NCBI RefSeq assembly: GCF_003334335.1
Contig: NZ_QOWQ01000038.1
Reading direction: 5' to 3' (one strand)
Source: Escherichia coli
GTDB lineage: Bacteria > Pseudomonadota > Gammaproteobacteria > Enterobacterales > Enterobacteriaceae
Length of the DNA: 40,690 nt
Translations under genes and position numbers: made by a program
Part shown: positions 1 to 40,690 of the stretch, piece after piece
Position numbering within the stretch: the stretch's first letter is position 1
How the letters are laid out: every line of letters begins with the position of its first letter
The notes under the pieces: model-generated
Seen by the model: the letters and a program-made list of their open reading frames with translations, nothing else
Database searches by the model: none
Told to the model about the DNA's origin: nothing

Positions 1-480
1 TGGGTTACCGATGTTACTGAATTTGCAGTCAATGGGCGCAAGCTGTATTTGTCTCCAGTAATAGATCTCTTCAACAACGAAGTTATTTCTTACAGCCTTT
101 CGGAAAGACCAGTGATGAACATGGTTGAGAATATGCTCGATCAGGCATTCAAAAAGCTTAATCCTCACGAGCATCCTGTTCTGCACTCTGACCAGGGATG
201 GCAGTATCGTATGAGAAGATATCAAAATATCCTTAAAGAACATGGTATTAAACAAAGCATGTCCAGAAAAGGCAATTGTCTGGATAATGCTGTGGTGGAG
301 TGTTTCTTTGGAACCTTAAAGTCGGAGTGTTTTTATCTTGATGAGTTCAGTAATATAAGCGAACTGAAGGATGCTGTTACGGAATATATTGAATACTACA
401 ACAGCAGAAGAATTAGCCTGAAATTAAAAGGTCTGACTCCAATTGAATATCGGAATCAGACCTATATGCCTCGTGTTTAA
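1..480 (+). CDS. insK: IS3-family transposase OrfB (InsK of IS150), C-terminal part; 5' end lies outside the window
   Basis: Frame 1 is open from nt 1 (WVTDVTEF...). DDE-type integrase core motifs are visible: [30 protein letters not shown]. Stop at 478-480. Confidence 0.85.
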
Positions 481-506
481 CTGTCCAACTTTTTGGGGTC
501 AGTACA
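1..506 (+). mobile_element. IS150 (IS3 family) insertion sequence, 3' portion truncated by the window edge, including the right terminal inverted repeat
   Basis: Transposase orfB reading frame is open from nt 1. The sequence ctgtccaactttttggggtcagtaca ends at 506, whose reverse complement TGTACTGACCCC... is a typical IS3-family TG...CA terminus. IS150 sits next to glyS in K-12 (recall). Confidence 0.8.
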
Positions 507-713
507 AACTTTGATTTATAGTCAGGTGGGGCTTTTCTCTGTCTGCCTTTCGGTGAATACCTGAGACAAACAGTCTCAAGCACCCGTGGCTATTCTAGCT
601 TAATAAGTTTGTTTCTTCTCCTTGATATAATCCTAAAAAAATCTCATAAAATTAATATATGAGATAATCTTTATTCAGCAGAAGATTATTAAAGGTTGCT
701 GTATTATTTAGCG

Positions 714-741
714 ATAAAAAAAGCCTGCCAGATGGCAGGCT
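714..741 (-). terminator. Rho-independent terminator downstream of glyS (end of the glyQS operon)
   Basis: Perfect hairpin agcctgcc-agat-ggcaggct at 722-741, preceded on the + strand by an A-run (716-722), which is a U-tract on the - strand transcript, 18 nt after the glyS stop. Confidence 0.6.
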
Positions 742-758
742 ATTTAATAACGGCGTTA

Positions 759-2828
759 TTATTGCAACAGCGAAATATCCGCAACGCGCAGGAACAGTTC
801 GCGCAGTTTCTCCAGCATGGTCAGACGGTTGATACGCAATTCTTTGTCATCAACCATGACCATCACTTTATCGAAGAAAGCATCAACCGGTTCACGCAGC
901 TCAGCCAGTTCGACCAGCGCATCCTGGTAACGACCTTCCGTAAAGTACGGCTCCAGCTTGTCACGTAGCACCACAACCTGCATCGCCAGTTTAATTTCTT
1001 CCGGCTCTTTCAGGGTAGAGGCATTCACGCGGTCGCTCAGCACTTCGTCAGATTTCGCCAGAATGTTAGATACACGTTTGTTCGCCGCCGCCAGTGCAGC
1101 AGCTGCATCCAGGGTACGGAAATGCGATACCGCTTTCATACGGGCATCGAAATCAGCCGGACGAGTCGGACGACGCGCCAGTACCGCCTGGATGGTGTCA
1201 ACGGTATAACCTTCGTCCTGATACCAGGCGCGGAAGCGACCGAGCATAAAGTCGATAACATCATCAACTACGTTGGCATTAGTCAGCTTATCGCCATACA
1301 GACGCACCGCTTCTTCGGTCAGCGTTTGCAGATCAAGGTTGAGGTTCTTCTCAACGATAATTCGCAGCACGCCAAGCGCGGCACGACGCAGCGCAAACGG
1401 GTCTTTGTCGCCTTTCGGATGCTGACCGATACCGAAGATACCCGCCAGGGTATCCATCTTGTCAGCAATCGCCAGCGCACAAGCTACTGGGTTGGACGGC
1501 AGGTCATCACCAGCAAAACGCGGCTGATACTGCTCATTCAGCGCCACCGCGACATCTTCCGCTTCGCCATCGTGACGCGCATAGTGCATCCCCATAACGC
1601 CCTGGGTGTCGGTGAACTCGAAGACCATGTTGGTCATCAGGTCGCACTTAGACAGCAGACCCGCACGGGTAGCGTGGTTAACGTCAGCGCCAATCTGTTC
1701 AGCAATCCAGCCAGCCAGCGCCTGGATGCGGTCAGTTTTGTCGCGCAGCGTCCCCAACTGTTGCTGGAACAACACGGTTTGCAGGCGCGGCAGGTTATCT
1801 TCAAGACGTTTTTTACGGTCGGTGTTGAAGAAGAACTCGGCATCCGCCAGACGCGGACGAACGACTTTCTCGTTACCGGAGATAATCTGCTGCGGATCTT
1901 TCGATTCGATGTTGGCAACGAAGATAAAGTTCGGCAGCAGTTTGCCGTCGTTCGCATACACCGGGAAGTATTTCTGGTCACCTTTCATGGTGTAAACCAG
2001 CGCTTCAGCCGGCACCGCGAGGAATTTCTCTTCGAATTTTGCGGTCAGAACGACCGGCCACTCCACCAGCGAAGCCACTTCTTCCAGCAGGCTTTCGCTT
2101 AAGTCAGCGTTACCGCCAATCTTACGCGCTGCTTCTTCGGCATCGGCTTTAATCTTCGCCTTACGTTCTTCGTAATCGGCGATGACTTTCCCACGCTCAC
2201 GCAGAATTTCCGGATACTGATCGGCGTTATCGATGGTGAATTCCGGCTCGCCCATAAAGCGGTGGCCGCGAATCACGCGATCGGACTGAATGCCCAGAAT
2301 GGTTGCCGGAATGACTTTGTCGCCCAGCAGCAGGGTCACGGTGTGCACCGGACGCACGAAGTGCACGTCGCTTGCGCCCCAACGCATCAGTTTCGGGATC
2401 GGCAGTTTCGCCAGAGAAGTCGCAACCATATTCGGCAGCAGTGCTTCGGTGCTTTCGCCCTTCACATGGGCGCGATACAGCAGCCATTCGCCTTTATCGG
2501 TAGTCAGACGCTCAGCCTGGTCAACGGTAATACCGCAACCACGCGCCCAACCTTCTGCCGCTTTGCTCGGTTTGCCTTCAGCGTCGAACGCCTGGGCAAT
2601 CGCCGGGCCGCGTTTTTCGATTTCACGATCCGGTTGCGCTTCCGCCAGGTTAGCTACTTTCAGCGCCAGACGACGCGGAGCAGCAAACCATTGAACGGTG
2701 CCGTGTGCGAGGCCAGCGTTATCCAGCTCCGCAGTAAAGTTCGCAGCAAAGGACTCAGCCAGGCTGCGCAGTGCTTTTGGTGGCAGCTCTTCAGTGCCGA
2801 TTTCCACCAGAAAAGTTTTCTCAGACAT
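759..2828 (-). CDS. glyS: Glycine--tRNA ligase beta subunit
   Basis: 689-aa ORF recognised as GlyS ([20 protein letters not shown]...), immediately downstream of glyQ with a 9-nt gap. Confidence 0.97.
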
Positions 2829-2837
2829 AGCCGCCTC

Positions 2838-3749
2838 TTACTTATCTTTGTTGCACATCGGGAAGCCGAGGGCTTCACGGGAAGCGTAGTATGCTTCTGC
2901 CACTGCTTTGGTCAGGGTGCGAATGCGCAGAATGTAGCGCTGACGCTCGGTGACGGAGATGGCTTTACGCGCATCCAGCAGGTTGAAGCTGTGGGCGGCT
3001 TTCAGAATACGCTCGTAGGCTGGCAGCGGCAGCGGATTTTCCAGCGCCAGCAGCTGCTGCGCTTCTTTCTCGTACTGCTCGAAGCAGGTGAACAGGAAGT
3101 CCACATCCGCGTATTCGAAGTTGTAAGTGGACTGCTCCACTTCGTTCTGATGGAACACGTCGCCGTAGGTGGTTTTACCCAGCGGGCCGTCGCTCCAGAC
3201 CAGGTCGTAAACGCTGTCTACGCCCTGAATGTACATGGCCAGACGTTCCAGACCGTAGGTGATCTCGCCGGTAACCGGTTTACACTCCAGACCACCAACC
3301 TGCTGGAAGTAAGTGAACTGCGTCACTTCCATGCCGTTCAGCCACACTTCCCAGCCCAGTCCCCAGGCACCCAGCGTCGGGTTTTCCCAGTTATCTTCCA
3401 CGAAACGGATGTCGTGAATAGTCGGGTCCATGCCCAGCTCTTTCAGAGAACCGAGGTACAGCTCCTGAATATTGTCCGGCGATGGCTTAATGACCACCTG
3501 GAACTGATAGTAGTGCTGTAAACGGTTGGGGTTTTCGCCGTAGCGACCATCGGTCGGGCGACGAGAAGGCTGAACATAAGCAGCCGCCATCGGTTCTGGC
3601 CCCAGCGCGCGCAGACAGGTCATTGGGTGAGAGGTTCCCGCGCCGACTTCCATGTCCAATGGTTGAACAATGGTGCAGCCCTGGCGAGCCCAGTAATCCT
3701 GTAAGGTCAGGATCAAGCCCTGGAAGGTCCTGGTATCAAACTTTTGCAT
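2838..3749 (-). CDS. glyQ: Glycine--tRNA ligase alpha subunit
   Basis: 303-aa ORF recognised as GlyQ ([25 protein letters not shown]...). Confidence 0.97.
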
Positions 3750-3843
3750 ATTATTTCGTGCTGGATACGTGTGGATTTAAAGGAAGGGATCAGTATACCC
3801 GCTGGATGGAAGATATACAGTACGAAACGGGAAAAAGCAGGGC

Positions 3844-4143
3844 TTAACGCATGGAAAGATGCAAAAAATGGCCATCCGCGTCAAAAGAACAGACAAACTG
3901 CTCTTTACGGAAGGTATAACCGCGCATTTCATAGCTTCCCTGGAACTGTTCGAAGGCGGTGACGTCGATTTTTTGCTCGCCGGTGTTATAACGTTTTGCT
4001 GCCTGATCCTTGCATAACGCTTCCATATTCAACGAACGCAGAGGATCAACCTTTACCCGTTGTGCTTTCTGCACGGGTGACGGTATAGAACAACCCACTA
4101 GCACCATAAGCGCCATTGCCGGAAAGAAAGCGTTCATCATCAT
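3844..4143 (-). CDS. ysaB: Small lipoprotein YsaB
   Basis: 99-aa ORF with a signal peptide and lipobox (LVGC-S). Same strand and upstream of glyQ. Confidence 0.8.
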   Translation of the reverse strand: MMMNAFFPAMALMVLVGCSIPSPVQKAQRVKVDPLRSLNMEALCKDQAAKRYNTGEQKIDVTAFEQFQGSYEMRGYTFRKEQFVCSFDADGHFLHLSMR

Positions 4144-4317
4144 TAAATTACCGTCTGGTTTGCAGGTGAGTCTTATTATTTATATCGGTATAGTGGCTGA
4201 TATCTTACGAATTTCCTTAAGCCTCTATAAGCTGTAGTGATAAAACTCAGATTATTCCAGTGCGCCAACCAAATGATTTATCGGTCAGACTTTTTTTAAC
4301 CAGATACAGAGACACAG

Positions 4318-5313
4318 ATGCAGCCCAAAATTTACTGGATTGATAACCTGCGAGGGATAGCGTGTTTAATGGTGGTGATGATTCACACCACTACCTGGTA
4401 TGTGACCAATGCTCATAGTGTTAGCCCCGTCACATGGGATATCGCCAATGTTCTGAATTCTGCCTCTCGTGTCAGCGTGCCGCTATTTTTCATGATTTCC
4501 GGCTATCTCTTTTTTGGCGAACGCAGCGCCCAGCCGCGCCATTTCTTGCGTATCGGCTTATGTCTGATTTTTTATAGCGCAATCGCACTGCTCTACATTG
4601 CGCTGTTTACCTCCATCAATATGGAGTTAGCGCTGAAAAACCTGCTGCAAAAGCCAGTGTTTTACCACTTGTGGTTTTTCTTCGCGATTGCGGTGATTTA
4701 TCTGGTTTCACCGCTGATTCAGGTGAAGAACGTCGGCGGAAAAATGTTGCTGGTGCTAATGGCGGTGATTGGCATTATCGCTAACCCAAACACAGTGCCG
4801 CAGAAAATTGACGGTTTTGAATGGCTGCCAATTAACTTATATATCAATGGCGATACTTTTTACTACATTCTGTATGGCATGTTGGGCCGCGCTATAGGGA
4901 TGATGGACACACAGCATAAAGCACTGTCGTGGGTGAGCGCCGCGCTGTTTGCGACGGGGGTTTTTATTATCTCTCGCGGGACATTATATGAATTGCAGTG
5001 GCGCGGAAATTTTGCCGATACCTGGTATCTTTACTGTGGGCCGATGGTTTTTATCTGCGCAATCGCGCTATTGACTCTGGTTAAAAACACGCTGGATACG
5101 CGTACCATTCGCGGACTTGGCTTAATCTCCCGCCATTCATTGGGTATATACGGATTCCACGCCTTGATTATCCATGCGCTGCGCACCCGGGGAATTGAGC
5201 TTAAAAATTGGCCAATACTGGATATTATTTGGATCTTTTGCGCGACGTTGGCAGCGAGTTTGTTACTTTCTATGCTGGTACAACGAATCGACAGAAACAG
5301 ATTAGTGAGTTAA
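4318..5313 (+). CDS. wecH: Acyltransferase-3 family O-acetyltransferase (enterobacterial common antigen O-acetylation, WecH/YiaH)
   Basis: 331-aa polytopic membrane protein, acyltransferase-3-like N-terminus ([17 protein letters not shown]). Position matches K-12 yiaH. Confidence 0.85.
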
Positions 5314-5318
5314 GTAAA

Positions 5319-5346
5319 AGCCCGGTCACATTGGACTGACCGGGCT
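5319..5346. terminator. Bidirectional hairpin terminator between convergent wecH and yiaA
   Basis: 10-bp perfect inverted repeat agcccggtca / tgaccgggct with an 8-nt loop, 6 nt after the wecH stop and 9 nt after the yiaA stop. Confidence 0.5.
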
Positions 5347-5354
5347 TACGTGAG

Positions 5355-5792
5355 TTATTCGCTGTATTCTTCCTGGGTAACCTGTGTTTCTTTTGGTGGG
5401 TTTATTCCGGCATCACGAATATTTTTCTGCACCGCTACTGCACCAAACAAGCTTAAGAAGAAAGCCAGTCCATAAAAACCTTTTTCGCTGAGTAATAATG
5501 TCGCATTCCACAGACCTACCATCAGTAATGCAACAGAGATAATAAAGACAGTCAGGCAGGTCATATAATAAATGGAAGTGGTCGGTATGCCTTCATACTT
5601 GTCCCGAACGGTCTTTTGATAAGACGCCGCAGAAAACAGTCCTAATACCAGTACGGCAAAATAATATCCTTTTTCATTTAACTGCATCTCTGCATTCCAT
5701 AGCCCTAACAGATAGGTAACGATACCACCAACGAGAGCTATCCATGACACAATACTAAAGGCCGGTGAATAGGTTGATATTTTGTTGTCCAT
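5355..5792 (-). CDS. yiaA: Inner membrane protein YiaA (YiaAB two-domain family)
   Basis: ORF-track frame 5355..5795. Second ATG chosen to give about 145 aa. Hydrophobic, predicted multi-TM. Confidence 0.8.
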
Positions 5793-5837
5793 CACAGTAT
5801 TCCTTTCATTCCTGAATATGTAAGAGCTTTATGTTGC

Positions 5838-6179
5838 TCATGCCGAGCGAAACAAACGCATTTGACCAAACAAGCAGACAAAAAAGGCGATGGGATAGAT
5901 CACCATTTCATAAGTATTGATAGGTGCGTTTAAAACACCGATAAACAAGAGACCGATAGTGATTAACGCAACTAACTGGCAGATATGGGTAAAAAAATCA
6001 TCCAGTTGCCCGAGTTTTTCTGCGCGAAGATATGCATAGTTGCCAAAAGTTGCTGTCATTAACACGCCAAGAAAATAGCCTTTTCCACTTAACAATGGGC
6101 ATGAGATCCATAGCCCAACCAGATAAACCAGCGCCCCGACAACAAATAATAGTTTTGCCACAGTCTTTGAGGTTTTCAT
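5838..6179 (-). CDS. yiaB: Inner membrane protein YiaB (paralog of YiaA)
   Basis: ORF-track frame 5838..6221. Internal ATG at 6177-6179 (MKTSKTVAKLLF...) is preceded by a GGAG Shine-Dalgarno and gives 113 aa. Confidence 0.8.
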   Translation of the reverse strand: MKTSKTVAKLLFVVGALVYLVGLWISCPLLSGKGYFLGVLMTATFGNYAYLRAEKLGQLDDFFTHICQLVALITIGLLFIGVLNAPINTYEMVIYPIAFFVCLFGQMRLFRSA

Positions 6180-6315
6180 AACGATCTCCATATCTACCAG
6201 CGATACATTACGAGTAACCAACGAAAGACAAAACTGAAAAATGCCATTAACAAATGATTTTCAGAATAAATTCATACTAAATATTAATTAATTACTGAGA
6301 TATATAGATGTGAAT

Positions 6316-6345
6316 TATCCCCCACCCGGTCAGGCAGGGGATAAC
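6316..6345 (-). terminator. Candidate xylAB terminator hairpin
   Basis: Inverted repeat ttatcccc / ggggataa (8 bp, 14-nt loop) directly after the xylB stop, followed on the - strand by an A/T-rich tract. Weak U-tract. Confidence 0.35.
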
Positions 6346-6347
6346 GT

Positions 6348-7802
6348 TTACGCCATTAATGGCAGAAGTTGCTGATAGAGGCGACGGAACGTTTCTCGTC
6401 GTGGCTGATAAGCGGCATAACGCTGCGCATCTGGTAGATGCGACTGTTCTAACGGTAGTTGCGGCAACAATTCAATGAGCGATTTCTCTGGATTCGCCGC
6501 GATCTGCGCCAGCCTTGCTGCGCCCAGTGCTGGCCCCACATCCCCCCCCGTACGGTAATCGAGCTGCTGACCGCTGATATCCGCCAGCATCTGACGCCAG
6601 TACTCACTACGCGCCCCGCCCCCAATCAACGTAACACTTTGCGGTTTAATACCGCAGGCATGCACGACATCCATGCCATCTGCCAGCGCATAACCCACGC
6701 CTTCCAGCACTGCTCGCGCCAGTTCATTGGGGCCATGTTGATGAGTCAAACCAAAGAAAACCCCCTTCGCCTGGGGATTATTGTGTGGCGTACGCTCGCC
6801 GGAAAGATAAGGCAGAAACCAAACTGGCTCGGCACTTTCATCAGCCTGTTGAGCTGCAGCGATTAAAGCTGGGACATTGCTCAGGCCGGTTAATTTCGCG
6901 GCCCAATCCAGACACGACGCTGCACTCAGCATCACAGACATTAAATGCCAACGTTGCGGTAGCGCATGGCAAAAGCTATGTACGGCGCTTTCTGGCTTGC
7001 TTAAGAACCCTTCGCTGACAGCAAAATAGACCCCCGACGTCCCCAGCGATAACATTGCCTGATTAGCATCAACCATTCCCACACCAACTGCACCAGCTGC
7101 ATTGTCGCCACCGCCTGCGACAACTGGCACCGTCGCCATACCCCACGCTTTCGCAACTTCAGGTAACAAAGCACCAGTAATTTCGCTGCCTTCGTATAAT
7201 GCGGGCATCTGGTCACGAGATAAGTCGCAAGCCTGCAGCATGACGTCACTCCAGTCACGCTTTGCGACATCCAGCCACATGGTGCCAGCTGCGTCAGACA
7301 TATCGCTGGCAAACTCCCCCGTCATACGCAGACGCAAGTAATCTTTCGGTAATAATACTTTGTCGATTTGACGGAATATCTCCGGCTCATGCCGCTGAAC
7401 CCATAGCAATTTAGGCGCAGTAAATCCGGGCATCATCAGGTTGCCGGTAATCACCCGCGATTGCGGAACTCGCGCTTCCAGCAAAGTGCACTCTTGCGCA
7501 CAGCGCCCGTCGTTCCACAAAATGGCAGGGCGTAACACCCGTTGCTGAGCATCCAGCAAGGTTGCTCCGTGCATCTGGCCGGCAATACCCAATGCTTTAA
7601 CGTCCTGCAGAGAATGCTGATCGCCCAGAGCTTTCATTGCGCGATCAGTTGCCTGCCACCACTGTTCCGGGTCTTGTTCCGACCAGAGTGGATGCGGGCG
7701 CGAAACGGTCAGCTTTTCCGTTTGCGCAGCAACCACCTCACCCTGCTCGTTGAGCAAAATAACTTTTACGCCCGAGGTGCCAAGATCTATCCCGATATAC
7801 AT
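6348..7802 (-). CDS. xylB: Xylulokinase
   Basis: 484-aa FGGY-family sugar kinase (MYIGIDLGTSGVKV...), downstream of xylA. Confidence 0.95.
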   Translation of the reverse strand: MYIGIDLGTSGVKVILLNEQGEVVAAQTEKLTVSRPHPLWSEQDPEQWWQATDRAMKALGDQHSLQDVKALGIAGQMHGATLLDAQQRVLRPAILWNDGRCAQECTLLEARVPQSRVITGNLMMPGFTAPKLLWVQRHEPEIFRQIDKVLLPKDYLRLRMTGEFASDMSDAAGTMWLDVAKRDWSDVMLQACDLSRDQMPALYEGSEITGALLPEVAKAWGMATVPVVAGGGDNAAGAVGVGMVDANQAMLSLGTSGVYFAVSEGFLSKPESAVHSFCHALPQRWHLMSVMLSAASCLDWAAKLTGLSNVPALIAAAQQADESAEPVWFLPYLSGERTPHNNPQAKGVFFGLTHQHGPNELARAVLEGVGYALADGMDVVHACGIKPQSVTLIGGGARSEYWRQMLADISGQQLDYRTGGDVGPALGAARLAQIAANPEKSLIELLPQLPLEQSHLPDAQRYAAYQPRRETFRRLYQQLLPLMA

Positions 7803-7873
7803 ATCGATCGTTCCTTAAAAAAATGCCCGGTATCGCTACCGATAACCGGGCCAACGGACTGCACAGTTAGCCG

Positions 7874-9196
7874 TTATTTGTCGAACAGATAATGGTTTAC
7901 CAGATTTTCCAGTTGTTCCTGGCGACCACTCTGATGCACCGGAGACAAATGATGTTCCTGAGCATATTTGGCTAAATCTGCCAGTGACATTTGGCCTTTC
8001 AGGATTTGCTGGCCCAATTCGCTATTCCAGCCGGAATAACGCTGCGCGATGCGTTTATCCAGCTCGCCATCTTCAATCATGCGCGCTGCAATTTTCAGCG
8101 CCAGTGCCATCGTATCCATCGCGCCGATATGACCGTAAAACAGATCATATTTATCAGTACTTTGACGACGTACTTTGGCATCGAAGTTCAGACCACCGGT
8201 GGTGAAACCGCCTGCTTTGAGAATTTCATACATCACCAGCGCATTCTCTTCCACACTGTTCGGGAACTGGTCGGTGTCCCAGCCCAGTTGCGCATCGCCA
8301 CGGTTGGCGTCGACAGAACCGAACAGGCCAAGCGCAATGGCGGTGGCTATTTCATGATGGAAAGAGTGACCTGCCAGCGTCGCGTGGTTAGCTTCAATGT
8401 TCAGTTTAATCTCTTTTTCCAGACCAAACTGTTTCAGGAAGCCATAGACCGTCGCGGCATCGTAATCATATTGATGTTTGGTCGGTTCTTGCGGTTTCGG
8501 TTCGATAAGCAACGTGCCCTGGAAACCGATTTTATGTTTATGCTCAACCACCATCTGCATAAAGCGGCCCAGTTGTTCACGCTCCTGACGCAAGTCGGTA
8601 TTTAACAGCGTTTCGTAACCTTCACGACCGCCCCACAGGACATAGTTTTCACCGCCCAATTTATGGGTTGCTTCCATCGCTGTAACAACTTGCGTTGCCG
8701 CCCAGCTGAAGACTTCAGGATCTGGGTTCGTCGCCGCACCCGCGCCGTAGCGAGGGTTTGTAAAGCAGTTGGCGGTTCCCCACAGCAGCTTCACGCCGCT
8801 CTCTTCTTGCTTGCCTGCCAGGACATCAACCATTTGCGCAAAATTATTGATGTACTCTTTTAACGACGCGCCCTCAGGGGAAACATCCACATCGTGGAAG
8901 CAATAAAATGGCACATGTAACTTGTGGAAAAACTCAAATGCGACATCTGCTTTACGCTTCGCCAACGCCAGTGCCTCACCAGGCTGCTGCCACGGACGAT
9001 TAAACGCCCCCACACCAAACATATCCGCCCCGTTCCAGCAGAAGGTGTGCCAGTAGCAGGCGGCAAAACGCAAGTGCTCTTCCATACGCTTACCCAACAC
9101 CAGTTCGTCGGGATTGTAGTGACGGAATGCTAACGGGTTTGAGGATTTTGAGCCTTCATAACGAACGCGATCGAGCTGGTCAAAATAGGCTTGCAT
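7874..9196 (-). CDS. xylA: Xylose isomerase
   Basis: ORF-track frame 7874..9208. Start placed at the ATG giving [16 protein letters not shown]... (440 aa), preceded by a GGAG Shine-Dalgarno. Confidence 0.95.
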
Positions 9197-9208
9197 ATTG
9201 AACTCCAT

Positions 9209-9561
9209 AATCAGGTAATGCCGCGGGTGATGGATGATGTCGTAATATTGGGCACTCCCTTTCAGTTGCTCAATTATGTTATTTCACACTGCTATTGAGA
9301 TAATTCACAAGTGTGCGCTCGCTCGCAAAATAAAATGGAATGATGAAACTGGGTAATTCCTCGAAGAGAAAAATGCAATAAGTACAATTGCGCAACAAAA
9401 GTAAGATCTCGGTCATAAATCAAGAAATAAACCAAAAATCGTAATCGAAAGATAAAAATCTGTAATTGTTTTCCCCTGTTTAGTTGCTAAAAATTGGTTA
9501 CGTTTATCGCGGTGATTGTTACTTATTAAAACTGTCCTCTAACTACAGAAGGCCCTACACC
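9209..9561. promoter_or_regulatory. Divergent xylAB / xylFGHR control region (XylR- and CRP-dependent promoters)
   Basis: 353-bp AT-rich divergent intergenic region. TGTGA/TCACA-like CRP half-sites around 9280-9320 (tttcacact ... attcacaagtgtg). Individual XylR sites not resolved by eye. Confidence 0.6.
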
Positions 9562-10554
9562 ATGAAAATAAAGAACATTCTACTCACCCTTTGCACCTCA
9601 CTCCTGCTTACCAACGTTGCTGCACACGCCAAAGAAGTCAAAATAGGTATGGCGATTGATGATCTCCGTCTTGAACGCTGGCAAAAAGATCGAGATATCT
9701 TTGTGAAAAAGGCAGAATCTCTCGGCGCGAAAGTATTTGTACAGTCTGCAAATGGCAATGAAGAAACACAAATGTCGCAGATTGAAAACATGATAAACCG
9801 GGGTGTCGATGTTCTTGTCATTATTCCGTATAACGGTCAGGTATTAAGTAACGTTGTAAAAGAAGCCAAACAAGAAGGCATTAAAGTATTAGCTTACGAC
9901 CGTATGATTAACGATGCGGATATCGATTTTTATATTTCTTTCGATAACGAAAAAGTCGGTGAACTGCAGGCAAAAGCCCTGGTCGATATTGTTCCGCAAG
10001 GTAATTACTTCCTGATGGGCGGCTCGCCGGTAGATAACAACGCCAAGCTGTTCCGCGCCGGACAAATGAAAGTGTTAAAACCTTACGTTGATTCCGGAAA
10101 AATTAAAGTCGTTGGTGACCAATGGGTTGATGGCTGGTTACCGGAAAACGCATTGAAAATTATGGAAAACGCGCTAACCGCCAATAATAACAAAATTGAT
10201 GCTGTAGTTGCCTCAAACGATGCCACCGCAGGTGGGGCAATTCAGGCATTAAGCGCGCAAGGTTTATCAGGGAAAGTAGCAATCTCCGGCCAGGATGCGG
10301 ATCTCGCAGGTATTAAACGTATTGCTGCCGGTACGCAAACTATGACGGTGTATAAACCTATTACGTTGTTGGCAAATACTGCCGCAGAAATTGCCGTTGA
10401 GTTGGGCAATGGTCAGGAACCAAAAGCAGATACCACACTGAATAATGGCCTGAAAGATGTCCCCTCCCGCCTCCTGACACCGATCGATGTGAATAAAAAC
10501 AACATCAAAGATACGGTAATTAAAGACGGATTCCACAAAGAGAGCGAGCTGTAA
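9562..10554 (+). CDS. xylF: D-xylose ABC transporter periplasmic binding protein
   Basis: ORF-track frame 9484..10554. Start placed at ATG 9562 (MKIKNILLTLCTSLLLTNVAAHA, a signal peptide), giving 330 aa. Confidence 0.93.
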   Translation: MKIKNILLTLCTSLLLTNVAAHAKEVKIGMAIDDLRLERWQKDRDIFVKKAESLGAKVFVQSANGNEETQMSQIENMINRGVDVLVIIPYNGQVLSNVVKEAKQEGIKVLAYDRMINDADIDFYISFDNEKVGELQAKALVDIVPQGNYFLMGGSPVDNNAKLFRAGQMKVLKPYVDSGKIKVVGDQWVDGWLPENALKIMENALTANNNKIDAVVASNDATAGGAIQALSAQGLSGKVAISGQDADLAGIKRIAAGTQTMTVYKPITLLANTAAEIAVELGNGQEPKADTTLNNGLKDVPSRLLTPIDVNKNNIKDTVIKDGFHKESEL

Positions 10555-10631
10555 GCGTTACGCCCCAGCGCGGAGCGGGGGCGTGATTTCTCTCCATGCC
10601 GCGTGAATGAATTGGCTTAGGTGGAGTCGTT

Positions 10632-12173
10632 ATGCCTTATCTACTTGAAATGAAGAACATTACCAAAACCTTCGGCAGTGTGAAGGCGATTGATAACGTC
10701 TGCTTGCGGTTGAATGCTGGCGAAATCGTCTCACTTTGTGGGGAAAATGGGTCTGGTAAATCAACGCTGATGAAAGTGCTGTGTGGTATTTATCCCCATG
10801 GCTCCTACGAAGGCGAAATTATTTTTGCGGGAGAAGAGATTCAGGCGAGTCACATCCGCGATACCGAACGCAAAGGTATCGCCATCATTCATCAGGAATT
10901 GGCCCTGGTGAAAGAATTGACCGTGCTGGAAAATATCTTCCTGGGTAACGAAATAACCCACAATGGCATTATGGATTATGACCTGATGACGCTACGCTGT
11001 CAGAAGCTGCTCGCACAGGTCAGTTTATCCATTTCACCTGATACCCGCGTTGGCGATTTAGGGCTTGGGCAACAACAACTGGTTGAAATTGCCAAGGCAC
11101 TTAATAAACAGGTGCGCTTGTTAATTCTCGATGAACCGACAGCCTCATTAACTGAGCAGGAAACGTCGGTTTTACTGGATATTATTCGCGATCTACAACA
11201 GCACGGTATCGCCTGTATTTATATTTCGCACAAACTCAACGAAGTCAAAGCGATTTCCGATACGATTTGCGTTATTCGCGACGGACAGCACATTGGTACG
11301 CGTGATGCTGCCGGAATGAGTGAAGACGATATTATCACCATGATGGTCGGGCGAGAGTTAACCGCGCTTTACCCTAATGAACCACATACCACCGGAGATG
11401 AAATATTACGTATTGAACATCTGACGGCATGGCATCCGGTTAATCGTCATATTAAACGAGTTAATGATGTCTCGTTTTCCCTGAAACGTGGCGAAATATT
11501 GGGTATTGCCGGACTCGTTGGTGCCGGACGTACCGAGACCATTCAGTGCCTGTTTGGTGTGTGGCCCGGACAATGGGAAGGAAAAATTTATATTGATGGC
11601 AAACAGGTAGATATTCGTAACTGTCAGCAAGCCATCGCCCAGGGGATTGCGATGGTCCCCGAAGACAGAAAGCGCGACGGCATCGTTCCGGTAATGGCGG
11701 TTGGTAAAAATATTACCCTCGCCGCACTCAATAAATTTACCGGTGGCATTAGCCAGCTTGATGACGCGGCAGAGCAAAAATGTATTCTGGAATCAATCCA
11801 GCAACTCAAAGTTAAAACGTCGTCCCCCGACCTTGCTATTGGACGTTTGAGCGGCGGCAATCAGCAAAAAGCGATCCTCGCTCGCTGTCTGTTACTTAAC
11901 CCGCGCATTCTCATTCTTGATGAACCCACCAGGGGTATCGATATTGGCGCGAAATACGAGATCTACAAATTAATTAACCAACTCGTCCAGCAGGGTATTG
12001 CCGTTATTGTCATCTCTTCCGAATTACCTGAAGTGCTCGGCCTTAGCGATCGTGTACTGGTGATGCATGAAGGGAAACTAAAAGCCAACCTGATAAATCA
12101 TAACCTGACTCAGGAGCAGGTGATGGAAGCCGCATTGAGGAGCGAACATCATGTCGAAAAGCAATCCGTCTGA
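10632..12173 (+). CDS. xylG: D-xylose ABC transporter ATP-binding protein (duplicated ABC domain)
   Basis: 513 aa with two Walker A motifs ([18 protein letters not shown]) and two ABC signature motifs ([15 protein letters not shown]). Confidence 0.95.
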
Positions 12174-13332
12174 AGTGAAATTGGCCGTACCGACATCCGG
12201 TGGCTTCTCCGGGCTGAAATCACTGAATTTGCAGGTCTTCGTGATGATTGCAGCTATCATCGCAATCATGCTGTTCTTTACCTGGACCACCGATGGTGCC
12301 TACTTAAGCGCCCGTAACGTCTCCAACCTGTTACGCCAGACCGCGATTACCGGCATCCTCGCGGTAGGAATGGTGTTCGTCATAATTTCTGCTGAAATCG
12401 ACCTTTCCGTCGGCTCAATGATGGGGCTGTTAGGTGGCGTCGCGGCGATTTGTGACGTCTGGTTAGGCTGGCCTTTGCCACTTACCATCATTGTGACGCT
12501 GGTTCTGGGACTGCTTCTCGGTGCCTGGAACGGATGGTGGGTCGCGTACCGTAAAGTCCCTTCATTTATTGTCACCCTCGCGGGCATGTTGGCATTTCGC
12601 GGCATACTCATTGGCATCACCAACGGCACGACTGTATCCCCCACCAGCGCCGCGATGTCACAAATTGGGCAAAGCTATCTCCCCGCCAGTACCGGCTTCA
12701 TCATTGGCGCGCTTGGCTTAATGGCTTTTGTTGGTTGGCAATGGCGCGGAAGAATGCGCCGTCAGGCTTTGGGTTTACAGTCTCCGGCCTCTACCGCAGT
12801 AGTCGGTCGCCAGGCTTTAACCGCTATCATCGTATTAGGCGCAATCTGGCTGTTGAATGATTACCGTGGCGTTCCCACTCCTGTTCTGCTGCTGACGTTG
12901 CTGTTACTCGGCGGAATGTTTATGGCAACGCGGACGGCATTTGGACGACGCATTTATGCCATCGGCGGCAATCTGGAAGCAGCACGTCTCTCCGGGATTA
13001 ACGTTGAACGCACCAAACTTGCCGTGTTCGCGATTAACGGATTAATGGTAGCCATCGCCGGATTAATCCTTAGTTCTCGACTTGGCGCTGGTTCACCTTC
13101 TGCGGGAAATATCGCCGAACTGGACGCAATTGCAGCATGCGTGATTGGCGGCACCAGCCTGGCTGGCGGTGTGGGAAGCGTTGCCGGAGCAGTAATGGGG
13201 GCATTTATCATGGCTTCACTGGATAACGGCATGAGTATGATGGATGTACCGACCTTCTGGCAGTATATCGTTAAAGGTGCGATTCTGTTGCTGGCAGTAT
13301 GGATGGACTCCGCAACCAAACGCCGTTCTTGA
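12151..13332 (+). CDS. xylH: D-xylose ABC transporter permease
   Basis: 393-aa polytopic membrane protein. Overlaps the xylG 3' end by 23 nt. Confidence 0.93.
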
Positions 13333-13365
13333 TTTTGATAAAAATTTTCTCAAAGCCGGTTACGT

Positions 13366-13387
13366 ATTACCGGTTTTGAGTTTTTGC
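13366..13387 (+). terminator. Weak hairpin plus T-tract between xylH and xylR (possible partial terminator)
   Basis: ccggt-N8-accgg followed by ttttgagttttt. Short 5-bp stem, so low confidence. Confidence 0.25.
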
Positions 13388-13409
13388 ATGATTCAGCAGG
13401 AAAAGAACC

Positions 13410-14588
13410 ATGTTTACTAAACGTCACCGCATCACATTACTGTTCAATGCCAATAAAGCCTATGACCGGCAGGTAGTAGAAGGCGTAGGGGAATATTTAC
13501 AGGCGTCACAATCGGAATGGGATATTTTCATTGAAGAAGATTTCCGCGCCCGCATTGATAAAATCAAGGACTGGTTAGGAGATGGCGTCATTGCCGACTT
13601 CGACGACAAACAGATCGAGCAAGCGCTGGCTGATGTCGACGTCCCCATTGTTGGGGTTGGCGGCTCGTATCACCTTGCAGAAAGTTACCCACCCGTTCAT
13701 TACATTGCCACCGATAACTATGCGCTGGTTGAAAGCGCATTTTTGCATTTAAAAGAGAAAGGCGTTAACCGCTTTGCTTTTTATGGTCTTCCGGAATCAA
13801 GCGGCAAACGTTGGGCCACTGAGCGCGAATATGCATTTCGTCAGCTTGTCGCCGAAGAAAAGTATCGCGGAGTGGTTTATCAGGGGTTAGAAACCGCGCC
13901 AGAGAACTGGCAACACGCGCAAAATCGGCTGGCAGACTGGCTACAAACGCTACCACCGCAAACCGGGATTATTGCCGTTACTGACGCCCGAGCGCGGCAT
14001 ATTCTGCAAGTATGTGAACATCTACATATTCCCGTACCGGAAAAATTATGCGTGATTGGCATCGATAACGAAGAACTGACCCGCTATCTGTCGCGTGTCG
14101 CCCTTTCTTCGGTCGCTCAGGGCGCGCGGCAAATGGGCTATCAGGCGGCAAAACTGTTGCATCGATTATTAGATAAAGAAGAAATGCCGCTACAGCGAAT
14201 TTTGGTCCCACCAGTTCGCGTCATTGAACGGCGCTCAACAGATTATCGCTCGCTGACCGATCCCGCCGTTATTCAGGCCATGCATTACATTCGTAATCAC
14301 GCCTGTAAAGGGATTAAAGTGGATCAGGTACTGGATGCGGTCGGGATCTCGCGCTCCAATCTTGAGAAGCGTTTTAAAGAAGAGGTGGGTGAAACCATCC
14401 ATGCCATGATTCATGCCGAGAAGCTGGAGAAAGCGCGCAGTCTGCTGATTTCAACCACCTTGTCGATCAATGAGATATCGCAAATGTGCGGTTATCCATC
14501 GCTGCAATATTTCTACTCTGTTTTTAAAAAAGCATATGACACGACGCCAAAAGAGTATCGCGATGTAAATAGCGAGGTCATGTTGTAG
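13410..14588 (+). CDS. xylR: Xylose operon transcriptional activator (AraC family, periplasmic-binding-protein-like N-domain)
   Basis: 392 aa. C-terminal AraC-type helix-turn-helix region (ISQMCGYPSLQYFYSVFKKAYDTTPKEYR). Confidence 0.93.
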   Translation: MFTKRHRITLLFNANKAYDRQVVEGVGEYLQASQSEWDIFIEEDFRARIDKIKDWLGDGVIADFDDKQIEQALADVDVPIVGVGGSYHLAESYPPVHYIATDNYALVESAFLHLKEKGVNRFAFYGLPESSGKRWATEREYAFRQLVAEEKYRGVVYQGLETAPENWQHAQNRLADWLQTLPPQTGIIAVTDARARHILQVCEHLHIPVPEKLCVIGIDNEELTRYLSRVALSSVAQGARQMGYQAAKLLHRLLDKEEMPLQRILVPPVRVIERRSTDYRSLTDPAVIQAMHYIRNHACKGIKVDQVLDAVGISRSNLEKRFKEEVGETIHAMIHAEKLEKARSLLISTTLSINEISQMCGYPSLQYFYSVFKKAYDTTPKEYRDVNSEVML

Positions 14589-14605
14589 CGATGATGAGAA
14601 TTGTC

Positions 14606-14668
<63 letters not shown>

Positions 14669-14738
14669 CCGCCAGGCATGATAAAACGCACCAACAACGC
14701 TTCAGGCTCGTAGCTCAACTGCCTGAGACAAAGTAAAA

Positions 14739-14770
14739 AGCCTTATCCGACTGACAAGTCGGATAAGGCT
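14739..14770 (-). terminator. bax terminator (hairpin plus U-tract on the - strand)
   Basis: 11-bp stem ccttatccgac / gtcggataagg with loop tgacaa. The + strand has aaaaa immediately 5' of the hairpin, which is a U-tract after it on the - strand. Confidence 0.5.
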
Positions 14771-14783
14771 CAAGGAAATGCAA

Positions 14784-15608
14784 TTACATATGCGCCGCGA
14801 TTAACCGTTGGTTATCCTGGTACATTGCGAACAGGTAGTTGTTATAACTCTTCCCTTTGGTCGAGTAGCCCTTCAGCTTGTGAATCATCGCTGTGGCAGT
14901 CACTTCCTGATCCGCTTTACGCAGCTGCGCACGCGATTTACGGAACGAAGAGTAAGCCGGGTGCGTATTCAGGTTAGTGACATAGGCGCTCACCGATTCT
15001 TTGACAGAACTAAACTGTGAGTACCCTTTCACTTTACCTGGCGCATTGGTACAACGTCCTTTCATGCATTTCATGCCGAACAGGTTGTTGTTGTTGCGCG
15101 CCAGCTTCGACGTTCCCCAACCGCTTTCTGCTGCAGCCATCGTCGCCACCATACTGGTGGGGATAATGTCTACGCGTTCAAGCAAGGTATTCCACGGGAT
15201 TTTTCGCGTATTACCGGACCACTTCACCTTGTAGCGTTTGGCGATGTCTTTCAGACGCGCACGCTCAGCAGGTGACCATTGGCCCTGATACTGTTTTGAA
15301 ATGAGCCAGTTACGTTCCGCAGTAATGGCCGCATTTTGGCTGGTAATGTAAGGCATTACGGTCCGGAGAAACGCCTTTTTCCTTGGTGTTCCGGAAGGGT
15401 ATTTTCGCAAATCAGGAAGTGAACTACTCTTTGCACTATTGCGAGAATACTCTTGTTTACTGCTTACCTGTTTATTACTAGCTTTAGTTAAGTGGGACTT
15501 TTGACTCGCTGTTGTTGTGTGCGTCTTCGCTAACACCTCACTCGAAAACACCAGAGTGAGTAACATAAGAATCATCGCCCCATATCGTCGTATGGGAGTC
15601 AAAATCAT
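14784..15608 (-). CDS. bax: Bax protein (predicted glucosaminidase-domain protein, function unknown)
   Basis: 274 aa, N-terminal signal/TM segment. Recognised as K-12 Bax by sequence recall. Confidence 0.85.
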   Translation of the reverse strand: MILTPIRRYGAMILMLLTLVFSSEVLAKTHTTTASQKSHLTKASNKQVSSKQEYSRNSAKSSSLPDLRKYPSGTPRKKAFLRTVMPYITSQNAAITAERNWLISKQYQGQWSPAERARLKDIAKRYKVKWSGNTRKIPWNTLLERVDIIPTSMVATMAAAESGWGTSKLARNNNNLFGMKCMKGRCTNAPGKVKGYSQFSSVKESVSAYVTNLNTHPAYSSFRKSRAQLRKADQEVTATAMIHKLKGYSTKGKSYNNYLFAMYQDNQRLIAAHM

Positions 15609-15836
15609 CAGGTCTCCTGGTCGGATTTAATCATTCCAACACCTTATATTTTTCACAAATTTGAGAGTTGAATCTCAAATCATATCAAAAATAGCTGTCA
15701 AGAGCACCCCAAGGAATAGTCCAAATCTGAAACTATGTCACGTGTTAACGATTCAGATTGGCGCTAAATCGCAGAAAATGTGGGGGTTATCGCAAAATTC
15801 AGCCGTTTTTTGCGCGAGATCGCTCACCCTTGCTTC

Positions 15837-15866
15837 TCATCCTGTGGACTTACCGCTCAGGGATGA
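15837..15866 (+). promoter_or_regulatory. Candidate MalT boxes upstream of malS
   Basis: GGATGA at 15861-15866 and its inverse TCATCC at 15837-15842, about 60-90 bp upstream of the malS ATG. MalT box consensus is GGA(T/G)GA. Confidence 0.3.
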
Positions 15867-15927
15867 GTTTTGTTTGGCTTATCGCTGGCAAACTGTCTGA
15901 AATCGCAGCAATAAGGACTCATCCGCC

Positions 15928-17958
15928 ATGAAACTCGCCGCCTGTTTTCTGACACTCCTTCCTGGCTTCGCCGTTGCCGCCAGCTGGACTTCTCCGGGGT
16001 TTCCCGCCTTTAGCGAACAGGGGACAGGAACATTTGTCAGCCACGCGCAGTTGCCCAAAGGTACGCGTCCACTAACGCTAAATTTTGACCAACAGTGCTG
16101 GCAGCCTGCGGATGCGATAAAACTCAATCAGATGCTTTCCCTGCAACCTTGTAGCAACACGCCGCCTCAATGGCGATTGTTCAGGGACGGCGAATATACG
16201 CTGCAAATAGACACCCGCTCCGGTACGCCAACATTGATGATTTCCATCCAGAACGCCGCCGAACCGGTAGCAAGCCTGGTCCGTGAATGCCCGAAATGGG
16301 ATGGATTACCGCTCACAGTGGATGTCAGCGCCACTTTCCCGGAAGGAGCCGCCGTACGGGATTATTACAGCCAGCAAATTGCGATAGTGAAGAACGGTCA
16401 AATAATGTTACAACCCGCTGCCACCAGCAACGGTTTACTCCTGCTGGAACGGGCAGAAACTGACACATCCGCCCCTTTCGACTGGCATAACGCCACGGTT
16501 TACTTTGTGCTGACAGATCGTTTCGAAAACGGCGATCCCAGTAATGACCAGAGTTACGGACGTCATAAAGACGGTATGGCGGAAATTGGCACTTTTCACG
16601 GCGGCGATTTACGCGGCCTGACCAACAAACTGGATTACCTCCAGCAGTTGGGCGTTAATGCTTTATGGATAAGCGCCCCATTTGAGCAAATTCACGGCTG
16701 GGTCGGCGGCGGTACAAAAGGCGATTTCCCGCATTATGCCTACCACGGTTATTACACACAGGACTGGACGAATCTTGATGCCAATATGGGCAACGAAGCC
16801 GATCTACGGACGCTGGTTGATAGCGCACATCAGCGCGGTATTCGTATTCTCTTTGATGTCGTGATGAACCACACCGGCTATGCCACGCTGGCGGATATGC
16901 AGGAGTATCAGTTTGGCGCGTTATATCTTTCTGGTGACGAAGTGAAAAAATCGCTGGGTGAACGCTGGAGCGACTGGAAACCTGCCGCCGGGCAAACCTG
17001 GCATAGCTTTAACGATTACATTAATTTCAGCGACAAAACAGGCTGGGATAAATGGTGGGGAAAAAACTGGATCAGAACGGATATCGGCGATTACGACAAT
17101 CCTGGATTCGACGATCTCACTATGTCGCTAGCCTTTTTGCCGGATATCAAAACCGAATCAACTACCGCTTCTGGTCTGCCGGTGTTCTATAAAAACAAAA
17201 TGGATACCCACGCCAAAGCCATTGACGGCTATACGCCGCGCGATTACTTAACCCACTGGTTAAGTCAGTGGGTCCGCGACTATGGGATTGATGGTTTTCG
17301 GGTCGATACCGCCAAACATGTTGAGTTGCCCGCCTGGCAGCAACTGAAAACCGAAGCCAGCGCCGCGCTTCGCGAATGGAAAAAAGCTAACCCCGACAAA
17401 GCATTAGATGACAAACCTTTCTGGATGACCGGTGAAGCCTGGGGCCACGGCGTGATGCAAAGTGACTACTATCGCCACGGCTTCGATGCGATGATCAATT
17501 TCGATTATCAGGAGCAGGCGGCGAAAGCAGTCGACTGTCTGGCGCAGATGGATACGACCTGGCAGCAAATGGCGGAGAAATTGCAGGGTTTCAACGTGTT
17601 GAGCTACCTCTCGTCGCATGATACCCGCCTGTTCCGTGAAGGGGGCGACAAAGCAGCAGAGTTATTACTATTAGCGCCAGGCGCGGTACAAATCTTTTAT
17701 GGTGATGAATCCTCGCGTCCGTTCGGTCCTACAGGTTCTGATCCGCTGCAAGGTACACGTTCGGATATGAACTGGCAGGATGTTAGCGGTAAATCTGCCG
17801 CCAGCGTCGCGCACTGGCAGAAAATCAGCCAGTTCCGCGCCCGCCATCCCGCAATTGGCGCGGGCAAACAAACGACACTTTTGCTGAAGCAGGGCTACGG
17901 CTTTGTTCGTGAGCATGGCGACGATAAAGTGCTGGTCGTCTGGGCAGGGCAACAGTAA
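15928..17958 (+). CDS. malS: Periplasmic alpha-amylase
   Basis: 676 aa with signal peptide. GH13 motifs present (GFRVDTAKH, FDVVMNHTG). Confidence 0.95.
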   Translation: MKLAACFLTLLPGFAVAASWTSPGFPAFSEQGTGTFVSHAQLPKGTRPLTLNFDQQCWQPADAIKLNQMLSLQPCSNTPPQWRLFRDGEYTLQIDTRSGTPTLMISIQNAAEPVASLVRECPKWDGLPLTVDVSATFPEGAAVRDYYSQQIAIVKNGQIMLQPAATSNGLLLLERAETDTSAPFDWHNATVYFVLTDRFENGDPSNDQSYGRHKDGMAEIGTFHGGDLRGLTNKLDYLQQLGVNALWISAPFEQIHGWVGGGTKGDFPHYAYHGYYTQDWTNLDANMGNEADLRTLVDSAHQRGIRILFDVVMNHTGYATLADMQEYQFGALYLSGDEVKKSLGERWSDWKPAAGQTWHSFNDYINFSDKTGWDKWWGKNWIRTDIGDYDNPGFDDLTMSLAFLPDIKTESTTASGLPVFYKNKMDTHAKAIDGYTPRDYLTHWLSQWVRDYGIDGFRVDTAKHVELPAWQQLKTEASAALREWKKANPDKALDDKPFWMTGEAWGHGVMQSDYYRHGFDAMINFDYQEQAAKAVDCLAQMDTTWQQMAEKLQGFNVLSYLSSHDTRLFREGGDKAAELLLLAPGAVQIFYGDESSRPFGPTGSDPLQGTRSDMNWQDVSGKSAASVAHWQKISQFRARHPAIGAGKQTTLLLKQGYGFVREHGDDKVLVVWAGQQ

Positions 17959-17964
17959 CTTTTC

Positions 17965-17997
17965 CGGCTTCCCGTTCGTCAGTACCTCGGGAAGCCG
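17965..17997 (+). terminator. Hairpin downstream of malS (no clear U-tract)
   Basis: 10-bp perfect stem cggcttcccg / cgggaagccg with a 13-nt loop, 7 nt after the malS stop. Confidence 0.3.
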
Positions 17998-18135
17998 CCA
18001 ACCAGGATAAAATGTCAGCCCTAATCAGCGTTGCAGGATAAAGCACCGCTCACTCTTCAACAGACCGATTTGCACCCCAGCAAATGTAGCGTTATTGTTA
18101 CCTTCCTTGCTACAGAGTTCGACAGATATCCCGCT

Positions 18136-19389
18136 ATGACATTCTCCCTTTTTGGTGACAAATTTACCCGCCACTCCGGCATTACGCTGTTGATGGAAGA
18201 TCTGAACGACGGTTTACGCACGCCTGGCGCGATTATGCTCGGCGGCGGTAATCCGGCGCAGATCCCGGAAATGCAGGACTACTTCCAGACGCTACTGACC
18301 GACATGCTGGAAAGTGGCAAAGCGACTGATGCACTGTGTAACTACGACGGTCCACAGGGGAAAACGGAGCTACTCACACTGCTTGCCGGAATGCTGCGCG
18401 AGAAGTTGGGTTGGGATATCGAACCACAGAATATTGCACTAACAAACGGCAGCCAGAGCGCGTTTTTCTACTTATTTAACCTGTTTGCCGGACGCCGTGC
18501 CGATGGTCGGGTCAAAAAAGTGCTGTTCCCGCTTGCACCGGAATACATTGGCTATGCTGACGCCGGACTGGAAGAAGATCTGTTTGTCTCTGCGCGTCCG
18601 AATATTGAACTGCTGCCGGAAGGCCAGTTTAAATACCACGTCGATTTTGAGCATCTGCATATTGGCGAAGAAACCGGGATGATTTGCGTCTCCCGGCCGA
18701 CGAATCCAACAGGCAATGTGATTACTGACGAAGAGTTGCTGAAGCTTGACGCGCTGGCGAATCAACACGGCATTCCGCTGGTGATTGATAACGCTTATGG
18801 CGTCCCGTTCCCGGGTATCATCTTCAGTGAAGCGCGCCCGCTATGGAATCCGAATATCGTGCTGTGCATGAGTCTTTCCAAGCTGGGTCTACCTGGCTCC
18901 CGCTGCGGCATTATCATCGCCAATGAAAAAATCATCACCGCCATCACCAATATGAACGGCATTATCAGCCTGGCACCTGGCGGTATTGGTCCGGCGATGA
19001 TGTGTGAAATGATTAAGCGTAACGATCTGCTGCGCCTGTCTGAAACAGTCATCAAACCGTTTTACTACCAGCGTGTTCAGGAAACTATCGCCATCATTCG
19101 CCGCTATTTACCGGAAAATCGCTGCCTGATTCATAAACCGGAAGGAGCCATTTTCCTCTGGCTATGGTTTAAGGATTTGCCCATTACGACCGAGCAGCTC
19201 TATCAGCGCCTGAAAGCACGCGGCGTGCTGATGGTGCCGGGGCACAACTTCTTCCCAGGGCTGGATAAACCGTGGCCGCATACGCATCAATGTATGCGCA
19301 TGAACTACGTACCAGAGCCGGAGAAAATTGAGGCGGGGGTGAAGATTCTGGCGGAAGAGATAGAAAGAGCCTGGGCTGAAAGTCACTAA
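18136..19389 (+). CDS. avtA: Valine--pyruvate aminotransferase
   Basis: ORF-track frame 18031..19389. Start placed at ATG 18136 (MTFSLFGDKFTRHSGITLLMEDL...), giving 417 aa. Confidence 0.93.
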   Translation: MTFSLFGDKFTRHSGITLLMEDLNDGLRTPGAIMLGGGNPAQIPEMQDYFQTLLTDMLESGKATDALCNYDGPQGKTELLTLLAGMLREKLGWDIEPQNIALTNGSQSAFFYLFNLFAGRRADGRVKKVLFPLAPEYIGYADAGLEEDLFVSARPNIELLPEGQFKYHVDFEHLHIGEETGMICVSRPTNPTGNVITDEELLKLDALANQHGIPLVIDNAYGVPFPGIIFSEARPLWNPNIVLCMSLSKLGLPGSRCGIIIANEKIITAITNMNGIISLAPGGIGPAMMCEMIKRNDLLRLSETVIKPFYYQRVQETIAIIRRYLPENRCLIHKPEGAIFLWLWFKDLPITTEQLYQRLKARGVLMVPGHNFFPGLDKPWPHTHQCMRMNYVPEPEKIEAGVKILAEEIERAWAESH

Positions 19390-19395
19390 AAATTG

Positions 19396-19492
19396 CCTGA
19401 TGCGCTACGCTTATCAGGCCTACATGATTTCTGCAATATATTGAATTTGGAAGAATTTGTAGGCCGGATAAGGCGTTTACGCCGCATCTGGC
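19396..19492. repeat. BIME: two inverted REP elements
   Basis: gcctgatgcgctacgcttatcaggcctac (19396-19424) and gtaggccggataaggcgtttacgccgcatctggc (19459-19492). Confidence 0.65.
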
Positions 19493-19510
19493 ATAAACAA
19501 AGCGCACTGT

Positions 19511-19534
19511 TCCGGCGTTGAGAAACGCCGGAAA
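19511..19534. terminator. Hairpin between convergent avtA and ysaA
   Basis: ttccggcgtt-gaga-aacgccggaa perfect 10-bp stem. No strong U-tract on either strand. Confidence 0.35.
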
Positions 19535-19539
19535 ACGTT

Positions 19540-20013
19540 TCAAACAGGCTGCTGCCGTAGCCGATGCCGCTGCACTTTCTCGACATCCATGCACTGCAAC
19601 GCCTTTGTCGGGCAGGCTTCAACACAGGCCGGTCCCGTCTCCCGATGCCAGCACAGATCGCACTTAATCGCCCTCGCCTTTTTGCGCGAAGAAACGACCT
19701 CCATCGCACCAAACGGGCAAGCCAGCATACAGCTTTTACAGCCAATGCAACGTGTTTGTTCAACGAAAATATGCCCATGTTCGCGGCTTATCGCGTCAAC
19801 AGGGCAGACATTCGCGCACGGTGCATCTTCACACTGATGACAGGCTACTGCCGTGGTCCAGCAGTGGTCTTTAATGACACGAATACGGGAAATAAACTCG
19901 TCTGGTGACAACGCAGCGCAATCCTGATTCTCATGATGCGACACTGCGCAAGCCACTTCACAGGTACGGCAACCGATACATTTCGTCGCATCCGCAATAA
20001 TAAACCGGTTCAT
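19540..20013 (-). CDS. ysaA: 4Fe-4S ferredoxin-type electron-transfer protein (HycB-like), YsaA
   Basis: Four Cys clusters of CxxCxxCxxxCP type (CIGCRTCEVAC, CHQCEDAPCANVCP, CIGCKSCMLACP, CDLC...CVEACP). Start at the ATG preceded by AAGGAG (MNRFIIADA..., 157 aa). Confidence 0.85.
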   Translation of the reverse strand: MNRFIIADATKCIGCRTCEVACAVSHHENQDCAALSPDEFISRIRVIKDHCWTTAVACHQCEDAPCANVCPVDAISREHGHIFVEQTRCIGCKSCMLACPFGAMEVVSSRKKARAIKCDLCWHRETGPACVEACPTKALQCMDVEKVQRHRLRQQPV

Positions 20014-20114
20014 GATCACTCCTTTGCACTAAAACAGCAGAGTGCCAGAGAGCGCGTCCCTACTGCTTTGATCCAACGAAGGAAATGTTAAAGTTTTGGC
20101 ACTTGTCCAAAGCG

Positions 20115-20963
20115 TTATGTGATCGCGCCCAGGTCATCCCTGACAGTAAATCCCAGTTCATTAGAAATAGCCTGCGCGGTTTCACGCAGTGGTTTCAGGA
20201 GATTTTTCTCTCCCACCTGTTTCAGACGTGATGTCGAAAGCGAAATCGACACGGCGTACGGCACCCGCCCATGAATATCAAACACCGGAACAGCAATACA
20301 GGAGACGCCGAGTTCGTTTTCTTCTCTGTCCATCGCCGCTCCGCTTTCACGAATGTGCGCCAGTTCGTCGAACATCGCGGGCAGCTCGGTAATGGTATTG
20401 CGGGTTAACGGCTGGATCTCATGCTGATGGCTTTCCCAGTATGACTTCACGTAGTCCGGGTGACCAAACGCCATGTAGATCTTGCCCATTGCGGAACAGT
20501 AGAGCGGCATATGCTGGCCAATATAGGCACGGGTTCGCAGCATCCCGGTTGTGGGTTCCAGCTTATAAATCAAAATAGCGTGATCGTCTTCGCGGCTGGA
20601 GAAGTTAATGGTTTCACCAGTGGCGATGTTCAGTGCCTCAAGATGCGGAGCGGCGATATGAATGATATTCAGCGAAGACAGCGCCTTCTGCCCGACGGCA
20701 ATAAATTTGGTGGTCAGGCGATAACTCCCTGCGGCAGGCGCGGTGGTCACATAGCCGCAGGACTGTAATCCCTGCAATAAGCGATGGACGGTACTCTTAT
20801 TTAAACCAGCCAGCTCCGAAAGATGCGCCAACGGACAACCGTTTGGATAGTTGCTCAAAATCTCAATCAGCATCAACCCGCGAAACAGACTCTGGCTTCC
20901 GGCTGGACGCTCTTTTTCCTGCGCCATCTCGTTCTCTTTTTTTCCCATCACTTCTTTCCCCAT
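20115..20963 (-). CDS. yiaJ: IclR-family transcriptional repressor of the yiaK-sgbE operon
   Basis: 282 aa with N-terminal HTH and C-terminal IclR effector domain. Divergent from yiaK. Confidence 0.9.
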   Translation of the reverse strand: MGKEVMGKKENEMAQEKERPAGSQSLFRGLMLIEILSNYPNGCPLAHLSELAGLNKSTVHRLLQGLQSCGYVTTAPAAGSYRLTTKFIAVGQKALSSLNIIHIAAPHLEALNIATGETINFSSREDDHAILIYKLEPTTGMLRTRAYIGQHMPLYCSAMGKIYMAFGHPDYVKSYWESHQHEIQPLTRNTITELPAMFDELAHIRESGAAMDREENELGVSCIAVPVFDIHGRVPYAVSISLSTSRLKQVGEKNLLKPLRETAQAISNELGFTVRDDLGAIT

Positions 20964-21163
20964 TTTGTCGCGTCCTGATGGTAGCGCAAAGTGTGCCGTA
21001 GTTCACGATCTCGACAGATAATTTATAACCAATTGATTTTTATGTCTTTTGAAATTCATCAATCAGATTGCTTTGTTAAAAAGTGATCGATATATTTGAA
21101 ATCAAGTTTCGCATATTGAAATTTTAAGCCAAAAAAGCGATCAAAAAAACAAGGAAGCCTGGG
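20964..21163. promoter_or_regulatory. yiaJ / yiaK divergent control region
   Basis: CRP-like site GTGTGccgtagTTCACG around 20990-21007. Three direct TTGAAAT repeats at 21049, 21096 and 21116. Confidence 0.5.
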
Positions 21164-22162
21164 ATGAAAGTGACATTTGAGCAGTTAAAAGCAGCCTTTA
21201 ATCGGGTCTTAATTTCACGCGGCGTTGACAGCGAAACGGCTGACGCCTGTGCAGAGATGTTCGCCCGCACCACCGAATCCGGCGTTTATTCTCACGGCGT
21301 TAATCGTTTCCCTCGTTTCATTCAACAACTGGAAAACGGCGATATCATTCCTGATGCCCAACCCAAACGTATAACCAGCCTCGGCGCAATTGAACAGTGG
21401 GACGCCCAGCGTTCGATCGGTAACCTGACAGCGAAAAAGATGATGGATCGCGCCATTGAACTGGCTGCCGATCACGGTATTGGTCTGGTGGCACTACGTA
21501 ATGCCAACCACTGGATGCGCGGCGGCAGCTACGGCTGGCAGGCGGCGGAAAAAGGCTATATTGGCATTTGCTGGACCAACTCCATCGCCGTAATGCCGCC
21601 GTGGGGCGCAAAAGAGTGTCGCATCGGCACTAACCCGCTGATCGTCGCCATTCCTTCCACGCCGATCACCATGGTCGATATGTCGATGTCGATGTTCTCT
21701 TACGGCATGTTAGAAGTTAACCGTCTGGCAGGTCGTCAGCTCCCGGTCGATGGTGGCTTTGATGATGAGGGCAATTTGACCAAAGAACCTGGCGTTATCG
21801 AGAAGAATCGCCGCATTTTGCCGATGGGCTACTGGAAAGGTTCTGGCATGTCGATTGTGCTGGATATGATCGCTACTCTCCTTTCCGACGGCGCATCCGT
21901 TGCCGAAGTCACCCAGGACAACAGCGACGAATACGGCATTTCACAAATTTTTATTGCCATTGAAGTGGACAAGCTTATCGACGGTCCCACCCGCGATGCC
22001 AAGCTGCAACGCATCATGGATTACGTTACTAGTGCCGAGCGTGCTGACGAAAATCAGGCCATTCGCTTACCCGGCCATGAATTTACTACCCTGCTGGCCG
22101 AAAACCGCCGTAACGGCATCACTGTTGATGACAGCGTGTGGGCCAAAATCCAGGCGTTATGA
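21164..22162 (+). CDS. yiaK: 2,3-diketo-L-gulonate reductase (Ldh2/Mdh2 family NAD(P)H oxidoreductase)
   Basis: 332 aa, recognised as YiaK. Confidence 0.93.
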
Positions 22163-22170
22163 GGAGATAA

Positions 22171-22641
<471 letters not shown>

Positions 22642-22758
22642 TCGAATAATCGTCTACGCCAGAACGCCTGGGTAATGTTATTGCTCTAACTATATTAATA
22701 ATTCAGGTTGCTGCACATGCGACTTGAATTATGACAGACATAGCCTCAAGGAATAGCT

Positions 22759-23232
22759 ATGAAAAAAATACTCGAAGCAATACTGGCGATTAATCTCGCC
22801 GTACTTTCCTGTATTGTATTTATAAACATTATTTTAAGATATGGTTTTCAGACAAGCATTTTATCTGTTGATGAATTGTCACGTTATTTATTTGTCTGGT
22901 TAACGTTTATTGGCGCGATTGTAGCTTTTATGGATAACGCCCACGTTCAGGTCACCTTTCTGGTGGAGAAACTCTCCCCCGCATGGCAGCGACGAGTCGC
23001 TCTGGTTACCCATTCCTTAATCTTATTTATTTGTGGCGCACTGGCCTGGGGCGCAACGCTAAAAACAATTCAGGACTGGAGCGATTATTCACCGATCCTC
23101 GGTTTACCCATCGGCCTGATGTATGCCGCTTGTCTGCCCACCAGCCTCGTTATCGCATTCTTTGAACTGCGTCATTTATATCAACTCATCACGCGTAGCA
23201 ATTCTCTAACGTCGCCACCGCAAGGAGCTTAA
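22759..23232 (+). CDS. yiaM: TRAP transporter small permease subunit (DctQ-like)
   Basis: 157-aa 4-TM protein directly upstream of the large permease. Confidence 0.9.
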
Positions 23233-23234
23233 TC

Positions 23235-24512
23235 ATGGCTGTGCTGATTTTTCTGGGCTGTCTGTTGGGTGGTATTGCTATCGGTTTGCCTATTGCCTGG
23301 GCACTGTTGTTGTGCGGGGCGGCGTTAATGTTCTGGCTGGACATGTTTGATGTCCAGATCATGGCACAAACGCTGGTGAACGGAGTCGATAGCTTCTCCC
23401 TGCTGGCGATTCCGTTCTTTGTGCTGGCGGGTGAAATCATGAATGCGGGCGGCTTGTCAAAACGCATTGTTGACCTGCCGATGAAACTGGTGGGGCATAA
23501 ACCAGGCGGGCTGGGCTACGTCGGCGTGCTGGCAGCTATGATTATGGCGAGCCTTTCTGGTTCTGCCGTTGCGGATACCGCCGCCGTTGCCGCTCTACTG
23601 GTGCCGATGATGCGCAGCGCCAACTATCCGGTCAACCGGGCGGCGGGGCTGATTGCCTCTGGCGGCATTATCGCGCCAATTATTCCCCCTTCCATTCCGT
23701 TTATTATCTTCGGCGTTTCCAGCGGATTATCCATCAGTAAGCTGTTTATGGCGGGCATTGCCCCTGGCATGATGATGGGCGCAACGCTGATGCTTACCTG
23801 GTGGTGGCAGGCCAGTCGCCTTAATTTACCCCGCCAGCAAAAAGCAACGATGCAGGAAATCTGGCACTCTTTTGTCTCCGGTATCTGGGCGCTGTTTCTT
23901 CCAGTCATCATTATTGGCGGGTTTCGCTCCGGTCTGTTTACCCCTACCGAAGCCGGGGCCGTTGCTGCTTTCTATGCGCTGTTTGTCGCCACAGTTATTT
24001 ACCGTGAAATGACCTTCGCCACACTTTGGCATGTACTCATTGGCGCGGCGAAAACCACCTCAGTGGTTATGTTTCTGGTGGCCTCGGCACAAGTTTCCGC
24101 CTGGCTGATTACCATTGCTGAACTGCCGATGATGGTTTCTGATTTACTGCAACCGTTGGTCGATTCACCGCGTCTGCTGTTTATCGTCATTATGGTGGCT
24201 ATCCTGATTGTCGGCATGGTCATGGATTTAACGCCGACGGTATTAATTCTTACCCCGGTATTAATGCCTTTAGTTAAAGAGGCAGGAATCGATCCGATTT
24301 ATTTCGGTGTCATGTTTATCATTAACTGCTCAATCGGCTTAATTACACCGCCTATCGGTAATGTACTTAACGTTATTTCAGGGGTGGCAAAACTCAAATT
24401 CGATGATGCAGTCAGAGGCGTTTTCCCTTACGTCCTGGTTTTATATTCATTATTAGTCGTATTTGTTTTTATTCCCGATCTCATCATCCTCCCTTTGAAA
24501 TGGATTAATTAA
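23235..24512 (+). CDS. yiaN: TRAP transporter large permease subunit (DctM-like)
   Basis: 425-aa polytopic membrane protein. Confidence 0.93.
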   Translation: MAVLIFLGCLLGGIAIGLPIAWALLLCGAALMFWLDMFDVQIMAQTLVNGVDSFSLLAIPFFVLAGEIMNAGGLSKRIVDLPMKLVGHKPGGLGYVGVLAAMIMASLSGSAVADTAAVAALLVPMMRSANYPVNRAAGLIASGGIIAPIIPPSIPFIIFGVSSGLSISKLFMAGIAPGMMMGATLMLTWWWQASRLNLPRQQKATMQEIWHSFVSGIWALFLPVIIIGGFRSGLFTPTEAGAVAAFYALFVATVIYREMTFATLWHVLIGAAKTTSVVMFLVASAQVSAWLITIAELPMMVSDLLQPLVDSPRLLFIVIMVAILIVGMVMDLTPTVLILTPVLMPLVKEAGIDPIYFGVMFIINCSIGLITPPIGNVLNVISGVAKLKFDDAVRGVFPYVLVLYSLLVVFVFIPDLIILPLKWIN

Positions 24513-24524
24513 AAGGAAAATATT

Positions 24525-25511
24525 ATGAAATTACGCTCTGTAACCTACGCATTATTCATTGCTGGCCTGGCTGCATTCAGCACATCTTCTCTGGCGGCAC
24601 AATCTTTACGTTTCGGTTATGAAACATCACAAACCGACTCGCAACATATTGCGGCGAAAAAATTCAATGATTTATTGCAGGAGAGAACCAAAGGCGAGCT
24701 GAAATTAAAACTGTTCCCGGACAGCACTCTCGGTAACGCGCAGGCGATGATCAGCGGCGTACGTGGCGGCACCATCGATATGGAAATGTCCGGCTCGAAT
24801 AACTTTGCCGGGTTATCACCAGTGATGAACTTGCTTGATGTCCCTTTCCTGTTCCGCGATACCGCTCACGCGCATAAAACGCTCGACGGCAAAGTCGGTG
24901 ATGATCTGAAAGCCTCACTTGAAGGTAAAGGACTGAAAGTACTGGCCTACTGGGAAAACGGCTGGCGCGATGTCACCAACTCGCGCGCACCGGTTAAAAC
25001 CCCCGCCGACCTGAAAGGGCTGAAAATCCGCACCAACAATAGCCCGATGAATATCGCCGCATTCAAAGTCTTTGGCGCTAACCCGATCCCGATGCCGTTT
25101 GCCGAAGTCTATACCGGGCTGGAAACCCGCACTATCGACGCTCAGGAACACCCGATCAACGTCGTCTGGTCAGCAAAATTTTTCGAAGTGCAGAAGTTCC
25201 TTTCTCTGACGCACCACGCCTATTCCCCGCTTCTGGTGGTGATCAACAAAGCGAAGTTTGATGGCTTAAGTCCGGAGTTCCAGCAGGCGCTAGTTTCATC
25301 TGCACAAGAAGCGGGTAACTATCAGCGCAAACTGGTTGCTGAAGATCAGCAAAAAATCATCGACGGCATGAAAGAAGCGGGCGTGGAAGTCATCACCGAT
25401 CTCGACCGCAAAGCCTTTAGCGACGCACTGGGGAATCAGGTTCGCGACATGTTTGTTAAAGATGTGCCGCAGGGAGCTGATCTGCTGAAAGCCGTGGATG
25501 AGGTGCAATAA
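24525..25511 (+). CDS. yiaO: TRAP transporter periplasmic solute-binding protein (DctP-like)
   Basis: 328 aa with signal peptide (MKLRSVTYALFIAGLAAFSTSSLAA). Confidence 0.93.
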   Translation: MKLRSVTYALFIAGLAAFSTSSLAAQSLRFGYETSQTDSQHIAAKKFNDLLQERTKGELKLKLFPDSTLGNAQAMISGVRGGTIDMEMSGSNNFAGLSPVMNLLDVPFLFRDTAHAHKTLDGKVGDDLKASLEGKGLKVLAYWENGWRDVTNSRAPVKTPADLKGLKIRTNNSPMNIAAFKVFGANPIPMPFAEVYTGLETRTIDAQEHPINVVWSAKFFEVQKFLSLTHHAYSPLLVVINKAKFDGLSPEFQQALVSSAQEAGNYQRKLVAEDQQKIIDGMKEAGVEVITDLDRKAFSDALGNQVRDMFVKDVPQGADLLKAVDEVQ

Positions 25512-25514
25512 ACC

Positions 25515-27011
25515 ATGACGCAATACTGGCTGGGGTTAGATTGTGGCGGTAGCTGGCTGAAAGCCGGGCTGTATGACCGCGAAGGCCGGGAGGCAGGCGT
25601 GCAGCGCCTGCCGCTGTGCGCATTAAGCCCGCAGCCAGGCTGGGCAGAGCGCGATATGGCAGAACTGTGGCAATGCTGCATGGCTGTCATTCGCGCCCTG
25701 CTTACTCATTCTGGTGTTAGCGGGGAACAAATTGTCGGTATCGGCATCTCCGCACAGGGAAAGGGCTTGTTTTTGCTGGATAAAAACGACAAACCGCTCG
25801 GGAATGCTATTTTGTCCTCGGACCGCCGGGCGATGGAAATCGTTCGTCGCTGGCAGGAAGATGGCATCCCGGAAAAACTCTACCCGCTGACCCGACAAAC
25901 CTTGTGGACCGGGCATCCGGTGTCGCTGTTACGCTGGCTGAAAGAGCACGAACCAGAACGCTACGCGCAAATTGGCTGCATGATGATGACGCACGACTAC
26001 CTGCGCTGGTGTTTAACTGGCGTCAAAGGCTGTGAAGAGAGCAATATTTCCGAGTCCAACCTCTACAACATGAGTCTTGGGGAATATGACCCGTGCCTCA
26101 CCGACTGGCTGGGGATCGCTGAAATCAATCACGCCCTGCCGCCTGTTGTCGGATCTGCCGAAATCTGCGGGGAGATCACCGCTCAGACAGCCGCCCTGAC
26201 CGGTCTGAAAGCGGGTACGCCCGTTGTTGGCGGCCTGTTTGATGTGGTTTCCACCGCACTCTGCGCCGGGATCGAAGACGAATTTACCCTCAATGCGGTG
26301 ATGGGGACCTGGGCGGTGACCAGCGGCATAACCCGCGGTTTACGTGACGGTGAAGCGCATCCGTATGTCTATGGTCGCTACGTTAACGATGGTGAATTTA
26401 TCGTTCACGAAGCCAGCCCTACCTCTTCCGGCAACCTCGAATGGTTTACCGCACAGTGGGGAGAAATCTCGTTTGATGAGATCAATCAGGCCGTTGCCAG
26501 CTTGCCGAAGGCTGGGGGCGATCTCTTTTTCCTGCCGTTCCTGTACGGCAGCAACGCCGGACTCGAGATGACCAGTGGTTTCTACGGGATGCAGGCCATT
26601 CACACCCGCGCGCACCTGTTGCAGGCCATCTATGAAGGGGTGGTGTTCAGCCATATGACCCACCTCAACCGAATGCGCGAACGTTTTACTGATGTTCACA
26701 CCCTACGCGTCACTGGCGGCCCGGCGCACTCCGATGTCTGGATGCAAATGCTGGCGGACGTCAGCGGTCTGCGTATCGAGCTGCCGCAGGTGGAAGAAAC
26801 CGGCTGCTTTGGTGCGGCCCTTGCCGCCCGCGTCGGCACCGGGGTTTATCACAACTTCAGCGAAGCCCAACGTGACTTGCGACACCCGGTGCGCACCCTG
26901 CTGCCAGATATGACCGCCCATCAGCTTTACCAAAAAAAATATCAACGTTATCAGCATCTCATTGCCGCACTTCAGGGCTTTCACGCCCGCATTAAGGAGC
27001 ACACATTATGA
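25515..27011 (+). CDS. lyxK: L-xylulose / 3-keto-L-gulonate kinase (FGGY family)
   Basis: 498 aa, FGGY kinase N-terminus (LGLDCGGSWLKAGLYD). Confidence 0.93.
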   Translation: MTQYWLGLDCGGSWLKAGLYDREGREAGVQRLPLCALSPQPGWAERDMAELWQCCMAVIRALLTHSGVSGEQIVGIGISAQGKGLFLLDKNDKPLGNAILSSDRRAMEIVRRWQEDGIPEKLYPLTRQTLWTGHPVSLLRWLKEHEPERYAQIGCMMMTHDYLRWCLTGVKGCEESNISESNLYNMSLGEYDPCLTDWLGIAEINHALPPVVGSAEICGEITAQTAALTGLKAGTPVVGGLFDVVSTALCAGIEDEFTLNAVMGTWAVTSGITRGLRDGEAHPYVYGRYVNDGEFIVHEASPTSSGNLEWFTAQWGEISFDEINQAVASLPKAGGDLFFLPFLYGSNAGLEMTSGFYGMQAIHTRAHLLQAIYEGVVFSHMTHLNRMRERFTDVHTLRVTGGPAHSDVWMQMLADVSGLRIELPQVEETGCFGAALAARVGTGVYHNFSEAQRDLRHPVRTLLPDMTAHQLYQKKYQRYQHLIAALQGFHARIKEHTL

Positions 27012-27670
27012 GCCGACCACTTCTGCAACTGGCCCTCGACCACTCATCACTTGAAGCCGCGCAGCGCGACGTGACGCTGTTAAAAGACAGCGTCGATATC
27101 GTCGAAGCGGGCACCATTCTCTGTTTAAACGAAGGGCTTGGCGCGGTGAAAGCCTTGCGCGAACAGTGCCCGGACAAAATCATCGTTGCTGACTGGAAGG
27201 TCGCCGACGCTGGTGAAACGCTCGCGCAACAGGCGTTTGGCGCAGGCGCTAACTGGATGACCATCATCTGCGCCGCGCCGCTCGCGACGGTAGAAAAAGG
27301 CCACGCAATGGCACAACGCTGCGGGGGTGAAATTCAGATAGAGCTGTTCGGTAACTGGACGCTGGACGACGCCCGCGACTGGCATCGTATTGGCGTGCGG
27401 CAGGCCATTTATCATCGCGGTCGTGATGCACAGGCCAGCGGGCAACAGTGGGGCGAAGCCGATCTGGCACGCATGAAGGCGCTTTCAGATATCGGCCTTG
27501 AGCTTTCCATTACTGGCGGGATTACCCCTGCTGACCTGCCGCTGTTTAAAGATATCCGCGTGAAAGCGTTTATTGCCGGGCGGGCACTGGCAGGCGCGGC
27601 AAATCCGGCGCAAGTGGCTGGCGATTTCCATGCGCAAATCGACGCTATCTGGGGAGGTGCGCGTGCGTAA
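27008..27670 (+). CDS. sgbH: 3-keto-L-gulonate-6-phosphate decarboxylase (UlaD paralog)
   Basis: 220 aa. Overlaps the lyxK stop by 4 nt. Confidence 0.93.
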
Positions 27671-28523
27671 TCATCCGTTAGGGATTTATGAAAAAGCGCT
27701 GGCGAAAGATCTCTCCTGGCCGGAGCGGCTGGTGCTGGCAAAAAGCTGCGGTTTTGATTTTGTCGAAATGTCGGTGGATGAAACCGACGAACGGCTCTCA
27801 CGTCTTGACTGGAGCGCCGCACAAAGGACTTCGCTGGTTGCCGCGATGATCGAAACAGGTGTTGGGATCCCGTCGATGTGCCTGTCCGCACATCGTCGCT
27901 TTCCCTTTGGTAGCCGTGACGAGGCAGTGCGCGAACGGGCGCGGGAAATCATGAGTAAAGCGATTCGCCTGGCGCGCGATCTCGGCATTCGCACCATCCA
28001 GCTGGCAGGTTATGACGTCTATTACGAAGACCACGACGAAGGCACCCGGCAACGTTTTGCTGAAGGGCTGGCGTGGGCAGTCGAACAGGCGGCGGCATCA
28101 CAAGTAATGCTGGCGGTGGAGATTATGGATACCGCGTTTATGAACTCCATCAGCAAATGGAAAAAATGGGACGAGATGCTCGCCTCACCGTGGTTCACCG
28201 TCTACCCGGACGTCGGCAACCTCAGCGCCTGGGGCAATGATGTTCCCGCCGAACTGAAACTGGGCATTGACCGTATCGCCGCGATCCACCTGAAAGACAC
28301 CCAGCCAGTCACCGGGCAAAGTCCCGGACAGTTCCGCGACGTGCCGTTTGGCGAAGGCTGCGTCGATTTCGTTGGCATCTTCAAAACGCTGCATAAACTG
28401 AACTATCGCGGTTCTTTCCTGATTGAGATGTGGACCGAAAAAGCCAAAGAGCCGGTGCTGGAGATTATTCAGGCGCGGCGTTGGATTGAAGCGCGTATGC
28501 AGGAGGCTGGATTTATATGTTAG
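27663..28523 (+). CDS. sgbU: L-xylulose-5-phosphate 3-epimerase (UlaE paralog)
   Basis: ORF-track frame 27573..28523. Start placed at GTG 27663 ([13 protein letters not shown]...), giving 286 aa, overlapping the sgbH stop by 8 nt. Confidence 0.88.
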
Positions 28524-29212
28524 AGCAACTGAAAGCCGACGTGCTGGCGGCGAATCTGGCGCTTCCCGCTCACCATCTGGTGACGTTCACCTGGGGCAAT
28601 GTCAGCGCGGTAGACGAAACGCGGCAATGGATGGTAATCAAACCTTCCGGCGTCGAGTACGACGTGATGACCGCCGACGATATGGTGGTGGTTGAGATAG
28701 CCAGCGGTAAGGTGGTGGAAGGCAGCAAAAAACCCTCTTCCGATACACCAACGCATCTGGCGCTCTACCGTCGCTATGCCGAAATTGGCGGTATTGTGCA
28801 TACCCACTCGCGCCACGCCACCATCTGGTCACAGGCCGGGCTGGATCTCCCCGCCTGGGGCACCACCCACGCCGATTATTTTTACGGTGCCATCCCCTGC
28901 ACGCGACAGATGACCGCAGAGGAGATTAACGGCGAATATGAATATCAGACCGGCGAAGTGATCATTGAAACCTTCGAAGAACGTGGCAGGAGTCCGGCAC
29001 AAATCCCGGCGGTGCTGGTGCATTCTCACGGCCCGTTCGCATGGGGTAAAAACGCCGCCGATGCCGTGCATAACGCCGTAGTACTCGAAGAATGCGCCTA
29101 TATGGGTCTATTCTCGCGCCAGCTTGCGCCGCAGCTCCCTGCGATGCAAAACGAACTGCTGGATAAGCACTACCTGCGTAAGCATGGGGCCAATGCCTAT
29201 TACGGGCAGTAA
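28517..29212 (+). CDS. sgbE: L-ribulose-5-phosphate 4-epimerase (AraD/UlaF paralog)
   Basis: 231-aa class II aldolase/epimerase. Overlaps the sgbU stop by 7 nt. Confidence 0.93.
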
Positions 29213-29220
29213 TCCCTCAC

Positions 29221-29242
29221 GCCGGGGCTTCATCGCCCCGGC
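29221..29242 (+). terminator. Operon-end hairpin after sgbE
   Basis: Perfect 8-bp GC stem gccggggc-ttcatc-gccccggc, 9 nt after the sgbE stop. Not followed by a strong U-tract. Confidence 0.45.
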
Positions 29243-29558
29243 ACTACGAATTGATATGTTCCTTGCTGTAACGCCGCTTCCACGCTGCTGGCGTTAAACC
29301 AGTATGTTTCTGAAAAATCTGCCGGAAATAGCCAACGTCATTAAACCGTATTGCATGGAGCAGGCCGACAACGTCGAGTCACTGCATAACCTGTTGCTGC
29401 CCGCCGATGCGCCATTTACGACATTTGAAGGCAAGGGATTGTTCAGCCATAAGATCCTGATTCAGACGCCAGGTTCCCGGTATGAACAGAGCAATCCAGA
29501 GCAACAACCTTTGTGGCATTACGACGGAGCACCAGCCGCACCGACATCCACCGGTGAA

Positions 29559-30299
29559 TTAAAAACGCCAGCTCACCCCGGTGACAAAGGTAAAACTCTC
29601 ATTACGATCAATCATCGGGCTGTCGGTAATCTCTTCCGGCAGCTCGCTGTATCCTGCGCTCGCCATCAATACGACGTGCTCTCCTATCGGGTATTTTGCC
29701 GTCAGGCTGACATAGGGCACCCAGGCATCCTGCGCGGAATAACTTGCCAGACCGCTACGACGGGACTCACTCTCTGAAATGCCATAGTAATAGTCACTGA
29801 AATTCTCGTCATAATAGAGAACGCCCAGCGCAGGTGTCAGCGACAGACGACCTATCTGCATTTTGTGGAATACCGATAGCTCCCCCACCCAGCCGTTGCT
29901 GTTATCCAGAACGTCCGCAGCTGCAGAGGCTTTCACGGTTCCCCAACGCTCGTGGTGATACCAGGCAACCCCCGCCATAGCCGTACTATCACGCTTATCA
30001 AGCTGTTGCATGGCATAATCGTCATTATCGGTAGGGTCAAATTCCAGCGGCATCCAGGATGCGGTCAGGCTAAGTTCATTTTTTTCACTTTGCGACAGAA
30101 TAAAACCTAACGTGGTCTGACGAACATAAAAAGTATCACCTTCATAACTAATCAGCGGAATTGCCTTCGTATTTTCATTATAACCGCGATAAGGCGATTC
30201 ATTATAAGCCGCACCAGCACCAATGGATAATTCAGAAGCAGTTGCGCTTGCCATAAAAGGCAACGCAAATAACGCCACAATATTGCGATTAATTAACAT
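29559..30299 (-). CDS. yiaT: MipA/OmpV-family outer membrane protein
   Basis: 246 aa, signal peptide (MLINRNIVALFALPFMASA), beta-barrel-like alternating pattern, C-terminal aromatic residue (..SWRF). Confidence 0.88.
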   Translation of the reverse strand: MLINRNIVALFALPFMASATASELSIGAGAAYNESPYRGYNENTKAIPLISYEGDTFYVRQTTLGFILSQSEKNELSLTASWMPLEFDPTDNDDYAMQQLDKRDSTAMAGVAWYHHERWGTVKASAAADVLDNSNGWVGELSVFHKMQIGRLSLTPALGVLYYDENFSDYYYGISESESRRSGLASYSAQDAWVPYVSLTAKYPIGEHVVLMASAGYSELPEEITDSPMIDRNESFTFVTGVSWRF

Positions 30300-30422
30300 G
30301 TCCGGTATTCCATTTTAAAATAAGATAAAAAAGAGTCGGCATAATAATGCTTACAATTTCTCCGGTGCAAGATTCATATTTATATAGTAATATATAAAAT
30401 TATATATAATTGGGCTGTTGCG

Positions 30423-31397
30423 ATGACAAAATTACAACTTAAGTACCGGGAGTTAAAAATTATCTCGGTAATCGCTGCCAGTGAAAATATCAGCCATGCC
30501 GCGACTGTACTTGGCATCGCACAGGCCAACGTCAGCAAATATCTTGCTGATTTTGAATCAAAAGTGGGTTTAAAAGTCTTTGACCGAACCACCCGGCAGC
30601 TGATGCTCACACCTTTTGGCACCGCGCTGTTACCGTACATCAACGACATGCTGGACAGAAACGAGCAACTTAATAATTTTATTGCAGATTATAAGCATGA
30701 GAAACGTGGTCGGGTCACCATCTACGCCCCAACCGGCATAATTACCTATTTATCCAAACATGTAATCGATAAAATTAAAGATATCGGTGATATCACCTTA
30801 TCGCTAAAAACCTGCAATCTTGAGCGTAATGCCTTTTATGAAGGCGTCGAATTTCCTGATGATTGTGATGTTTTAATCAGCTACGCTCCACCAAAAGATG
30901 AATCGCTGGTTGCCAGTTTTATTACCCAATATGCCGTAACCGCTTATGCCAGCCAGCGCTATCTTGAGAAACATCCCATTAGCCGTCCTGACGAACTCGA
31001 ACATCACTCCTGTATTTTGATCGACTCGATGATGATCGACGACGCGAATATCTGGCGCTTCAACGTCGCCGGGAGTAAAGAGGTGCGGGATTATCGCGTG
31101 AAGGGAAATTACGTTTGCGACAACACGCAATCTGCGCTGGAGCTGGCACGAAATCACCTGGGGATTGTGTTTGCGCCAGACAAAAGTGTGCAGAGCGACC
31201 TGCAAGACGGCACGCTGGTGCCCTGCTTTCAGCAACCCTATGAATGGTGGCTGGATCTGGTGGCTATCTTCCGTAAACGGGAATACCAGCCCTGGCGGGT
31301 CCAGTATGTGCTGGATGAAATGCTGCGTGAAATTCGCCACCAGCTTGCTCAGTCGCAGCAACTGCGGCCTGAACAAGCGGCGGAAAGCGAAGATTAA
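30423..31397 (+). CDS. yiaU: LysR-type transcriptional regulator
   Basis: 324 aa, N-terminal LysR HTH ([28 protein letters not shown]). Divergent from yiaT. Stop codon overlaps the yiaV stop. Confidence 0.9.
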
Positions 31398-32530
31398 TGA
31401 TCGAGATAAAGGTAATGCACCCAGCTGTTCATGCGTAATAGCACTTTGCGCATCACCGAGACATGGCTGAAATGATCAGAGTAAACCGCCACCTGGGCGT
31501 AAATACCGTCTGGTAAAGCGCTCAAATCAGTGTGCTCATCCAGTTCAATGGTCGCGATAACGCCATCTGAACCCGGCGCTGTGTTTAACGTCTGTAAGGT
31601 GCCGGTCGACTGATAAGCTCCGCCGGGAACGGCTGGACTAATGGCTGCCAGCTTACCGCTGAATACCTTACCTGGCAGAGCATTAAACACCACTTCCGCA
31701 TCGTCGCCAGGAGCCAGTCGCAGCAAGGAGTTCTGACGGAACTGCGCCACGATTTGTCGTTTCTGATCGGGTATAAACACCATCACCGGACGTAGCGGCA
31801 GCGACGCGGCATAGGTACCCGGACGAATCAGTACCTGGGTCACATAACCATCGCTCGGCGCACGCACTATCGTCTGCTCAAGGTTATATTTTGCTTCCGC
31901 GAGCTGTGCTTTCAGGCTGGCGATTTGAGAATGTTCACCCAACACCAGGCTATCCAGCTGGCTCTGGATCTGTTTTTGTTCCGCCGCCGATGACTTCACG
32001 GAGGCTTCCTGCGCCAGATAATTTTGCCGCGCCACATCGATATCGCGTTCTGAAAACGGGTTTACTTTCGCCTGGCTGCCACGTGCGTAACGCTGATACT
32101 CTTTAGCGAATTTATCCCGCGTGGCCTTTGCCTGCTGAGTATTCGCCGCCATCTCATCTAACTCTGCGCCCAACGCCCGCTGTTTATGTTCTGCGGTAAC
32201 GATATCCGCCATCAGCCGATCCACCCGCGCCTGATAACGCGTCGGGTCCAGTCGAAATAGCACCTCACCTTTTTTAATCAGCGTATTTTTCTTATCCGTC
32301 ACTTCAATCACCACACCAGTCACCTGTGGGACAACAGGAATAGAAATAACCGCTTTTTGCGCTTTAAAGGTATACGGATGGTTATAGTTCATTAACAGAA
32401 TTAGACCGCTGACAATAAATATTCCACCCAGGGCCGCTGTGGGAATGGTCCATTTATTTACGGGAATTTTGAAGATCTTAAACATTGCCCATGCAAAAGC
32501 CACATAGGTCAAAATAATCAGTAAATCCAT
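31394..32530 (-). CDS. yiaV: HlyD/EmrA-family membrane fusion (periplasmic adaptor) protein
   Basis: 378 aa: N-terminal TM helix, long coiled-coil segment ([32 protein letters not shown]...), C-terminal beta domain. Confidence 0.9.
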
Positions 32531-32535
32531 AAGTA

Positions 32536-32859
32536 TTACTCGGCAGAAGAGGATTTGATGTCGGCGAGCTGTTTCTCCAGCCCGGCAATGCGCTGTTGCA
32601 GTTGCATAACGGATGAATCATGGCTTTGCATTCCCCATCCCCGCTCCGGGCGGTAAAGCGTGGCCCAAATCCACAAAAACGGCCAGATAACATGTAACGT
32701 AAAAAGACTCACCCAACCAGCAACATGAATGGCGTCGGCATGAGGATGATTACGTTTTTTGGCAATCAGGTAGGGAATATCATGTAAAATAATGATCCCA
32801 TAGAAGATCACCAGAAATACAAAAATAAGCACTCCCAGTGCAAAATAGTCCAGGAACAT
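32536..32859 (-). CDS. yiaW: Small inner membrane protein (DUF3302), YiaW
   Basis: ORF-track frame 32536..32889. Start placed at the internal ATG ([10 protein letters not shown]...) preceded by a GAGGG Shine-Dalgarno, giving 107 aa. Lies 5 nt upstream of yiaV. Confidence 0.8.
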
Positions 32860-33041
32860 ATTTCCCTCAAAGAATATAAAAAAGAACAATTAACGCATAT
32901 TATGAAATGCCATGATGCAGTGCAATTTCCTTATTTATATAACGACATATTGTTTTTTATATACTTTCTTAAATGTGCTGTCTGGTTTTTCAACAGGACG
33001 AGGTTTATCATATTGAAATAGTGGAACTATTGGCCAAACTA

Positions 33042-33185
33042 ATGAATAACTCCAGTAAAACATCCACAGTACAGATTAAGCGTATTAAACCTTCAATTAT
33101 CTACCGTTTATTGCTGATTGGCCTCGGATCACCAATGGTGATTTACGGCCTGGTTCGCCCGCTCACCATCGAAACGCGAGATTAA
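33042..33185 (+). other. Candidate small ORF (47 aa from ATG 33042, 70 aa from ATG 32973) with one hydrophobic helix; unverified
   Basis: MNNSSKTSTVQIKRIKPSIIYRLLLIGLGSPMVIYGLVRPLTIETRD. No convincing Shine-Dalgarno upstream of any in-frame start. Confidence 0.2.
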
Positions 33186-33290
33186 ACTCCTGACAAAACA
33201 CGCCCCAGAAACGTACTTCTGTTGGCGTAGTCTGGGTTATTGCGCACGTAGGTTTAAAACGTAAATTGTAACAACGTGCGCTTTGTTTAT

Positions 33291-33372
33291 GCCGGATGCG
33301 GCGTGTACGCCTTATCCGGCCTACGGTCAGGTTCCCGTAGGCATGATAAGACGCGTAAGCGTCGCATCAGGC
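33291..33372. repeat. BIME: two inverted REP elements downstream of aldB
   Basis: gccggatgcggcgtgtacgccttatccggcctac (33291-33324) and gtaggcatgataagacgcgtaagcgtcgcatcaggc (33337-33372). Confidence 0.65.
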
Positions 33373-33403
33373 AATGAATACCCAATGCGACCAGCTTCTT
33401 ATA

Positions 33404-34942
33404 TCAGAACAGCCCCAACGGTTTATCCGAGTAGCTCACCAGCAGGCACTTGGTTTGCTGGTAATGCTCCAGCATCATCTTGTGGGTTTCGCGACCGATA
33501 CCTGATTGTTTGTAGCCACCAAACGCCGCATGTGCCGGGTAAGCGTGATAACAGTTGGTCCACACGCGCCCAGCCTGTATGCCGCGCCCCATCTTATAGG
33601 CCAGATTACCGTTGCGGCTCCAGACGCCCGCGCCCAGGCCATATTGCGTATCGTTCGCCAGCTCCAGCGCTTCTTCCATCGTTTTGAAGGTGGTCACCGC
33701 CAGCACCGGGCCAAAAATCTCCTCCTGGAACACCCGCATATTGTTCTGACCAAACAGAATCGTCGGTTCGAGGTAGTAGCCGTCTTTCAGTTCACCTTCC
33801 AGCAGCTTGCGCCGCCCGCCTGTGAGCACGTCAGCGCCCTCTTTTTTACCGATATCAATGTAGTTGAGGATGGTTTCCAGTTGCCCGTGAGAAACCTGCG
33901 CGCCCATTTGCGTCACGCTGTCGAGCGGGTTACCGCTACGAATGCTTTCGACACGGCGGATGGCGCGTTCCATAAAGCGTTCGTAGATAGATTCCTGCAC
34001 TAAAGCACGACTCGGACAGGTGCAAACTTCGCCCTGGTTAAAGGCAAACAGTGCAAAGCCTTCCAGCGCTTTATCGAAAAAGGCATCTTCTTCATCCATC
34101 ACATCAGCAAAGAAGATATTTGGCGACTTACCGCCCAACTCCAGCGTCACCGGAATAATGTTTTGCGTTGCGTATTGCATAATTTGTTGGCCCACTTCCG
34201 TTGAGCCGGTAAACGCCACTTTGGCGATGCGTTTCGAGGTCGCCAGATATTCGCCAATTACCCCACCTGCGCCATTGACCACGTTCACCACGCCCGGCGG
34301 CAGTAAATCACCGACAATTTCCATTAGCAGCAGTACAGAAAGCGGGGTAAGACGTGCGGGTTTCAGCACCACACAGTTGCCCGCCGCCAGCGCGGGAGCC
34401 ATTTTCCAGCTCGCCATCAGCAGCGGGAAGTTCCACGGGATAATCTGCCCCACCACGCCTAACGGTTCATGGAAATGATAGGCCACGGTTTCGCTATCAA
34501 CTTCACTGATCCCACCTTCCTGCGCCCGAATACACGAGGCGAAATAGCGGAAATGGTCAATCGCCAGCGGTACATCCGCAGCACTGGTTTCGCGAATGGG
34601 TTTGCCGTTATCCCAGGTTTCAGCTGTCGCTAACAGCTCGAGGTTTTGTTCCATTCGATCGGCAATCTTAAACAGAATCGCCGCACGATCCTGCACCGAG
34701 GTGTGCGCCCATTTATCTTTCACTTTGTGCGCAGCATCCAGCGCCAGATCGATGTCTCGTTTGCCCGAAGACGCCACTTCGCACAGCAGCTGCCCGGTCA
34801 CCGGCGTCAGATTCTGGTAATACTCGCCGTCGGCAGGGGCTACCCATTCGCCGCCAATAAAGTTGTCATAGCGGGCTTTTAACTTGAGGGGGAAACCATA
34901 CTCGCCGGGCTTAATCTGTGCTGAAGGGGGATTATTGGTCAT
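33404..34942 (-). CDS. aldB: Aldehyde dehydrogenase B (NADP-dependent)
   Basis: ORF-track frame 33404..35080. Start placed at the ATG giving [22 protein letters not shown]... (512 aa). Confidence 0.93.
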
Positions 34943-35106
34943 GATCGTCTCCTTGCGGTGTGAGGTATAACAAGGGTAGACGTGACTGGCGAAATCTTCG
35001 CCAGTCGGTAACAGCTTTACGACAGCTATCACGAATTTACGGGCAAGGGTTACAGAGATAGTTGAAAAAGCGGCTGACAATTTGCCAGCCGTTGTGGAAA
35101 TGATGA

Positions 35107-36258
35107 TTACATCGCTGCGCGATAAATCGCCACAATTTCTTCGTGAGTTGCCTGGATCGGGTTAGTAAAGCCACAGGCATCTTTCAGGGCATTAGTCGCC
35201 AATACCGCGAAATCTTCTTCTTTCACGTTCAGGTCGCGTAGGCCTGCCGGGATATCCACTTTCTTCGCCAGTTCACGGATGGCGTTAATGCAGGCTTCAG
35301 CACCTTCCGCGTCGTTTTTACCTGTCACGTTCACGCCCATTGCAGCGGCACAGTCACGCAGACGTGCAGCGGCGACTTTGCTGTTGAATACCTGAACGTG
35401 CGGCAGCAAAACGGCGTTACATACACCGTGTGGCAGGTTGTAGAAACCGCCCAGCTGGTGCGCCATCGCATGAACATAACCCAGAGAAGCATTATTGAAC
35501 GCCATACCGGCGAGGAACTGGGCATAAGCCATTGCTTCACGCGCTTTCGCATTACTGCCATCTTCAACGGCTAACGGCAGGTTTTCGGCAATCATGGTCA
35601 CGGCTTTCAGTGCACAAGCGTCAGTGATCGGCGTGGCGGCAATAGAAACATATGCTTCGATAGCGTGCGTTAAGGCATCCATACCCGTTGCGGCGGTCAG
35701 TGACTTCGGCATACCAATCATCAGAGAGGAGTCATTGACAGAAAGCAGCGGAGTGACATGTTTATCAACAATCGCCATTTTGATATGACGCGCTTCGTCA
35801 GTGATGATGCAGAAACGGGTCATTTCAGAGGCCGTACCCGCCGTGGTATTGATGGCGATCATCGGCAGCTGCGGTTTTGCAGAGCGGTCAACGCCTTCGT
35901 AATCGCGAATATCGCCGCCATTGGCTGCCACCAGCGCAATACCTTTTGCGCAGTCGTGTGGAGAACCACCGCCTAAGGAGATCACGCTATCGCAATTATT
36001 CTCTTTAAGTAATTTCAAACCTGCGGCGACGTTTTCCGTGGTGGGGTTAGGTTGGGTGCCATCATAAATAACGCTAAAAATATTGCGTTCTTCCAGTGCT
36101 TTTTGCACATCGCCCGCCATACCTAATTTCGTTAACATATTGTCAGTGACAATTAAGGTACGGGTAAATCCATAATCTGCCATCATATTCATTGCATCAG
36201 TCAATGAATCAGCGCCGATGACATTCACAGAAGGAATAAAGAACGTTGAAGCTGCCAT
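35107..36258 (-). CDS. yiaY: Iron-containing (group III) alcohol dehydrogenase
   Basis: 383 aa, Fe-ADH fold motifs ([11 protein letters not shown]; His-rich metal site [10 protein letters not shown]). Confidence 0.9.
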
Positions 36259-36447
36259 AACACACTCCTGAAAGTGTAAAAAAGGGCGGGCAGCTTACTG
36301 AGGATTTTCATTCGAAAATATGATCAGTATTATTGATTATCAAAATTAATCTAATAAAAAGCACATTGTATTCATTAAACAATGTGCTTTTTTTAAATTC
36401 ATAAGAATTTTGTATTAATTTATTTTAAAACTTAATTAATCATTTCC

Positions 36448-38292
36448 TTATTTTTCCGGAAATAATAATGCGTCGCGCAATAAATGATCATTTCCACGAC
36501 GACGCGTAAAGCCAATGCGGTCAAAATATTCCAGAATCTGAATTGCCAGCTTTCGGCCTACGCCTAAGCGATCGCGGAAATCCGCCGCGCAGGTTGAACC
36601 ACACTCCTGATCGAGATCGCGGATCATATTGGCAAACTCGACAATCCGATCGTTACGGTAATAACGATCTTTAACGATCGCGGTAATTATTCCTTGCTGC
36701 GCCGCCTGGCGTAGAGTCAGGCGCATTGCCTGCTCGTCGGTTCCCGTCTCTTTTGCCAGGTCACGCACCCACCACGGTTCGTCACCAAACAGTGGCTCTG
36801 CTTTTTGCCAGATGGCCTGCTGCTCTTCGCTGAAGCCCGCTTTGTGATCTGGCAGATGCAGCCAGCCGTGATGGCTGTGGATGTCGCCGCTTTCGCGCAT
36901 CTTTTCAATCAGCAACAGTACCAGCGCTTCATCTTCCATTGGCAACGCCATACGTCGCAGACGTTCGCGCCCAGGGCCAGGTTCATCGCGATGTTGCTCA
37001 TGATAAGTCGCTAATGTGTCGAGAATTTTCCGCTGCCAGCGGGCGGCAACCGGCGCATTCAACAAGCTATAACCAGCCTGAATATAACCAGGCTGTTGCA
37101 GCAATTCGCGCATCCCTTCGCCGTTGAGCTGGCGCGCCCAGGCGAAATCCGCAAGGTTAACCGCGCCGCGTTCCAGATGAACAGATAACGCATCGGCATC
37201 GCTCTGCGCCCGTGCAAGAGACGCCAGCCATTGCAGATATTCCGGCTTACGTTTACCGCGACGCGGCGGGTTAAGCATCACGACGCGCGCTCCGGCCAGC
37301 GTGTTGCGGGCAGAGATATCGCGCAATACCAGGCGGTCGTTATCTGCCAGCCATAACGGGGTGTCGAAGACCAGTTCAGCAAGGTTATCTTCCAGCAGTG
37401 AAACGCGTCCCGTGACGTGGCTGGCGGCGTGGTGAATATGCAGCGGCTGCCACTGGGTCAGCGGTGTATGGGTTTGAAGCTCGACAATCACCCGTGTGAA
37501 CGGCTCTGGCGGCACATCGGCAAGCAGCCAGTCGCCACGGTTAATCTGCTCTTTTTCCGCATCACCCGCGATGTTAAGCGCGATACGCTGCCCGGCATTG
37601 GCGGTTTCTGTTGGCTGGTTTTGCGCATGCAGCGCACGTACACGCATCGGTTTATTTACACCAGTCAGCCAGAGTGAATCGCCTACCTTCACTTCCCCGC
37701 TTAACGCCGTACCGGTGACGACCAGCCCGGCACCTTTTACGGTAAATGCGCGGTCAATCGCGAGGCGGAAACTATGTTGGCTGGCGTGCTCGCGTTCCGG
37801 CAACTGAAGCAGATGCTCGCGCAGGGCATCCATTCCCCGACCTTCGGTTGCTGCGGTGATAAACAGTTTTGCCTCAGCAAAACCGTATTCCCGCAGAACC
37901 TCCTTTACCTGGCGTTCAACCTCATCAACACGCGCTTCGTCCACGCGATCGGCTTTGGTCAGCGCCACTGTCAGCATCGGGTTACCGGTCAGCTGCAAAA
38001 TCGCCAGATGCTCACGGGTCTGTGCCATCACGCCGTCATCGCACGCCACCACCAACAGCGCGTGATCGATACCACCAACGCCCGCCAGCATGTTGGAAAG
38101 AAACTTTTCATGACCGGGAACGTCGATAAAACCAGGCACGCGACCATCCGGCTGCGGCCAGTAGGCATAGCCGAGATCGATGGTCATGCCGCGCTTTTTT
38201 TCTTCCGGCAGACGGTCAGCATTTACGCCAGTAATCGCCTGCAATAAGGTTGTTTTGCCGTGGTCAACGTGTCCGGCAGTCGCAATAATCAT
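36448..38292 (-). CDS. selB: Selenocysteine-specific translation elongation factor
   Basis: 614 aa, N-terminal GTPase ([22 protein letters not shown]) with a long C-terminal extension. Confidence 0.95.
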
Positions 38293-39680
38293 TTCAACAA
38301 CATCTCCAAAAACCGTTGCTCATCTTCAAGGCAGCGTAAATCCAGCCACAATCGTCCGTCATAAATACGACCAATCACCGGCACTGGCAATTCACGCCAG
38401 CGGGCGGCTAATGACTCAAGGTGGCTACCGCGTCCATCATGGGGTGTAAACGTTAATGCCGCGCTCGGCAGGCGATCAACCGGCAGCGAACCACTGCCAA
38501 TCTGCGAAAGACATGGCATAACCTGTACCGCAAACTCCGCGCCGTAATGTGCGGCAAGGGGGGCCTGTAAACGTTGTGCCTGGATTTGAATGACCTCTGC
38601 GCTGCGGGTAAGCAGGCGCAGGGTCGGTAATTTTTCACTCAGAGCTTCAGGGTGTAAATAAAGACGCAACGTGGCTTCCAGCGCCGCGAGGGTCATTTTA
38701 TCCGCGCGTAATGCACGCTTCAGCGGGTGGCTTTGCAGGCGGGCGATCATCTCTTTTTTACCAACAATAATTCCTGCCTGCGGCCCGCCTAACAACTTGT
38801 CGCCGGAGAAACTCACCAGACTGACGCCCGCCGCAATCAACTCCTGCGGCATTGGCTCTTTCGGCAAACCGTACTGGCTAAGATCGACCAGCGAGCCACT
38901 GCCTAAATCAGTCACTACGGGAACATCCAGCTCTTTGCCGAGCGCCACCAGTTCCGCTTCATCTATCGCTTTGGTGAACCCCTGAATGCTGTAGTTACTG
39001 GTATGTACTTTCATCAACAGTGCGGTATTTTCATTCACCGCCTGACGATAATCATTCGCGTGCGTGCGGTTGGTGGTCCCTACTTCGTGTAGGGTGCAGC
39101 CTGCCTGACGCATAACATCGGGAATACGAAACGCGCCGCCAATCTCCACCAGTTCGCCGCGAGATACCACCACCTCTTTTCCGCTGGCAGTGGCCGCCAA
39201 CATCAATAACACCGCCGCCGCATTGTTATTGACGATACAGGCATCTTCCGCCCCCGTAATACGGCACAGCAGCTGCGCCAGCGCCCGATCGCGATGTCCG
39301 CGTCCGGCGTCGTCCAGATCATACTCGAGGGTCACTGGCGAACGCATAGCCTGCGCAACGGCTTCCACCGCGGCTTCCGCCTGTAAAGCTCGCCCAAGGT
39401 TGGTATGCAGCACGGTTCCCGTCAGGTTGATCACCGGACGCAGCGCGCTCTGCGCTTCTTTCGTCAACCGGGCATCGACTTCTTGCGCCCAGTTTTCACA
39501 CCACGCAGGCAGCGTCTGGCTGCCACGAATCACTTCTCGCGCTTCGTCGAGCATCTGACGCAACAATTCCACCACGCGGGTGTGACCATAAGTATCACGC
39601 AAAGAAAGGAAGGAGCTATCGCGCAATAAGCGATCAATAGCCGGAAGTTGACTATAGAGGGAACGCGTTTCGGTTGTCAT
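38289..39680 (-). CDS. selA: L-seryl-tRNA(Sec) selenium transferase (selenocysteine synthase)
   Basis: 463 aa, recognised as SelA. Its stop overlaps the selB start (ATGA). Confidence 0.95.
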
Positions 39681-39777
39681 AGGAAACCTGGCTGATCAAG
39701 GCCCTCTCACACGGAGAAGGGCGTTTAACATAACCACGGATTGTAACGTGAGATGGGTCAGGAGGACATATCGCGCA

Positions 39778-40386
39778 TCAAGCCTTTGGCGGTTCGGTGC
39801 GAGCAAAACTTTCGCGGCTAAACAGGTTTTCGACCAGTTTGACTAAGTGTGGGCGGTCGACACACCAACCTGGCGCAACGCGGCGGAAATTGAGATATCC
39901 GACGGCACAGGCAATGGCGATAGTCGCCAGATTGACCGTATCGGTTTTGAGTGTGCCATCGACCAGATATCCTTCCAGCACATCCAGACTGCGGTTGATT
40001 TTCTCCCGCTGGCGTAACAATTCATCTTCAGACTGCTGCGCCGCTGGACGCGCCTGTTCACGCACCGATACCAGCCCGGCATCCATAATGCCATCCGCCA
40101 GTGCCTCAATTTTGCGCACCCGCAACGACTCCAGCGGATCGCGCGGCAACATCGCCGGAGCGACATTCATTAATTCAATATATTCAGCGATGATCGGCGA
40201 ATCAAACCAGCATTCGCCCTCTTCGGTCACCAGCACCGGCACTTTTCCTAACGGGTTAAATTGCGCCACGCCGTTGTCCGCGTTATAGGGCAGTTCATTA
40301 ATAAATTCGAAAGTTATGCCCTTTTCTAACAACAGAATAGAAAGTTTGCGTACAAACGGGCTGGTGTAGCTACCGACGAGTTTCAT
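39778..40386 (-). CDS. yibF: Glutathione S-transferase-like protein
   Basis: 202 aa with GST N-terminal thioredoxin-like and C-terminal helical domains. Confidence 0.88.
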
Positions 40387-40613
40387 GCCGAGTCCTTTGT
40401 GCGAGGAAAAATATCAGTATGGCCTGGTGATGGGAAAAAGGGCAGAAAATGTTGATGGTTTGTTACTTCCAAATAAATCACATATTTATCATGGTGATAT
40501 AAATATTTTCCTAATTATTTCACTCTGATGGATATCTCACTTCAGGCTTTCTTATAAATCTGTAGGGTTTCGCCTGTCAGCAGACAAATAACCCGATAAA
40601 ACAAGGATGAGAA

Positions 40614-40690
40614 ATGAGCGGAAAACCGGCGGCGCGTCAGGGTGACATGACGCAGTATGGCGGTAGCATTGTTCAGGGTTCAGCCGGGGT
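40614..40690 (+). CDS. rhsA: Rhs-family protein (RhsA), first 25 codons only; continues beyond the window
   Basis: ATG at 40614 gives MSGKPAARQGDMTQYGGSIVQGSAG, matching the Rhs N-terminus by recall and containing a literal P-A-A-R motif. Confidence 0.7.
   Translation, partial: MSGKPAARQGDMTQYGGSIVQGSAG

Follow-up and report, generated by a model that had tools for sequence, protein, structure and literature searches.

In the Escherichia coli genome studied here, two adjacent genes encode related small hydrophobic proteins and sit between the xylose genes and wecH, raising the question of whether the pair acts together, acts with either neighbour, or is placed there by chance. The window analysed was one strand of a 40,690-nucleotide stretch. 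By MG1655 annotation, the ORF pair is yiaB (b3563) and yiaA (b3562). Over 14 kb, the window departs from MG1655 at 4 of ~14,000 positions compared, all outside yiaA–yiaB, and both proteins are exact matches to the clusters YIAA_ECOLI and YIAB_ECOLI. An initial annotation, made from the sequence alone, had named the two same-strand ORFs, their family and their neighbours correctly, as shown by the MG1655 annotation of both minus-strand ORFs, by PF05360 and by scores above the NCBIfam cut-offs. That observation is correct but ordinary and of little weight as a discovery; E. coli annotation already includes both genes, their family and their lack of an assigned function.

Layout and transcription signals of the locus

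Read along the coding strand, the genes run xylB, yiaB, yiaA (Table 1), so that yiaB is the upstream gene, the reverse of the order first given. The pair is flanked by xylB on one side and by the convergent wecH on the other, with the wecH stop at 5313 facing the yiaA stop at 5355. The right boundary also required revision: 6221 is a mechanical TTG start of the yiaB ORF, whereas the annotated start is the ATG at 6179, and orthologues begin at the equivalent Met across species. A separation of 42 bp between the genes, as originally reported, holds from the in-frame GTG at 5795, which lies upstream of the annotated yiaA ATG at 5792; from the latter the spacer is 45 bp.

Table 1 Features of the yiaB–yiaA locus in window coordinates
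Feature	Position	Strand	Description	Evidence
wecH/yiaA common hairpin	5318–5347	both	Arms 5318–5328 and 5337–5347, 11 bp perfect, 8-nt loop	Inverted-repeat search
yiaA CDS	5355–5792	minus	145 aa and stop, annotated ATG	ORF list, b3562, NF008482, YIAA_ECOLI match
YiaA two-helix repeat 2	5412–5570	minus	aa 75–127: TM3, 15-residue loop, TM4, QKNIRD	PF05360 E 1.7e-18; AF2 helices 73–96, 101–130
YiaA two-helix repeat 1	5601–5759	minus	aa 12–64: TM1, 15-residue loop, TM2, QKTVRD	PF05360 E 1.1e-20; AF2 helices 10–33, 38–66
yiaB–yiaA spacer	5793–5837	minus	45 bp, AAAGGAA Shine–Dalgarno-like run	Sequence
yiaB CDS	5838–6179	minus	113 aa and stop, ATG preceded by GGAG	b3563, NF008492, YIAB_ECOLI match
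YiaB two-helix repeat 2	5865–5990	minus	aa 64–105; degenerate GVLNAPINTYEMVIY, lacking W, EKG and QKxxRD	PF05360 E 0.6
YiaB two-helix repeat 1	6027–6164	minus	aa 6–51; YiaB-specific loop GLWISCPLLSGKGYF	PF05360 E 4.7e-9
xylB–yiaB intergenic region	6180–6347	minus	168 bp, A+T-rich; presumed yiaB promoter region	Sequence
xylB terminator hairpin	6314–6345	minus	14-bp stem, poor U-tract UUCACAUC; -21.5 kcal/mol, z -3.9	Inverted repeat

Beyond yiaA, and just outside 5355–6221, lies a hairpin that had been described as strong and bidirectional. The stem is indeed strong on both strands (minus, -21.2 kcal/mol, z -5.1; plus, -24.6 kcal/mol, z -3.7). Because a U-run follows it only in the minus-strand RNA (UUUUACUU), the plus-strand tail being ACGUGAG, it reads as a canonical intrinsic terminator for yiaA and at best as a U-less hairpin for wecH. 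A consensus terminator scan left this hairpin uncalled on both strands, and a terminator-like site in the same kind of scan, inside yiaB at 5886–5904, is at chance expectation. An inverted-repeat search detected no hairpin within the 45-bp spacer, and Rfam returned 0 matches within or adjoining yiaB–yiaA. At the other end, transcription may continue past the xylB hairpin into yiaB, because the U-tract of that hairpin is poor. The best sigma-70 match in the xylB–yiaB intergenic region was 9/12, with no convincing sigma-32 match, and scans upstream of yiaA and of yiaB likewise gave no convincing sigma-70 or sigma-32 promoter. In the literature, yiaB and yiaA have been treated as separate transcription units (PMC10127797).

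Family, topology and evolutionary rates of YiaA and YiaB

Pairwise alignment (BLASTP, 31% identity over 110 residues, E 2e-12) bears out the paralogy first proposed from the reading frames, and on this basis we regard YiaA and YiaB as true paralogs of family PF05360/TC 9.B.44. Each also exceeds the curated cut-off of its own NCBIfam model (YiaA against NF008482, 197.8 bits, cut-off 150; YiaB against NF008492, 171.6 bits, cut-off 130). All four two-helix repeats, two in each protein, align in register, including the weak second repeat of YiaB, and both hydropathy and AF2 give YiaA and YiaB four transmembrane helices each, paired into two hairpins. Each protein is thus an internally duplicated two-helix hairpin, a four-helix inner-membrane protein of ~13–16 kDa; the YiaAB family has been cited as a 2-TMS to 4-TMS duplication (PMC3061005). 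The AF2 model of YiaA contains four helices (pLDDT 92.4, pTM 0.84), and in a model of a YiaB–YiaA fusion the YiaB part has helices at residues 5–26, 30–55, 61–84 and 89–114, with block-mean pLDDT of ~81–93. Counts of K+R from the sequence are 7 inside versus 2 outside for YiaA and 7 versus 1 for YiaB, and the positive-inside rule accordingly suggests an N-in/C-in topology for both proteins, under which the EKG loops would face the periplasm and the QKxxRD motifs the cytoplasm. Among 32 relatives, accessory domains occurred only as singletons (DUF5655, DUF2510 and a MiaB-like N-terminus, the latter probably chimeric). Two other candidate assignments were discarded: PADLOC returned 0 anti-phage defence matches, and the best PHROGs matches had E >= 0.013, all to function-unassigned families.

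The two paralogs differ in what they have kept. In YiaA, each short loop contains the motif GLWNA-x4-5-(N/S)EKG(Y/F)Y, and one QKxxRD motif follows TM2 and another TM4. Near-invariant positions in 32 diverse members are K60, R63, D64, E103, G105, F116, Q122, K123 and D127; conservation clusters at both membrane interfaces, and charged residues are absent from the membrane-embedded part of YiaA. In YiaB, both QKxxRD motifs are gone, the first loop motif is modified (GLWISCPLLSGKGYF) and, in the E. coli protein, the second is lost as well. In the E. coli–Citrobacter comparison, yiaB has a dN of 0.34, whereas yiaA, xylB and wecH have 0.10, 0.095 and 0.11, respectively, and YiaB evolves ~3.5 times faster than YiaA. 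Ratios of dN/dS, limited to Escherichia because dS is saturated for E. coli versus Citrobacter, are 0.09 for yiaB and 0.07 for yiaA.

Such a profile could also be that of a functionless duplicate decaying towards a pseudogene: YiaB is the fastest-evolving protein of the locus, it has shed these motifs, Pfam scarcely picks up its second repeat, and the gene is absent in Phytobacter and interrupted by IS1 in some isolates. We nevertheless think decay unlikely. The locus was found in 5426 of 5426 complete E. coli genomes, the low dN/dS within Escherichia shows that YiaB stays under purifying selection, and AF2 gives a confident four-helix bundle. Furthermore, YiaB has a conserved loop of its own, CPL(L/F)SGKGYF, and this YiaB-specific motif, in the form CP(L/T)(L/F)S(G/E)KGY, is kept in Escherichia, Citrobacter, Salmonella and Klebsiella, and yiaB is the copy retained at the locus where yiaA has been lost.

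Distribution and gene neighbourhood

Searches for YiaA relatives yielded 524 clusters (50% identity) at E <= 1e-3, and the best-matching loci, gathered from genomes with a 9-sequence alignment, belong to Bacteroidota, beta- and gammaproteobacteria, Chloroflexi, Acidobacteria and Neobacillus. Median identity to E. coli YiaA was 61% across 66 best-matching genome loci, and identity across phyla was ~55–66%, with conservation over these loci inflated at the SEKGF and QKN motifs, as those peptides were the search patterns. Outside Enterobacteriaceae, YiaA lacked a YiaB-like neighbour at every locus examined. Named YiaB matches came from Escherichia, Citrobacter and Klebsiella only, and one was also present at a Salmonella locus. 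YiaA is the ancestral, strongly constrained form, a stand-alone gene in many phyla, and YiaB is a duplicate confined to Enterobacteriaceae.

MdtI/MdtJ and ArnE/ArnF are tandemly encoded SMR-type pairs of small four-helix membrane proteins, and by analogy YiaA and YiaB might form an obligate hetero-oligomer. The two neighbouring genes run in one direction with a hairpin-free gap of 45 bp, and E. coli, Citrobacter, Salmonella and K. pneumoniae all keep them in tandem. Modelled in AF2, a YiaB-(G4S)4-YiaA fusion had an intermediate pTM of 0.61 which, obtained without a control or an inter-domain error map, is not evidence of contact. Against obligate pairing, YiaA stands without a YiaB-like neighbour at all the non-Enterobacteriaceae loci, and within the family the two genes come apart: E. 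fergusonii, E. albertii and one K. oxytoca assembly have yiaB but no yiaA beside it (absence here referring to this locus, not to the whole genome), yiaA occurs without yiaB in Phytobacter, and IS1 splits yiaA or yiaB in some natural isolates, leaving single-gene knockouts. The very unequal evolutionary rates are also contrary to a tightly co-evolving interface, and we give the hetero-oligomer little credence. A ΔyiaB strain is in laboratory use (PMC11957790). Given that close relatives can lack one gene or the other and that IS1 disrupts each of them in isolates, yiaA and yiaB are individually dispensable, separately lost from the locus and not obligate partners.

Another reading takes yiaB–yiaA as a 3' extension of the xylAB operon, with a xylose-related role such as membrane adaptation or sugar flux. 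In its favour, the xylB–yiaB linkage is kept in Enterobacteriaceae, the only loci among those compared to have xylB, and the poor U-tract of the xylB hairpin makes read-through plausible; an E. coli fragment used in Zymomonas xylose engineering also consists of xylA-xylB-yiaB'-yiaA' (PMC5930841), although yiaB' and yiaA' are mere passengers on that cassette. We judge this reading very unlikely. E. albertii carries yiaB with no xylAB upstream, the A+T-rich gap between xylB and yiaB spans 168 bp and the genes appear as separate transcription units in the literature. Moreover, the Yersinia yiaA homologue lies between metJ and rpmE, and the Hafnia homologue has a context likewise unrelated to the E. 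coli locus. When 903 crude ORFs from 80 loci in many phyla were compared all against all, no xyl or wecH gene recurred near yiaA homologues outside Enterobacteriaceae.

The same comparison bears on a possible partnership with WecH, in which the pair would take part in the O-acetylation of enterobacterial common antigen. At every Enterobacteriaceae locus examined, the immediately adjoining convergent gene is wecH, and in E. coli it has the terminator hairpin in common with yiaA, but the convergent orientation rules out co-transcription, yiaA is located elsewhere in Yersinia and Hafnia, its homologues in Bacteroidota, betaproteobacteria and other groups have no wecH-like neighbour, and no acyltransferase cluster recurred beside yiaA homologues in the 80 loci, making a partnership with WecH highly improbable. 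The initial remark that the pair has no obvious link to either neighbour thus withstood the comparison with Yersinia and Hafnia, the 80-locus survey and the finding of yiaB without xylAB in E. albertii; the location of the pair between xylAB and wecH is an accident of synteny specific to this lineage, not a functional link.

Beyond the synteny of close relatives, the only recurrent partner gene in the 80 loci was a Crp/Fnr-like gene in Bacteroidota. It encodes a 186-aa protein and, at 12 Bacteroidota loci in several genera, is the gene immediately preceding the yiaA homologue in the same orientation. Its matches to the Fnr and CRP families are weak (E 1e-10 and 1e-6), both far under the curated cut-offs. 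This neighbour provides a further lead on the yiaA family.

A proposed role for YiaA and comparison with known systems

Our search of the searchable literature found no functional study of yiaA or yiaB, in agreement with the initial statement that neither has a documented function. Many literature matches to 'yiaA' were set aside as misspellings of the phylotyping gene yjaA, as a YIDD motif mutated to YIAA or as text-mining artefacts of 'IAA'. Reports of expression under stress are scattered over different organisms. yiaA has been described as sigma-32-controlled (PMC10519446), Salmonella yiaB has a SoxS ChIP peak (PMC10268841), a YiaAB-domain gene was up 26-fold in Variovorax biofilm (PMC7494200) and Klebsiella yiaB was up-regulated after an antimicrobial peptide (PMC12210888). 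Sigma-32 control of yiaA was not confirmed from the sequence, where a good promoter match was absent, and our literature search on sigma-32 contained nothing on yiaA.

Taken jointly, the explanation that we consider probable is that of a known paralog pair, composed of an ancestral YiaA and an Enterobacteriaceae YiaB, that are independent of each other and predicted to be N-in/C-in, with YiaA a putative interfacial membrane protein. On this view YiaA, a small membrane protein that may oligomerise, would use its interfacial sites to bind a universal ligand, for which lipid head groups and a small ion or solute are candidates; it may be conditionally expressed and act when the membrane is stressed or under proteotoxic stress. 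YiaB, for its part, would have diverged and changed its function at the cytoplasmic face. We propose the interfacial-binding mechanism with low confidence, because YiaA has no intramembrane charge, its conservation centres on the interfaces, it has no conserved partner gene and there are signs of conditional expression. A more specific and rather doubtful proposal is that the YiaA family is universally constrained around paired periplasmic EKG and cytoplasmic QKxxRD sites and is switched by dedicated sensors (Crp/Fnr-like in Bacteroidota, stress regulators in enterics), with YiaB either neofunctionalised or compensating; if so, this state of YiaB would explain the relatives with a single gene at the locus, whether yiaB-only or yiaA-only.

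Whichever mechanism applies, the comparative picture gives a sharper starting point, with YiaA as the conserved member to study and YiaB as a fast-evolving Enterobacteriaceae offshoot. The invariant residues lie at the two membrane faces; E40, E103 and both QKxxRD motifs are targets for mutagenesis, and E. albertii, E. fergusonii and Phytobacter offer natural single-gene backgrounds.

Compared with YIAA_ECOLI/YIAB_ECOLI of E. coli K-12 (b3562/b3563), this is the same gene pair, identical in sequence and in its position between xylB and wecH, with no difference. The locus differs from the Bacteroidota arrangement of a Crp/Fnr-type regulator with an adjacent target gene, as E. coli yiaB–yiaA has no such regulator. 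Both proteins conform to the 'yiaA/B two helix domain' of Pfam PF05360 and to TCDB 9.B.44 in having two units per protein with a conserved linking loop. The PF05360 model matches 32 of 32 diverse relatives, whereas the second repeat of E. coli YiaB is weak (E 0.6), and QKxxRD after the hairpin is near-invariant in YiaA-type members but absent from E. coli YiaB. Membership in the SMR family itself was rejected: neither protein has a Pfam SMR match, helix 1 of both lacks an acidic residue where SMR proteins have a membrane-embedded glutamate, and the sequences hold no membrane-embedded acidic residue in either YiaA or YiaB. YiaA/YiaB nonetheless resemble the SMR-type pairs MdtI/MdtJ and ArnE/ArnF in their similar size, four helices and adjacent paralogous genes, and are distinguished from them by the internal duplication within each protein and by two genes that are separable in relatives.

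Identity and layout of the yiaB–yiaA pair

The ORF list places two genes on the minus strand at window positions 5355–6221, between glyQ, ysaB and wecH at one end and xylB and xylA at the other, with the coding-strand order xylB, yiaB, yiaA. The equivalent stretch of E. coli K-12 MG1655 is annotated as yiaA (b3562, 'PF05360 family inner membrane protein YiaA') and yiaB (b3563), and the encoded proteins are exact members of the YIAA_ECOLI and YIAB_ECOLI clusters. The two-helix domain PF05360 was found twice in YiaA (E 1.1e-20 and 1.7e-18) and once clearly in YiaB (E 4.7e-9; a second match was weak, E 0.6), and each protein passed the curated cut-off of its own NCBIfam model (YiaA and YiaB, respectively). 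Together, these data confirm the initial annotation's observation of two neighbouring same-strand YiaAB-family genes, a pair that is an already known, ordinary feature. Its right boundary of 6221 reflected a mechanical TTG start and has to be moved, as the annotated yiaB ATG lies at 6179, with GGAG upstream, and orthologues start at the equivalent methionine. The reported 42-bp spacer holds when counted from GTG 5795, but is 45 bp from the annotated yiaA ATG at 5792.

Megablast detected the locus in 5426 of 5426 complete E. coli genomes, and it was chromosomal in each; in 123 of these, no single match covered at least 80% of it. The window differed from MG1655 at 4 of approximately 14,000 aligned positions, none within yiaB–yiaA; these single-base differences (3607, 4000, 8774 and 11169 in the 14 kb compared) indicate that the window is K-12-like, yet not identical to NC_000913.3.

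The strong bidirectional hairpin described 3′ of the pair is real, folding at -21.2 kcal/mol (z -5.1) on the minus strand. However, a U-run follows it only on the yiaA transcript, the wecH side reading ACGUGAG, so 'bidirectional' is justified only in part. The xylB terminator hairpin (window 6314–6345; 14-bp stem, -21.5 kcal/mol) has a weak U-tract, making xylose-induced read-through into yiaB conceivable. Elsewhere in the window, Rfam matches above the gathering score marked the sok antitoxin RNA (446–585, minus), which adjoins an IS150 end and the MG1655 sokA pseudogene, and the ES036 (CssrF) sRNA (19416–19458, minus).

Coordinates of features in the window and in comparison loci from other genomes (L numbers, each with its own coordinates)
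Feature	Sequence	Positions	Remark
Hairpin 3′ of yiaA	window	arms 5318–5328 and 5337–5347	11-bp perfect inverted repeat
186-aa Crp/Fnr-like gene	L025	5335–5895	
186-aa Crp/Fnr-like gene	L019, L031, L032, L048, L058, L060, L061, L064, L071, L075, L080		equivalent position
yiaB	L087	4001–4342	directly adjoins convergent wecH; no yiaA at locus
yiaB	L088	4001–4342	directly adjoins convergent wecH; no yiaA at locus
yiaB	L086	4001–4381	directly adjoins convergent wecH; no yiaA at locus
IS1-split locus	L091, E. coli NZ_CP016404.1	556–1770	
IS1-split locus	L092, E. coli NZ_CM149871.1	1039–2157	

Fold, conservation of YiaA and divergence of YiaB

AlphaFold2 confidently modelled YiaA as four long helices, linked through a pair of 4-residue loops and a single 6-residue turn (pLDDT 92.4, pTM 0.84, 32-sequence alignment), and YiaB within a fusion model adopted the same arrangement. 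Under an N-in/C-in topology, inside versus outside Lys+Arg counts were 7 versus 2 for YiaA and 7 versus 1 for YiaB, which gives the two proteins the same predicted orientation. No charged residue lies in the helix core of either protein. Structure comparison found no specifically similar solved structure, and among the AFDB50 matches listed, 50 of 50 were family members.

HMMER, run over all 1.84 billion cluster representatives, yielded 524 clusters at E ≤ 1e-3, a family of modest size, and a domain scan revealed no recurrent accessory domain among its members. Genome-scan loci came from Enterobacterales, Acinetobacter, Xanthomonas, many betaproteobacteria, very many Bacteroidota, Chloroflexi, Acidobacteria, Neobacillus and others, with best-segment identities to E. 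coli YiaA of 50–66% outside Enterobacterales. Median identity over 66 loci was 61%; as the peptides SEKGF and QKN served as scan patterns, conservation percentages from this set are inflated at both. An alignment of 32 diverse members, chosen without regard to motif, showed K60, R63, D64, E103, G105, F116, Q122, K123 and D127 to be near-invariant. With E40/K41/G42, these residues make up two repeated motifs: (N/S)EKG(Y/F)Y, which lies within the short loops, and QKxxRD, directly following helices 2 and 4.

YiaB lacks both QKxxRD motifs and, in E. coli, the second loop motif, and has its own conserved loop, CP(L/T)(L/F)S(G/E)KGY. Named YiaB matches were confined to Escherichia, Citrobacter and Klebsiella, and a yiaB-like gene is also present at a Salmonella locus. 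Identity to E. coli YiaB was 82% in E. albertii, 68% in E. fergusonii, 57–58% in Citrobacter and Salmonella and 43–46% in Klebsiella; for YiaA it was 82–84% in Citrobacter and Salmonella and 75% in K. pneumoniae. YiaB thus evolves faster than YiaA: between E. coli and Citrobacter, dN was 0.34 for yiaB and around 0.10 for yiaA, xylB and wecH (dS was saturated). Against one divergent Escherichia genome, dN/dS was 0.09 for yiaB and 0.07 for yiaA, indicating purifying selection on both. The fast divergence of YiaB is illustrated by an enterobacterial contig (L093, 2052–2432) encoding a YiaB-type protein 33% identical to that of E. coli beside a YiaA at 71%.

Independence of the two genes and their neighbours

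The xylB–yiaB–yiaA–wecH arrangement of E. coli recurs in Salmonella, K. pneumoniae and Citrobacter. At the loci of E. fergusonii, E. albertii and one K. oxytoca assembly (L087, L088 and L086), yiaA is missing and the order is xylB–yiaB–wecH or yiaB–wecH; E. albertii also lacks xylAB upstream of yiaB. Phytobacter massiliensis keeps yiaA–wecH, but yiaB is replaced by two unrelated genes; Hafnia yiaA is a lone gene, and Yersinia yiaA lies between metJ and rpmE. The Phytobacter xylB–yiaA space (L009, 4438–5891) holds 179-aa and 305-aa ORFs that by eye look like an isochorismatase-family hydrolase and a GlxA/AraC-type regulator. Among natural E. coli isolates, an IS1 insertion interrupts yiaA in one and yiaB in another (L091 and L092), and a ΔyiaB strain serves as a chassis (PMC11957790). 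The two genes are therefore dispensable and mutually independent, which argues against an obligate YiaA–YiaB heteromer; the pTM of 0.61 of the YiaB–YiaA fusion model (one fusion, no control) was taken as uninformative. The same arrangements argue against a functional tie to the xylose or ECA genes, supporting the initial reading that the pair has no obvious link to either neighbour.

Clustering of 903 crude ORFs drawn from 80 loci left a single neighbour that recurs beyond close-relative synteny: a 186-aa protein whose gene shares the strand of the yiaA homologue and lies immediately upstream of it in 12 Bacteroidota loci, which span several genera. It matched Fnr and CRP models weakly, far under curated cut-offs, and we read it as a putative Crp/Fnr-type regulator, which would hint at conditional expression.

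Proposed role and repeat architecture

A literature search with targeted reading found no functional study of yiaA or yiaB, in keeping with the claim that their function is undocumented. The genes have been handled as separate transcription units activated by mutant Lrp (PMC10127797); sigma-32 control has been stated for yiaA (PMC10519446) and was not confirmed from sequence. Salmonella yiaB has a SoxS ChIP peak (PMC10268841), a silver chemical-genetic hit list includes yiaB (PMC6071238), and an alanine-exporter screen had yiaB as a first-round candidate, dropped in later rounds (PMC10299036). In Variovorax biofilm, a YiaAB-domain gene was induced 26-fold (PMC7494200).

The very high cross-phylum conservation, with no conserved partner gene and no buried charged residues, leads us to propose tentatively that YiaA acts through two conserved membrane-interface sites. 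Their target might be a universal one, for example lipid head groups or else a small ion or solute, and expression would be conditional and probably stress-related. On this reading, YiaB would be a copy that has diverged and whose cytoplasmic face is altered.

With the small corrections made here, our analyses support the initial interpretation of the pair. YiaA and YiaB are related (31% identity over 110 residues, E 2e-12), and their four two-helix units line up in register around a G-L-W-N-A...E-K-G-Y/F-Y core; each protein is thus the product of an internal duplication, and a later duplication produced the gene pair. The YiaAB family (TC 9.B.44) has been counted among 2-TMS to 4-TMS duplications (PMC3061005).

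Follow-up and report, generated by a model that had tools for sequence, protein, structure and literature searches.

The closest solved relatives of YsaA, HycB of FHL (PDB 7Z0S/7Z0T, chain B) and HycB3/HycB4 of hydrogen-dependent CO2 reductase (PDB 7QV7), all wire a formate dehydrogenase. HycB, unlike YsaA, is a product of the hyc operon and indispensable for H2 production. The FHL structure paper describes HycF and HycE as contacted by a loop of HycB that lies between two of its cluster motifs; FdhF (formate dehydrogenase H) is, according to the same paper, loosely bound to FHL and easily lost. HycB3 and HycB4 build long filaments with [FeFe] hydrogenase in acetogens, and YsaA is not known to form anything similar. 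Two further relatives, AegA and YgfT, carry a four-cluster domain fused to a GltD-like flavoprotein domain, whereas YsaA consists of the domain alone; YgfS is a stand-alone protein with a YsaA-like Cys pattern.

Since 2018 the literature (PMC6004506) has covered ysaA, the family to which it belongs, its isolation and FdhF as its probable partner, and standard annotation includes them too. HydN has its closest paralogue in YsaA. Deletion of ysaA left 57% of the dye-linked FDH-H activity, the hydN ysaA double deletion 28%, an additive effect, and the hydN ysaA hycB deletion 1%; deletion of hydN acts on FDH-H activity in the same way as that of ysaA (Pinske, 2018; PMC6004506). The ysaA deletion was complemented by plasmid-borne ysaA or hydN, and the hydN deletion was not complemented by ysaA. 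H2 production was unchanged by the ysaA deletion, YsaA was not found in purified FHL, and HydN resisted over-production (PMC6004506). In two-hybrid assays, YsaA with FdhF gave 694 MU against a threshold of 600 MU, in one orientation only, while YsaA with HycB, HydN and AegA gave 3900–6150 MU; a two-hybrid signal with FdhF is common to HycB and YsaA, and the author warned that Fe-S proteins of this kind interact promiscuously (PMC6004506).

The ysaA locus

The window, a stretch of 40,690 nucleotides, is from E. coli K-12, and its interval 19390–20114 is 100% identical to MG1655. At least 80% of this interval is carried by 5424 of 5426 complete E. coli genomes. The window contains the following features around ysaA:

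18136–19389, plus strand: avtA (valine-pyruvate aminotransferase), convergent neighbor of ysaA
19394–19493, no strand: BIME, two REP units in inverted orientation (inverted repeats I1-I3)
19510–19533, minus strand: perfect 10-bp hairpin beginning 6 nt past the ysaA stop (inverted repeat I4)
19540–20013, minus strand: ysaA (b3573) coding sequence, 157 aa plus stop (ORF, translation, RefSeq, Pfam Fer4_11)
20019–20024, minus strand: Shine-Dalgarno sequence AAGGAG of ysaA, 5 nt ahead of the ATG (read from the sequence)
20038–20074, minus strand: conserved element GGATCAAAGC-N17-CTCTGGCACTCTG upstream of ysaA (alignment of 35 species)
20115–20963, minus strand: yiaJ/plaR (IclR-family repressor), upstream of ysaA on the same strand, with a 101-nt gap
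36448–39680, minus strand: selA-selB (selenocysteine insertion genes), 16.4 kb upstream of ysaA on the same strand

The RefSeq product name of b3573 is "putative electron transport protein YsaA". The initial annotation had assigned the ferredoxin gene to the interval 19390–20114; this interval does contain ysaA, but the gene itself is shorter, the interval being the entire gap between the avtA stop at 19389 and the yiaJ stop at 20115. The surroundings are as described there: ysaA converges with avtA across a BIME, with two inverted REP units between both genes (19394–19424 and 19458–19493), the yiaJ repressor gene lies on the other side, and ysaA is solitary, an oxidoreductase gene being absent from its K-12 neighborhood. 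The fdhF gene is about 556 kb distant.

The REP core recurs three times in the window against zero recurrences expected, the interval used as a query has a median of 31 matching places per E. coli genome, and Rfam ES036 matches within the BIME. The hairpin 3' of ysaA, with a centroid fold energy of -15.9 kcal/mol, is the probable ysaA terminator. A convincing terminator was not found in the 101-nt spacer between yiaJ and ysaA, the fold of which is no better than that of shuffled sequence (z = -0.58).

Cysteine groups, fold and family assignment

Four Cys groups were located on the minus strand by regular expression and invariant alignment columns:

19948–19980, minus strand: group I, C12-x2-C15-x2-C18-x3-C22, followed by Ala instead of Pro
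19801–19842, minus strand: group II, C58-x2-C61-x4-C66-x3-C70-P71
19714–19749, minus strand: group III, C89-x2-C92-x2-C95-x3-C99-P100 (C89IGCKSCMLACP)
19609–19662, minus strand: group IV, C118-x2-C121-x8-C130-x3-C134-P135

The initial annotation reported four complete CxxCxxCxxxCP motifs. Four groups are indeed present, but only group III has the exact motif; groups I, II and IV are normal variants for the HycB-like family. All 16 Cys residues form invariant columns with HydN, HycB, HyfA, YgfS and the N-terminal domains of AegA and YgfT, are invariant among 71 aligned sequences and, together with C141, are unchanged in 34 YsaA orthologues. The suspicion that careful alignment might leave fewer than four intact groups is thus dispelled.

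Pfam Fer4_11 matches YsaA with E = 1.8e-12. Among solved structures, the top match by sequence is HycB of FHL (7z0s_B, E = 2.8e-36), followed at ranks 2 and 3 by HycB3 and HycB4. The AlphaFold2 model (pLDDT 80.2, pTM 0.74) predicts two ferredoxin-like halves, like the solved beta subunits, and its top Foldseek matches, all with probability 1.00 and TM 0.67–0.78, are 7qv7_A (E = 6.8e-14, TM 0.73), 7z0s_B (TM 0.71), 9mqx and 7qv7_B (TM 0.78). The HycB-like character claimed for YsaA is borne out both by sequence (7z0s_B) and by fold (7qv7_A and 7z0s_B, TM 0.71–0.73). Judged by Cys register and modeled fold, YsaA would belong to the Fer4_11 (HycB/DmsB/NrfC type) superfamily of four-[4Fe-4S] beta subunits.

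Neither an RRxF motif nor a transmembrane helix, as in the exported or membrane-anchored beta type (FdnH, HybA, NrfC, DmsB), could be read in YsaA. Its N-terminus, MNRFIIADATKC, leads directly into Cys group I, its C-terminus, EKVQRHRLRQQPV, is polar, and the matches to FdnH and HybA are confined to the core. YsaA is predicted from its sequence to be a soluble cytoplasmic ferredoxin-like protein with four [4Fe-4S] clusters.

HydN (b2713; NF007658) is 64% identical to YsaA and has the same four Cys groups. With 175–181 aa it is longer than YsaA (157 aa); its C-terminal tail and an insert of about 17 residues between groups III and IV have no counterpart in YsaA. Among NCBIfam models, YsaA matches that of HydN best, at 214.6 bits against a curated cutoff of 260, which is not reached, and the AegA and YgfT models rank second and third. 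HycB shares 48% identity with YsaA, and all 16 cluster ligands align. Its loop between groups III and IV is, however, about 32 residues longer (30–40 over HycB and HyfA) and is not present in YsaA, which also lacks the C-terminal tail of about 25 residues; HyfA is tailed as well. Identity to the four-cluster HycB3/HycB4 is about 40%, and to YgfS and the N-terminal ferredoxin domains of AegA and YgfT, which share the Cys pattern, 45–50%. No other member of the HycB/HydN/HyfA/YgfS group is as short as YsaA, which is the sister paralogue of HydN.

Selection and phylogeny

YsaA is under purifying selection. Its median dN/dS is 0.18 versus 0.066 for HydN, about threefold faster evolution at non-synonymous sites, and identity between E. 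coli and Citrobacter is 73–79% for YsaA versus 92–94% for HydN. The faster evolution of YsaA may reflect a role that is looser or of another kind. In a neighbor-joining tree, a distance method possibly distorted by the faster YsaA rate, YsaA and HydN together form one clade (73% bootstrap), within which HydN is monophyletic to the exclusion of YsaA (87% bootstrap). This topology and the subthreshold NCBIfam score identify YsaA as a paralogue rather than as HydN itself.

In Buttiauxella and Cedecea, hydN-fdhF(Cys)-hypF occupies the avtA site, and no YsaA-type gene was found among the best 80 loci. This arrangement prompted the idea that ysaA is a recent hydN relic at that site; the idea is not supported, as the tree does not place YsaA within enterobacterial HydN (2% bootstrap).

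Genomic context in other genomes

Gene context was compared over the best 80 loci, and the 34 YsaA-type loci were examined 8 kb to each side. No oxidoreductase or catalytic subunit is linked to ysaA in any of the 34, and hypF, fdhF and hyc were not found within this distance; hyc or hyf genes, which would mark a subunit of the HycB/HyfA type, are absent near ysaA both in K-12 and in the YsaA-type loci. Thus the partner must be encoded elsewhere, as the initial annotation had correctly concluded, while the genomes sought there, with a ysaA homolog operon-linked to a catalytic subunit, did not appear (0 of 34).

The gene downstream is constant: avtA is the convergent neighbor in every YsaA-type locus with enough downstream flank. 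The upstream gene varies (yiaJ, selB, aldB, yiaT or an AraC-type regulator) and is other than yiaJ in about half of the loci. In four species, namely Kosakonia, two related genomes and Klebsiella oxytoca, selB is directly upstream, and it is thus the gene that precedes the conserved upstream element there; selAB is needed for FdhF synthesis. In Enterobacter wuhouensis only 3 nt separate the yiaJ stop from the ysaA ATG, and, by ORF coordinates, this spacing recurs in Lelliottia and in two Enterobacter MAGs.

What lies between selAB and ysaA is variable, a slot for sugar-utilization islands that differ by genus, which is why ysaA looks solitary. This position does not mean membership of the yiaJ system, and a functional link between ysaA and yiaJ is contradicted by the variable upstream neighbor.

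The context of hydN is different. HydN loci contain hypF and often also fdhF(Cys) and hyc, whereas YsaA loci contain avtA; among the best 80 loci, ysaA was found only in Enterobacteriaceae, while the HydN range includes Yersiniaceae and Morganellaceae. In 24 HydN-type loci of this set, an fdhF paralogue that has Cys where Sec140 would be follows hydN at about 580 nt downstream, and in eight a Sec-type fdhF is present within 6.5 kb, three of these being among the 24. The context argument for fdhF as partner rests on the paralogue hydN, since none of the 34 ysaA loci is linked to fdhF.

Upstream region and expression

The element GGATCAAAGC-N17-CTCTGGCACTCTG is kept in about 30 species of Enterobacteriaceae, independently of the upstream gene. 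Among 93 loci, the pattern GATCAARG-N18-TGGCA occurs only upstream of ysaA, with constant spacing. No Rfam family matches this region, and RNAalifold over 23 species predicted zero pairs in the 5'UTR; conservation is therefore in the sequence itself, and the element may be a promoter or operator.

Membership of fdhF, hyc and hydN-hypF in the FhlA/sigma-54 formate regulon prompted a look for a sigma-54 promoter, which was rejected: the upstream CTGGCAC matches the -24 element perfectly, but GC is absent at the -12 spacing, and a genome-wide sigma-54 ChIP study lists no sites at ysaA, yiaJ or avtA. An FNR site (TTGAT-N4-ATCAA, up to two mismatches) has no match in 20014–20130; the nearest FNR-like match, at 21049–21062, belongs to the yiaJ/yiaK region, and across the window such matches are no more numerous than chance would give. 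For ysaA itself an FNR site was rejected. A sigma-70 promoter scan of 19300–21250 gave no site. A SELEX peak makes rpoE dependence of ysaA a possibility.

The gene is expressed, against the possibility, raised in the initial annotation, of silence under any condition: a published 2.7-fold anaerobic induction is quoted in a citing paper, the ysaA transcript was detected by qRT-PCR in published work, and the mapped K-12 mRNA leader reaches at least position -75.

Probable role of YsaA and alternatives

We consider it fairly probable that YsaA is an alternative small, beta-type subunit of FdhF, passing electrons to an acceptor other than hydrogenase 3 and partly redundant with HydN. YsaA would dock on FdhF and receive electrons from the [4Fe-4S] cluster of the latter, and these would run along its own four clusters to that acceptor, with HydN able to take over in part. 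The cluster content, the direct transfer from FdhF to YsaA and the acceptor are inferred, flavoenzymes of the AegA/YgfT type being the leading candidates for the last. The lack of the HycB loop between groups III and IV, the putative contact to HycF and HycE, fits with YsaA not feeding hydrogenase 3. Against FdhF as partner, the ysaA phenotype is a change in a redox-dye assay only. The weak two-hybrid signal with FdhF, the consistent lack of fdhF linkage and the faster evolution of YsaA also speak against it.

It is rather unlikely that YsaA instead partners another oxidoreductase, such as AegA/YgfT independently of FdhF, complex I via NuoE, or some other enzyme, with an indirect effect on FDH-H. 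The strongest YsaA two-hybrid signals were those with AegA (5867 and 6150 MU, roughly ninefold that with FdhF; PMC6004506), and the AegA/YgfT N-terminal domains resemble YsaA at the identity given above. AegA and YgfT, however, already own a four-cluster domain, and their route of uric-acid degradation in turn requires FdhF and formate; on both grounds this version largely merges with the FdhF model. As for complex I, a high-throughput interaction of YsaA with NuoE and RclA is cited in the literature, but the YsaA-NuoE two-hybrid values of 308–618 MU are at or below the threshold (PMC6004506). The same study reports no effect of the ysaA deletion on other molybdoenzyme activities.

An assembly or stabilization factor, holding or maturing FdhF before its entry into the complex rather than relaying electrons, is an unlikely role for YsaA. 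Pinske discusses a transient pre-assembly interaction and possible cofactor activation (PMC6004506), and the readiness with which the loosely held FdhF is lost from FHL would suit such a factor. Yet in the mutants the level and pattern of FDH-H protein were unaltered and H2 production was normal, and a maturation role was judged unlikely by Pinske (PMC6004506). The strict retention of 16 ligands in 34 orthologues is a relay requirement and more than a chaperone needs.

We regard it as distinctly unlikely that YsaA is a drifting, redundant HydN duplicate without a specific role. The weak ysaA phenotype and its complementation by hydN (PMC6004506) would agree with drift, as would the lower E. 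coli-Citrobacter identity, the higher dN/dS and the lack of a YsaA-type gene in Buttiauxella and Cedecea. However, loss of ysaA adds to the effect of losing hydN, and ysaA does not rescue the hydN deletion (PMC6004506). Moreover, dN/dS is well under 1, the 16 cluster Cys and C141 are invariant in 34 species, almost all E. coli genomes retain the gene, and it owns a conserved upstream element.

Membership of YsaA in the yiaJ (plaR)/yiaK-S sugar-acid system, by co-transcription with the repressor gene, is very improbable: the co-orientation across a 101-nt gap with no convincing terminator found, the 3-nt spacing in the Enterobacter and Lelliottia genomes, the extent of the K-12 mRNA leader and the FNR-like box in the yiaJ/yiaK control region are outweighed by an upstream gene that is often not yiaJ next to a constant avtA, by an upstream element present regardless of that gene, and by the fact that we know of no yiaK-S pathway step that needs ferredoxin.

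Significance

The observation of ysaA changes little for the field. The additions made here are modest: the linkage of hydN to fdhF(Cys) in many genera, the island slot between selAB and avtA in which ysaA lies, and the ysaA-specific upstream motif. As a tentative extension of the FdhF model, held with low confidence, ysaA might be, rather than an idle duplicate of hydN, a separately regulated branch point, controlled via GGATCAAAGC-N17-CTCTGGCACTCTG, at which formate electrons pass from FdhF to an acceptor that is not a hydrogenase; the most plausible acceptor would be the urate-degradation flavoenzymes AegA/YgfT. For an exit of formate electrons from FdhF that bypasses hydrogenase 3, the candidates named are YsaA and HydN, and this FdhF branch bears on formate-dependent urate degradation by gut bacteria and on the engineering of formate and CO2 conversion.

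The ysaA Locus

The 725-base interval between the avtA and yiaJ genes (19390-20114) matches Escherichia coli K-12 MG1655 with 100% identity. Of 5426 complete E. coli genomes, 5424 contain 80% or more of its length. The gene that RefSeq places in it is ysaA (b3573), named "putative electron transport protein YsaA". The interval covers the entire gap from the avtA stop to the yiaJ stop, not ysaA alone. Genes are arranged in the order xylR-bax-malS-avtA (+), ysaA-yiaJ(plaR) (-), followed by the divergent yiaK-sgbE operon; this order and two REP units bear out the location given in the initial annotation, between yiaJ and a convergent avtA with a BIME in the gap. The main features are:

19389, end of avtA, convergent with ysaA
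19394-19424 and 19458-19493, two REP units, inverted relative to each other, that form the avtA-ysaA BIME
19416-19458 (-), Rfam match to ES036/CssrF sRNA inside this BIME (46.1 bits; gathering score 37.6)
19510-19533, perfect 10-bp hairpin 3' of the ysaA stop (centroid energy -15.9 kcal/mol)
19540-20013 (-), ysaA coding sequence, 157 aa
20038-20074 (-), conserved element upstream of ysaA, K-12 positions
36448-39680 (-), selA-selB, upstream of ysaA

The REP core occurs three times in the window, with none expected, and its repetition accounts for the median of 31 matches of the interval per E. coli genome. The ES036/CssrF match is probably REP-associated, and the hairpin is probably the ysaA terminator. 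A mechanical ORF list contains an alternative GTG start two codons upstream, but the ATG at 20013 appears the better start because AAGGAG lies 5 nt before it and all homologues begin with MN.F. The antisense ORFs over ysaA in this list (82 and 114 aa) look spurious.

Conservation of the Gene Neighborhood

One genome per species was scanned, the best 80 loci were retained, and neighboring genes were classified by tblastn with E. coli reference proteins and ORF inspection. Genes closer to YsaA than to its sister paralogue HydN were considered YsaA-type. Among the best 80 loci, 34 are YsaA-type, all from Enterobacteriaceae, and look-ups of Salmonella, Enterobacter, and Raoultella showed the same arrangement. 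avtA is convergent downstream in every YsaA-type locus with enough downstream flank. The co-directional upstream neighbor is variable: yiaJ in about half of the 34 loci, and elsewhere selB, aldB, yiaT, or an AraC-type regulator accompanied by another sugar island. selB lies directly upstream of ysaA in Kosakonia sacchari and two relatives (gap of about 130-150 nt) and in Klebsiella oxytoca (loci L024, L025, L027, and L060). The constant avtA and variable upstream neighbor therefore define a constant frame, selA-selB, a variable island, and ysaA facing avtA-malS-bax-xylR, in which the selAB-ysaA segment is a variable slot for sugar-utilisation islands. The K-12 island between selAB and ysaA spans 16.4 kb on the same strand. 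The selA-selB genes are required for making the selenoprotein FdhF, formate dehydrogenase H (FDH-H).

No catalytic subunit is encoded within 8 kb of ysaA in any of the 34 YsaA-type loci, and this comparison across genomes upholds the earlier description of ysaA as having no linked oxidoreductase.

In Enterobacter wuhouensis (locus L037, 7990-8003) the yiaJ stop and the ysaA ATG are 3 nt apart, with GAGG just upstream, and judging by ORF coordinates Lelliottia and two Enterobacter MAGs share this spacing (L029, L042, and L066). Such spacing implies co-transcription of yiaJ and ysaA in these four.

Structure and Relationships of YsaA

Sixteen cysteines of YsaA form four groups:

Group I, CxxCxxCxxxC, then Ala
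Group II, CxxCx4CxxxCP
Group III, CxxCxxCxxxCP (C89-C99-P)
Group IV, CxxCx8CxxxCP

The initial annotation had ascribed to YsaA four complete CxxCxxCxxxCP motifs; the four groups and 16 invariant cysteines stand, while the literal pattern occurs in group III only. These cysteines never vary when YsaA is aligned with HydN, HycB, HyfA, YgfS, and the N-terminal domains of AegA and YgfT; they are likewise invariant over 71 sequences and in the 34 YsaA orthologues. A 17th cysteine, C141, is invariant in 34/34 orthologues and common to HydN.

Pfam assigns YsaA to Fer4_11, and the top NCBIfam models are HydN (214.6 bits, below the cutoff of 260), AegA, and YgfT. The nearest solved structures by sequence are HycB of formate hydrogenlyase (FHL) (7z0s_B, E = 2.8e-36) and HycB3/HycB4 of hydrogen-dependent CO2 reductase; the same chains are the best matches (TM 0.71-0.78) of an AlphaFold2 model built from the 71-sequence alignment (pLDDT 80, pTM 0.74). 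The YsaA translation contains neither a twin-arginine signal nor a membrane helix, and on this basis YsaA is expected to be a soluble protein of the cytoplasm.

YsaA is the shortest of the aligned E. coli group. HycB and HyfA carry a loop of 30-40 residues between groups III and IV and a C-terminal tail, both absent from YsaA, which also lacks the shorter insert of HydN between these groups. The FHL structure paper describes extensive contacts of HycF and HycE with a loop of HycB that lies between two of its cluster motifs. This is presumably the loop missing in YsaA; if so, its absence would account for YsaA not feeding hydrogenase 3.

In a neighbor-joining tree YsaA groups with HydN (73% bootstrap) and HydN is monophyletic (87%), while nesting of YsaA inside enterobacterial HydN was not seen (2%). 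YsaA is under purifying selection and evolves faster than HydN, with a median dN/dS of 0.18 vs. 0.066 and 51 of 157 vs. 107 of 181 invariant residues. Between E. coli and Citrobacter, identity is 73-79% for YsaA, 92-94% for HydN, and 93-94% for the neighboring AvtA. Across loci L013-L039 the divergence of YsaA is unusually fast for a conserved enterobacterial protein.

Candidate Electron Transfer Partner

The initial annotation rightly placed the partner of YsaA elsewhere in the genome, and FdhF is an already published candidate (Pinske, 2018; PMC6004506). That study started from the location of ysaA and aegA far from any oxidoreductase operon and named YsaA as the closest HydN paralogue. Benzyl-viologen-linked FDH-H activity was 57% in a ysaA deletion, 28% in a hydN ysaA double deletion, and 1% upon additional deletion of hycB; plasmid-borne ysaA or hydN restored the activity of the ysaA deletion. 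H2 production and the FDH-H protein level were unaltered. The two-hybrid signal of YsaA with FdhF was weak (694 MU vs. a threshold of 600 MU), and signals were strong with HycB, HydN, HycF, and most of all AegA (~6000 MU). The author concluded that HydN and YsaA serve as alternative beta subunits and deliver FdhF electrons to non-hydrogen-producing acceptors. Later papers on YsaA only cite this work. A role in urate degradation dependent on formate and FdhF has been reported for AegA and YgfT, and a 2025 FocA review mentions unpublished evidence for HydN as a structural component of Trabulsiella FHL-2.

HydN-type genes are spread across Enterobacterales. In 24 hydN loci (e.g., L044-L047, L057, L061, L070, L074-L078, L081, and L092) an fdhF paralogue, fdhF(Cys), lies about 580 nt downstream of hydN and is followed by hypF; its product is 65-68% identical to FdhF, with Cys at position 140 instead of selenocysteine. 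A selenocysteine-type (TGA) fdhF is located within 6.5 kb of hydN in eight loci: about 6.2 kb downstream, alongside the Cys-type copy, in Leclercia and two Silvania species, and 4-5.5 kb upstream in Morganellaceae. This linkage generalises the single hydN-fdhF case named by Pinske (2018), Serratia liquefaciens, and is the best genomic argument that the HydN/YsaA subfamily serves FdhF-type enzymes.

In Cedecea, Buttiauxella, and "Enterobacter sp. Ag1" (L040, L041, L053, and L067) a hyc-hydN-fdhF(Cys)-hypF cluster convergent with avtA occupies the chromosomal position of E. coli ysaA, and none of them has a YsaA-type gene among the best 80 loci. Descent of ysaA as a recent relic of such a cluster finds no support in the tree; the simpler reading is that the slot beside avtA accepts different islands.

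Expression and Upstream Region

Published data establish that ysaA is expressed: an anaerobic induction of 2.7-fold is cited by Pinske (2018), the transcript was detected by qRT-PCR, and a MazF-regulon paper places a MazF cleavage site 75 nt ahead of the ysaA start codon. This site coincides with an ACA located exactly at -75 (20086-20088, -), so the leader of the ysaA mRNA extends to this position or beyond, whether transcription begins close to the yiaJ stop or reads through from yiaJ. Another group used "ysaA-aRNA", the antisense RNA of ysaA (19540-20013, +), as a qPCR control; antisense transcription over ysaA has thus already been reported.

Scans of the 101-nt yiaJ-ysaA spacer found neither a sigma-70 consensus promoter nor an FNR box or a terminator. 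A 35-species alignment revealed in this spacer a conserved element, GGATCAAAGC-N17-CTCTGGCACTCTG with a T-run after it, which stops about 25-30 nt short of the ysaA ATG and is kept at fixed spacing in about 30 Enterobacteriaceae species regardless of the upstream gene. Among 93 loci searched, GATCAARG-N18-TGGCA matched only upstream of ysaA, at constant spacing, and was not found upstream of hydN, fdhF, aegA, ygfT, or hyc. The element is missing in E. wuhouensis, Lelliottia, and the two Enterobacter MAGs with the 3-nt gap, and also in E. cloacae, where the upstream gene is different. A full sigma-54 promoter was rejected (it lacks the GC at -12, and ChIP work lists no site), as were an RNA structure, which is not conserved, and an FNR site, given the lack of an FNR box in the spacer. 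In a genomic SELEX study, RNA polymerase-RpoE gave a weak peak within the spacer. An FNR-like palindrome, TTGAAATTCATCAA, with one mismatch to TTGAT-N4-ATCAA, is present at 21049-21062 in the yiaJ/yiaK divergent control region; the window-wide count of FNR-like matches is not above chance.

Proposed Role of YsaA

Overall, the gene is real and its situation was described correctly, save for the over-literal motif count. On balance, we give a modest preference to a role in which YsaA, as an alternative small subunit partly redundant with HydN, would accept electrons from FdhF and hand them to an acceptor other than a hydrogenase. The finding is an ordinary one that the literature already contains, including FdhF as the candidate partner; the remaining interest lies in the electron acceptor of YsaA and the conserved element upstream of its gene.

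Follow-up and report, generated by a model that had tools for sequence, protein, structure and literature searches.

The 200-bp spacer between the divergent genes yiaJ and yiaK of Escherichia coli carries the heptamer TTGAAAT three times, which raises the question of whether the three copies form a single regulatory unit or whether they belong to different control elements of the region. The window, that is the whole stretch of 40,690 nucleotides that was analysed, is of E. coli origin, and a 351-bp query around the feature matched 4992 of 5426 complete E. coli genomes at 95–100% identity. The genes flanking all of these matches are annotated as yiaJ (IclR-family regulator) and yiaK (3-dehydro-L-gulonate 2-dehydrogenase), in keeping with the assignment of the locus by an earlier reading of the letters and open reading frames (the sequence-only reading). 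Since the yiaJ open reading frame occupies 20115-20963 on the minus strand and yiaK starts at 21164, the interval 20964-21163 (34.5% G+C) is exactly the divergent spacer. The three plus-strand heptamers reported in the sequence-only reading, at 21049, 21096 and 21116 with spacings of 47 and 20 bp, were all recovered, as was its GTGTG-N6-TTCACG motif, placed at about 20990-21007 and found at 20991-21007. The features of the spacer and its flanks, with promoter positions counted from the predicted yiaK start, are the following:

20115-20963, minus strand: yiaJ (plaR), open reading frame, named as in RefSeq records of E. coli
20989-21010: CRP site ('Crp site 1') aAgTGTGccgtagtTCACgaTc, core TGTGC-N6-TCACG at 20992-21007, centre 20999.5, about -104.5 from the yiaK start
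21026-21038, minus strand: putative IHF site, exact match to the IHF core consensus AATCAATTGGTTA (WATCAANNNNTTR), about -78 to -66 from the yiaK start
21049-21055, plus strand: TTGAAAT copy 1, -55 to -49, within the A/T-rich tract 5' of the IHF core
21068-21096, plus strand: predicted yiaK core promoter, -35 TTGCTT at 21068-21073, 17-bp spacer, -10 TATATT at 21091-21096
21096-21102, plus strand: TTGAAAT copy 2, box 1 of the predicted YiaJ/PlaR operator, -8 to -2, overlapping the last base of the -10
21106-21112, minus strand: box 2 of the predicted operator, an inverted copy reading GTTTCGC on the plus strand, +3 to +9
21116-21122, plus strand: TTGAAAT copy 3, box 3 of the predicted operator, +13 to +19, direct relative to box 1
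21164 onwards, plus strand: yiaK, open reading frame beginning with ATG, named as in RefSeq records of E. coli

Triple repetition of the heptamer is by itself weak evidence. With 12 matches in the 40-kb window and 9.35 expected, TTGAAAT shows no enrichment. When the 200-bp spacer was shuffled 5000 times with dinucleotides preserved, 152 shuffles (about 3%) contained some non-trivial heptamer three or more times on one strand, and about nine other 200-bp stretches of the window also hold a triple heptamer. Scans for CRP, IHF and IclR-type consensus sequences, proposed as a check in the sequence-only reading, did return matches of all three kinds at the locus, but none of them was enriched over shuffles in the window: 20 CRP cores with at most two mismatches were found where 15.5 were expected, three IHF cores where 1.75 were expected and two PlaR-type dyads where 2.07 were expected. 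Motif matching alone therefore proves nothing here and, as the sequence statistics were undecisive, conservation was used as evidence.

A scan for YiaK with one genome per species returned 80 loci, from Escherichia, Klebsiella, Citrobacter, Enterobacter, Kosakonia, Hafnia, Rahnella and Serratia out to Pasteurellaceae, and in 66 of these a divergent yiaJ homologue lies adjacent upstream, as it does in the window. Fifty orthologous spacers of 200-260 bp were aligned, many from closely related genomes, so that counts from this set overstate independent support, and column majority frequencies were calculated from its 41 non-Escherichia Enterobacterales rows, with a mean of 0.81 over the spacer. 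TGAAAT occupies the position of copy 2 in 45/50 aligned spacers and that of copy 3 in 48/50, while the position between them reads ATTTCG in 40/50 and GTTTCG in 2/50 (GTTTCGC in E. coli, ATTTCGC elsewhere). Column frequencies for these three boxes were 0.98, 0.97 and 0.97, and the letters between the boxes vary while the boxes stay constant. The conserved unit is TGAAAT rather than TTGAAAT, because copy 3 reads GTGAAAT in most genera. Conservation thus lifts copies 2 and 3, together with the CRP site, above chance, with the exception of copy 1, whose mean column frequency (0.82) is at the level of the spacer background.

Copies 2 and 3 and the box between them make up a 27-bp element, TTGAAAT-caa-GTTTCGC-ata-TTGAAAT (21096-21122; -8 to +19 of the yiaK promoter), in which the directions of the boxes alternate and boxes 2 and 3 form the everted dyad GTTTCGC-ata-TTGAAAT. 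As the box centres (21099, 21109 and 21119) are exactly 10 bp apart, all three boxes fall on one helix face. Searched for with at most one mismatch, the composite TGAAAT-N3-RTTTCR-N5-TGAAAT precedes yiaK in 65 of the 81 sequences examined (the window and the 80 loci), from Escherichia to Pasteurellaceae, and DNA downstream in these loci, used as a control, gave no match at 457,428 positions. The dyad TGAAATCAAGTTTCG has its sole match in the 40-kb window here, and no fourth box flanking the element on either side was found in the window sequence or the spacer alignment. The sequence-only reading had taken three direct repeats for the unit of interest and had missed the inverted box between copies 2 and 3. 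A direct-repeat operator would have all of its copies conserved and helically phased; at this locus copy 1 is unconserved and only copies 2 and 3, at 20 bp, are in phase. The suggestion of the sequence-only reading that the repeats could be operator or architectural-protein sites agrees with the position of copies 2 and 3 in a predicted operator and of copy 1 in the flank of the putative IHF site. From motif and conservation, copies 2 and 3 are predicted to be boxes 1 and 3 of a YiaJ/PlaR operator, although the conservation of box 1 could stem in part from the overlapping -10 and start region. The element lies inside a fragment from -50 to +121 that YiaJ reportedly shifts.

The box arrangement agrees with what has been described for the IclR family. 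Suvorova and Gelfand 2021 (PMC8222616) distinguished IclR motifs of the types GKTYCRY-W3-4-RYGRAMC (group 1) and TGRAACA-N1-2-TGTTYCA (group 2), and listed 32 orthologous groups with three-box alternating sites, for which PcaU is the experimental precedent. Compared by eye, boxes 1 and 2 of the window (TGAAAT-caa-GTTTCG) share 10/12 core letters with TGRAAC...GTTYCA and fit group 2, and boxes 2 and 3 (GTTTCGC-ATA-TTGAAAT) share 7/7 and 5/7 letters with GKTYCRY-W3-RYGRAMC and fit group 1. The yiaK gene, as b3575, stands in the site tables of both groups, and the supplement of the same study gives four sites for it:

Site -127, TtTTatgTcTtTTGAAATT, score 4.02 (weak), holding copy 1
Site -73, ataTTTGAAATCAagTTTCgCAtaT, score 5.90, holding copy 2
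Site -60, AgTTTCgcATATTGAAATT, score 5.86, made of box 2 and copy 3
Site -53, cATaTTGAAATttTAagcCAaAAaa, score 4.40, holding copy 3

Each of these published strings occurs letter for letter in the window, and all three heptamers had thus been catalogued before. In the prototypes PcaU, PobR and HmgR an extra external half-site is present, and in PcaU the third box is experimentally required; the boxes there are of the GTNCG type, whereas those at yiaK are of the A/T-rich KdgR/IclR type and are known here from their sequence. The third box would let YiaJ switch between dimerisation modes on boxes 1 and 2 or on boxes 2 and 3, as Suvorova and Gelfand speculated for the family.

Experimental work on the regulator points to the same place. 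YiaJ was renamed PlaR by Shimada 2019 (PMC6958661), where the yiaJ/yiaK spacer had the strongest affinity of PlaR in EMSA, the genes were derepressed in a plaR mutant, PlaR was released by L-ascorbate and galacturonate, and the PlaR box ATnTGAAACnnnGTTCAnTT overlapped the experimentally identified yiaK promoter. The stretch 21094-21114 of the window, ATTTGAAATCAAGTTTCGCAT, fits this box, with 14/17 specified letters if the consensus is read with GTTTCA. The published box covers boxes 1 and 2, whereas the equally conserved box 3 lies outside it. In the ChIP-exo data of Gao 2018, two YiaJ peaks were found in the spacer and YiaJ sat on the yiaK promoter at the position of RNA polymerase. The published binding data for YiaJ come from EMSA, gSELEX and ChIP-exo and resolve fragments or peaks.

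The boxes resemble those of a paralogous IclR-family protein, KdgR (TGAAAC-N3-GTTTCA type), which might share them with YiaJ, be their main ligand or be integrated with YiaJ at this promoter. The resemblance of the PlaR box to the KdgR box led Shimada 2019 to propose co-regulation, and plaR mRNA was raised in a kdgR mutant in the same study. The affinity of YiaJ is nevertheless strongest for this very spacer, yiaK is strongly derepressed in the plaR mutant alone, the three-box element co-occurs with an adjacent yiaJ in most loci and data on KdgR binding to the yiaJ/yiaK spacer were not found. A role for KdgR is accordingly judged unlikely, and this judgement concerns cross-binding in addition to a YiaJ operator, not a replacement of it.

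It would also be conceivable that all three heptamers are equivalent YiaJ direct-repeat half-sites, copy 1 serving as an auxiliary operator for looping or for yiaJ autoregulation. The three heptamers are identical, one of the two ChIP-exo peaks was read as autoregulation by Gao 2018, the weak -127 site of Suvorova and Gelfand 2021 contains copy 1, and a second E. coli allele (L002), although diverged, retains the heptamer. Comparison across genera gives a different picture, as TGAAAT stands at the position of copy 1 in 2/50 aligned spacers, both from E. coli, and is absent from E. whittamii, E. albertii and the other genera; the remaining spacers read AAAAAA (14), TGAAAA (13), TAAAAA (6) or further variants. 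Copy 1 differs from the common TGAAAA by a single substitution, lacks an inverted partner box and lies 47 bp, or about 4.5 helical turns, from box 1, which puts it on the opposite helix face. Equivalence of the three copies is hence decidedly doubtful, and copy 1 is probably not a YiaJ box. It appears best explained as an accidental, E. coli-specific heptamer in the A/T-rich arm of the putative IHF site. There is also a slim chance that copy 1 is a recent, E. coli-specific fourth YiaJ half-site, with an IHF bend letting a YiaJ tetramer bridge to the main operator. If true, this would explain the second ChIP-exo peak, which could lie near copy 1, as well as yiaJ autoregulation.

Upstream of copy 1, the CRP site has a core with an 8/10 match to TGTGA-N6-TCACA and the symmetry expected of CRP sites. 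Its right half has a majority frequency of 0.97 in the 41 non-Escherichia rows and reads ATCACA in Pasteurellaceae. In 43 loci the core begins 105 bp before box 1, and in 15 more the distance is 103-108 bp, a fixed position in orthologous promoters as is usual for CRP sites. Crp site 1 is said to be centred at -106 and to be essential for yiaK-S expression. The CRP-like site noticed in the sequence-only reading is a catalogued one, since the same 22-mer, aAgTGTGccgtagtTCACgaTc, was given by Price 2008 as the CRP site of E. coli K-12 yiaKLMNOPQRS (-175 from the start codon, 9.1 bits), with a counterpart in Haemophilus (H. influenzae xenolog). According to Shimada 2011, RegulonDB counts yiaJ and yiaK as CRP targets, and the spacer has multiple CRP sites; genomic SELEX in that study failed to recover CRP at yiaJ/yiaK, which appear in its 'not identified by SELEX-chip' list. 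Two candidates for a second CRP site were considered and set aside. TTTGA-N6-TCAAT (21048-21063), which lies over copy 1, has three mismatches and is weak and unconserved. The core TGGGATGAAAGTGACA (21160-21175) has two mismatches and covers the yiaK start codon, at about +64; it could be the published 'Crp site 2', albeit as a weak candidate whose left half is unconserved in other genera.

The perfect IHF core on the minus strand at 21026-21038 was absent from the sequence-only reading. Its A/T-rich 5' arm extends over about 21039-21060 (about 77% A+T), as would be expected of an IHF site, the TTGAT columns of the core have a frequency of 0.93, and the core starts 71 bp upstream of box 1 in 41 loci. 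If up to one mismatch is allowed, 52 loci have the core at 70-74 bp from box 1. IHF reportedly modulates yiaK-S expression, and this core is the likely position at which it would do so.

A strict sigma-70 scan returned no yiaK promoter because the -35 is poor, and a relaxed hexamer scan predicted a start at about 21103-21104, from a -10 hexamer with a frequency of 0.96 across genera. The 5' end of yiaK is reportedly 60 bp upstream of the ATG, and the predicted start and CRP centre fit both this 5' end and the -106 site. From box 1 to the yiaK ATG the distance ranges from 40 to 221 bp across genera, yet the distances from the CRP and IHF sites to box 1 are fixed, and the spacing of CRP site, IHF core, promoter and operator is therefore rigid across genera. 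The arrangement resembles promoters of the class with a distal CRP site and an IHF bend, having CRP at about -104.5, IHF centred at about -72, a weak -35 and rigid spacing; the link through a bend is one that we infer here. The yiaK-S promoter of E. coli K-12 (Ibanez et al. 2000, cited by Shimada 2019) is the same locus with the same sequence and offers no substantive difference.

The position of the boxes invites a further reading, in which the conservation of 21091-21122 reflects the core promoter, the initial transcribed sequence or the mRNA leader rather than a repressor site, as box 1 abuts the -10 and the start, and boxes 2 and 3 fall within the 5' untranslated region. Yet the conserved dyads TGAAAT/ATTTCG and ATTTCGC/GTGAAAT match both published IclR consensus types, the sequence varies between the boxes and not within them, and a co-varying variant, TGGAAT/ATTCCA/TGAAAC, occurs where yiaJ is absent. 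No RNA family was matched when 20700-21400 was scanned against Rfam, and the idea of a structured leader or small RNA was therefore dropped. Promoter or leader constraint is consequently very unlikely to account for the boxes. That the repeats are chance matches in A/T-rich intergenic DNA with no binding function, as the triple heptamers in shuffles and elsewhere in the window and the lack of TTGAAAT enrichment might suggest, is tenable for copy 1 only and otherwise extremely improbable, given copies 2 and 3 and an inverted box that are near-invariant from Escherichia to Pasteurellaceae, fixed box spacing, no composite match in control DNA and published experimental binding of YiaJ at the yiaK promoter (Gao 2018; Shimada 2019).

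Taken together, the spacer is very probably an upstream CRP and IHF module followed by a three-box YiaJ/PlaR operator at the yiaK promoter, with copy 1 as a chance occurrence. On this explanation both the yiaK-S (yiaKLMNO-lyxK-sgbHUE) operon and yiaJ would be controlled from one compact module with rigid spacing. For activation, cAMP-CRP would bind the site centred at about -104.5 and IHF at about -72 would bend the DNA, such that the distal CRP could help RNA polymerase at the weak TTGCTT-N17-TATATT promoter. For repression, the IclR-family protein YiaJ/PlaR would occupy the three boxes on one helix face at 21096-21122 and, from -8 to +19, would block either polymerase binding (at the -10 and start site) or promoter escape, until an effector, of which L-ascorbate and galacturonate are the reported ones, frees it. 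This scheme builds on the observed sequences, conservation and fixed spacing and on published CRP and YiaJ binding, IHF dependence and repression, and presumes the IHF position, the bending geometry, the mechanism of repression and the number of bound protein subunits.

All of these elements have been published before: Price 2008 gave the CRP site, Shimada 2019 the PlaR box, and Suvorova and Gelfand 2021 the three-box IclR operators, including the b3575 sites. Being a catabolic promoter of textbook style, served by a local repressor together with CRP and IHF, the locus has little significance beyond a tidy annotation. The base-level map separates the predicted functional boxes from an accidental repeat, and gives the YiaJ operator three boxes as opposed to the two of the published PlaR consensus. 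It also offers clear mutation targets for the idea of two dimerisation modes in IclR-family proteins, in the tractable host E. coli.

Additional observations concern the yiaJ side of the spacer. The yiaJ promoter is said to overlap the yiaK-S promoter region, and yiaJ expression is said to be autoregulated and reduced by CRP at site 1. Two minus-strand yiaJ promoters were considered and remained weak candidates, AAGACA-N17-TAAATT with a start at about 21013 (relaxed scan) and GTGAAC-N17-TACCAT with a start at about 20971 (by eye). The sequence CTGATGGTAGCGCAAAG (20975-20991), on the yiaJ side of the CRP core, is nearly invariant in the Enterobacteriaceae rows (frequency 0.9-1.0), which exceeds what a CRP flank needs. 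This stretch may represent the yiaJ core promoter (GTGAAC-N17-TACCAT), which would place the CRP site over the -35, or else a portion of the yiaJ leader. In the annotation, yiaJ begins with the ATG at 20963 (MGKEVMGKK...), which is unconserved, being absent from the E. coli allele L002, E. whittamii, E. albertii and most genera, while a methionine aligned with yiaJ residue 6 (ATG at 20948-20946, minus strand) is kept in nearly all loci; the YiaJ protein may on that account have 277 aa and the spacer 215 bp.

The three-box element was also seen at loci with no yiaJ homologue within 2 kb upstream. In Brenneria and Serratia (L071, L074, L075, L078 and L080), the canonical element lies about 70 bp, and a better CRP core (TGTGT-N6-TCACA) about 178 bp, upstream of yiaK, and the regulator must be encoded elsewhere since no yiaJ homologue lies in those 2 kb. 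Another six yiaJ-less loci (L037, L042, L043, L047, L050 and L064) hold a variant element, TGGAATcacATTCCActatgTGAAAC, about 48-50 bp upstream of the yiaK homologue, in which the boxes have co-varied to TGGAAT-N3-ATTCCA-N5-TGAAAC. The variant suggests a paralogous IclR-type regulator with shifted specificity, and the co-variation would fit a protein-recognised element with changed specificity. At the one locus of this set that was inspected (L043, by eye), the yiaK homologue follows co-directional sugar-binding-like and SMP-30/gluconolactonase-like genes.

In an uncultured Klebsiella genome assembled from a metagenome (L006), the spacer is only about 146 bp long. The CRP and IHF-like sites remain (-108 and -74 relative to the ATG), while the three-box operator and promoter segment are missing, owing either to a deletion in this allele or to an artefact of assembly. 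Finally, a direct repeat, AAAAG(T/C)GATC, flanks the operator at 21079-21089 and 21133-21143, 54 bp apart. Both of its copies carry a GATC (Dam) site, and the CRP site has a third GATC (21007-21010) in its right flank. Of these, the first two are conserved across Enterobacteriaceae, although Enterobacter has lost the downstream one.

Follow-up and report, generated by a model that had tools for sequence, protein, structure and literature searches.

The sgbE-yiaT gap of Escherichia coli K-12, very probably a deletion scar holding the pseudogene fragments ysaC and ysaD

The gap between the convergent genes sgbE and yiaT in Escherichia coli K-12 is, with a probability of about 95%, a deletion scar that holds fragments of two genes, ysaC and ysaD. 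The DNA analysed here, referred to as the window, is a stretch of 40,690 nucleotides from E. coli (NCBI RefSeq assembly GCF_003334335.1, contig NZ_QOWQ01000038.1), and its positions 28000-31000 are an exact substring of the K-12 MG1655 chromosome (NC_000913.3), where the genome coordinate equals the window coordinate plus 3,721,569. The initial annotation of the window gave the size of the gap correctly as 346 bp (29213-29558), since sgbE ends at 29212 and the stop codon of yiaT begins at 29559. It also described the gap as free of annotated genes, which is not the case, as NC_000913.3 lists the pseudogenes ysaC (b4648) and ysaD (b4649) there. The fragments described below are the same objects, identical in sequence and coordinates to those of MG1655. 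PGAP has called the same two partial coding sequences independently in K-12-like genomes, where they are worded 'AraC family transcriptional regulator, missing N-terminus' and 'hypothetical protein, missing N- and C-terminus'. The content of the gap is thus already known in the form of two catalogued pseudogene fragments, and the finding is an ordinary one because the reference genome already annotates both. What is added beyond NC_000913.3, which carries no product text for them, is the identity of the parent genes, the breakpoints and sizes of the deletions, and the population and cross-genus context.

Three possibilities had been raised for the gap, a small RNA derived from a 3' untranslated region, an antisense small RNA and a decayed gene remnant. 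The last of these is borne out by two fragments and two deletions, and the two small-RNA options received no computed support. A comparison for an intact gene at the same position in other Escherichia was also proposed, and it gave a positive result in strains EC71 and XH988 among others. No result is at odds with the gap being a deletion scar. The features of the region, to which sgbU also belongs as a neighbour gene on the + strand, are as follows.

28517-29212, + strand: sgbE, with its stop codon at 29210-29212.
29221-29242, no strand: perfect 8-bp, GC-rich hairpin between the sgbE stop (29210-29212) and the ysaC stop (29244-29246).
29244-29347 by homology (annotated as 29244-29345), - strand: ysaC (b4648), the last 33 codons and stop codon of an AraC-family regulator gene.
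29304-29777, + strand: chimeric open reading frame, with codons 1-15 antisense to ysaC, codons 16-78 in the ysaD frame, then a 21-bp spacer and 72 codons antisense to yiaT.
29347/29348, no strand: junction of deletion 1, with 4,021 bp missing; blunt, without microhomology.
29348-29537 (annotated as 29349-29540), + strand: ysaD (b4649), a 190-nt internal piece of a GH127 glycoside hydrolase gene.
29532-29537, no strand: junction of deletion 2, with 216 bp lost between two (G)CCAGCC copies, of which one remains.
29538-29558, no strand: original spacer, 21 bp directly downstream of the yiaT stop, retained and collinear with intact strains.
29559-30299, - strand: yiaT, with its stop codon beginning at 29559.
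30423-31397, + strand: yiaU.

E. coli EC71 and XH988 possess the full layout from which these fragments can be understood. In both strains sgbE is followed by an araC-family gene in the opposite orientation, then by genes for an MFS transporter and a GH127 protein that both point forward, and then by yiaT in the reverse and yiaU in the forward orientation; the intact proteins of EC71 are WP_000891841.1, WP_000204827.1 and WP_001026898.1. The intact E. coli cassette occupies the same position between sgbE and yiaT, and the K-12 fragments are collinear with both of its ends. In a scan with one genome per species, the three-gene cassette was found in 67 of the 80 best loci, and the six-gene order (sgbE, araC-like gene, MFS gene, GH127 gene, yiaT, yiaU) in 13 of the 80, which belong to Citrobacter, Enterobacter, Lelliottia, Huaxiibacter and Pseudocitrobacter. 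The occurrence of the cassette and of the six-gene order across other genera indicates that the intact layout is ancestral and that of K-12 derived. The ancestral enterobacterial arrangement would accordingly have consisted of sgbE, an AraC-family regulator gene facing it, an MFS transporter gene of the GPH family and a GH127 gene reading toward yiaT, and yiaT itself convergent with the GH127 gene.

The transporter passes the GPH-family symporter model TIGR00792 with 332.6 bits against a cut-off of 231. The intact hydrolase matches two solved structures, 4qjy, a GH127 beta-L-arabinofuranosidase (E = 9e-233), and 3wkw, described as 'Non-reducing end beta-L-arabinofuranosidase' (E = 2e-149), the latter being Bifidobacterium longum HypBA1. 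For the intact hydrolase the best NCBIfam equivalog is aceric acid hydrolase, whose cut-off of 950 is not reached by the score of 453. From the model and structure matches, the lost unit is a cassette of regulator, transporter and hydrolase. Alignment of the intact E. coli protein with the 4qjy and 3wkw enzymes extends from end to end, and the protein has all three Pfam GH127 domains, whereas what is left in K-12 amounts to about 63 residues of the C-terminal one. Judged by family membership alone, the substrate of the lost cassette was probably beta-L-arabinofuranosides of the plant glycan type.

When the window is compared with intact loci by blastn, three collinear blocks of homology are found, between which 4,021 bp and 216 bp are missing. 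The first block (29100-29347) corresponds to positions 8951-9198 of the locus of strain AGR4587 (L003) with 96.8% identity and covers the end of sgbE, the hairpin and the final 104 nt of the regulator gene. Deletion 1 follows directly, with breakpoints at 9198/9199 and 13219/13220 in L003 and at 7979/7980 and 12000/12001 in an O145 strain (L002). With it went ~712 bp from the start of the regulator gene, the divergent promoter region, the entire MFS/GPH transporter gene and 1,673 bp from the start of the GH127 gene. The two breakpoint sequences have no bases in common. Deletion 2 took the final 108 nt of the GH127 gene, stop codon included, together with two REP-like palindromes of the GH127-yiaT spacer. 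Beyond it, window positions 29532-29700 match L002 12401-12569 with 99.4% identity, a segment that consists of the 27 nt downstream of yiaT and yiaT itself.

The blocks of homology and the breakpoints are read directly from these alignments, and from them we infer the order and mechanism of the two deletions. In the K-12 lineage a single illegitimate, blunt deletion of 4,021 bp would have brought the terminal 104 nt of the regulator gene up against an interior position of the GH127 gene. A further deletion, of 216 bp and apparently mediated by microhomology, would then have removed the 3' end of the GH127 gene and the REP elements. ysaC and ysaD would have been left as non-functional fragments that subsequently drifted neutrally. 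Compared with the intact cassette, K-12 retains only the last 33 residues of the regulator, no transporter and no catalytic domain, and losses of 4,021 and 216 bp leave fragments that are incapable of the function of the cassette.

The direction of change could also be the reverse, with the K-12 arrangement ancestral and the AraC-MFS-GH127 cassette inserted between sgbE and yiaT in other strains. Variable presence of the cassette among E. coli strains and the character of the locus as a rearrangement hotspot would agree with such a history, but K-12 carries truncated, in-frame pieces of the two outer genes of the cassette. Both breakpoints of deletion 1 lie within coding sequence and truncate it, a pattern that deletion produces and insertion cannot, and insertion was rejected on this ground. 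The full six-gene synteny in several other genera points the same way, as do junctions that lack mobile-element ends and target duplications; at 29347/29348 no target-site duplications or mobile-element ends were seen. Insertion of the cassette in other strains is vanishingly unlikely.

Intact strains possess REP-like palindromes, which recall REP/BIME elements, in the GH127-yiaT spacer, whereas the K-12 gap has none because deletion 2 removed them. Two such palindromes are found in the intact spacer (L006 7300-7375), and the REP consensus pattern GATGCGRCGY..RCGYCTTATC fits the palindrome deleted from K-12 as well. The consensus has no match in the gap, and an exact search of the window with the REP-like palindrome of intact strains returned 0 matches at up to 3 mismatches. 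The sole match to the consensus in the window is at 33345-33368, where the palindrome GATGCGACGCTTACGCGTCTTATC lies on the - strand downstream of yiaW.

The translation of ysaC (29345-29244, - strand) is FNDVGYFRQIFQKHTGLTPAAWKRRYSKEHINS, followed by the stop codon, and 32 of its 33 residues match the intact 271-aa regulator, the single difference being R>Q. At the DNA level ysaC is 96.6-96.8% identical to the intact gene and is collinear with sgbE. AraC-family models match the intact regulator over residues 38-268, and 104 nt of the gene are retained in K-12, preceded in that frame by a stop codon and unrelated sequence. ysaC is thus a pseudogene remnant of the AraC-family regulator gene, as homology at the same chromosomal position indicates. 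Function is ruled out by truncation, because the fragment has neither the N-terminal ligand/dimerisation domain nor a complete pair of HTH motifs. Four substitutions in ysaC, at 29301, 29304 and 29310-29311, are specific to the K-12 type when it is compared with intact strains and with two other scar-bearing strains; one of the four changes a GTG to the ATG with which the ORF at 29304-29777 opens.

The second fragment, ysaD, comprises 63-64 codons that align with residues ~558-621 of the 656-aa GH127 protein. It is 88-90.5% identical in DNA sequence to intact E. coli alleles, without indels, and adjoins yiaT as the intact gene does; 55-57 of the 63-64 residues of its translation match the intact alleles. 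In the intact protein the catalytic domain PF07944 occupies residues 12-427, a middle domain residues 438-532 and the C-terminal domain PF20737 residues 534-649. ysaD falls wholly inside PF20737 and is for that reason a piece of the C-terminal domain alone, and the catalytic domain PF07944 is absent from the K-12 remnant, having been deleted.

The 190-nt remnant was set against the alleles of Escherichia sp. E1V33 and E. whittamii and five intact alleles of E. coli. K-12 has eight private substitutions in it. Six of the eight alter the protein (L>M, G>V, W>L, A>T, Y>S and S>G), and they strike residues that do not vary among these Escherichia alleles. Of 25 differences that separate intact E. 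coli alleles from that of E. whittamii, only about 4 are nonsynonymous, and a binomial estimate from this proportion gives P ~3e-4 for at least six nonsynonymous changes in eight. The observed six in eight is about the 3:1 ratio expected without selection and fits neutral decay. Taken together with the loss of the catalytic domain, the pattern marks ysaD as a fragment of a GH127 gene under relaxed constraint and not a functional enzyme.

Private decay accounts for only part of the divergence of ysaD. The remnant differs by 10-13% from every intact allele found, as against 1.3-3.7% in the flanks, and most of the 10-15 other differences that set it apart from intact E. coli alleles are synonymous, several of them shared with E. 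whittamii and E1V33. Synonymous states shared with E. whittamii and E1V33 (L012, L013, 7674-7863) and not with intact E. coli include 29360G, 29457C, 29462T, 29468G and 29511T. These shared states and the high divergence indicate that ysaD derives from a deep or foreign allele. An intact copy of the source allele was not found, either in a scan of genome contigs with the intact GH127 gene or in a protein search; a word-indexed protein search with the 64-aa ysaD translation returned only 10 short E. coli ORF calls and no full-length GH127 protein, and is thus uninformative about where the allele came from. The nearest matches outside E. coli, with 89.3% over 178 nt in Escherichia sp. E1V33 and 86.8% in E. 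whittamii, are no closer to the remnant than the E. coli alleles are. The origin of the allele is a small point and does not challenge the deletion scar.

The open reading frame at 29304-29777 that the initial annotation noted exists as described, with 157 codons, an ATG start and a course antisense into yiaT. The frame reads through into yiaT antisense because deletion 2 removed the GH127 stop codon. Read directly from the sequence, no Shine-Dalgarno motif precedes the start, and the 157-aa product has no NCBIfam match. The start codon is ATG in the K-12 type and GTG in intact strains and in the two other scar-bearing strains, and the ATG at 29304 is a substitution of the K-12 lineage. Database proteins from this frame (P0001 'ybl149', 93 aa; P0002; P0005) have differing, frameshifted C-termini. 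Given its chimeric make-up, the lack of a Shine-Dalgarno motif and a family match, the K-12-lineage ATG and the frameshifted database versions, the ORF is best regarded as a chimeric read-through artefact of the deletions and not as a gene.

It is conceivable that the ORF, or one of its shorter annotated versions such as 'ybl149', is a real protein-coding gene born from pseudogene fragments, as the frame stays open over 157 codons in two diverged scar-bearing strains and short proteins (P0001, P0002 and P0005) have been annotated from it in some genomes. The database versions, however, are frameshifted, which is unlike a conserved protein, and the ORF is not treated as a gene in either RefSeq annotation. 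Both ends of the ORF run antisense, the N-terminal one to ysaC and the last 72 codons to yiaT, which itself constrains the frame there. The sole homologous part is a stretch of 63 residues of the GH127 C-terminal domain in which the private changes are mostly nonsynonymous. With no family match, no Shine-Dalgarno motif and an ATG derived from GTG besides, a newly born gene is extremely unlikely, and the artefact remains the preferred account of this frame.

The hairpin reported immediately after sgbE is real, with GCCGGGGC (29221-29228) pairing with GCCCCGGC (29235-29242) around a 6-nt loop. In a 61-nt context its folding energy is -21.2 kcal/mol on the + strand and -25.1 kcal/mol on the - strand (z = -2.75 and -3.49, respectively, against dinucleotide shuffles). 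A GC-rich hairpin between convergent stop codons is a feature that it shares with the intrinsic terminators found between convergent E. coli genes, but the K-12 hairpin is not followed by a U-tract on either strand, and a terminator scan did not call it an intrinsic terminator. The hairpin is identical or changed by a single base in strains with an intact regulator gene, and hairpins located 3' of sgbE in other genera are unrelated to it (in a cross-genus survey in which the E. coli loci were mis-anchored). It is an old convergent-gene hairpin that has been retained, and it may serve at most as a 3'-end stabiliser or weak terminator.

The initial annotation saw no strong promoter or terminator pairing in the gap, and a scan agrees, finding no promoter-like site inside the gap and two weak terminator-like sites (+ strand, 29286-29304; - strand, 29336-29321), compared with 1.0 +/- 1.0 in shuffled sequences. 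An Rfam 15 scan of 28800-30000 with a lenient E-value threshold returned nothing above noise; its matches, at E = 0.27 and 3.5, fall far short of the gathering scores, and the best of them (E = 0.27) is a CRISPR-repeat model on the hairpin. With the hairpin left out, the remaining 29243-29558 shows no excess structure, its folding energy being the same as in shuffles (z = +0.09 for the + strand and +0.46 for the - strand). Literature found in searches on ysaC/ysaD and on yiaT/sgbE with small RNA describes no small RNA at the locus. YiaU has been reported to regulate yiaT, whose expression rises when yiaU is deleted (PMC9068703), and this is the only regulatory information found for the neighbourhood.

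These results bear on the idea that the gap encodes a functional small RNA, either derived from the 3' untranslated region of the sgbE transcript (yiaK-S operon) or antisense to the 3' end of yiaT. The stable hairpin after the sgbE stop, the two weak terminator-like sites and the invariance of the 190-nt remnant among sampled scar-bearing genomes could be taken in its favour. Against them stand a strong hairpin without a U-tract, terminator-like sites that are not enriched over shuffles, the lack of a promoter-like site, folding energies indistinguishable from shuffles, Rfam matches no better than noise and the silence of the literature found. The invariance of ysaD is not significant when set against that of yiaT (0/190 versus 8/~490 differences in the two diverged scar-bearing strains), the scar sequence is missing from more than half of the complete E. 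coli genomes, and the sequence is fully explained as fragments of coding genes with a neutral substitution pattern. A functional small RNA in the gap is very unlikely.

There is likewise a very low probability that the scar has been co-opted, in that sgbE and yiaT transcripts overlap across 29243-29558, or a chimeric 157-aa product is made, with an effect on the expression of yiaT or yiaK-S. Transcript overlap would be permitted because the REP elements and the GH127 stop codon are gone. Were co-option real, it would represent a K-12-lineage-specific antisense or 3' untranslated region interaction, or a coding novelty arising from pseudogene debris. As a deletion scar, the gap would now provide the convergent transcripts of sgbE and yiaT with no more than a passive 3' untranslated spacer.

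The distribution of the scar was assessed by megablast of window positions 29150-29650 against 5,426 complete E. coli genomes, with the scar defined as a match in one place over at least 80% of the query. By this definition 2,461 of the genomes (45%) carry the scar; in many of the others the left part (sgbE and the AraC-family gene) and the right part (the GH127 gene and yiaT) are separated. Copies of the remnant with at least 99% identity were counted in 2,459 genomes and intact-type GH127 alleles, which are 80-95% identical to it, in 2,167; about 800 complete E. coli genomes have no GH127 sequence. A complete E. coli genome nearly always has at most one place that matches the 190-nt ysaD/GH127 query. 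In two diverged scar-bearing strains sgbE and ysaC differ by 5-7% from K-12 and ysaD is identical, a combination consistent with recombination of the flanks around what would be a single old scar. The contrast between ysaD and yiaT in these two strains (0/190 and 8/~490 differences) carries no statistical weight.

The interval between sgbE and aldB (window 29213-33900) is a multi-allelic hotspot in E. coli. The yiaTUVW genes are present in K-12 and EC71 and are replaced by a hicAB toxin-antitoxin pair in AGR6137 (L008 7364-7976). AGR4587 (L003) has the cassette and lacks yiaTUVW, and PBP5 has neither. MLI105 has lost yiaTUVW beside an IS1A element, which also truncates ysaD at nt 101 (L011 1617-2314). 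The O145 strain (L002) possesses the cassette, has a deletion of yiaK-sgbE and retains a remnant of an IclR gene of the yiaJ type. A Fic-family gene between aldB and yiaY (L002 17919-19214, L003 15343-16638, L004 7756-9051) is not found in K-12 or EC71, and AGR4587 has a DUF4862 gene between yiaL and yiaM (L003 1582-2502). PGAP places a 47-aa hypothetical protein, WP_001066080.1, between yiaW and aldB (L006 10911-11054, also L007 and L011), where NC_000913.3 has no feature.

Outside the Enterobacterales label, contig CACSKA010000004.1 (L032), labelled Chryseobacterium sp. 18061, carries an enterobacterial AraC-MFS-GH127 locus. It resembles that of Citrobacter sp. 18056 from the same project, with similar per-gene identities and coordinates, and this close likeness suggests that the Chryseobacterium label reflects mislabelling or contamination. 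Several Bradyrhizobium contigs (L082-L088) have a 71%-identical GH127 gene, and a homologue of the regulator or transporter was not detected in the flanks that were fetched. In E. coli isolated from patients with IBD, epithelial invasiveness was found to co-segregate with carriage of a GH127-family gene (PMC11879602), and it is only possible that this gene is the one located between sgbE and yiaT.

The assignment of the gap to pseudogene fragments, and not to a hidden gene or small RNA, removes a false lead, which is of small weight for biology. In the MG1655 reporter strain RB290 a cassette was inserted precisely at the ysaC/ysaD boundary (PMC12361893). An insertion exactly between the two fragments indicates that the site is already in use as an integration locus (PMC12361893), and the anatomy of the scar supports using this boundary as a neutral site for integration. 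The conserved enterobacterial cassette of regulator, transporter and GH127 hydrolase has been lost from laboratory K-12 and from about 45% of complete E. coli genomes, and this loss is relevant where K-12 serves as a model for carbohydrate foraging in the gut.

Follow-up and report, generated by a model that had tools for sequence, protein, structure and literature searches.

Which part of a trans-envelope machine can a periplasmic adaptor form when no pump is encoded beside it? The question is raised by four adjacent genes, yiaT, yiaU, yiaV and yiaW, in the stretch of Escherichia coli DNA analysed here (the window; 40,690 nt, contig NZ_QOWQ01000038.1). Tripartite envelope-spanning systems are classed by their inner-membrane pump (RND, ABC, MFS or FUSC/PET), and efflux inventories have long carried YiaV and YibH as unexplained "orphan" adaptors. 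To our knowledge, every characterised adaptor is paired with a dedicated pump. The initial annotation had read the four genes as one envelope-spanning module with YiaT as its outer-membrane component. The best explanation of the results below is that they are two functionally separate units, which are neighbours only in the Escherichia/Citrobacter/Pseudocitrobacter lineage.

Organization of the locus

The features of the locus are as follows, with positions counted in the window.

29559-30299, minus strand: yiaT, 246 aa, MipA/OmpV-family outer-membrane protein (ORF list and Pfam MipA)
30300-30422: divergent promoter spacer of yiaT and yiaU, AT-rich (GC about 0.39), with promoter-like hexamers
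30423-31397, plus strand: yiaU, 324 aa, LysR-type regulator
31394-31397: TTAA common to the stops of yiaU and yiaV, a 4-nt convergent ORF overlap
31394-32530, minus strand: yiaV, 378 aa, EmrA-class periplasmic adaptor (membrane fusion protein)
31409-31468, minus strand: C-terminal helix of YiaV, residues 355-374 (AF2 helix 355-374 and conservation)
32381-32530, minus strand: membrane hairpin of YiaV, residues 1-50 (AF2 secondary structure and conservation)
32536-32859, minus strand: yiaW, 107 aa, DUF3302 small inner-membrane protein
32860-33040, minus strand: promoter region of yiaWV, AT-rich (GC about 0.41)

The RefSeq annotation of all four genes agrees with the ORF calls, and the stretch matches E. 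coli K-12; a SNP at 31428 gives N369 in YiaV here where the compared K-12 reference record has T. The gene identities proposed in the initial annotation were right, as judged by Pfam and NCBIfam matches and by RefSeq, and its gene positions held with the exception of the yiaW end, which had been placed at 32889. That position is an upstream TTG in frame with yiaW. The actual start is the ATG at 32859, which has GAGGG ahead of it and is also the start annotated in RefSeq; the aligned N-terminus M-[FV]-L-[DN]-Y of yiaW homologues, those of Bacteroidota-type loci excepted, supports this choice. The spacing between yiaW and yiaV is 5 nt.

Direct reading of the sequence shows that both genes end in TAA: that of yiaU covers 31395-31397, and that of yiaV, on the minus strand, covers 31394-31396. 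The stop overlap in TTAA that had been pointed out earlier is therefore real. With a 4-nt ORF overlap that leaves no space for a terminator, yiaU-yiaV is a convergent excludon, and it is listed as such by the RNA-seq-based ExcludonFinder (PMC12288877). The same -4 overlap was found in other Escherichia species, in C. amalonaticus and in Pseudocitrobacter; it is -7 in three Citrobacter and is replaced by a gap of 16-48 nt in the C. freundii complex. The AT-rich promoter spacers were the sole features standing out in the GC profile, and an Rfam scan of positions 29000-33600 returned sub-threshold naRNA4/REP-like matches alone, all outside genes. A role in anti-phage defence was considered and dropped, as PADLOC gave no match for any of the four proteins.

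Gene linkage across genomes

Among the first 77 loci, a DUF3302 gene was followed by a YiaV-type adaptor gene within about 2-40 nt in all 83 cases with readable downstream sequence. The same pairing was seen in Pseudoalteromonas, Phyllobacterium, Aeromonas, Labrys, a Pseudomonadota MAG, Eleftheria and Cupriavidus, so that the pairing held without exception at about 90 places, in at least three phyla, where downstream sequence was readable. This strict linkage shows that DUF3302 and the adaptor are an obligate pair. The genes yiaU-yiaT adjoin the pair solely in the 'yia' clade of Escherichia, Citrobacter and Pseudocitrobacter (83 pairs, 77 loci).

The yiaWV genes are paralogous to yibI-yibH, with 75% identity between YiaW and YibI and 77% between YiaV and YibH, the same lengths and the same two-gene layout without a pump, and the two copies lie 18 kb apart in K-12. 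The yibI-yibH pair is found widely in Enterobacteriaceae, at the ancestral site flanked by mtlA and yibF, whereas the yia copy forms a separate clade in three genera only, and about 30% of the complete E. coli genomes lack it together with the rest of the yiaT-yiaW block. We rejected the idea that yiaV is a recent in-genus duplicate of yibH, as a neighbor-joining tree puts the yia clade outside the group of yibH and the other Enterobacterales sequences; the clade may have arisen by an old duplication with acceleration or by transfer.

A module of all four genes, in which the YiaT barrel would be YiaV's outer-membrane partner and YiaU would regulate the set, would account for their identical order and orientation in Escherichia, Citrobacter and Pseudocitrobacter, for their joint loss in some E. 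coli and for the overlap of the yiaU and yiaV transcripts. However, the tree confines this adjacency to one clade, and each pair occurs without the other adjacent: yiaU-yiaT is kept beside aldB, without adjacent yiaWV, in Enterobacter, Leclercia and Huaxiibacter, and everywhere else the DUF3302-adaptor pair lacks yiaUT, in unrelated contexts (Erwinia, Yersinia, Serratia, Pantoea, Pseudoalteromonas, Aeromonas, Phyllobacterium and Labrys). The outer-membrane partners that are co-encoded elsewhere are of the TolC/NodT type and not MipA barrels, and neither yiaV nor yiaW is mentioned in the main text of the study on YiaU (PMC9068703). The initial annotation had named, among its grounds for refutation, a co-occurrence of yiaWV with yiaUT at the level of chance, and on this point the gene neighbourhoods went against the module. 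Synteny largely refutes this reading, and we consider it very improbable. Together, synteny, the tree and the loss of the block led us to hold yiaWV separate from yiaU-yiaT.

The yiaU-yiaT unit

YiaT matches Pfam MipA over the full length of the model (E 4.9e-52, model positions 1-221 of 221), which places it in the MipA (MltA-interacting protein)/OmpV family, although with 94.6 bits against a cutoff of 400 for NCBIfam OmpV it is not an equivalog of the Vibrio protein, and no functional tie of YiaT to the adaptor was found. YiaU aligns at full length to many LysR NCBIfam models, every one scoring under its equivalog cutoff; its Citrobacter orthologue carries PF00126 and PF03466, and YiaU has the HTH_1 and substrate-binding domains of a LysR-type protein. 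ChIP-exo and RNA-seq have shown that YiaU represses yiaT, which rises by 2.8 log2 in a yiaU deletion; the reported targets are yiaT, adeP and the waa operon, the last of which YiaU is reported to activate, and yiaWV is not among them; lpsR was proposed as a name for yiaU (PMC9068703). Genomic SELEX located an H-NS site in the yiaT/yiaU spacer, together with constitutive sigma-70 promoters pointing each way (PMC3946193). The yiaU-yiaT unit is an independent regulator-target pair, separate from the adaptor cassette.

The adaptor YiaV and its small partner YiaW

YiaV has the lipoyl domain, alpha-helical hairpin and beta-barrel that are the hallmarks of an adaptor, as seen in its Pfam domains (HlyD/CusB_dom_1 and HlyD_D23), in its AF2 model (pLDDT 80.7; strands 53-94, helices 97-151 and 161-218, barrel 221-350) and in Foldseek. 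The top Foldseek match was EmrA in EmrAB-TolC (8zal/8zar, E 3e-21, TM 0.62-0.68), with further matches to MacA, AcrA and MexA. The best NCBIfam matches all lie well below their cutoffs (MdtN, 112.2 bits against 376; the EmrA/EmrK subfamily, 112 against 390.8), and YiaV also falls under the curated cutoffs for AaeA (63.3 against 400) and EmrA (52.5 against 563). YiaV shares with EmrA the overall build, in which an N-terminal helix anchor, a lipoyl domain, a beta-barrel and a long alpha-hairpin of about 55 residues per helix are present and a membrane-proximal domain is absent, and EmrA is its best match in structure and the EmrA and MdtN subfamilies are its best matches in sequence. YiaV differs from EmrA in that the identity is about 20%, that two transmembrane helices rather than one are present at the N-terminus and that a further conserved helix is found at the C-terminus, and yiaWV differs from EmrAB-TolC in lacking an EmrB-like pump and having an obligate DUF3302 partner with two transmembrane segments.

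Invariant positions of YiaV were read from 32 sequences ranging from Enterobacterales to Bacteroidota. Residues 1-50 form a two-helix membrane hairpin in the AF2 model (helices 2-19 and 28-50, with a cytoplasmic loop; 11 protein letters, not shown), which is directly followed by the boundary motif NYNHPYT. Conservation is 0.72-0.86 in the membrane part, compared to 0.55 overall and 0.38 in the TolC-facing hairpin, and the most conserved elements are the membrane hairpin, the cytoplasmic loop, the NYNHPYT motif and the C-terminal helix. Invariant N-terminal positions are Y9, F17, W27, T31, L34, G36, M47, Y49, H51 and P52; in the C-terminal helix, with the motif VxxxRKxLLRMxSW, they are R361, L364, R366, M367 and W370. 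The hydrophobic moment of this helix (1.12 versus 0.66 +/- 0.33) is reached by 10% of shuffles and is not significant, and we therefore describe the helix as conserved only.

YiaW matches Pfam DUF3302 (PF11742) over essentially its full length (E 2.7e-43, residues 3-78 to model positions 1-76 of 77) and had no match in NCBIfam, the PDB or PADLOC. It consists of two transmembrane helices, a conserved turn that joins them (20 protein letters, not shown) and a variable coiled-coil tail. The family is unusually conserved, with 55-75% identity between representatives of 50% clusters; in the DUF3302 alignment A1, P39, A43, S51, W59, P60 and W65 are invariant and D27, P29, R36, H38 and D42 nearly so. 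An AF2 model of a YiaW-GS30-YiaV fusion, built from a paired alignment, had a mean pLDDT of 73.8 and a pTM of 0.48 (YiaW pLDDT 40-76), and the YiaV hairpin was modelled with lower confidence than in YiaV alone; it supports no specific packing of YiaW on YiaV.

The likeness to aaeR-aaeXAB that had been suggested initially is a loose one. As in this system and in mdtNOP (FUSC/PET type), a gene for a small protein with two transmembrane segments comes first and a membrane-anchored adaptor follows, with a LysR gene near. However, YiaW is not homologous to AaeX (DUF1656), since hhalign of the DUF3302 alignment against AaeX gave a probability of 0.05%; YiaV and AaeA, and likewise YiaU and AaeR, are 21% identical; and in place of a FUSC/PET pump downstream of yiaV there is yiaU, which is convergent with yiaV and divergent from yiaT, its documented target (PMC9068703). 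The locus thus has neither the DUF1656 protein nor the FUSC pump nor the divergent LysR activator of aaeR-aaeXAB. What did stand is a deeper kinship, in that genes for a sister subfamily of YiaV (about 29% identity) occur together with a gene for a FUSC-like DUF2955 membrane protein. In Ruegeria and Agrobacterium, the sister adaptors are preceded by small proteins that do not belong to DUF3302.

Transporters and outer-membrane factors near the pair

No efflux-type transporter is encoded within 12 kb either side of the four genes, in agreement with the earlier remark that a pump is lacking in cis; the yiaMNO TRAP uptake system is the sole transporter in this range. No transporter recurred as a neighbour of the pair in 71 Enterobacterales loci, and none of the 14 loci outside Enterobacterales had an inner-membrane transporter in the operon of the pair, so YiaV has no co-encoded cognate MFS, ABC, RND or FUSC transporter. 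In 7 of these 14 loci, a small sample that was not randomly drawn, a gene for an OEP/TolC/NodT-type factor lies in the same operon as DUF3302 and the adaptor. One such three-gene operon (L085) is flanked on both sides by opposite-strand genes. In another locus (L084), a complete FUSC-OEP-DUF1656-adaptor operon adjoins a DUF3302-adaptor-OEP operon. The side-by-side arrangement of the two operon types suggests that the DUF3302 system is a parallel pump-less design and not a decayed copy. In L083, an FtsX/MacB-type permease gene without an ATPase precedes the OEP gene at a distance of about 0.8 kb; both are on one strand, with another gene between them. The cassette has an Na_H_Exchanger gene directly beside it in L084 and in L092, and we considered a cation/proton antiporter as a hidden partner; the two exchangers show no similarity to each other and come from unrelated subfamilies (CPA1-like and CPA2), and we regard their position as coincidence.

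Genes of a lipid or envelope type were also seen near the pair in distant loci (patatin, YSC84, DUF2092, Mla-like, PqiB and YahO-like), 2 times each, with locus L095 contributing to three of these counts.

Proposed mechanism and alternatives

We propose that DUF3302 and the membrane domain of the adaptor make up the inner-membrane part of a conduit that depends on TolC and has no pump, an assignment to which we give somewhat less than an even chance. By analogy with other adaptors, YiaV would assemble into an oligomeric periplasmic tube, probably a hexamer, and dock on a TolC-type factor: TolC itself, encoded elsewhere, in E. coli, and the NodT-family factor of the same operon in Burkholderiales, Bacteroidota-type and other lineages. 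The two-helix hairpin and C-terminal helix of YiaV together with YiaW would form the inner-membrane end, with four transmembrane helices per YiaW-YiaV protomer pair, and replace an MFS, ABC, RND or FUSC pump. Candidate sites for gating or proton coupling are the conserved His/Asp/Arg cluster in the turn of YiaW and YiaV's NYNHPYT motif. Through such a minimal, self-contained conduit, starting at the inner membrane or in the periplasm, a small molecule that is perhaps derived from lipid or envelope may leave via the outer-membrane duct. The wider proposal, that DUF3302 and a YiaV-type adaptor, with or without a TolC/NodT factor, define a distinct, hitherto undescribed trans-envelope class of which E. 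coli has two copies (yiaWV and yibIH), is more tentative still. The inner-membrane component of this class would belong to no known transporter superfamily and would be a gated or proton-coupled ring made of the small two-segment subunit and of the adaptor's hairpin and C-terminal helix.

The pair may instead be an ordinary adaptor with a small accessory subunit, similar to AcrZ or AaeX, that serves an unlinked inner-membrane pump and uses TolC as its exit. The pump could be one of YccS, YhfK and YeeA, which we take to be the E. coli FUSC/PET proteins without an adaptor of their own, or an MFS pump. This would be in line with the pump association of all the closest named relatives (MdtN, EmrA and AaeA), with the fold match to EmrA of EmrAB-TolC, with the FUSC-like partner of the sister subfamily and with the routine encoding of TolC in trans in E. 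coli. However, adaptor and pump are almost always co-encoded, and yet at about 90 places in at least three phyla there is no linked pump, even where an outer-membrane factor is linked. Moreover, the hairpin, the C-terminal helix and DUF3302 are more conserved than the periplasmic domains, and this stronger conservation suggests that the membrane parts are a functional core rather than an anchor. We think an unlinked pump unlikely, while giving it real weight as the main rival. Less probable again is a scaffold or sensor anchored in the inner membrane and not involved in transport, with a role in envelope spacing, stress sensing or lipid homeostasis, for which the linkage to outer-membrane factors in other phyla would reflect tethering and not export. 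The phenotypes of yiaW and yibI deletions and of yiaW IS1 insertions (see below) are loosely envelope-related, and lipid- or envelope-type neighbours do recur in distant loci, but these neighbours count 2 each, with one locus contributing to three of the counts, and the fold and the partnership with an outer-membrane factor are typical of export machines.

If the pump-less conduit is true, it would be a minimal design without a recognisable transporter or ATPase, which raises the questions of how it is gated, how it is powered and what it exports. Four E. coli genes that are so far uncharacterised would also gain a role, as would a family that extends from Bacteroidota-type lineages to Proteobacteria, and the idea is open to direct test by E. 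coli genetics and cryo-EM. Treating yiaU-yiaT as an independent unit avoids a misleading "operon-like" annotation of the four genes.

Expression and phenotypes

A description of the function of yiaWV was not found in the searchable literature, in keeping with the initial view that it is undescribed. Genomic SELEX lists 'yiaWV' as one operon with a constitutive sigma-70 promoter (CAGACA-17-TATAAA) and an upstream H-NS site (PMC3946193), and the expression of both yiaWV and yibIH rises at entry into stationary phase (PMC2241611). Transcriptional interference from the overlapping, convergent yiaU may also affect yiaWV. The phenotypes on record are weak: the yibH gene is in use as a neutral integration site (PMC5852967), and a yiaW insertion alone left phagosome maturation unaffected (PMC5495878). 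Deletion of yibI reduced fitness in urine and adhesion (PMC5404293), and deletion of yiaW is reported, as cited in PMC12844161, to increase the efficiency of Ca2+-mediated transformation. Of 6 macrophage-evolved lines, 3 acquired IS1 insertions in yiaW in parallel (PMC3861542).

Genes of the region

The window is an E. coli K-12 match, a 3.8-kb query showing a single mismatch to K-12 records. The gene identities and the layout yiaT/yiaU/yiaV/yiaW given in the initial annotation were borne out by the ORFs, by profile matches and by the RefSeq annotation of the region, which has the same four genes; the features are therefore real and already annotated.

29559-30299, minus strand: yiaT, 246 aa, full-length Pfam MipA match (E 4.9e-52)
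30423-31397, plus strand: yiaU, 324 aa, LysR family
31394-32530, minus strand: yiaV, 378 aa, HlyD-type adaptor
32536-32859, minus strand: yiaW, 107 aa, DUF3302 (E 2.7e-43)

The span originally assigned to them, 29559-32889, contains real features, but its end is an in-frame TTG upstream of the annotated yiaW ATG at 32859. This ATG has a GAGGG Shine-Dalgarno sequence and agrees with the annotated start, and DUF3302 homologues, with the exception of Bacteroidota-type loci, start at an aligned M-[FV]-L-[DN]-Y. At 31394-31397, the convergent yiaU and yiaV stop codons share a TTAA, as can be read from the sequence. No efflux-type transporter is encoded within 12 kb on either side, as had been noted for the immediate vicinity; the sugar-acid genes yiaK-S/sgb make up one flank, and aldB, yiaY and selAB lie in the other.

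Two units in the yiaT-yiaW region

We mapped the four proteins onto 71 loci, using one genome per species. A DUF3302 gene is directly followed by a 378-aa YiaV-type adaptor gene in every case with readable downstream sequence. K-12 itself carries a paralogous pair, yibI-yibH, 18 kb away, whose products are 75% and 77% identical to YiaW and YiaV, respectively, and which is pump-less as well. The genes yiaU-yiaT adjoin the cassette of DUF3302 and adaptor genes only in Escherichia, Citrobacter and Pseudocitrobacter, in the fixed order aldB-yiaW-yiaV-yiaU-yiaT. The order in Enterobacter, Leclercia and Huaxiibacter is mtlA-yibI-yibH-yibF-selAB-aldB-yiaU-yiaT, so that yiaU-yiaT lie beside aldB without yiaWV, and in Erwinia, Yersinia, Serratia, Rahnella, Pantoea, Buttiauxella and others the DUF3302-adaptor pair stands alone in unrelated contexts. 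In a neighbour-joining tree the yia adaptors form one clade, apart from the group of yibH and other Enterobacterales adaptors. Synteny and tree thus show no special co-occurrence of yiaW-yiaV with yiaT/yiaU, and the proposal of a single four-gene envelope module is unsupported. We regard yiaU-yiaT as an ordinary LysR regulator with its divergent target, and yiaW-yiaV as a separate cassette that landed beside it.

The yiaTUVW block is present at no less than 80% coverage in 3723 of 5426 complete E. coli genomes; the whole block can be missing, with an AraC-MFS-GH127 cluster at its place. The stop codons of yiaU and yiaV overlap by 4 nt in Escherichia species, C. amalonaticus and Pseudocitrobacter and by 7 nt in three Citrobacter, and the C. 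freundii complex has a gap of 16-48 nt instead, so that close convergence, but not the TTAA as such, is conserved.

In two Citrobacter loci (L072, L073) and in Serratia quinivorans (L080), a third copy of the DUF3302-adaptor pair occurs next to a LysR gene of its own (34-36% identity to YiaU). The last of these and Biostraticola have in common a 222-aa lipoprotein gene directly upstream. A gene for a YahO-type DUF1471 periplasmic protein (115.5 bits, cutoff 90) adjoins the pair, in differing orientations, in Erwinia, Biostraticola, Rahnella, Pantoea and one Citrobacter (L003, L004, L026, L027, L037, L068, L073); E. coli yhcN, another DUF1471 gene, lies two genes downstream of aaeXAB.

Search for a linked pump

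The neighbourhood survey found no pump linked to the cassette in other Enterobacterales, as the initial annotation had wished to see checked. The only recurrent membrane-transporter neighbours there are mtlA and lldP, whose recurrence is due to synteny; RND, MFS or EmrAB-like genes are sporadic, at single loci and on the opposite strand. Outside Enterobacterales, where our sample was small and not random, a bare two-gene cassette was found in six lineages (Pseudoalteromonas, Phyllobacterium, Aeromonas, Labrys, Ferrimonas and a Pseudomonadota MAG). At seven further loci the operon comprises three genes, spaced 0-15 nt apart, the additional one always encoding an outer-membrane factor (OEP, TolC/NodT-type). 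Such a factor is thus co-encoded with the cassette in several phyla.

Gene order of operons with an outer-membrane factor.
OEP-DUF3302-adaptor: L082, L083 (Reichenbachiella, Bacteroidota), L085
DUF3302-adaptor-OEP: L084, L091, L095 (Eleftheria terrae), L097 (Cupriavidus metallidurans CH34)

Four of these factors were typed against NCBIfam; the best match of each was the NodT efflux subfamily, two scoring above its cutoff. All seven operons lack an inner-membrane transporter, and any linked pump is absent. The three-gene operon of L085 is flanked on both sides by opposite-strand genes. The DUF3302 operon of L084 has a complete FUSC-OEP-DUF1656-adaptor operon as its neighbour and is therefore a parallel design and not a remnant. 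L083 has an FtsX/MacB-type permease gene about 0.8 kb upstream, with another gene between and no ATPase.

Genes of lipid or envelope type recur beside distant cassettes, namely patatin-like phospholipase (L093, L095), YSC84/SYLF (L094, L095), LolA-like DUF2092 (L084, L095) and Mla-like MlaE/MlaD (L091, L093), and PqiB lies beside the cassette in Pantoea (L037, L057). Channel genes recur as well, both small Ion_trans_2 K+ (L084, L093, L094) and MscS (L088, L096). The numbers of both kinds of neighbour are too small to interpret.

Among relatives in the plasmid collection, adaptors at least 36% identical have a DUF3302 partner wherever annotation or a DUF3302 match is available. The genetic pairing of DUF3302 with the YiaV adaptor subfamily is obligate. 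The tier of 25-30% identity is mixed: the divergent Eleftheria and Cupriavidus adaptors still have a DUF3302 partner, and Agrobacterium and Klebsiella plasmid adaptors pair with DUF2955, a FUSC_2-like membrane protein, which links the lineage, within the adaptor tree, to the AaeA/MdtN (FUSC/PET) side. AaeX of aaeXAB is unrelated to DUF3302. The sister layout (L096 4581-7023 of Agrobacterium pAt; Klebsiella plasmids H114 and H121) has three genes, which encode a small 94-aa hypothetical protein that is not DUF3302, an adaptor with about 29% identity to YiaV, and the 340-aa DUF2955 protein; the layout is itself uncharacterised.

Conservation and predicted structure

With 881 clusters at 50% identity (E <=0.001), the DUF3302 family is small; it is strongly conserved, with two transmembrane helices joined by a 20-residue segment (letters not shown). 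P39, A43, S51, W59, P60 and W65 are invariant and D27, P29, R36, H38 and D42 near-invariant; variation is found in the C-terminal tail, which is coiled-coil-like. The positive-inside rule would put the turn in the cytoplasm and both termini in the periplasm.

The AF2 model of YiaV (pLDDT 80.7) has N-terminal helices 2-19 and 28-50, then a lipoyl domain, a hairpin (97-151 and 161-218, about 55 residues per helix), a beta-barrel and a C-terminal helix 355-374, and lacks a membrane-proximal domain. The structure it matches best is EmrA in EmrAB-TolC (8zal/8zar, E 3e-21, TM 0.62-0.68), so the predicted periplasmic architecture is EmrA-like; scores for membership in any named family are all far below cutoffs. 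When 32 adaptors ranging from Enterobacterales to Bacteroidota are aligned, invariant positions concentrate in the membrane hairpin (Y9, F17, W27, T31, L34, G36, M47, Y49, H51 and P52) and in the C-terminal helix (R361, L364, R366, M367 and W370).

Regional conservation of the adaptor, computed over the nine most divergent sequences.
NYNHPYT motif: 0.86
Cytoplasmic loop: 0.83
TM2: 0.72
C-terminal helix: 0.68
Whole adaptor: 0.55
Alpha-hairpin: 0.38

Conservation is strongest in the membrane parts, and the alpha-hairpin is about 60 residues shorter in Bacteroidota-type adaptors. The constrained part of the adaptor is its membrane end and not the end facing the outer membrane.

Published data and possible function

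The literature on yiaV and yiaW offers scattered hints only; in the literature searched we found no paper on DUF3302 function and no description of a pump-less yiaWV/yibIH system. In a ChIP-exo and RNA-seq study, yiaU deletion raised yiaT by 2.8 log2 and lowered the waa operon, and the name LpsR was proposed (PMC9068703). By genomic SELEX, the yiaT/yiaU spacer and the upstream regions of the yiaWV and yibIH operons carry H-NS sites together with constitutive sigma-70 promoters (PMC3946193), and yiaU-yiaV is listed by ExcludonFinder as a convergent excludon (PMC12288877). At the stationary-phase transition of O157:H7, yiaW, yibH and aldB all go up (PMC2241611). Macrophage-evolved lines acquired parallel IS1 insertions in yiaW in three of six cases, potA/potD insertions coming after (PMC3861542), and a yiaW insertion alone left phagosome maturation unaffected (PMC5495878). 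According to the citing text of PMC12844161, yiaW deletion reportedly raises Ca2+-mediated transformation efficiency. In urine a UTI89 yibI mutant had a competitive index of 0.33, and its adhesion was lowered (PMC5404293); yibH is in use as a neutral integration site (PMC5852967), and YiaV is an uncharacterised MFP in TCDB (PMC10971958).

The yiaWV/yibIH pair has the look of a tripartite system in a variant form that lacks a pump, and this is directly testable. Our tentative reading, which we hold to be quite possible, is that a YiaV tube and an inner-membrane component of YiaW and YiaV export or vent a small molecule in stationary phase. The tube, which would dock onto TolC, would be a YiaV oligomer; the inner-membrane component would be made up of YiaW together with the hairpin and the C-terminal helix of YiaV; and the His/Asp/Arg cluster would be a candidate gate or proton relay. 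That a pump encoded elsewhere serves YiaWV is in keeping with the EmrA-like model and the FUSC/PET-side relatives, and we consider it rather unlikely in view of the transporter-free operons with an outer-membrane factor.

The yiaWV/yibIH pair might also form a non-transport scaffold or sensor, a reading that we find improbable beside the EmrA-like fold and the co-encoded outer-membrane factors. A four-gene module with YiaT as the partner would fit the fixed gene order of three genera, and is made very improbable by the cassettes that stand without yiaT.

Other features of the region

Compared with the MG1655-derived NZ_CP032667.1, the window has 11 single-base differences in 23.4 kb (31428 and 10 others, 17300-40690). 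T instead of G at 31428 gives YiaV T369N; this residue belongs to the conserved C-terminal helix and itself varies among homologues (T, K, Q, R, G). Between sgbE/araD and yiaT and upstream of yiaW we observed the following.

29244-29345, minus strand: AraC-family pseudogene fragment
29349-29537, plus strand: GH127 pseudogene fragment
32973-33185, plus strand: 70-aa ORF (RefSeq: hypothetical protein at 33042-33185)
33241-33414, both strands: three overlapping sub-threshold Rfam naRNA4 matches (33-40 bits, gathering score 59.5)

The AraC and GH127 fragments are remnants of the AraC-MFS-GH127 cluster, which is intact in other E. coli, some of them without yiaTUVW entirely. The 70-aa ORF is the truncated 5' part of a gene for a small two-helix membrane protein that has no match in Pfam or NCBIfam; intact versions of this gene (103-127 aa) run divergently from yiaW in Escherichia sp. 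E1V33, E. whittamii and Citrobacter, and in Pseudocitrobacter and Klebsiella the gene lies at another place in the region. The naRNA4-like matches lie between the yiaW promoter region and the aldB end, and we take them to be a putative REP/BIME-type repeat cluster.

Follow-up and report, generated by a model that had tools for sequence, protein, structure and literature searches.

In Corynebacterineae, the class A PBP1a has a two-helix membrane cofactor, CofA, whose domain is DUF3566; for CofA of Corynebacterium and Mycobacterium, an interaction with a class A PBP through the latter's transmembrane domain is described (PMC7205459). For yiaWV of Escherichia coli, a sigma-70 promoter with the arrangement CAGACA-17-TATAAA and an H-NS flag has been published from genomic SELEX (Shimada et al. 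2014, PMC3946193). In the same region of the chromosome lie ysaC and ysaD (29244-29540), two annotated pseudogenes that are short leftovers, produced by deletion, of genes intact in other E. coli. Of the two, ysaD (29349-29540) could be identified: it matches residues 559-621 of a GH127 glycoside hydrolase with 87% identity, and an intact GH127 gene lies with an MFS transporter gene between sgbE and yiaT in other E. coli. Among the small proteins validated in E. coli, many are membrane peptides of the single-pass type.

We analysed a 40,690-nucleotide stretch of E. coli DNA (the window), which corresponds to MG1655 positions 3721570-3762259 with mismatches at 15 of the 40,690 positions and so stems from a K-12-like strain very closely related to the reference, not from MG1655 itself; coordinates given here are those of the window. 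According to the MG1655 annotation, yiaW (32536-32859) and aldB (33404-34942), both on the minus strand, flank a gap without any annotated feature. Counted from the yiaW ATG (32859) to the aldB stop (33404), the gap spans 544 nt (32860-33403), and comparison with the MG1655 annotation confirmed that it is the largest intergenic stretch of the window. The original prediction had given a gap of 514 bp from 32890; the gap is real, and that border belongs to a TTG-extended yiaW ORF, not to the annotated start. The GC content of the gap is 0.41 overall and 0.30 in its left 182 nt. A placement of the K-12 pseudogenes ysaC and ysaD inside this gap was rejected, as both lie between sgbE and yiaT. We think it likely that the gap is a decayed locus. 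Because ysaD is a GH127 fragment, there is gene debris at both ends of the yiaT-yiaW segment. The remnant between yiaW and aldB differs from ysaC and ysaD in being unannotated in MG1655, and it is unusual beside them in that its deletion is internal and in frame, with start and stop kept.

The plus-strand ORF predicted at 32973-33185 is indeed present, with 70 codons, and the C-terminal 47 amino acids of its product carry a single hydrophobic helix (residues 19-41; Kyte-Doolittle 19-residue mean up to 1.71). These 47 codons (33042-33185, plus strand; MNNSSKTSTVQIKRIKPSIIYRLLLIGLGSPMVIYGLVRPLTIETRD), which we aligned with full-length alleles from other strains, form a remnant ORF that retains the basic N-tail, most of helix 1 and the last nine residues of an ancestral protein of ~104 aa. 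Two alternative in-frame starts of the remnant, GTG 33021 and TTG 33030, give products of 54 and 51 aa. In most E. coli, PGAP names 33042-33185 hypothetical protein WP_001066080.1; the MG1655 annotation has no CDS there, though short ORFs, for instance baxL with 8 codons, are listed in it. A full-text literature search with the MG1655 coordinates of the locus returned unrelated numbers only, and a preprint on the Enterobacteriaceae microproteome mentions neither gene. The other 23 codons of the 70-aa ORF (32973-33041, plus strand) are an upstream in-frame extension outside the conserved protein. The 70-codon extent is not meaningful, because the family aligns from ATG 33042, the extension does not stay open in strains L026-L029, where it has a stop or a 1-nt deletion, and its ATG at 32973, which is GTG in most haplotypes, lies inside or overlaps the -35 element of the published yiaWV promoter.

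Reading of the sequence bore out the prediction that no in-frame start (ATG 32973, GTG 33021, TTG 33030 or ATG 33042) is preceded by a Shine-Dalgarno sequence. In Citrobacter and Franconibacter the gene has one (GGGAA, AGGAG); the corresponding bases are GGCCAA in every Escherichia allele, whether long or short. Since the constrained full-length alleles of Escherichia also do without one, its absence is no argument against translation and does not tell functional alleles from non-functional ones.

Pairwise and multiple DNA alignments showed that the window lacks exactly 171 nt (57 codons, 39-95), in frame, when compared with long alleles (L007, L010, L011, L014 and L032). The long form occurs in E. 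whittamii, in Escherichia sp. E1V33 and, as detected with a probe for the deleted segment, in 28 of 5,426 complete E. coli genomes. The missing segment, bounded by GGCCTGGTT and AGCCTGGTC, is flanked by short direct repeats (GCCTGGTT/GCCTGGTC), an 11-nt imperfect repeat with GCCTGGT(T/C) in both copies. Full-length alleles read GCCTGGTTTGC ... 171 nt ... GCCTGGTCCGC at this place, and the deletion junction of the window (33148-33158, plus strand) is the merged direct repeat, GCCTGGTT followed by CGC. The long protein accordingly reads ...MVIYGLV[CGVLG...LWLYSLV]RPLTIETRD, where brackets mark the part absent from the window. A word-indexed protein search returned Escherichia relatives only, some of them forms of 104-127 aa with the 57 extra residues. 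The window ORF is 82-100% identical with the matching part of the long alleles, and nucleotide identity outside the deletion is ~95% or higher as judged by eye from the alignment. With the segment go the hairpin, the second helix and the GLWxYS motif, including five of the six positions that are invariant or near-invariant in the family alignment (G46, G59, G88, L89 and W90); G27 remains.

The deleted form is the majority allele. An 80-nt probe spanning the short junction matched at least 3,218 of the 5,426 genomes (at least 59%), and a 701-nt regional probe was covered to at least 80% in 3,788 of the 5,426. About 30% of strains are without the locus altogether. In these remaining genomes, the whole yiaT-yiaW segment is missing or replaced, with the order sgbE/araD-aldB or MFS-GH127(-hicBA)-aldB. 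That many strains do without the segment suggests that it is dispensable.

An exhaustive HMMER search with the long form returned 164 cluster representatives at E<=1e-3 (best E, 1.6e-33), most of them 95-125 aa long and aligned to query residues ~31-124. The best match, a 104-aa protein from a Citrobacter cluster with 57% identity, aligned from query residue 24. As family members align from query residue ~24-31, the conserved protein starts at ATG 33042. The window ORF shares the N-tail and helix 1 of the family, with the pattern (R/K)(I/L)xxxS(I/L)(Y/F)(K/R)LxxIGL..., and it also shares the position convergent with aldB that is found in three genera, Escherichia, Citrobacter and Franconibacter. 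It does not have the family core, that is, the FG...WN(D/G)xxxxG hairpin, the second long helix and GLWxYS. Because the core residues lie within the 57 missing codons, the window copy is a truncated derivative and not a full family member. Thus, the remnant has the same position, start (MNN...), N-tail, helix 1 and last nine residues as the full-length protein next to aldB, and differs from it in the absence of codons 39-95 and in the relaxed constraint on the codons it retains.

We scanned loci for orthologues with a profile of seven close sequences. Orthologues adjoined aldB convergently in E. whittamii, Escherichia sp. E1V33, Citrobacter amalonaticus, C. sedlakii, C. farmeri, Franconibacter helveticus and F. 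pulveris, and the neighbour on the opposite side of the long orthologues varied (yiaW, GH127 or avtA). Full-length examples in E. coli are WP_001064341.1 and WP_001064340.1 (EC42405, 6409). The dN/dS of the long alleles was 0.09-0.29 over the whole gene, with values of 0.07-0.16 for the deleted core and of 0-0.06 for helix 1. The full-length form is a real gene under purifying selection. An AlphaFold2 model of the long form, built on a 55-sequence alignment, had a mean pLDDT of 85.8 and consisted of a helix (17-44), a hairpin (50-57) and a second helix (59-95). Because the long form occurs in other Escherichia, in Citrobacter and in Franconibacter, always beside aldB, and because the deleted segment is conserved across the 164-representative family, we regard the long form as ancestral.

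Pfam gave nothing usable for the 127-aa form, 55 family members and 20 longer relatives, NCBIfam and PDB sequences gave no match for the long-form family, and PHROGs gave weak matches only, to a generic membrane-protein family. The neighbourhoods of three distant family members had no conserved partner gene and so offered no functional clue. As in DUF3566/CofA, the full-length model is a two-helix membrane protein of ~100 residues; a Foldseek search of AFDB50 gave neighbours (TM-score about 0.8) that are mostly uncharacterised proteins of ~100 aa, many of them named 'DUF3566 domain-containing protein', and one Franconibacter orthologue bears the DUF3566 name in UniRef. The enterobacterial family differs from DUF3566/CofA in having no gyrA-linked context, and the DUF3566 model of Pfam-A was unmatched even at E<=0.1 by P0050, the 55 family members and the 20 longer relatives. 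In view of this result with the DUF3566 HMM, the resemblance is a lead and not a membership.

The original prediction had left three readings for the ORF, namely a small protein, a gene remnant or a chance frame. The remnant reading stood, as an allele of a conserved gene with 171 nt deleted, and the 164-representative family disposed of chance. The latter reading would hold that the frame arose by accident in AT-rich regulatory DNA and owes its conservation to the yiaWV promoter and to binding of H-NS or another regulator, and the left part of the gap does have features that would suit it. Besides the GC content of 30%, the published yiaWV promoter with its H-NS flag maps here, to 32984-32956 on the minus strand (-35, 32984-32979; -10, 32961-32956), as a unique match in the window where 0 are expected; this placement is consistent with the prediction that the left part of the gap holds the yiaW promoter. 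A consensus scan placed a second promoter-like site, also on the minus strand, inside the ORF (33036 to 33007). A four-sequence alignment further showed a conserved non-coding block of ~45 nt (32920-32964; GTGCAATT...TATTTATATAnCGnCATATnGTTTTnTATATAC), nearly invariant between Escherichia and Citrobacter amalonaticus. However, that block ends at 32964, upstream of the 47-codon frame, and the retained codons are collinear and in frame with the protein family (E down to 1.6e-33) as well as with syntenic full-length genes in three genera. For 33042-33185, the deletion alignment, the family homology and the synteny refute a chance origin; it is valid only for the extension at 32973-33041. We therefore regard chance as an extremely improbable explanation of the ORF, and take the 47-codon frame to be a gene remnant.

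The conserved block at 32920-32964 is probably a divergent control region that serves both the small membrane-protein gene and yiaW. Within it is an AT-rich dyad (ATAT-AACGAC-ATAT), and the dyad block may be a candidate site for YiaU, the adjacent LysR-type regulator, or for H-NS. No plus-strand promoter for the ORF emerged from a consensus scan, which is too crude for this result to count as absence. In E. coli BDSF8-3 (L041, locus 394-1091), the gap is interrupted in its left part by an IS1A, which leaves the 47-aa ORF intact; the yiaW CDS annotated in this strain has a 5' end that is 21 nt shorter.

A synonymous-substitution analysis, which the original prediction had proposed as a check, was carried out on the codons kept by both forms (15-38 and the last nine). 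Five long alleles from three species had one non-synonymous and ten synonymous variable sites, with a mean pN/pS of 0.05. Six short E. coli alleles had five non-synonymous (G27V, T30S, T30I, R39C and D47E) and four synonymous variable sites, with a mean pN/pS of 0.46; alleles on both sides are few and non-independent. The difference in variable-site counts between long and short alleles gave a Fisher p of 0.05 from a small sample of alleles that are not phylogenetically independent. G27V in the short alleles hits a near-invariant position. These counts indicate relaxed constraint on the short form, and with a pN/pS below 1 some residual constraint on it may remain.

The remnant is likely to be non-functional, as judged from its sequence and alleles, and is probably not a working small protein. 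The competing view is that the deleted allele still encodes a working single-pass inner-membrane peptide of 47-54 residues, which would perform the ancestral role in part or a new one with its basic N-tail in the cytoplasm and one helix, for instance by modulating some larger membrane protein. In its favour, the product would be of a type common among small proteins validated in E. coli, the control block upstream is conserved, and the frame is open with its ATG conserved in 8 of 8 diverse short haplotypes examined, which is weakly informative at a divergence of <=5%. The allele's presence in at least 59% of complete E. coli genomes could be taken further, as the majority state of the species could reflect a selective advantage, and a pN/pS of 0.46 is not clearly neutral. 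Weighing against a working peptide, the whole second helix and five of the six near-invariant residues are gone, and non-synonymous changes, G27V among them, build up in the helix that was retained. Rare variants of the short allele are frameshifted or fused (P0013, P0019, P0031, P0045 and P0047), about 30% of strains manage without the locus, and MG1655 leaves the frame unannotated despite listing baxL with its 8 codons. On balance, we consider a working peptide unlikely and a non-functional relic the better reading. In a separate case, P0071 from a 374-nt contig of Escherichia sp. R-CC3, the short ORF (to ...PLTIET) is fused in frame with the C-terminal 80 residues of AldB; this fusion is probably an assembly or annotation artefact of the very short contig.

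Variation at the junction bears on whether the deletion is one inherited event. The junction codon (33156-33158) is CGC (Arg), as in the right-hand repeat copy, in K-12, L026 and L028, and TGC (Cys), as in the left-hand copy, in L023-L025, L027 and L029. Moreover, short 5' haplotypes mirror different long ones; MIKNRK, for instance, occurs in L007 (long) and L029 (short). Since CGC and TGC represent the two repeat copies and the 5' haplotypes mirror different long haplotypes, recombination between alleles or recurrent deletion is suggested, and the short allele might have arisen repeatedly by slippage at the 11-nt imperfect repeat, which would then be a mutational hot spot. Against repeated origins, a 12-nt loss in the downstream hicB scrap is common to all sampled short alleles, the two short alleles aligned downstream both have a 12-nt REP linker, and sampled short-allele gaps are all 563-564 nt long. 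This common loss, common short linker and common gap length favour one founding haplotype that later diversified through a C/T substitution and through recombination. We consider a recurrent origin rather improbable and prefer the single founding haplotype.

Downstream of the ORF, alignments with strains that have an intact hicBA identified a 3' remnant of the antitoxin gene hicB, its last 23 codons (33182-33253, minus strand; TYVRNNPDYANRSTFLGRVLSGV*), with a stop that overlaps the ORF stop. Intact hicB occupies the same position in L007, L010-L013, L015, L030 and L031. The remnant matches it with 98% identity over 49 nt (blastn) and at E=4e-9 over HicB residues 110-136 (tblastn), and has an internal deletion of 12 nt (four codons) near 33204/33205. 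Unlike the hicBA type II toxin-antitoxin module, the window has these 23 codons, with four deleted, and no hicA; of HicB, with its HicB_lk_antitox domain, residues ~110-136 minus four are left. As hicA is absent and the HicB domain incomplete, the window has no functional hicBA module. In place of the rest of hicB-hicA lies a spacer (33254-33290) common to all aligned strains that lack hicBA (the window, L027, L014 and L032). Strains with intact hicB also have a perfect 7-bp inverted repeat (GCCCGGC aatacac GCCGGGC) after the ORF stop, within the 3' end of hicB (6384-6420 in L011); in the window, at 33186-33210, substitutions and the 12-nt deletion have destroyed it.

Two REP copies in inverted orientation were expected in the gap and are present there, as recognised from their inverted-repeat arms and by reading the sequence. 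Copy 1 (33291-33324, plus strand; GCCGGATGCGGCGTGTACGCCTTATCCGGCCTAC) and copy 2 (33337-33373; TGCCTGATGCGACGCTTACGCGTCTTATCATGCCTAC when read on the minus strand) stand tail to tail with a linker of 12 nt (33325-33336) between them, immediately past the aldB stop. This linker varies in length among strains, measuring 12 nt in the window and 31 nt in the long-allele strains L014 and L032. The pair consists of imperfect ~35-nt palindromes with a conserved head and a CCTAC tail, inverted, extragenic and multi-copy: the 701-nt probe matched 3 places in the median E. coli genome and as many as 14 in others. Rfam returned sub-threshold matches only, to the REP-derived naRNA4 model at three overlapping positions. 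With heads of the form GCC(G/T)GATGCG, CCTAC tails and a place in the 3' region of convergent genes, the pair is a BIME, and nothing about it is unusual.

Three layouts of the interval between the membrane-protein gene and aldB can be read as a decay series, in an order that we infer. The first, long ORF - hicB - hicA - aldB, is found in L011-L013, L015, L030, L031 and E1V33. In the second (L014 and L032), the long ORF is followed by the hicB scrap, the spacer, the REP pair with its 31-nt linker and aldB; E. whittamii has the long ORF and a 27-codon hicB scrap, and then aldB. The third is that of the window, which has 171 nt fewer in the ORF, 12 nt fewer in the hicB scrap and 19 nt fewer in the REP linker than the second.

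In E. coli, the stretch from sgbE to aldB as a whole (window ~29213-33403, compared with L003, L004, L005, L007, L011 and L014) is a structural-variation hot spot with at least five layouts: nothing between the two genes; MFS-GH127; MFS-GH127-hicBA; MFS-GH127-yiaTUVW-ORF-hicBA; and the K-12 state. One strain has an extra gene with an HSDR_N domain between hicA and aldB, and in some strains a Fic-family gene stands in place of the neighbour of yiaY.

From these comparisons, which show the deletions, the ancestry and the synteny, a course of decay can be proposed. The starting point would have been a gene for an inner-membrane protein of ~104 residues, convergent with aldB. From an N-tail that was basic, its product probably ran through helix 1, a short WN(D/G)xxxHG hairpin and a long helix 2 with GLWxYS at its end to an RPL tail; in ancestral Escherichia, hicBA would have separated this gene from aldB. 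In the branch that gave rise to most E. coli, the window included, hicBA would then have been lost except for the last 23 codons of hicB, with a REP pair in its space. Next, the 171 nt between the copies of GCCTGGT(T/C) would have been lost, most likely by replication slippage or short-homology recombination. The hicB scrap would also have become 12 nt shorter than in the long-allele strains that lack hicBA, and the REP linker, which is 19 nt shorter than theirs, may have shrunk here or grown there. As the 47-codon frame has one helix and is without the conserved core, the ancestral function is presumably gone and the frame drifting. Transcription from the shared AT-rich control region, if followed by translation, would give a single-pass peptide that is probably inert. 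The REP pair most likely serves the aldB transcript as such pairs usually do, as a structure that stabilises or terminates its 3' end, and the left third of the gap would carry the yiaWV promoter.

A far-reaching reading, which we consider quite improbable, is that the 47-54-residue allele, fixed in most E. coli and expressed from the conserved divergent control region shared with yiaWV, would be a new single-pass membrane small protein, which would then document how in-frame truncation of a larger membrane protein can give rise to a small one. A separate part of this reading is that the ancestral family would be the proteobacterial counterpart of actinobacterial CofA, the PBP cofactor. Gene decay at this locus is ordinary, and its value lies in annotation and as a cautionary example. 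The seemingly empty gap that is the largest of this region in K-12 holds an unannotated, internally deleted gene and a fragment of hicB, and the 47-aa 'hypothetical protein' that PGAP lists in thousands of E. coli genomes would more aptly be called a truncated allele. For small-protein discovery, this is a warning that a membrane-like frame of 47 codons, open from start to stop and common to most strains, can be a relic of deletion. The analysis also defines an uncharacterised, widely distributed family of ~100-residue membrane proteins under purifying selection; rare E. coli keep its gene intact and thus provide a natural pair of full-length and deleted alleles for functional tests.

Follow-up and report, generated by a model that had tools for sequence, protein, structure and literature searches.

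Adjacent but probably separately transcribed: the yiaY and aldB dehydrogenase genes of Escherichia coli

Does the close spacing of yiaY and aldB, two dehydrogenase genes of Escherichia coli, reflect a module that oxidizes an alcohol to an acid in two steps from a shared transcript? The whole stretch of DNA that we analysed (40,690 nucleotides; the window) is from the E. coli chromosome, and the region matches many chromosomes of this species at 100% identity, the annotated gene order being yiaW–aldB–yiaY–selB–selA. Open reading frames and the RefSeq annotation place yiaY, encoding an iron-containing (type III) alcohol dehydrogenase of 383 residues, at 35107–36258 and aldB, encoding an ExaC-type acetaldehyde dehydrogenase of 512 residues, at 33404–34942, both on the minus strand and separated by a spacer of 164 bp (34943–35106). 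A preliminary description had given these identities, this order, the common strand and the 164 bp gap, all of which are borne out by the annotation, the reading frames and the domains. The DNA and annotation show no difference from aldB (b3588) and yiaY (b3589) of E. coli K-12; the window carries the K-12-like form of the locus, lacking a fic gene and containing the published aldB -10 hexamer. The neighbourhood is thus a real but ordinary and already known E. coli locus. The anatomy of the locus, its conservation, its polymorphism in the population and the family membership of the two proteins were all established in the present analysis, and our reading of them is that yiaY and aldB are probably adjacent but separate transcription units, with enzymes that plausibly meet at acetaldehyde as alternative fates of that compound.

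The program-made list of open reading frames contains a longer aldB frame that starts with a TTG codon at 35080. The annotated ATG at 34942 lies just downstream of an invariant AAGGAGA and conservation among relatives begins at 34942, which together place the aldB start at this ATG rather than at the TTG.

YiaY belongs to the iron-containing (type III) alcohol dehydrogenases by both of its domains and by its ligand and GGGS positions. Asp194, His198, His263 and His277 (numbering of ADH2 from Zymomonas mobilis), which we take to be the metal ligands, and GGGS, presumably the nucleotide loop, are identical in YiaY, as is D39. The Pfam domains PF00465 (E = 7.7e-48) and PF25137 (E = 2.3e-83) span residues 9–383, and alignment to Z. 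mobilis ADH2 (PDB entry 3OWO), with its conserved NAD and iron ligand positions, gives 63.6% identity across 382 residues. The likeness does not extend to expression: ADH2 is a major fermentative enzyme, whereas standard aerobic cultures of E. coli leave yiaY silent. The protein also scores 866.6 bits against the NCBIfam model PRK09860 (L-threonine dehydrogenase; cutoff 581), and the name L-threonine dehydrogenase in RefSeq and NCBIfam goes back to a single biochemical report of this activity (Ma et al., 2014).

These properties bear on the view that the adjacency is functionally meaningless in E. coli, YiaY being a dehydrogenase of threonine or some other hydroxy compound and the gene order being inherited only. 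The reported threonine dehydrogenase activity fits this view, as does the very weak or absent acetaldehyde or isobutyraldehyde reductase activity of overproduced YiaY in extracts, with acetaldehyde marking a difference from ADH2; on the other hand, ADH2 is a genuine ethanol dehydrogenase, and YiaY shares 64% identity and the active-site residues with it. It is general knowledge that iron alcohol dehydrogenases are oxygen-labile, so the negative assays in aerobic extracts are weak evidence.

AldB contains the Pfam domain PF00171 (Aldedh; E = 2.3e-158) and its translation includes the catalytic Glu and Cys motifs ELGGKSP and EVCTCPSR. It passes the NCBIfam ExaC equivalog model NF050026 (914.3 against a cutoff of 900), and among solved structures 9fm9 and that of ExaC itself (9koi; E = 1.7e-232) come closest. 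The exa/ped cluster of Pseudomonas, to which ExaC/PedI belongs, also has an iron alcohol dehydrogenase homologue, ErcA (which goes by 'YiaY' in P. putida), near the aldehyde dehydrogenase. The comparison ends there: ErcA partners a histidine kinase in regulation, whereas YiaY of E. coli scores below the cutoff of the ErcA model (408.8 bits; cutoff 550) and has selB and aldB as neighbours, with no adjoining ErcS-type histidine kinase. Primary alcohol oxidation in the Pseudomonas cluster is carried out by PQQ enzymes, and none of those genes is found at the E. coli locus.

The two-step module of the preliminary description is therefore supported in part, as the enzyme families fit it. The likeness of YiaY to ADH2, the ExaC match of AldB and the recurrence of such gene pairs in other species (see below) make a link through acetaldehyde plausible, and we infer both that the enzymes share this intermediate and in which direction YiaY works. 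A shared substrate is nevertheless unproven, given the weak or absent reductase activity in extracts and the threonine dehydrogenase annotation.

The regulators and expression conditions of the two genes are taken from the literature and can be set beside the sequence. Upstream of yiaY, a terminator hairpin following selB at 36356..36392 (minus strand; 14 bp stem and U tract; -16.8 kcal/mol, z = -5.6) divides selAB from yiaY and is kept in the upstream regions of Escherichia and Citrobacter. The spacer upstream of yiaY is very AT-rich (G+C 0.249), and a consensus scan gave a candidate promoter within it, TTGATA-17-TATTTT at 36315..36343 on the minus strand, which includes a block, GATCATATTTT (36325–36315), shared by Escherichia, Citrobacter, Pseudocitrobacter and Kluyvera. 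Published data describe yiaY as 'not transcribed' in aerobic MG1655, as O2-dependent in an E. coli hns stpA mutant and as anaerobically induced in Shigella (log2 of 3.18) in an FNR-dependent manner. A possible direct FNR site upstream of yiaY, the E. coli sequence TTGATaatcAATAA, matches the consensus at 8/10 positions but is not conserved in Nissle 1917, E. albertii or Citrobacter. Control of yiaY by FNR may for this reason be indirect.

Downstream, a terminator scan identified an intrinsic terminator that begins 15 nt past the yiaY stop codon (35064..35091, minus strand), with a 9 bp stem, CGGCUGGCA/UGUCAGCCG, followed by CUUUUUC and a predicted folding energy of -14.6 kcal/mol (z = -4.5). 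In E. coli S1-ISR-02-A, Nissle 1917 and E. albertii the hairpin is retained, the changes there being compensatory or leaving the stem intact. No terminator was found between the genes in Citrobacter or Pseudocitrobacter, where the yiaY stop codon directly meets the aldB promoter, and the two genes may accordingly be co-transcribed in these genera. Intrinsic terminators leak, so some read-through from yiaY into aldB is possible. In the 3'-end mapping supplement of PMC7815308 the sole yiaY entry is an internal 3' end, and the SMRT-Cappable-seq supplements mention neither yiaY nor aldB.

The remainder of the spacer is filled by the published promoter of aldB, which RpoS, Crp and Fis control. A CRP-like site, cGTGA-N6-TCGtA, can be read at 35018..35033 (minus strand), its centre ∼60 bp before the transcription start inferred for aldB, and its GTGA and TCGTAAA are invariant in 11/11 enterobacterial sequences. 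Crp activates aldB, according to the title of Xu & Johnson (1995), and the site at 35018..35033 is the putative Crp site of the gene, an assignment that we made by its CRP-like sequence. Next to it, a perfect palindrome of 23 bp, GACTGGCGAA-GAT-TTCGCCAGTC (34984..35006), covers the -35 and spacer region of the promoter. Folded as RNA it gives -16.8 kcal/mol (z = -6.2); over 11 sequences 94.5% of its cells are paired, with two outer pairs changed on both sides, and there is no second copy elsewhere in the window. The -10 region, GTCTACCCTT (34972..34981, minus strand), is nearly invariant in the enterobacterial alignment. It has a C at -13, as is typical of RpoS promoters, and its hexamer TACCCT (34978–34973) is the one credited to Xu & Johnson (1995) in a table of PMC5650638. 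In the literature aldB is RpoS-dependent, Fis-repressed and Crp-activated, and both stationary phase and ethanol induce it.

The Shine–Dalgarno sequence of aldB, AAGGAGA (34948..34954, minus strand; invariant in the alignment), is complementary to the -10 region, and the predicted hairpin has an energy of -11.1 kcal/mol (z = -3.1). As the -10 region is one of its arms, the Shine–Dalgarno sequence would be paired only in RNA begun upstream of the aldB promoter. The hairpin is predicted in 9/9 taxa with weak covariation (RNAalifold -0.18 kcal/mol); each arm is under other constraints, which accounts for the lack of covariation. We keep this ribosome-binding-site hairpin as a hypothesis.

The promoter block stays with aldB whatever lies upstream. 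It is conserved in nine enterobacterial taxa regardless of the upstream gene, including Kluyvera and Superficieibacter, in which that gene is on the opposite strand, and Pluralibacter, in which it is selB and not yiaY. The junction also varies within E. coli itself: in Nissle 1917 a Fic-family gene sits between yiaY and aldB, a fic gene occurs in 29% of the complete E. coli genomes (1576 of 5426) and the K-12-type spacer is found at a coverage of at least 80% in 3279 of the 5426. The adjacency is not conserved species-wide. A single operon would have neither a terminator nor an internal promoter between its genes, and this junction has the terminator (35091–35064) as well as the conserved aldB promoter block.

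These observations weigh on the possibility that the pair is a functional operon in which transcripts read through a weak terminator from yiaY into aldB and the enzymes jointly oxidize ethanol or a short alcohol to the acid. The same strand and 164 bp distance, the consecutive chemistry of YiaY and AldB, the Citrobacter junction lacking a terminator and the eight other species loci in which related pairs of aldehyde and iron alcohol dehydrogenase genes adjoin on one strand would all suit an operon, and a consecutive action of YiaY and AldB on ethanol has already been proposed in print (bioRxiv 2021.07.26.453911). The yiaY terminator of E. coli is, however, strong and conserved across the genus, aldB retains its independent promoter, fic can come between the genes and the reported expression conditions of yiaY and aldB are opposite; in addition, read-through RNA is predicted to pair the aldB ribosome-binding site with the -10 region. 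We consider an operon of this kind unlikely. The sequence thus speaks against a shared transcript in E. coli, a point that the preliminary description had left unclear. That description had also named what would refute its module, namely independent promoters, distinct expression conditions and unrelated substrates, and, with the yiaY terminator, the conserved promoter of aldB, the differing published expression and the fic gene, this is largely the situation in E. coli.

The pairing has counterparts among distant relatives in other Proteobacteria. Of the genes that neighbour YiaY relatives, only an AldB-type aldehyde dehydrogenase recurs across lineages, being found on the same strand in 15 of 79 species loci. 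The chance expectation is ∼0.3%, a rough estimate for one gene lying no more than 6 kb away in either direction (12 kb of a ∼4.5 Mb genome), and the recurrence is so far above this value that the adjacency of yiaY and aldB exceeds chance. The view that the adjacency carries no function, introduced above, agrees with the ∼60 of the 79 loci in which the YiaY relative has no AldB nearby, but it sits poorly with a pairing that unrelated lineages show repeatedly, in two different gene orders; taken with the enzyme data, we find it improbable.

The relatives also raise the matter of sigma-54. A sigma-54 activator and promoter precede the aldehyde and then the alcohol dehydrogenase gene in Zobellella, Oceanisphaera, a MAG and Pandoraea. 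In the three named genera the clusters lie on one strand, with 62–68% identity to AldB and 69–71% to YiaY, in the reverse order to E. coli (the aldehyde dehydrogenase first), and are driven by a canonical -24/-12 promoter together with a sigma-54 enhancer-binding protein that is divergently encoded. E. coli aldB differs in having neither: no activator gene adjoins it in the annotated neighbourhood, and of the sigma-54 consensus TGGCAC-N5-TTGC its promoter shows only the GG-N10-GC geometry (TGGCGA-N5-TCGC). We rejected the palindrome as a functional sigma-54 promoter, as sigma-54 ChIP-seq shows no site at aldB (S4 table) and RNA-seq gives no support, the supply of RpoN lowering aldB expression from 199 to 66. 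The idea that the palindrome is a sigma-54 relic was also set aside; the promoters of the relatives lie at -70 to -109 from the ATG and the palindrome at -60 to -64.

A broader version of this history is that the pair descends from a module of aldehyde and iron alcohol dehydrogenases under sigma-54 and an activator, which decayed and in Escherichia was split into two insulated units. The yiaY gene would then have passed to an anaerobic regime and aldB to stationary phase, controlled by RpoS, Crp and Fis; the genus-specific terminator, together with the hairpin of ribosome-binding site and -10 region that would form only in read-through RNA, would be the insulators, and the 23 bp palindrome over the -35 would serve as operator for a regulator that has yet to be linked to aldB. 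We regard this scenario as doubtful.

Beyond aldB, the preliminary description had noted a BIME, and this element is present, beginning 30 nt past the aldB stop codon. It consists of two REP units in inverted orientation (∼33288–33326 and ∼33335–33373; the whole at 33288..33373), and thus has the at least two extragenic REP units of alternating orientation that define a BIME. Its predicted fold has an energy of -48.6 kcal/mol (z = -7.9), and REP units of the same type occur again at 14635 and 19463 in the window, where the chance expectation is 0. The match to the REP-derived Rfam family naRNA4 is below threshold, and an Rfam search of the region returned nothing beyond such sub-threshold REP-related matches.

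In the arrangement of separate units that we favour, yiaY would be transcribed from its own promoter in the AT-rich spacer past the selB terminator, silent aerobically and switched on without oxygen, and its transcript would end at the intrinsic terminator 15 nt past the stop codon. Transcription of aldB would start from the promoter in the remaining spacer, with its CRP-like site, palindrome and RpoS-type -10, would be induced in stationary phase or by ethanol and would run into the BIME. The two enzymes would most likely act on acetaldehyde in different regimes, AldB oxidizing it to acetate and YiaY reducing it in the absence of oxygen. They probably do not form one co-expressed pathway from alcohol to acid in E. 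coli.

The locus belongs to the textbook-annotated part of E. coli K-12, and its importance beyond housekeeping is small. Of minor, specialist interest are the junction that is polymorphic for fic, the conserved palindrome in the aldB promoter and the sigma-54 control in distant relatives. The useful outcome is a negative one: sequence, comparative and published expression evidence argues against treating yiaY–aldB as an operon, which is relevant to genome-scale models of operons and regulons and to engineers who delete or overexpress these dehydrogenases.

In RefSeq the locus reads yiaW-aldB-yiaY-selB-selA, with yiaY (35107-36258, 383 aa) and aldB (33404-34942, 512 aa) both on the minus strand and separated by exactly 164 bp. 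The mechanical ORF list gives a longer aldB that begins at a TTG (35080); the RefSeq annotation uses the ATG at 34942, where an invariant AAGGAGA lies upstream and the conservation of the protein across species begins. A BIME follows 30 nt past the aldB stop codon and consists of two inversely oriented REP units (33288-33373). Two further copies of the same REP type occur in the window, where none are expected by chance; the match of the BIME to the REP-derived Rfam family naRNA4 is sub-threshold. The preliminary description was thus right in every detail as to the identity, order, strand and spacing of the two genes and the BIME. Many E. coli chromosomes are 100% identical to the 3.9 kb region around the pair, and most of this region is found in 5346 of the 5426 complete E. 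coli genomes. Beyond the BIME, a 47-codon plus-strand ORF (33042-33185) convergent with aldB is annotated as the hypothetical protein WP_001066080.1, for which NCBIfam gives no match.

Domain searches found both iron alcohol dehydrogenase domains in YiaY and an Aldedh protein over the full length of AldB. YiaY passes the NCBIfam equivalog PRK09860 'L-threonine dehydrogenase' (866.6 bits, cutoff 581) but not the models of lactaldehyde reductase, ErcA or EutG. The nearest solved structure is Zymomonas mobilis alcohol dehydrogenase 2 (3OWO; E = 5.9e-159), with 243 of 382 residues identical; D39, the GGGS loop, D194, H198, H263 and H277, which we take to be the NAD and iron ligands in that structure, are all kept in the alignment. 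AldB passes the ExaC acetaldehyde dehydrogenase equivalog model (914.3 bits, cutoff 900) and matches the ExaC structure 9koi (E = 1.7e-232). By family the two proteins are a classic pair, predicted to take ethanol to acetaldehyde and on to acetate. Iron alcohol dehydrogenases are oxygen-labile, so a negative assay of YiaY in extracts is weak evidence. Extracts of cells overproducing YiaY had 'very weak or no' reductase activity with acetaldehyde and isobutyraldehyde (PMC3439341), which speaks weakly against a simple ethanol role, and threonine dehydrogenase activity of YiaY has been noted (bioRxiv 2021.07.26.453911).

The spacer probably holds the end of one transcription unit and the start of another. 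The terminator scan placed an intrinsic terminator on the minus strand 15 nt past the yiaY stop codon (35091-35064), a 9 bp G+C-rich hairpin followed by CUUUUUC, with a folding energy of -14.6 kcal/mol that none of 200 shuffles equalled. The spacer beyond it is the aldB promoter: a CRP-like site, cGTGA-N6-TCGtA (35033-35018), a perfect 23 bp palindrome, GACTGGCGAA-GAT-TTCGCCAGTC (35006-34984), over the -35 and spacer region, the -10 region GTCTACCCTT (34981-34972) and, as the last element of the block, the Shine-Dalgarno sequence. The -10 region contains the hexamer TACCCT, which a review table credits to Xu & Johnson 1995 (PMC5650638). If transcription starts ∼7 nt past this hexamer, the CRP-like site would be centred at about -60, a class I position.

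The palindrome spans about -40 to -18. It is kept in 11 enterobacterial sequences from nine taxa, with 94.5% of cells paired and the two outer pairs altered symmetrically on both sides. It may correspond to a Fis site of Xu & Johnson, whose abstract reportedly lists five sites for Fis and one for Crp at aldB; it could also be an operator for an unknown dimeric regulator, or a hairpin within read-through RNA. In its GG-N10-GC geometry the palindrome is similar to a sigma-54 promoter, but the S4 table of a sigma-54 ChIP-seq/RNA-seq study has no site ID for aldB, aldB expression drops when RpoN is supplied, and an apparent positional match to the real sigma-54 promoters of relatives proved to be an artefact. 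The -10 region (GTCTACCCTTG) is also complementary to the Shine-Dalgarno region (CAAGGAGAC), giving 11 pairs at 34944-34982 (-11.1 kcal/mol, z = -3.1). This hairpin is predicted in nine of nine taxa with negligible covariation support. It could form only in RNA begun upstream of the aldB promoter, and in such read-through transcripts it might hide the ribosome-binding site and block translation of aldB.

Expression separates the genes as well. In Shigella flexneri yiaY is induced anaerobically (log2 3.18) and falls in an fnr mutant (-2.73; PMC4229854), and the list of O2-dependent genes for an E. coli hns stpA mutant includes it, beside glpABC, ttdA and citCDF (PMC3688515 Table S11). The spacer upstream of yiaY is 25% G+C, which would fit H-NS silencing; an FNR-like site there matches eight of ten consensus positions in E. 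coli, and its conservation was not seen in the relatives compared. Expression of aldB rises with ethanol and as cells enter stationary phase, and its promoter is RpoS-dependent (PMC5650638). The preliminary description had proposed a potential two-step oxidation module, left a shared transcript unclear and named independent promoters with differing expression as part of the outcome against it; this is what the literature reports for yiaY versus aldB, and the operon reading is not supported.

Several other features lie upstream of yiaY. The 3' end of selB (36570-36676) carries seven GATC (Dam) sites within ∼107 bp, fitting the 'selB Dam site cluster', at which RNA polymerase occupancy is described as dam-dependent (PMC11741368). 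A further conserved GATC (36325-36322) is inside the candidate yiaY promoter. Directly past the selB stop codon and before its terminator hairpin, an AT-rich motif, ATTAATT...AATTAAT(ACAAAAT) (36395-36447), is kept from Escherichia to Kluyvera.

We fetched 80 species loci encoding close YiaY relatives. Four Citrobacter species and Pseudocitrobacter have yiaY then aldB with a spacer of just ∼92 bp, in which there is no terminator and a CRP-like site abuts the yiaY stop codon; E. coli therefore has ∼72 extra bases, terminator included. E. albertii has an equivalent hairpin and T tract, and the E. coli variant S1-ISR-02-A preserves the stem via a compensatory change. Kluyvera and Superficieibacter carry a gene of opposite strand between yiaY and aldB, and Pluralibacter has the order selB-aldB-yiaY. 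In all these arrangements the promoter block (GTGA...TCGTAAA, palindrome, GTCTACCCTT, AAGGAGA) remains with aldB: the promoter is a property of aldB, not of the pair.

Within E. coli, just 3279 of 5426 complete genomes cover a 211 nt junction probe to at least 80%; among the others, many have a match that begins directly past the terminator. Nissle 1917 (L084 4582-6113) has a same-strand 432-codon Fic-family gene (HPFRDGNGRTSR motif) between yiaY and aldB, and also lacks the yiaT-yiaW genes downstream of aldB. The fic gene was detected in 1576 of 5426 complete genomes, O157:H7 among them, its position being confirmed for the listed examples only. The junction breaks at AACTATCTC (35055-35064), and in a third variant (L085) a short part is left of the ACTATCTCAAAA...TTTTGAGATAGT palindromes that stand upstream of fic. 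The K-12-like junction resembles the product of a deletion between TATCTC repeats. Given the fic variants and the probe coverage, adjacency is not fixed even within E. coli. Two natural isolates with intact aldB carry insertion sequences (L082 4102-5082 and L083 3649-4811): GDSC2BY4G has ISKpn26 (IS5-like) in the selB-yiaY spacer, and in TUM12357 yiaY is interrupted by IS3.

Clustering of every ORF lying up to 3.5 kb from the yiaY relatives showed the ALDH family to be the sole neighbour common to several lineages; every other cluster was lineage-specific synteny. AldB-type genes (62-97% identity) are same-strand in 15 of 79 non-E. coli loci, seven (all Enterobacteriaceae) with yiaY first and eight with aldB first: Pluralibacter, Zobellella (two), Oceanisphaera, a gammaproteobacterial MAG, Rhodoferax, Pandoraea and Pseudaquidulcibacter. 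The pairs of Zobellella, Oceanisphaera, the MAG and Pandoraea each adjoin a divergently oriented gene for a sigma-54 enhancer-binding protein. Their ALDH gene has a canonical -24/-12 promoter (CTGGCAC-N5-TTGCA type) in front of it and is followed by a hairpin and the yiaY-like gene in a three-gene alcohol/aldehyde cluster (L032 2397-7152; also L033, L044, L052 and L068). The gene order is reversed relative to E. coli, whose arrangement has lost any dedicated regulator. The ALDH/Fe-ADH linkage is real and probably old.

The pairing is thus correctly located, more than chance and already known, and in E. coli yiaY and aldB are probably separate transcription units. yiaY would be transcribed from its own AT-rich promoter, active without oxygen, as far as the terminator at 35064-35091, and aldB from an RpoS/Crp/Fis-controlled promoter, active in stationary phase or with ethanol, its transcript ending in the BIME. 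A biochemical link is plausible though unproven, and we put the chances that acetaldehyde is the shared intermediate at about even. Acetaldehyde would then be common to the two enzymes as a point of alternative fates under different redox regimes, not part of one co-induced oxidation pathway.

Follow-up and report, generated by a model that had tools for sequence, protein, structure and literature searches.

The rhsA locus is one of the founding Rhs loci ("rearrangement hot spot"), known from the 1980s onwards in E. coli K-12. Its character as a toxin/immunity locus and its polymorphism between strains are established. The closest homologue of RhsA with a solved structure is Tse5 (PA2684, PDB 8CP6; E = 6.9e-128), an Rhs effector of the H1-T6SS of P. 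aeruginosa. Tse5 is processed, with cleavage at K47/P48, to a 5-kDa N-terminal fragment, a shell and a toxin; its cryo-EM map leaves residues 1-29 unresolved and shows residues 30-47 gripped by the DUF6531 plug (PMC10684867). The N-terminal fragment is described as a PAAR-like domain needed for secretion via the VgrG1c (VgrG4) spike of the T6SS (PMC10684867); it does not carry the Pro-Ala-Ala-Arg signature (PMC9637101). Two further groups of proteins invite comparison. The prePAAR/TMD Rhs effectors (P. protegens RhsA, PDB 7Q97, and Rhs proteins of Enterobacter, Serratia and Salmonella) share with E. coli RhsA the cage, the plug and a His-Pro cleavage dipeptide; in these effectors the ~300 residues at the N-terminus include a prePAAR motif, transmembrane helices and a full PAAR domain, and there is an Eag chaperone. 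Canonical PAAR and PAAR-Rhs proteins (PF05488; VCA0105, PDB 4JIV; c1882, PDB 4JIW) contain three repeats, to one of which RhsA residues 2-29 are homologous.

The DNA analysed here, "the window", is a stretch of 40,690 nucleotides from an E. coli contig, and its right-hand end can be set against these systems. The window ends at the start of rhsA, at the left end of the classical RhsA element (Table 1). We give a probability of roughly 90% to the overall reading that this is the left end of the RhsA element, that rhsA encodes, by homology, a polymorphic contact-dependent toxin, and that this toxin is probably undeliverable in K-12-like strains. The locus is already known, a textbook Rhs locus and not a discovery; as such the finding matters little. 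Its value is for annotation, in that the accessory boundary is fixed at 40423/40424 inside the yibF-rhsA spacer and yibF is shown to have been parted from yibIH.

Table 1. Features at the two ends of the window (positions are those of the window).
Feature	Position	Strand	Basis or remark
IS150 end	1-506		left edge of window
sok antitoxin RNA match RF01794	446-585	minus	Rfam; adjoins IS150 end
yibF (glutathione S-transferase-like protein)	39778-40386	minus	202-codon ORF; annotated yibF in every matching genome
native DNA upstream of yibF, 37 bp	40387-40423	.	48.6% GC; common to genomes without the Rhs element
RhsA element left end, 190-bp leader of rhsA	40424-40613	+	34.7% GC; junction mapping, paralogue alignment
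conserved motif TAAATATTTTCCTAA	40500-40514	+	rhsA/rhsC/rhsB upstream alignment
rhsA stub, 77 nt = 25 codons + 2 bases; gene exits window	40614-40690	+	

The identity of the locus follows from direct comparison with sequenced genomes. Over its full length the window follows K-12 MG1655 3721570-3762259 colinearly; 15 substitutions and not a single gap separate the two. For its right-hand 25 kb no complete RefSeq genome is identical, and the closest single-piece matches are an estimated ~5 bases off (bit score 46,139, against ~46,167 for a perfect match), so that the source is a K-12-like strain of phylogroup A from outside that collection. Ten complete E. coli genomes match the final 991 bp at 100% identity and have them annotated as yibF plus rhsA or RHS element core protein, so the match is not due to chance. 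The yibF-rhsA spacer is exactly 227 bp long (40387-40613). The rhsA start codon (ATG, 40614-40616) has AAGGA at 40603-40607, seven bases upstream, and an in-frame TGA (40608-40610) directly before it, so that the start of the open reading frame cannot lie further upstream. Translation of the stub gives MSGKPAARQGDMTQYGGSIVQGSAG, which equals residues 1-25 of MG1655 RhsA and of the Rhs protein of strain ECCHD184 at 100% identity. MG1655 rhsA (b3593) occupies the same site, with yibF on its left and the same 227-bp spacer, and has the identical 25-residue N-terminus. The sequence-only reading, made from the letters of the window, had taken the stub for an Rhs N-terminus that literally contains PAAR, and the identity of MSGKPAARQGDMTQYGGSIVQGSAG to RhsA 1-25 bears this out; the positions and lengths it gave (40387-40690, a spacer of 227 bp, the last 77 nt for the stub) are exact. 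Its description of the spacer as AT-rich stands (37.0% GC; the window as a whole has 50.8% and the stub 61%), yet needs two qualifications: the spacer is not the window's extreme, since 4.3% of the sequence's 227-bp windows equal or exceed it in AT content, and it is a composite of 37 bp of native DNA and 190 bp of the element. The lowest-GC 227-bp stretch of the window, ~36304-36530 with 25% GC, is the spacer between yiaY and selB.

The composite nature of the spacer emerges from the presence and absence of the element among 5,426 complete E. coli genomes. All 5,426 have yibF, a core gene that forms the left flank of the Rhs element and stands outside it. The yibF-rhs junction is carried by 3,748 of them, and in ~31% homology stops at window position 40423 (query base 646). 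In genomes free of the Rhs element (ST95-32, EFF60) yibI, yibH and yibF are contiguous, head to tail and co-directional, with 70 bp between yibH and yibF, and the sole match to the spacer is 37 bp long. Base-by-base alignment with the empty site of ST95-32 puts the left junction at 40423/40424. The right junction in MG1655 adjoins the yibH stop codon, where ~32 bp of the original spacer have been replaced, and the inserted block, calculated from the junction coordinates, amounts to ~8.25 kb in MG1655. The accessory element thus begins inside the yibF-rhsA spacer and sits in what was the 70-bp yibH-yibF spacer. It behaves as an accessory island, with a present/absent polymorphism, a sharp junction and a fixed chromosomal site (yibF-yibH), and its composition is contrasted, the core being GC-rich and the leader and tip AT-rich: in the window, 34.7% GC in the leader and 61% in the stub; in MG1655, 61.7% in the core, 40.3% in the tip and 33.7% in yibA. 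The insertion cut yibF off from yibIH. In rhsA-positive strains yibF lies ~8 kb away from yibIH. With that separation, yibF must be transcribed from within or beside the AT-rich end of the element.

The window holds 25 codons of rhsA only, and the parts of the gene past 40690 are deduced from other strains. MG1655 RhsA has 1377 residues. The NCBIfam equivalog model NF041261 (RHS_core) aligns from residue 1 of full-length homologues with 2645-2647 bits (cutoff 2000), and the 25 residues encoded in the window, identical to RhsA, belong to the N-terminal end of that core. In a Pfam scan of a full-length homologue, DUF6531 covers residues 46-123, followed by 10 RHS repeats at E <= 0.001 and an RHS domain at 1143-1179, and the MG1655-type tip is Ntox34 (E = 3.6e-43). 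The cage, the Rhs-associated core (DPxGL aspartyl protease) and a variable tip are found at the same site in MG1655, BHUCD01 and ECCHD184. In MG1655 rhsA is followed by the immunity gene yibA, which encodes a HEAT-repeat protein matching NF007244; beyond yibA come orphan tip fragments with immunity genes of their own (yibJ/yibG plus further remnants). A passage in PMC3150448, citing Vlazny & Hill 1995, relates that the RhsA C-terminus blocks recovery from stationary phase and that yibA neutralises it. The MG1655 segment from leader through rhsA to yibA is covered to at least 80% by a single place in 2,550 of the 5,426 genomes. Other genomes share the first ~3.95 kb and then diverge, or carry an rhsB-type tip, the K-12 tip and yibA having been shifted downstream of it. 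This variation of the tip above a conserved core is the known pattern of C-terminal displacement. The general account of Rhs proteins in the sequence-only reading, a conserved core with a variable toxin tip and an immunity gene, is therefore true of the MG1655 copy (Ntox34, yibA), and the comparison of tips across strains that it proposed comes out with the core conserved and the tip varying among E. coli genomes.

The right edge of the window could also cut into a dead gene, with rhsA truncated, internally deleted or disrupted by an insertion sequence just past the edge, so that the stub would be a decaying relic and encode nothing functional. Damaged copies do exist among close matches. CP8-3_Sichuan, which has the top single-piece score for the right-hand 25 kb, retains the start while ~2.2 kb of its core is gone, and what is left of its rhsA is annotated as a pseudogene without the N-terminus; in ECCHD184, 100% identical over the last 991 bp, ISKpn26 lies in the toxin tip and yibA through yibH are lost; and among the 30 matches that score best against the end of the window, one is annotated as "hypothetical protein" only. 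The other 29 of those 30, however, bear the name RHS element core protein or RhsA, an intact 1377-residue rhsA followed by yibA is found in both MG1655 and BHUCD01, the 2,550 genomes just mentioned carry most of the segment in one place, and in the window itself the start codon, the ribosome-binding site and the first 25 codons are intact. A dead source gene is unlikely on this evidence. CP8-3_Sichuan (locus 1688-3769) has kept the start, the Ntox34 tip and yibA despite its internal deletion, which is an example of recombination within the Rhs core. In ECCHD184 (locus 17120-18258) the protein matches MG1655 RhsA at 1351 of 1352 residues before ISKpn26, which cuts the tip after residue 1352, replaces the tail; of yibI, a DUF3302 gene, only a remnant is left.

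The layout of full-length RhsA matches that of Tse5: an N-terminal fragment of 47 residues, a cleavage site before PVNP, the DUF6531 plug, the YD cage and an encapsulated toxin. The Tse5 shell chain begins PVNPMLGSKLLPEE, which is aligned to RhsA 48-PVNPLLGAKVLPGE. The His-Pro at which P. protegens RhsA is cleaved, H304/P305 (PMC8765631), aligns with H47-P48 of E. coli RhsA, which has only 47 residues before the cleavage site where the prePAAR/TMD effectors have their region of ~300 residues. We infer, by analogy, that E. coli RhsA is a Tse5-type effector. The two proteins nevertheless differ in several respects. RhsA keeps the PAAR signature that is missing from Tse5; Tse5 associates with the VgrG1c spike, whereas E. 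coli rhsA has no vgrG neighbour; and the toxin of Tse5 is a pore-former, that of RhsA an Ntox34 domain.

The PAAR tetrapeptide requires closer attention, as the stub encodes most of a single PAAR-type repeat (RhsA residues 2-29) within the 47-residue N-terminal fragment. The literal PAAR could be taken to mark a complete and functional PAAR domain, and RhsA to be a canonical PAAR-Rhs spike-tip effector like those of E. coli T6SS islands. The tetrapeptide and its context (KPAARxGD...GG.IV.GS..V.IG) do fit PAAR repeats, and in an in-silico study of EHEC the Rhs proteins listed as "with a PAAR domain" include those of the rhsA-like genes (PMC7216683). Several results run against such a domain. 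A Pfam scan of 1199 residues gives no PF05488 hit at E <= 10; on the isolated first 60 residues the model reaches only a sub-threshold match, residues 2-20 to model positions 51-69 of 70 (i-E 0.011, 16.4 bits), or 19 of 70 positions. PF05488 is absent from the precomputed annotation of all 120 close relatives, whereas P0215, which has three repeats, is positive. RhsA has 45 residues before the plug domain, against the ~90 needed for the three tandem repeats that form the cone, and one repeat is all that is found. An extension further upstream is excluded by the stop at 40608-40610, and tblastn finds no relics of repeats upstream. The complete-domain interpretation is very improbable. (The tblastn search, for PAAR repeats 1-2 with the three-repeat relatives as queries, had one upstream match, 40396-40452; we reject it as chance because it straddles the element junction and overlaps native DNA on the yibF side, and its small E-value reflects a database of 491 nt.)

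The tetrapeptide is nonetheless no coincidence. The segment containing it is homologous to a genuine repeat: when RhsA 1-47 is compared with PDB sequences, all four matches are PAAR spike-tip proteins (9RCE SalCis10, 4JIV, 4JIW and 8GRA; best E = 8.9e-4), and in every case it is the third and last repeat that RhsA residues 2-29 match. The family alignment likewise pairs the N-terminus of RhsA with repeat 3 of P0212, P0215 and P0170, relatives that have three repeats. Identity between the stub and the individual repeats of P0170 is 58-74%. RhsA thus differs from canonical PAAR proteins in having one repeat and not three, in a match below Pfam significance, and in a Tyr in place of His/Cys: RhsA and the repeats of P0170 have Tyr where P0212 and P0215 have His in repeats 1-2 and Cys in repeat 3. 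That position is the His/Cys zinc-ligand position of canonical PAAR repeats. A canonical PAAR domain has a three-fold cone, which a single repeat cannot build. Given the single repeat and the Tyr at the zinc-ligand position, docking to VgrG is not established for RhsA. "PAAR" in such proteins means a single repeat, and they should not be filed automatically as PAAR-domain spike tips.

Relatives of RhsA show both arrangements. The first 125 residues were used as query in an exhaustive search of 1.8 billion representatives, which was needed to reach the three-repeat relatives; a word-indexed protein search with the same residues returned enterobacterial fragments only and did not reach Tse5. Among the best 150 matches are 23 proteins of at least 800 residues. 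In 21 of these the match begins within the first few residues; in the other two (P0212 and P0215), as in several shorter matches such as P0170, it begins at about residue 60. An alignment of 16 diverged relatives has 13 with the short, one-repeat N-terminus and three (P0212, P0215, P0170) with three repeats, in which two additional upstream PAAR repeats are fused to the same linker (GVACSVCPGG), PVNP motif and plug. The canonical three-repeat domain, with the linker and plug of RhsA, is thereby present within RhsA's own Rhs subfamily. As for genomic context, the three-repeat, PF05488-positive P0215 belongs to a T6SS cluster, in which it immediately follows vgrG; short-form P0190 and its neighbour (which starts MSGKPAARQGD) adjoin vgrG genes; and short-form P0226 has no vgrG neighbour. 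An effector island in GCA_028069655.1 (locus 1-20989) combines three rhs genes with two vgrG genes and a DUF2169 adaptor gene; the first and second rhs genes share the one-repeat MSGKPAARQGD N-terminus of RhsA, and the third starts MGTHIFSGG and carries an Ntox8 tip. At the E. coli loci examined (MG1655, BHUCD01, ECCHD184 and CP8-3_Sichuan) no vgrG lies beside rhsA, and the literature searched yielded no instance of delivery of K-12-type RhsA by any secretion system.

This distribution bears on a quite different possibility, that RhsA acts without any T6SS, through another export route or as an intracellular module for stationary-phase viability or addiction together with YibA, the N-terminal repeat being a vestige with no docking role. 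The lack of an adjacent vgrG at the E. coli loci fits it, as does the absence of one beside the short-form relative P0226. So does the one phenotype that the literature consulted gives for this locus, an intracellular block of stationary-phase recovery relieved by yibA (PMC3150448). The evidence from the relatives is of the opposite kind. The repeat of 25 residues is strongly conserved (short and single in 13 of the 16 sampled relatives, threefold in three), which argues for function and not for decay, and other short-form relatives are linked to vgrG. Tse5, structurally the closest characterised protein, is moreover secreted by the T6SS and requires its short N-terminal piece (PMC10684867). 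On balance we regard T6SS-independent action as quite unlikely. K-12 itself keeps four intact rhs genes, which would suit such action, and to our knowledge it has no T6SS. With no adjacent vgrG at the E. coli loci and no T6SS in K-12, RhsA in a K-12-like host is probably an effector that cannot be delivered and whose gene is for the most part silent.

The reading we prefer, a Tse5-type effector, can be set out as a sequence of steps, all of them by homology or analogy. Residues 2-29, approximately what the window encodes, would be the VgrG-docking repeat, and residues 30-47 an anchor that threads into the cage. Autocleavage would take place between His47 and Pro48 (SGH/PVNPLLGAKVL). The cage of YD repeats would end in the aspartyl-protease Rhs core motif (DPLGL), and the two autocleavages together would free the contents of the cage, the payload of the K-12 allele being Ntox34, neutralised by YibA. 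In bacteria with a T6SS the N-terminal piece would dock the protein on a VgrG spike, with which it would be delivered to cells nearby; in strains like K-12 the gene would be kept along with its immunity gene and serve as a substrate for recombination.

How one repeat might serve for docking is a matter for speculation. Three Rhs molecules could contribute one repeat each to a pseudo-PAAR cone assembled non-covalently on the VgrG trimer, or one repeat could bind one face of VgrG. The short N-terminus that the classical enterobacterial Rhs proteins have in common with most of their relatives would then be a "one-third PAAR", and this, if true, would be a distinct mode of loading for T6SS Rhs effectors, and the rhs genes of E. 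coli K-12 would be fully competent cargo merely short of a machine. A three-repeat version built from RhsA-like repeats (P0170) does occur naturally in this subfamily, and short forms are linked to vgrG. For a synthetic covalent triple of RhsA 1-27, AlphaFold2 gives a model of low confidence (mean pLDDT 60.8, pTM 0.43), and a Foldseek search of this low-confidence model against the PDB returns no PAAR match and nothing at E <= 0.001. We consider the idea a long shot.

The 190-bp leader presumably contains the promoter and regulatory region of rhsA, including the ribosome-binding site AAGGA at 40603-40607. Its left part, 40424-40496, is specific to the rhsA locus, and its right part, 40497-40613 (the 117 nt nearest the ATG), is common to the rhsC locus; the rhsB locus shares little with rhsA beyond the coding start and one short motif. 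That motif, TAAATATTTTCCTAA (40500-40514), is kept upstream of both rhsA and rhsC and has one mismatch upstream of rhsB; it occurs once in the window, against 0.13 occurrences expected, and fits the wwTTCykA core of the BglJ-RcsB motif. A published FIMO genome scan predicts BglJ-RcsB sites at rhsA and rhsB (PMC3950696). We keep 40500-40514 as a candidate BglJ-RcsB activator site, a lead only, because of its conservation among paralogues and this published prediction. The RcsAB-box consensus itself is met at 40500-40513 with three mismatches, a level reached twice in the window against 2.2 expected and so not above chance. Consensus scans of 40200-40690 detect no sigma-70 promoter in the spacer; the sole promoter-like site they detect is inside the rhsA stub and the sole terminator-like site inside yibF. 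No Rfam family is found in 39600-40690 at a permissive threshold, and the only repeats in 40300-40690 are a pair of 14 nt, which is weak, and an inverted pair of 12 nt, each probably due to chance. The stub differs from MG1655 rhsA by two synonymous substitutions, at 40631 and 40643; the window's allele is that of the rhsB start and the MG1655 allele that of the rhsC start, a pattern that suggests gene conversion among rhs paralogues.

At the other end of the window a second accessory locus is present. The sequence-only reading had called the Rhs locus the only accessory-type locus touching the window, and this is wrong, as the left edge lies within IS150 (1-506) beside a sok remnant. The IS150 insertion occurs in 1,642 of the 5,426 complete E. 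coli genomes, and elsewhere homology starts at 496 or 508; shared so widely, it does not single out a lineage. The adjoining segment 446-585 is a hokA/sokA remnant beside glyS. The window also contains a match to the Rfam sRNA family ES036 (CssrF) at 19416-19458 on the minus strand, just downstream of avtA, with 46.1 bits against a gathering score of 37.6.
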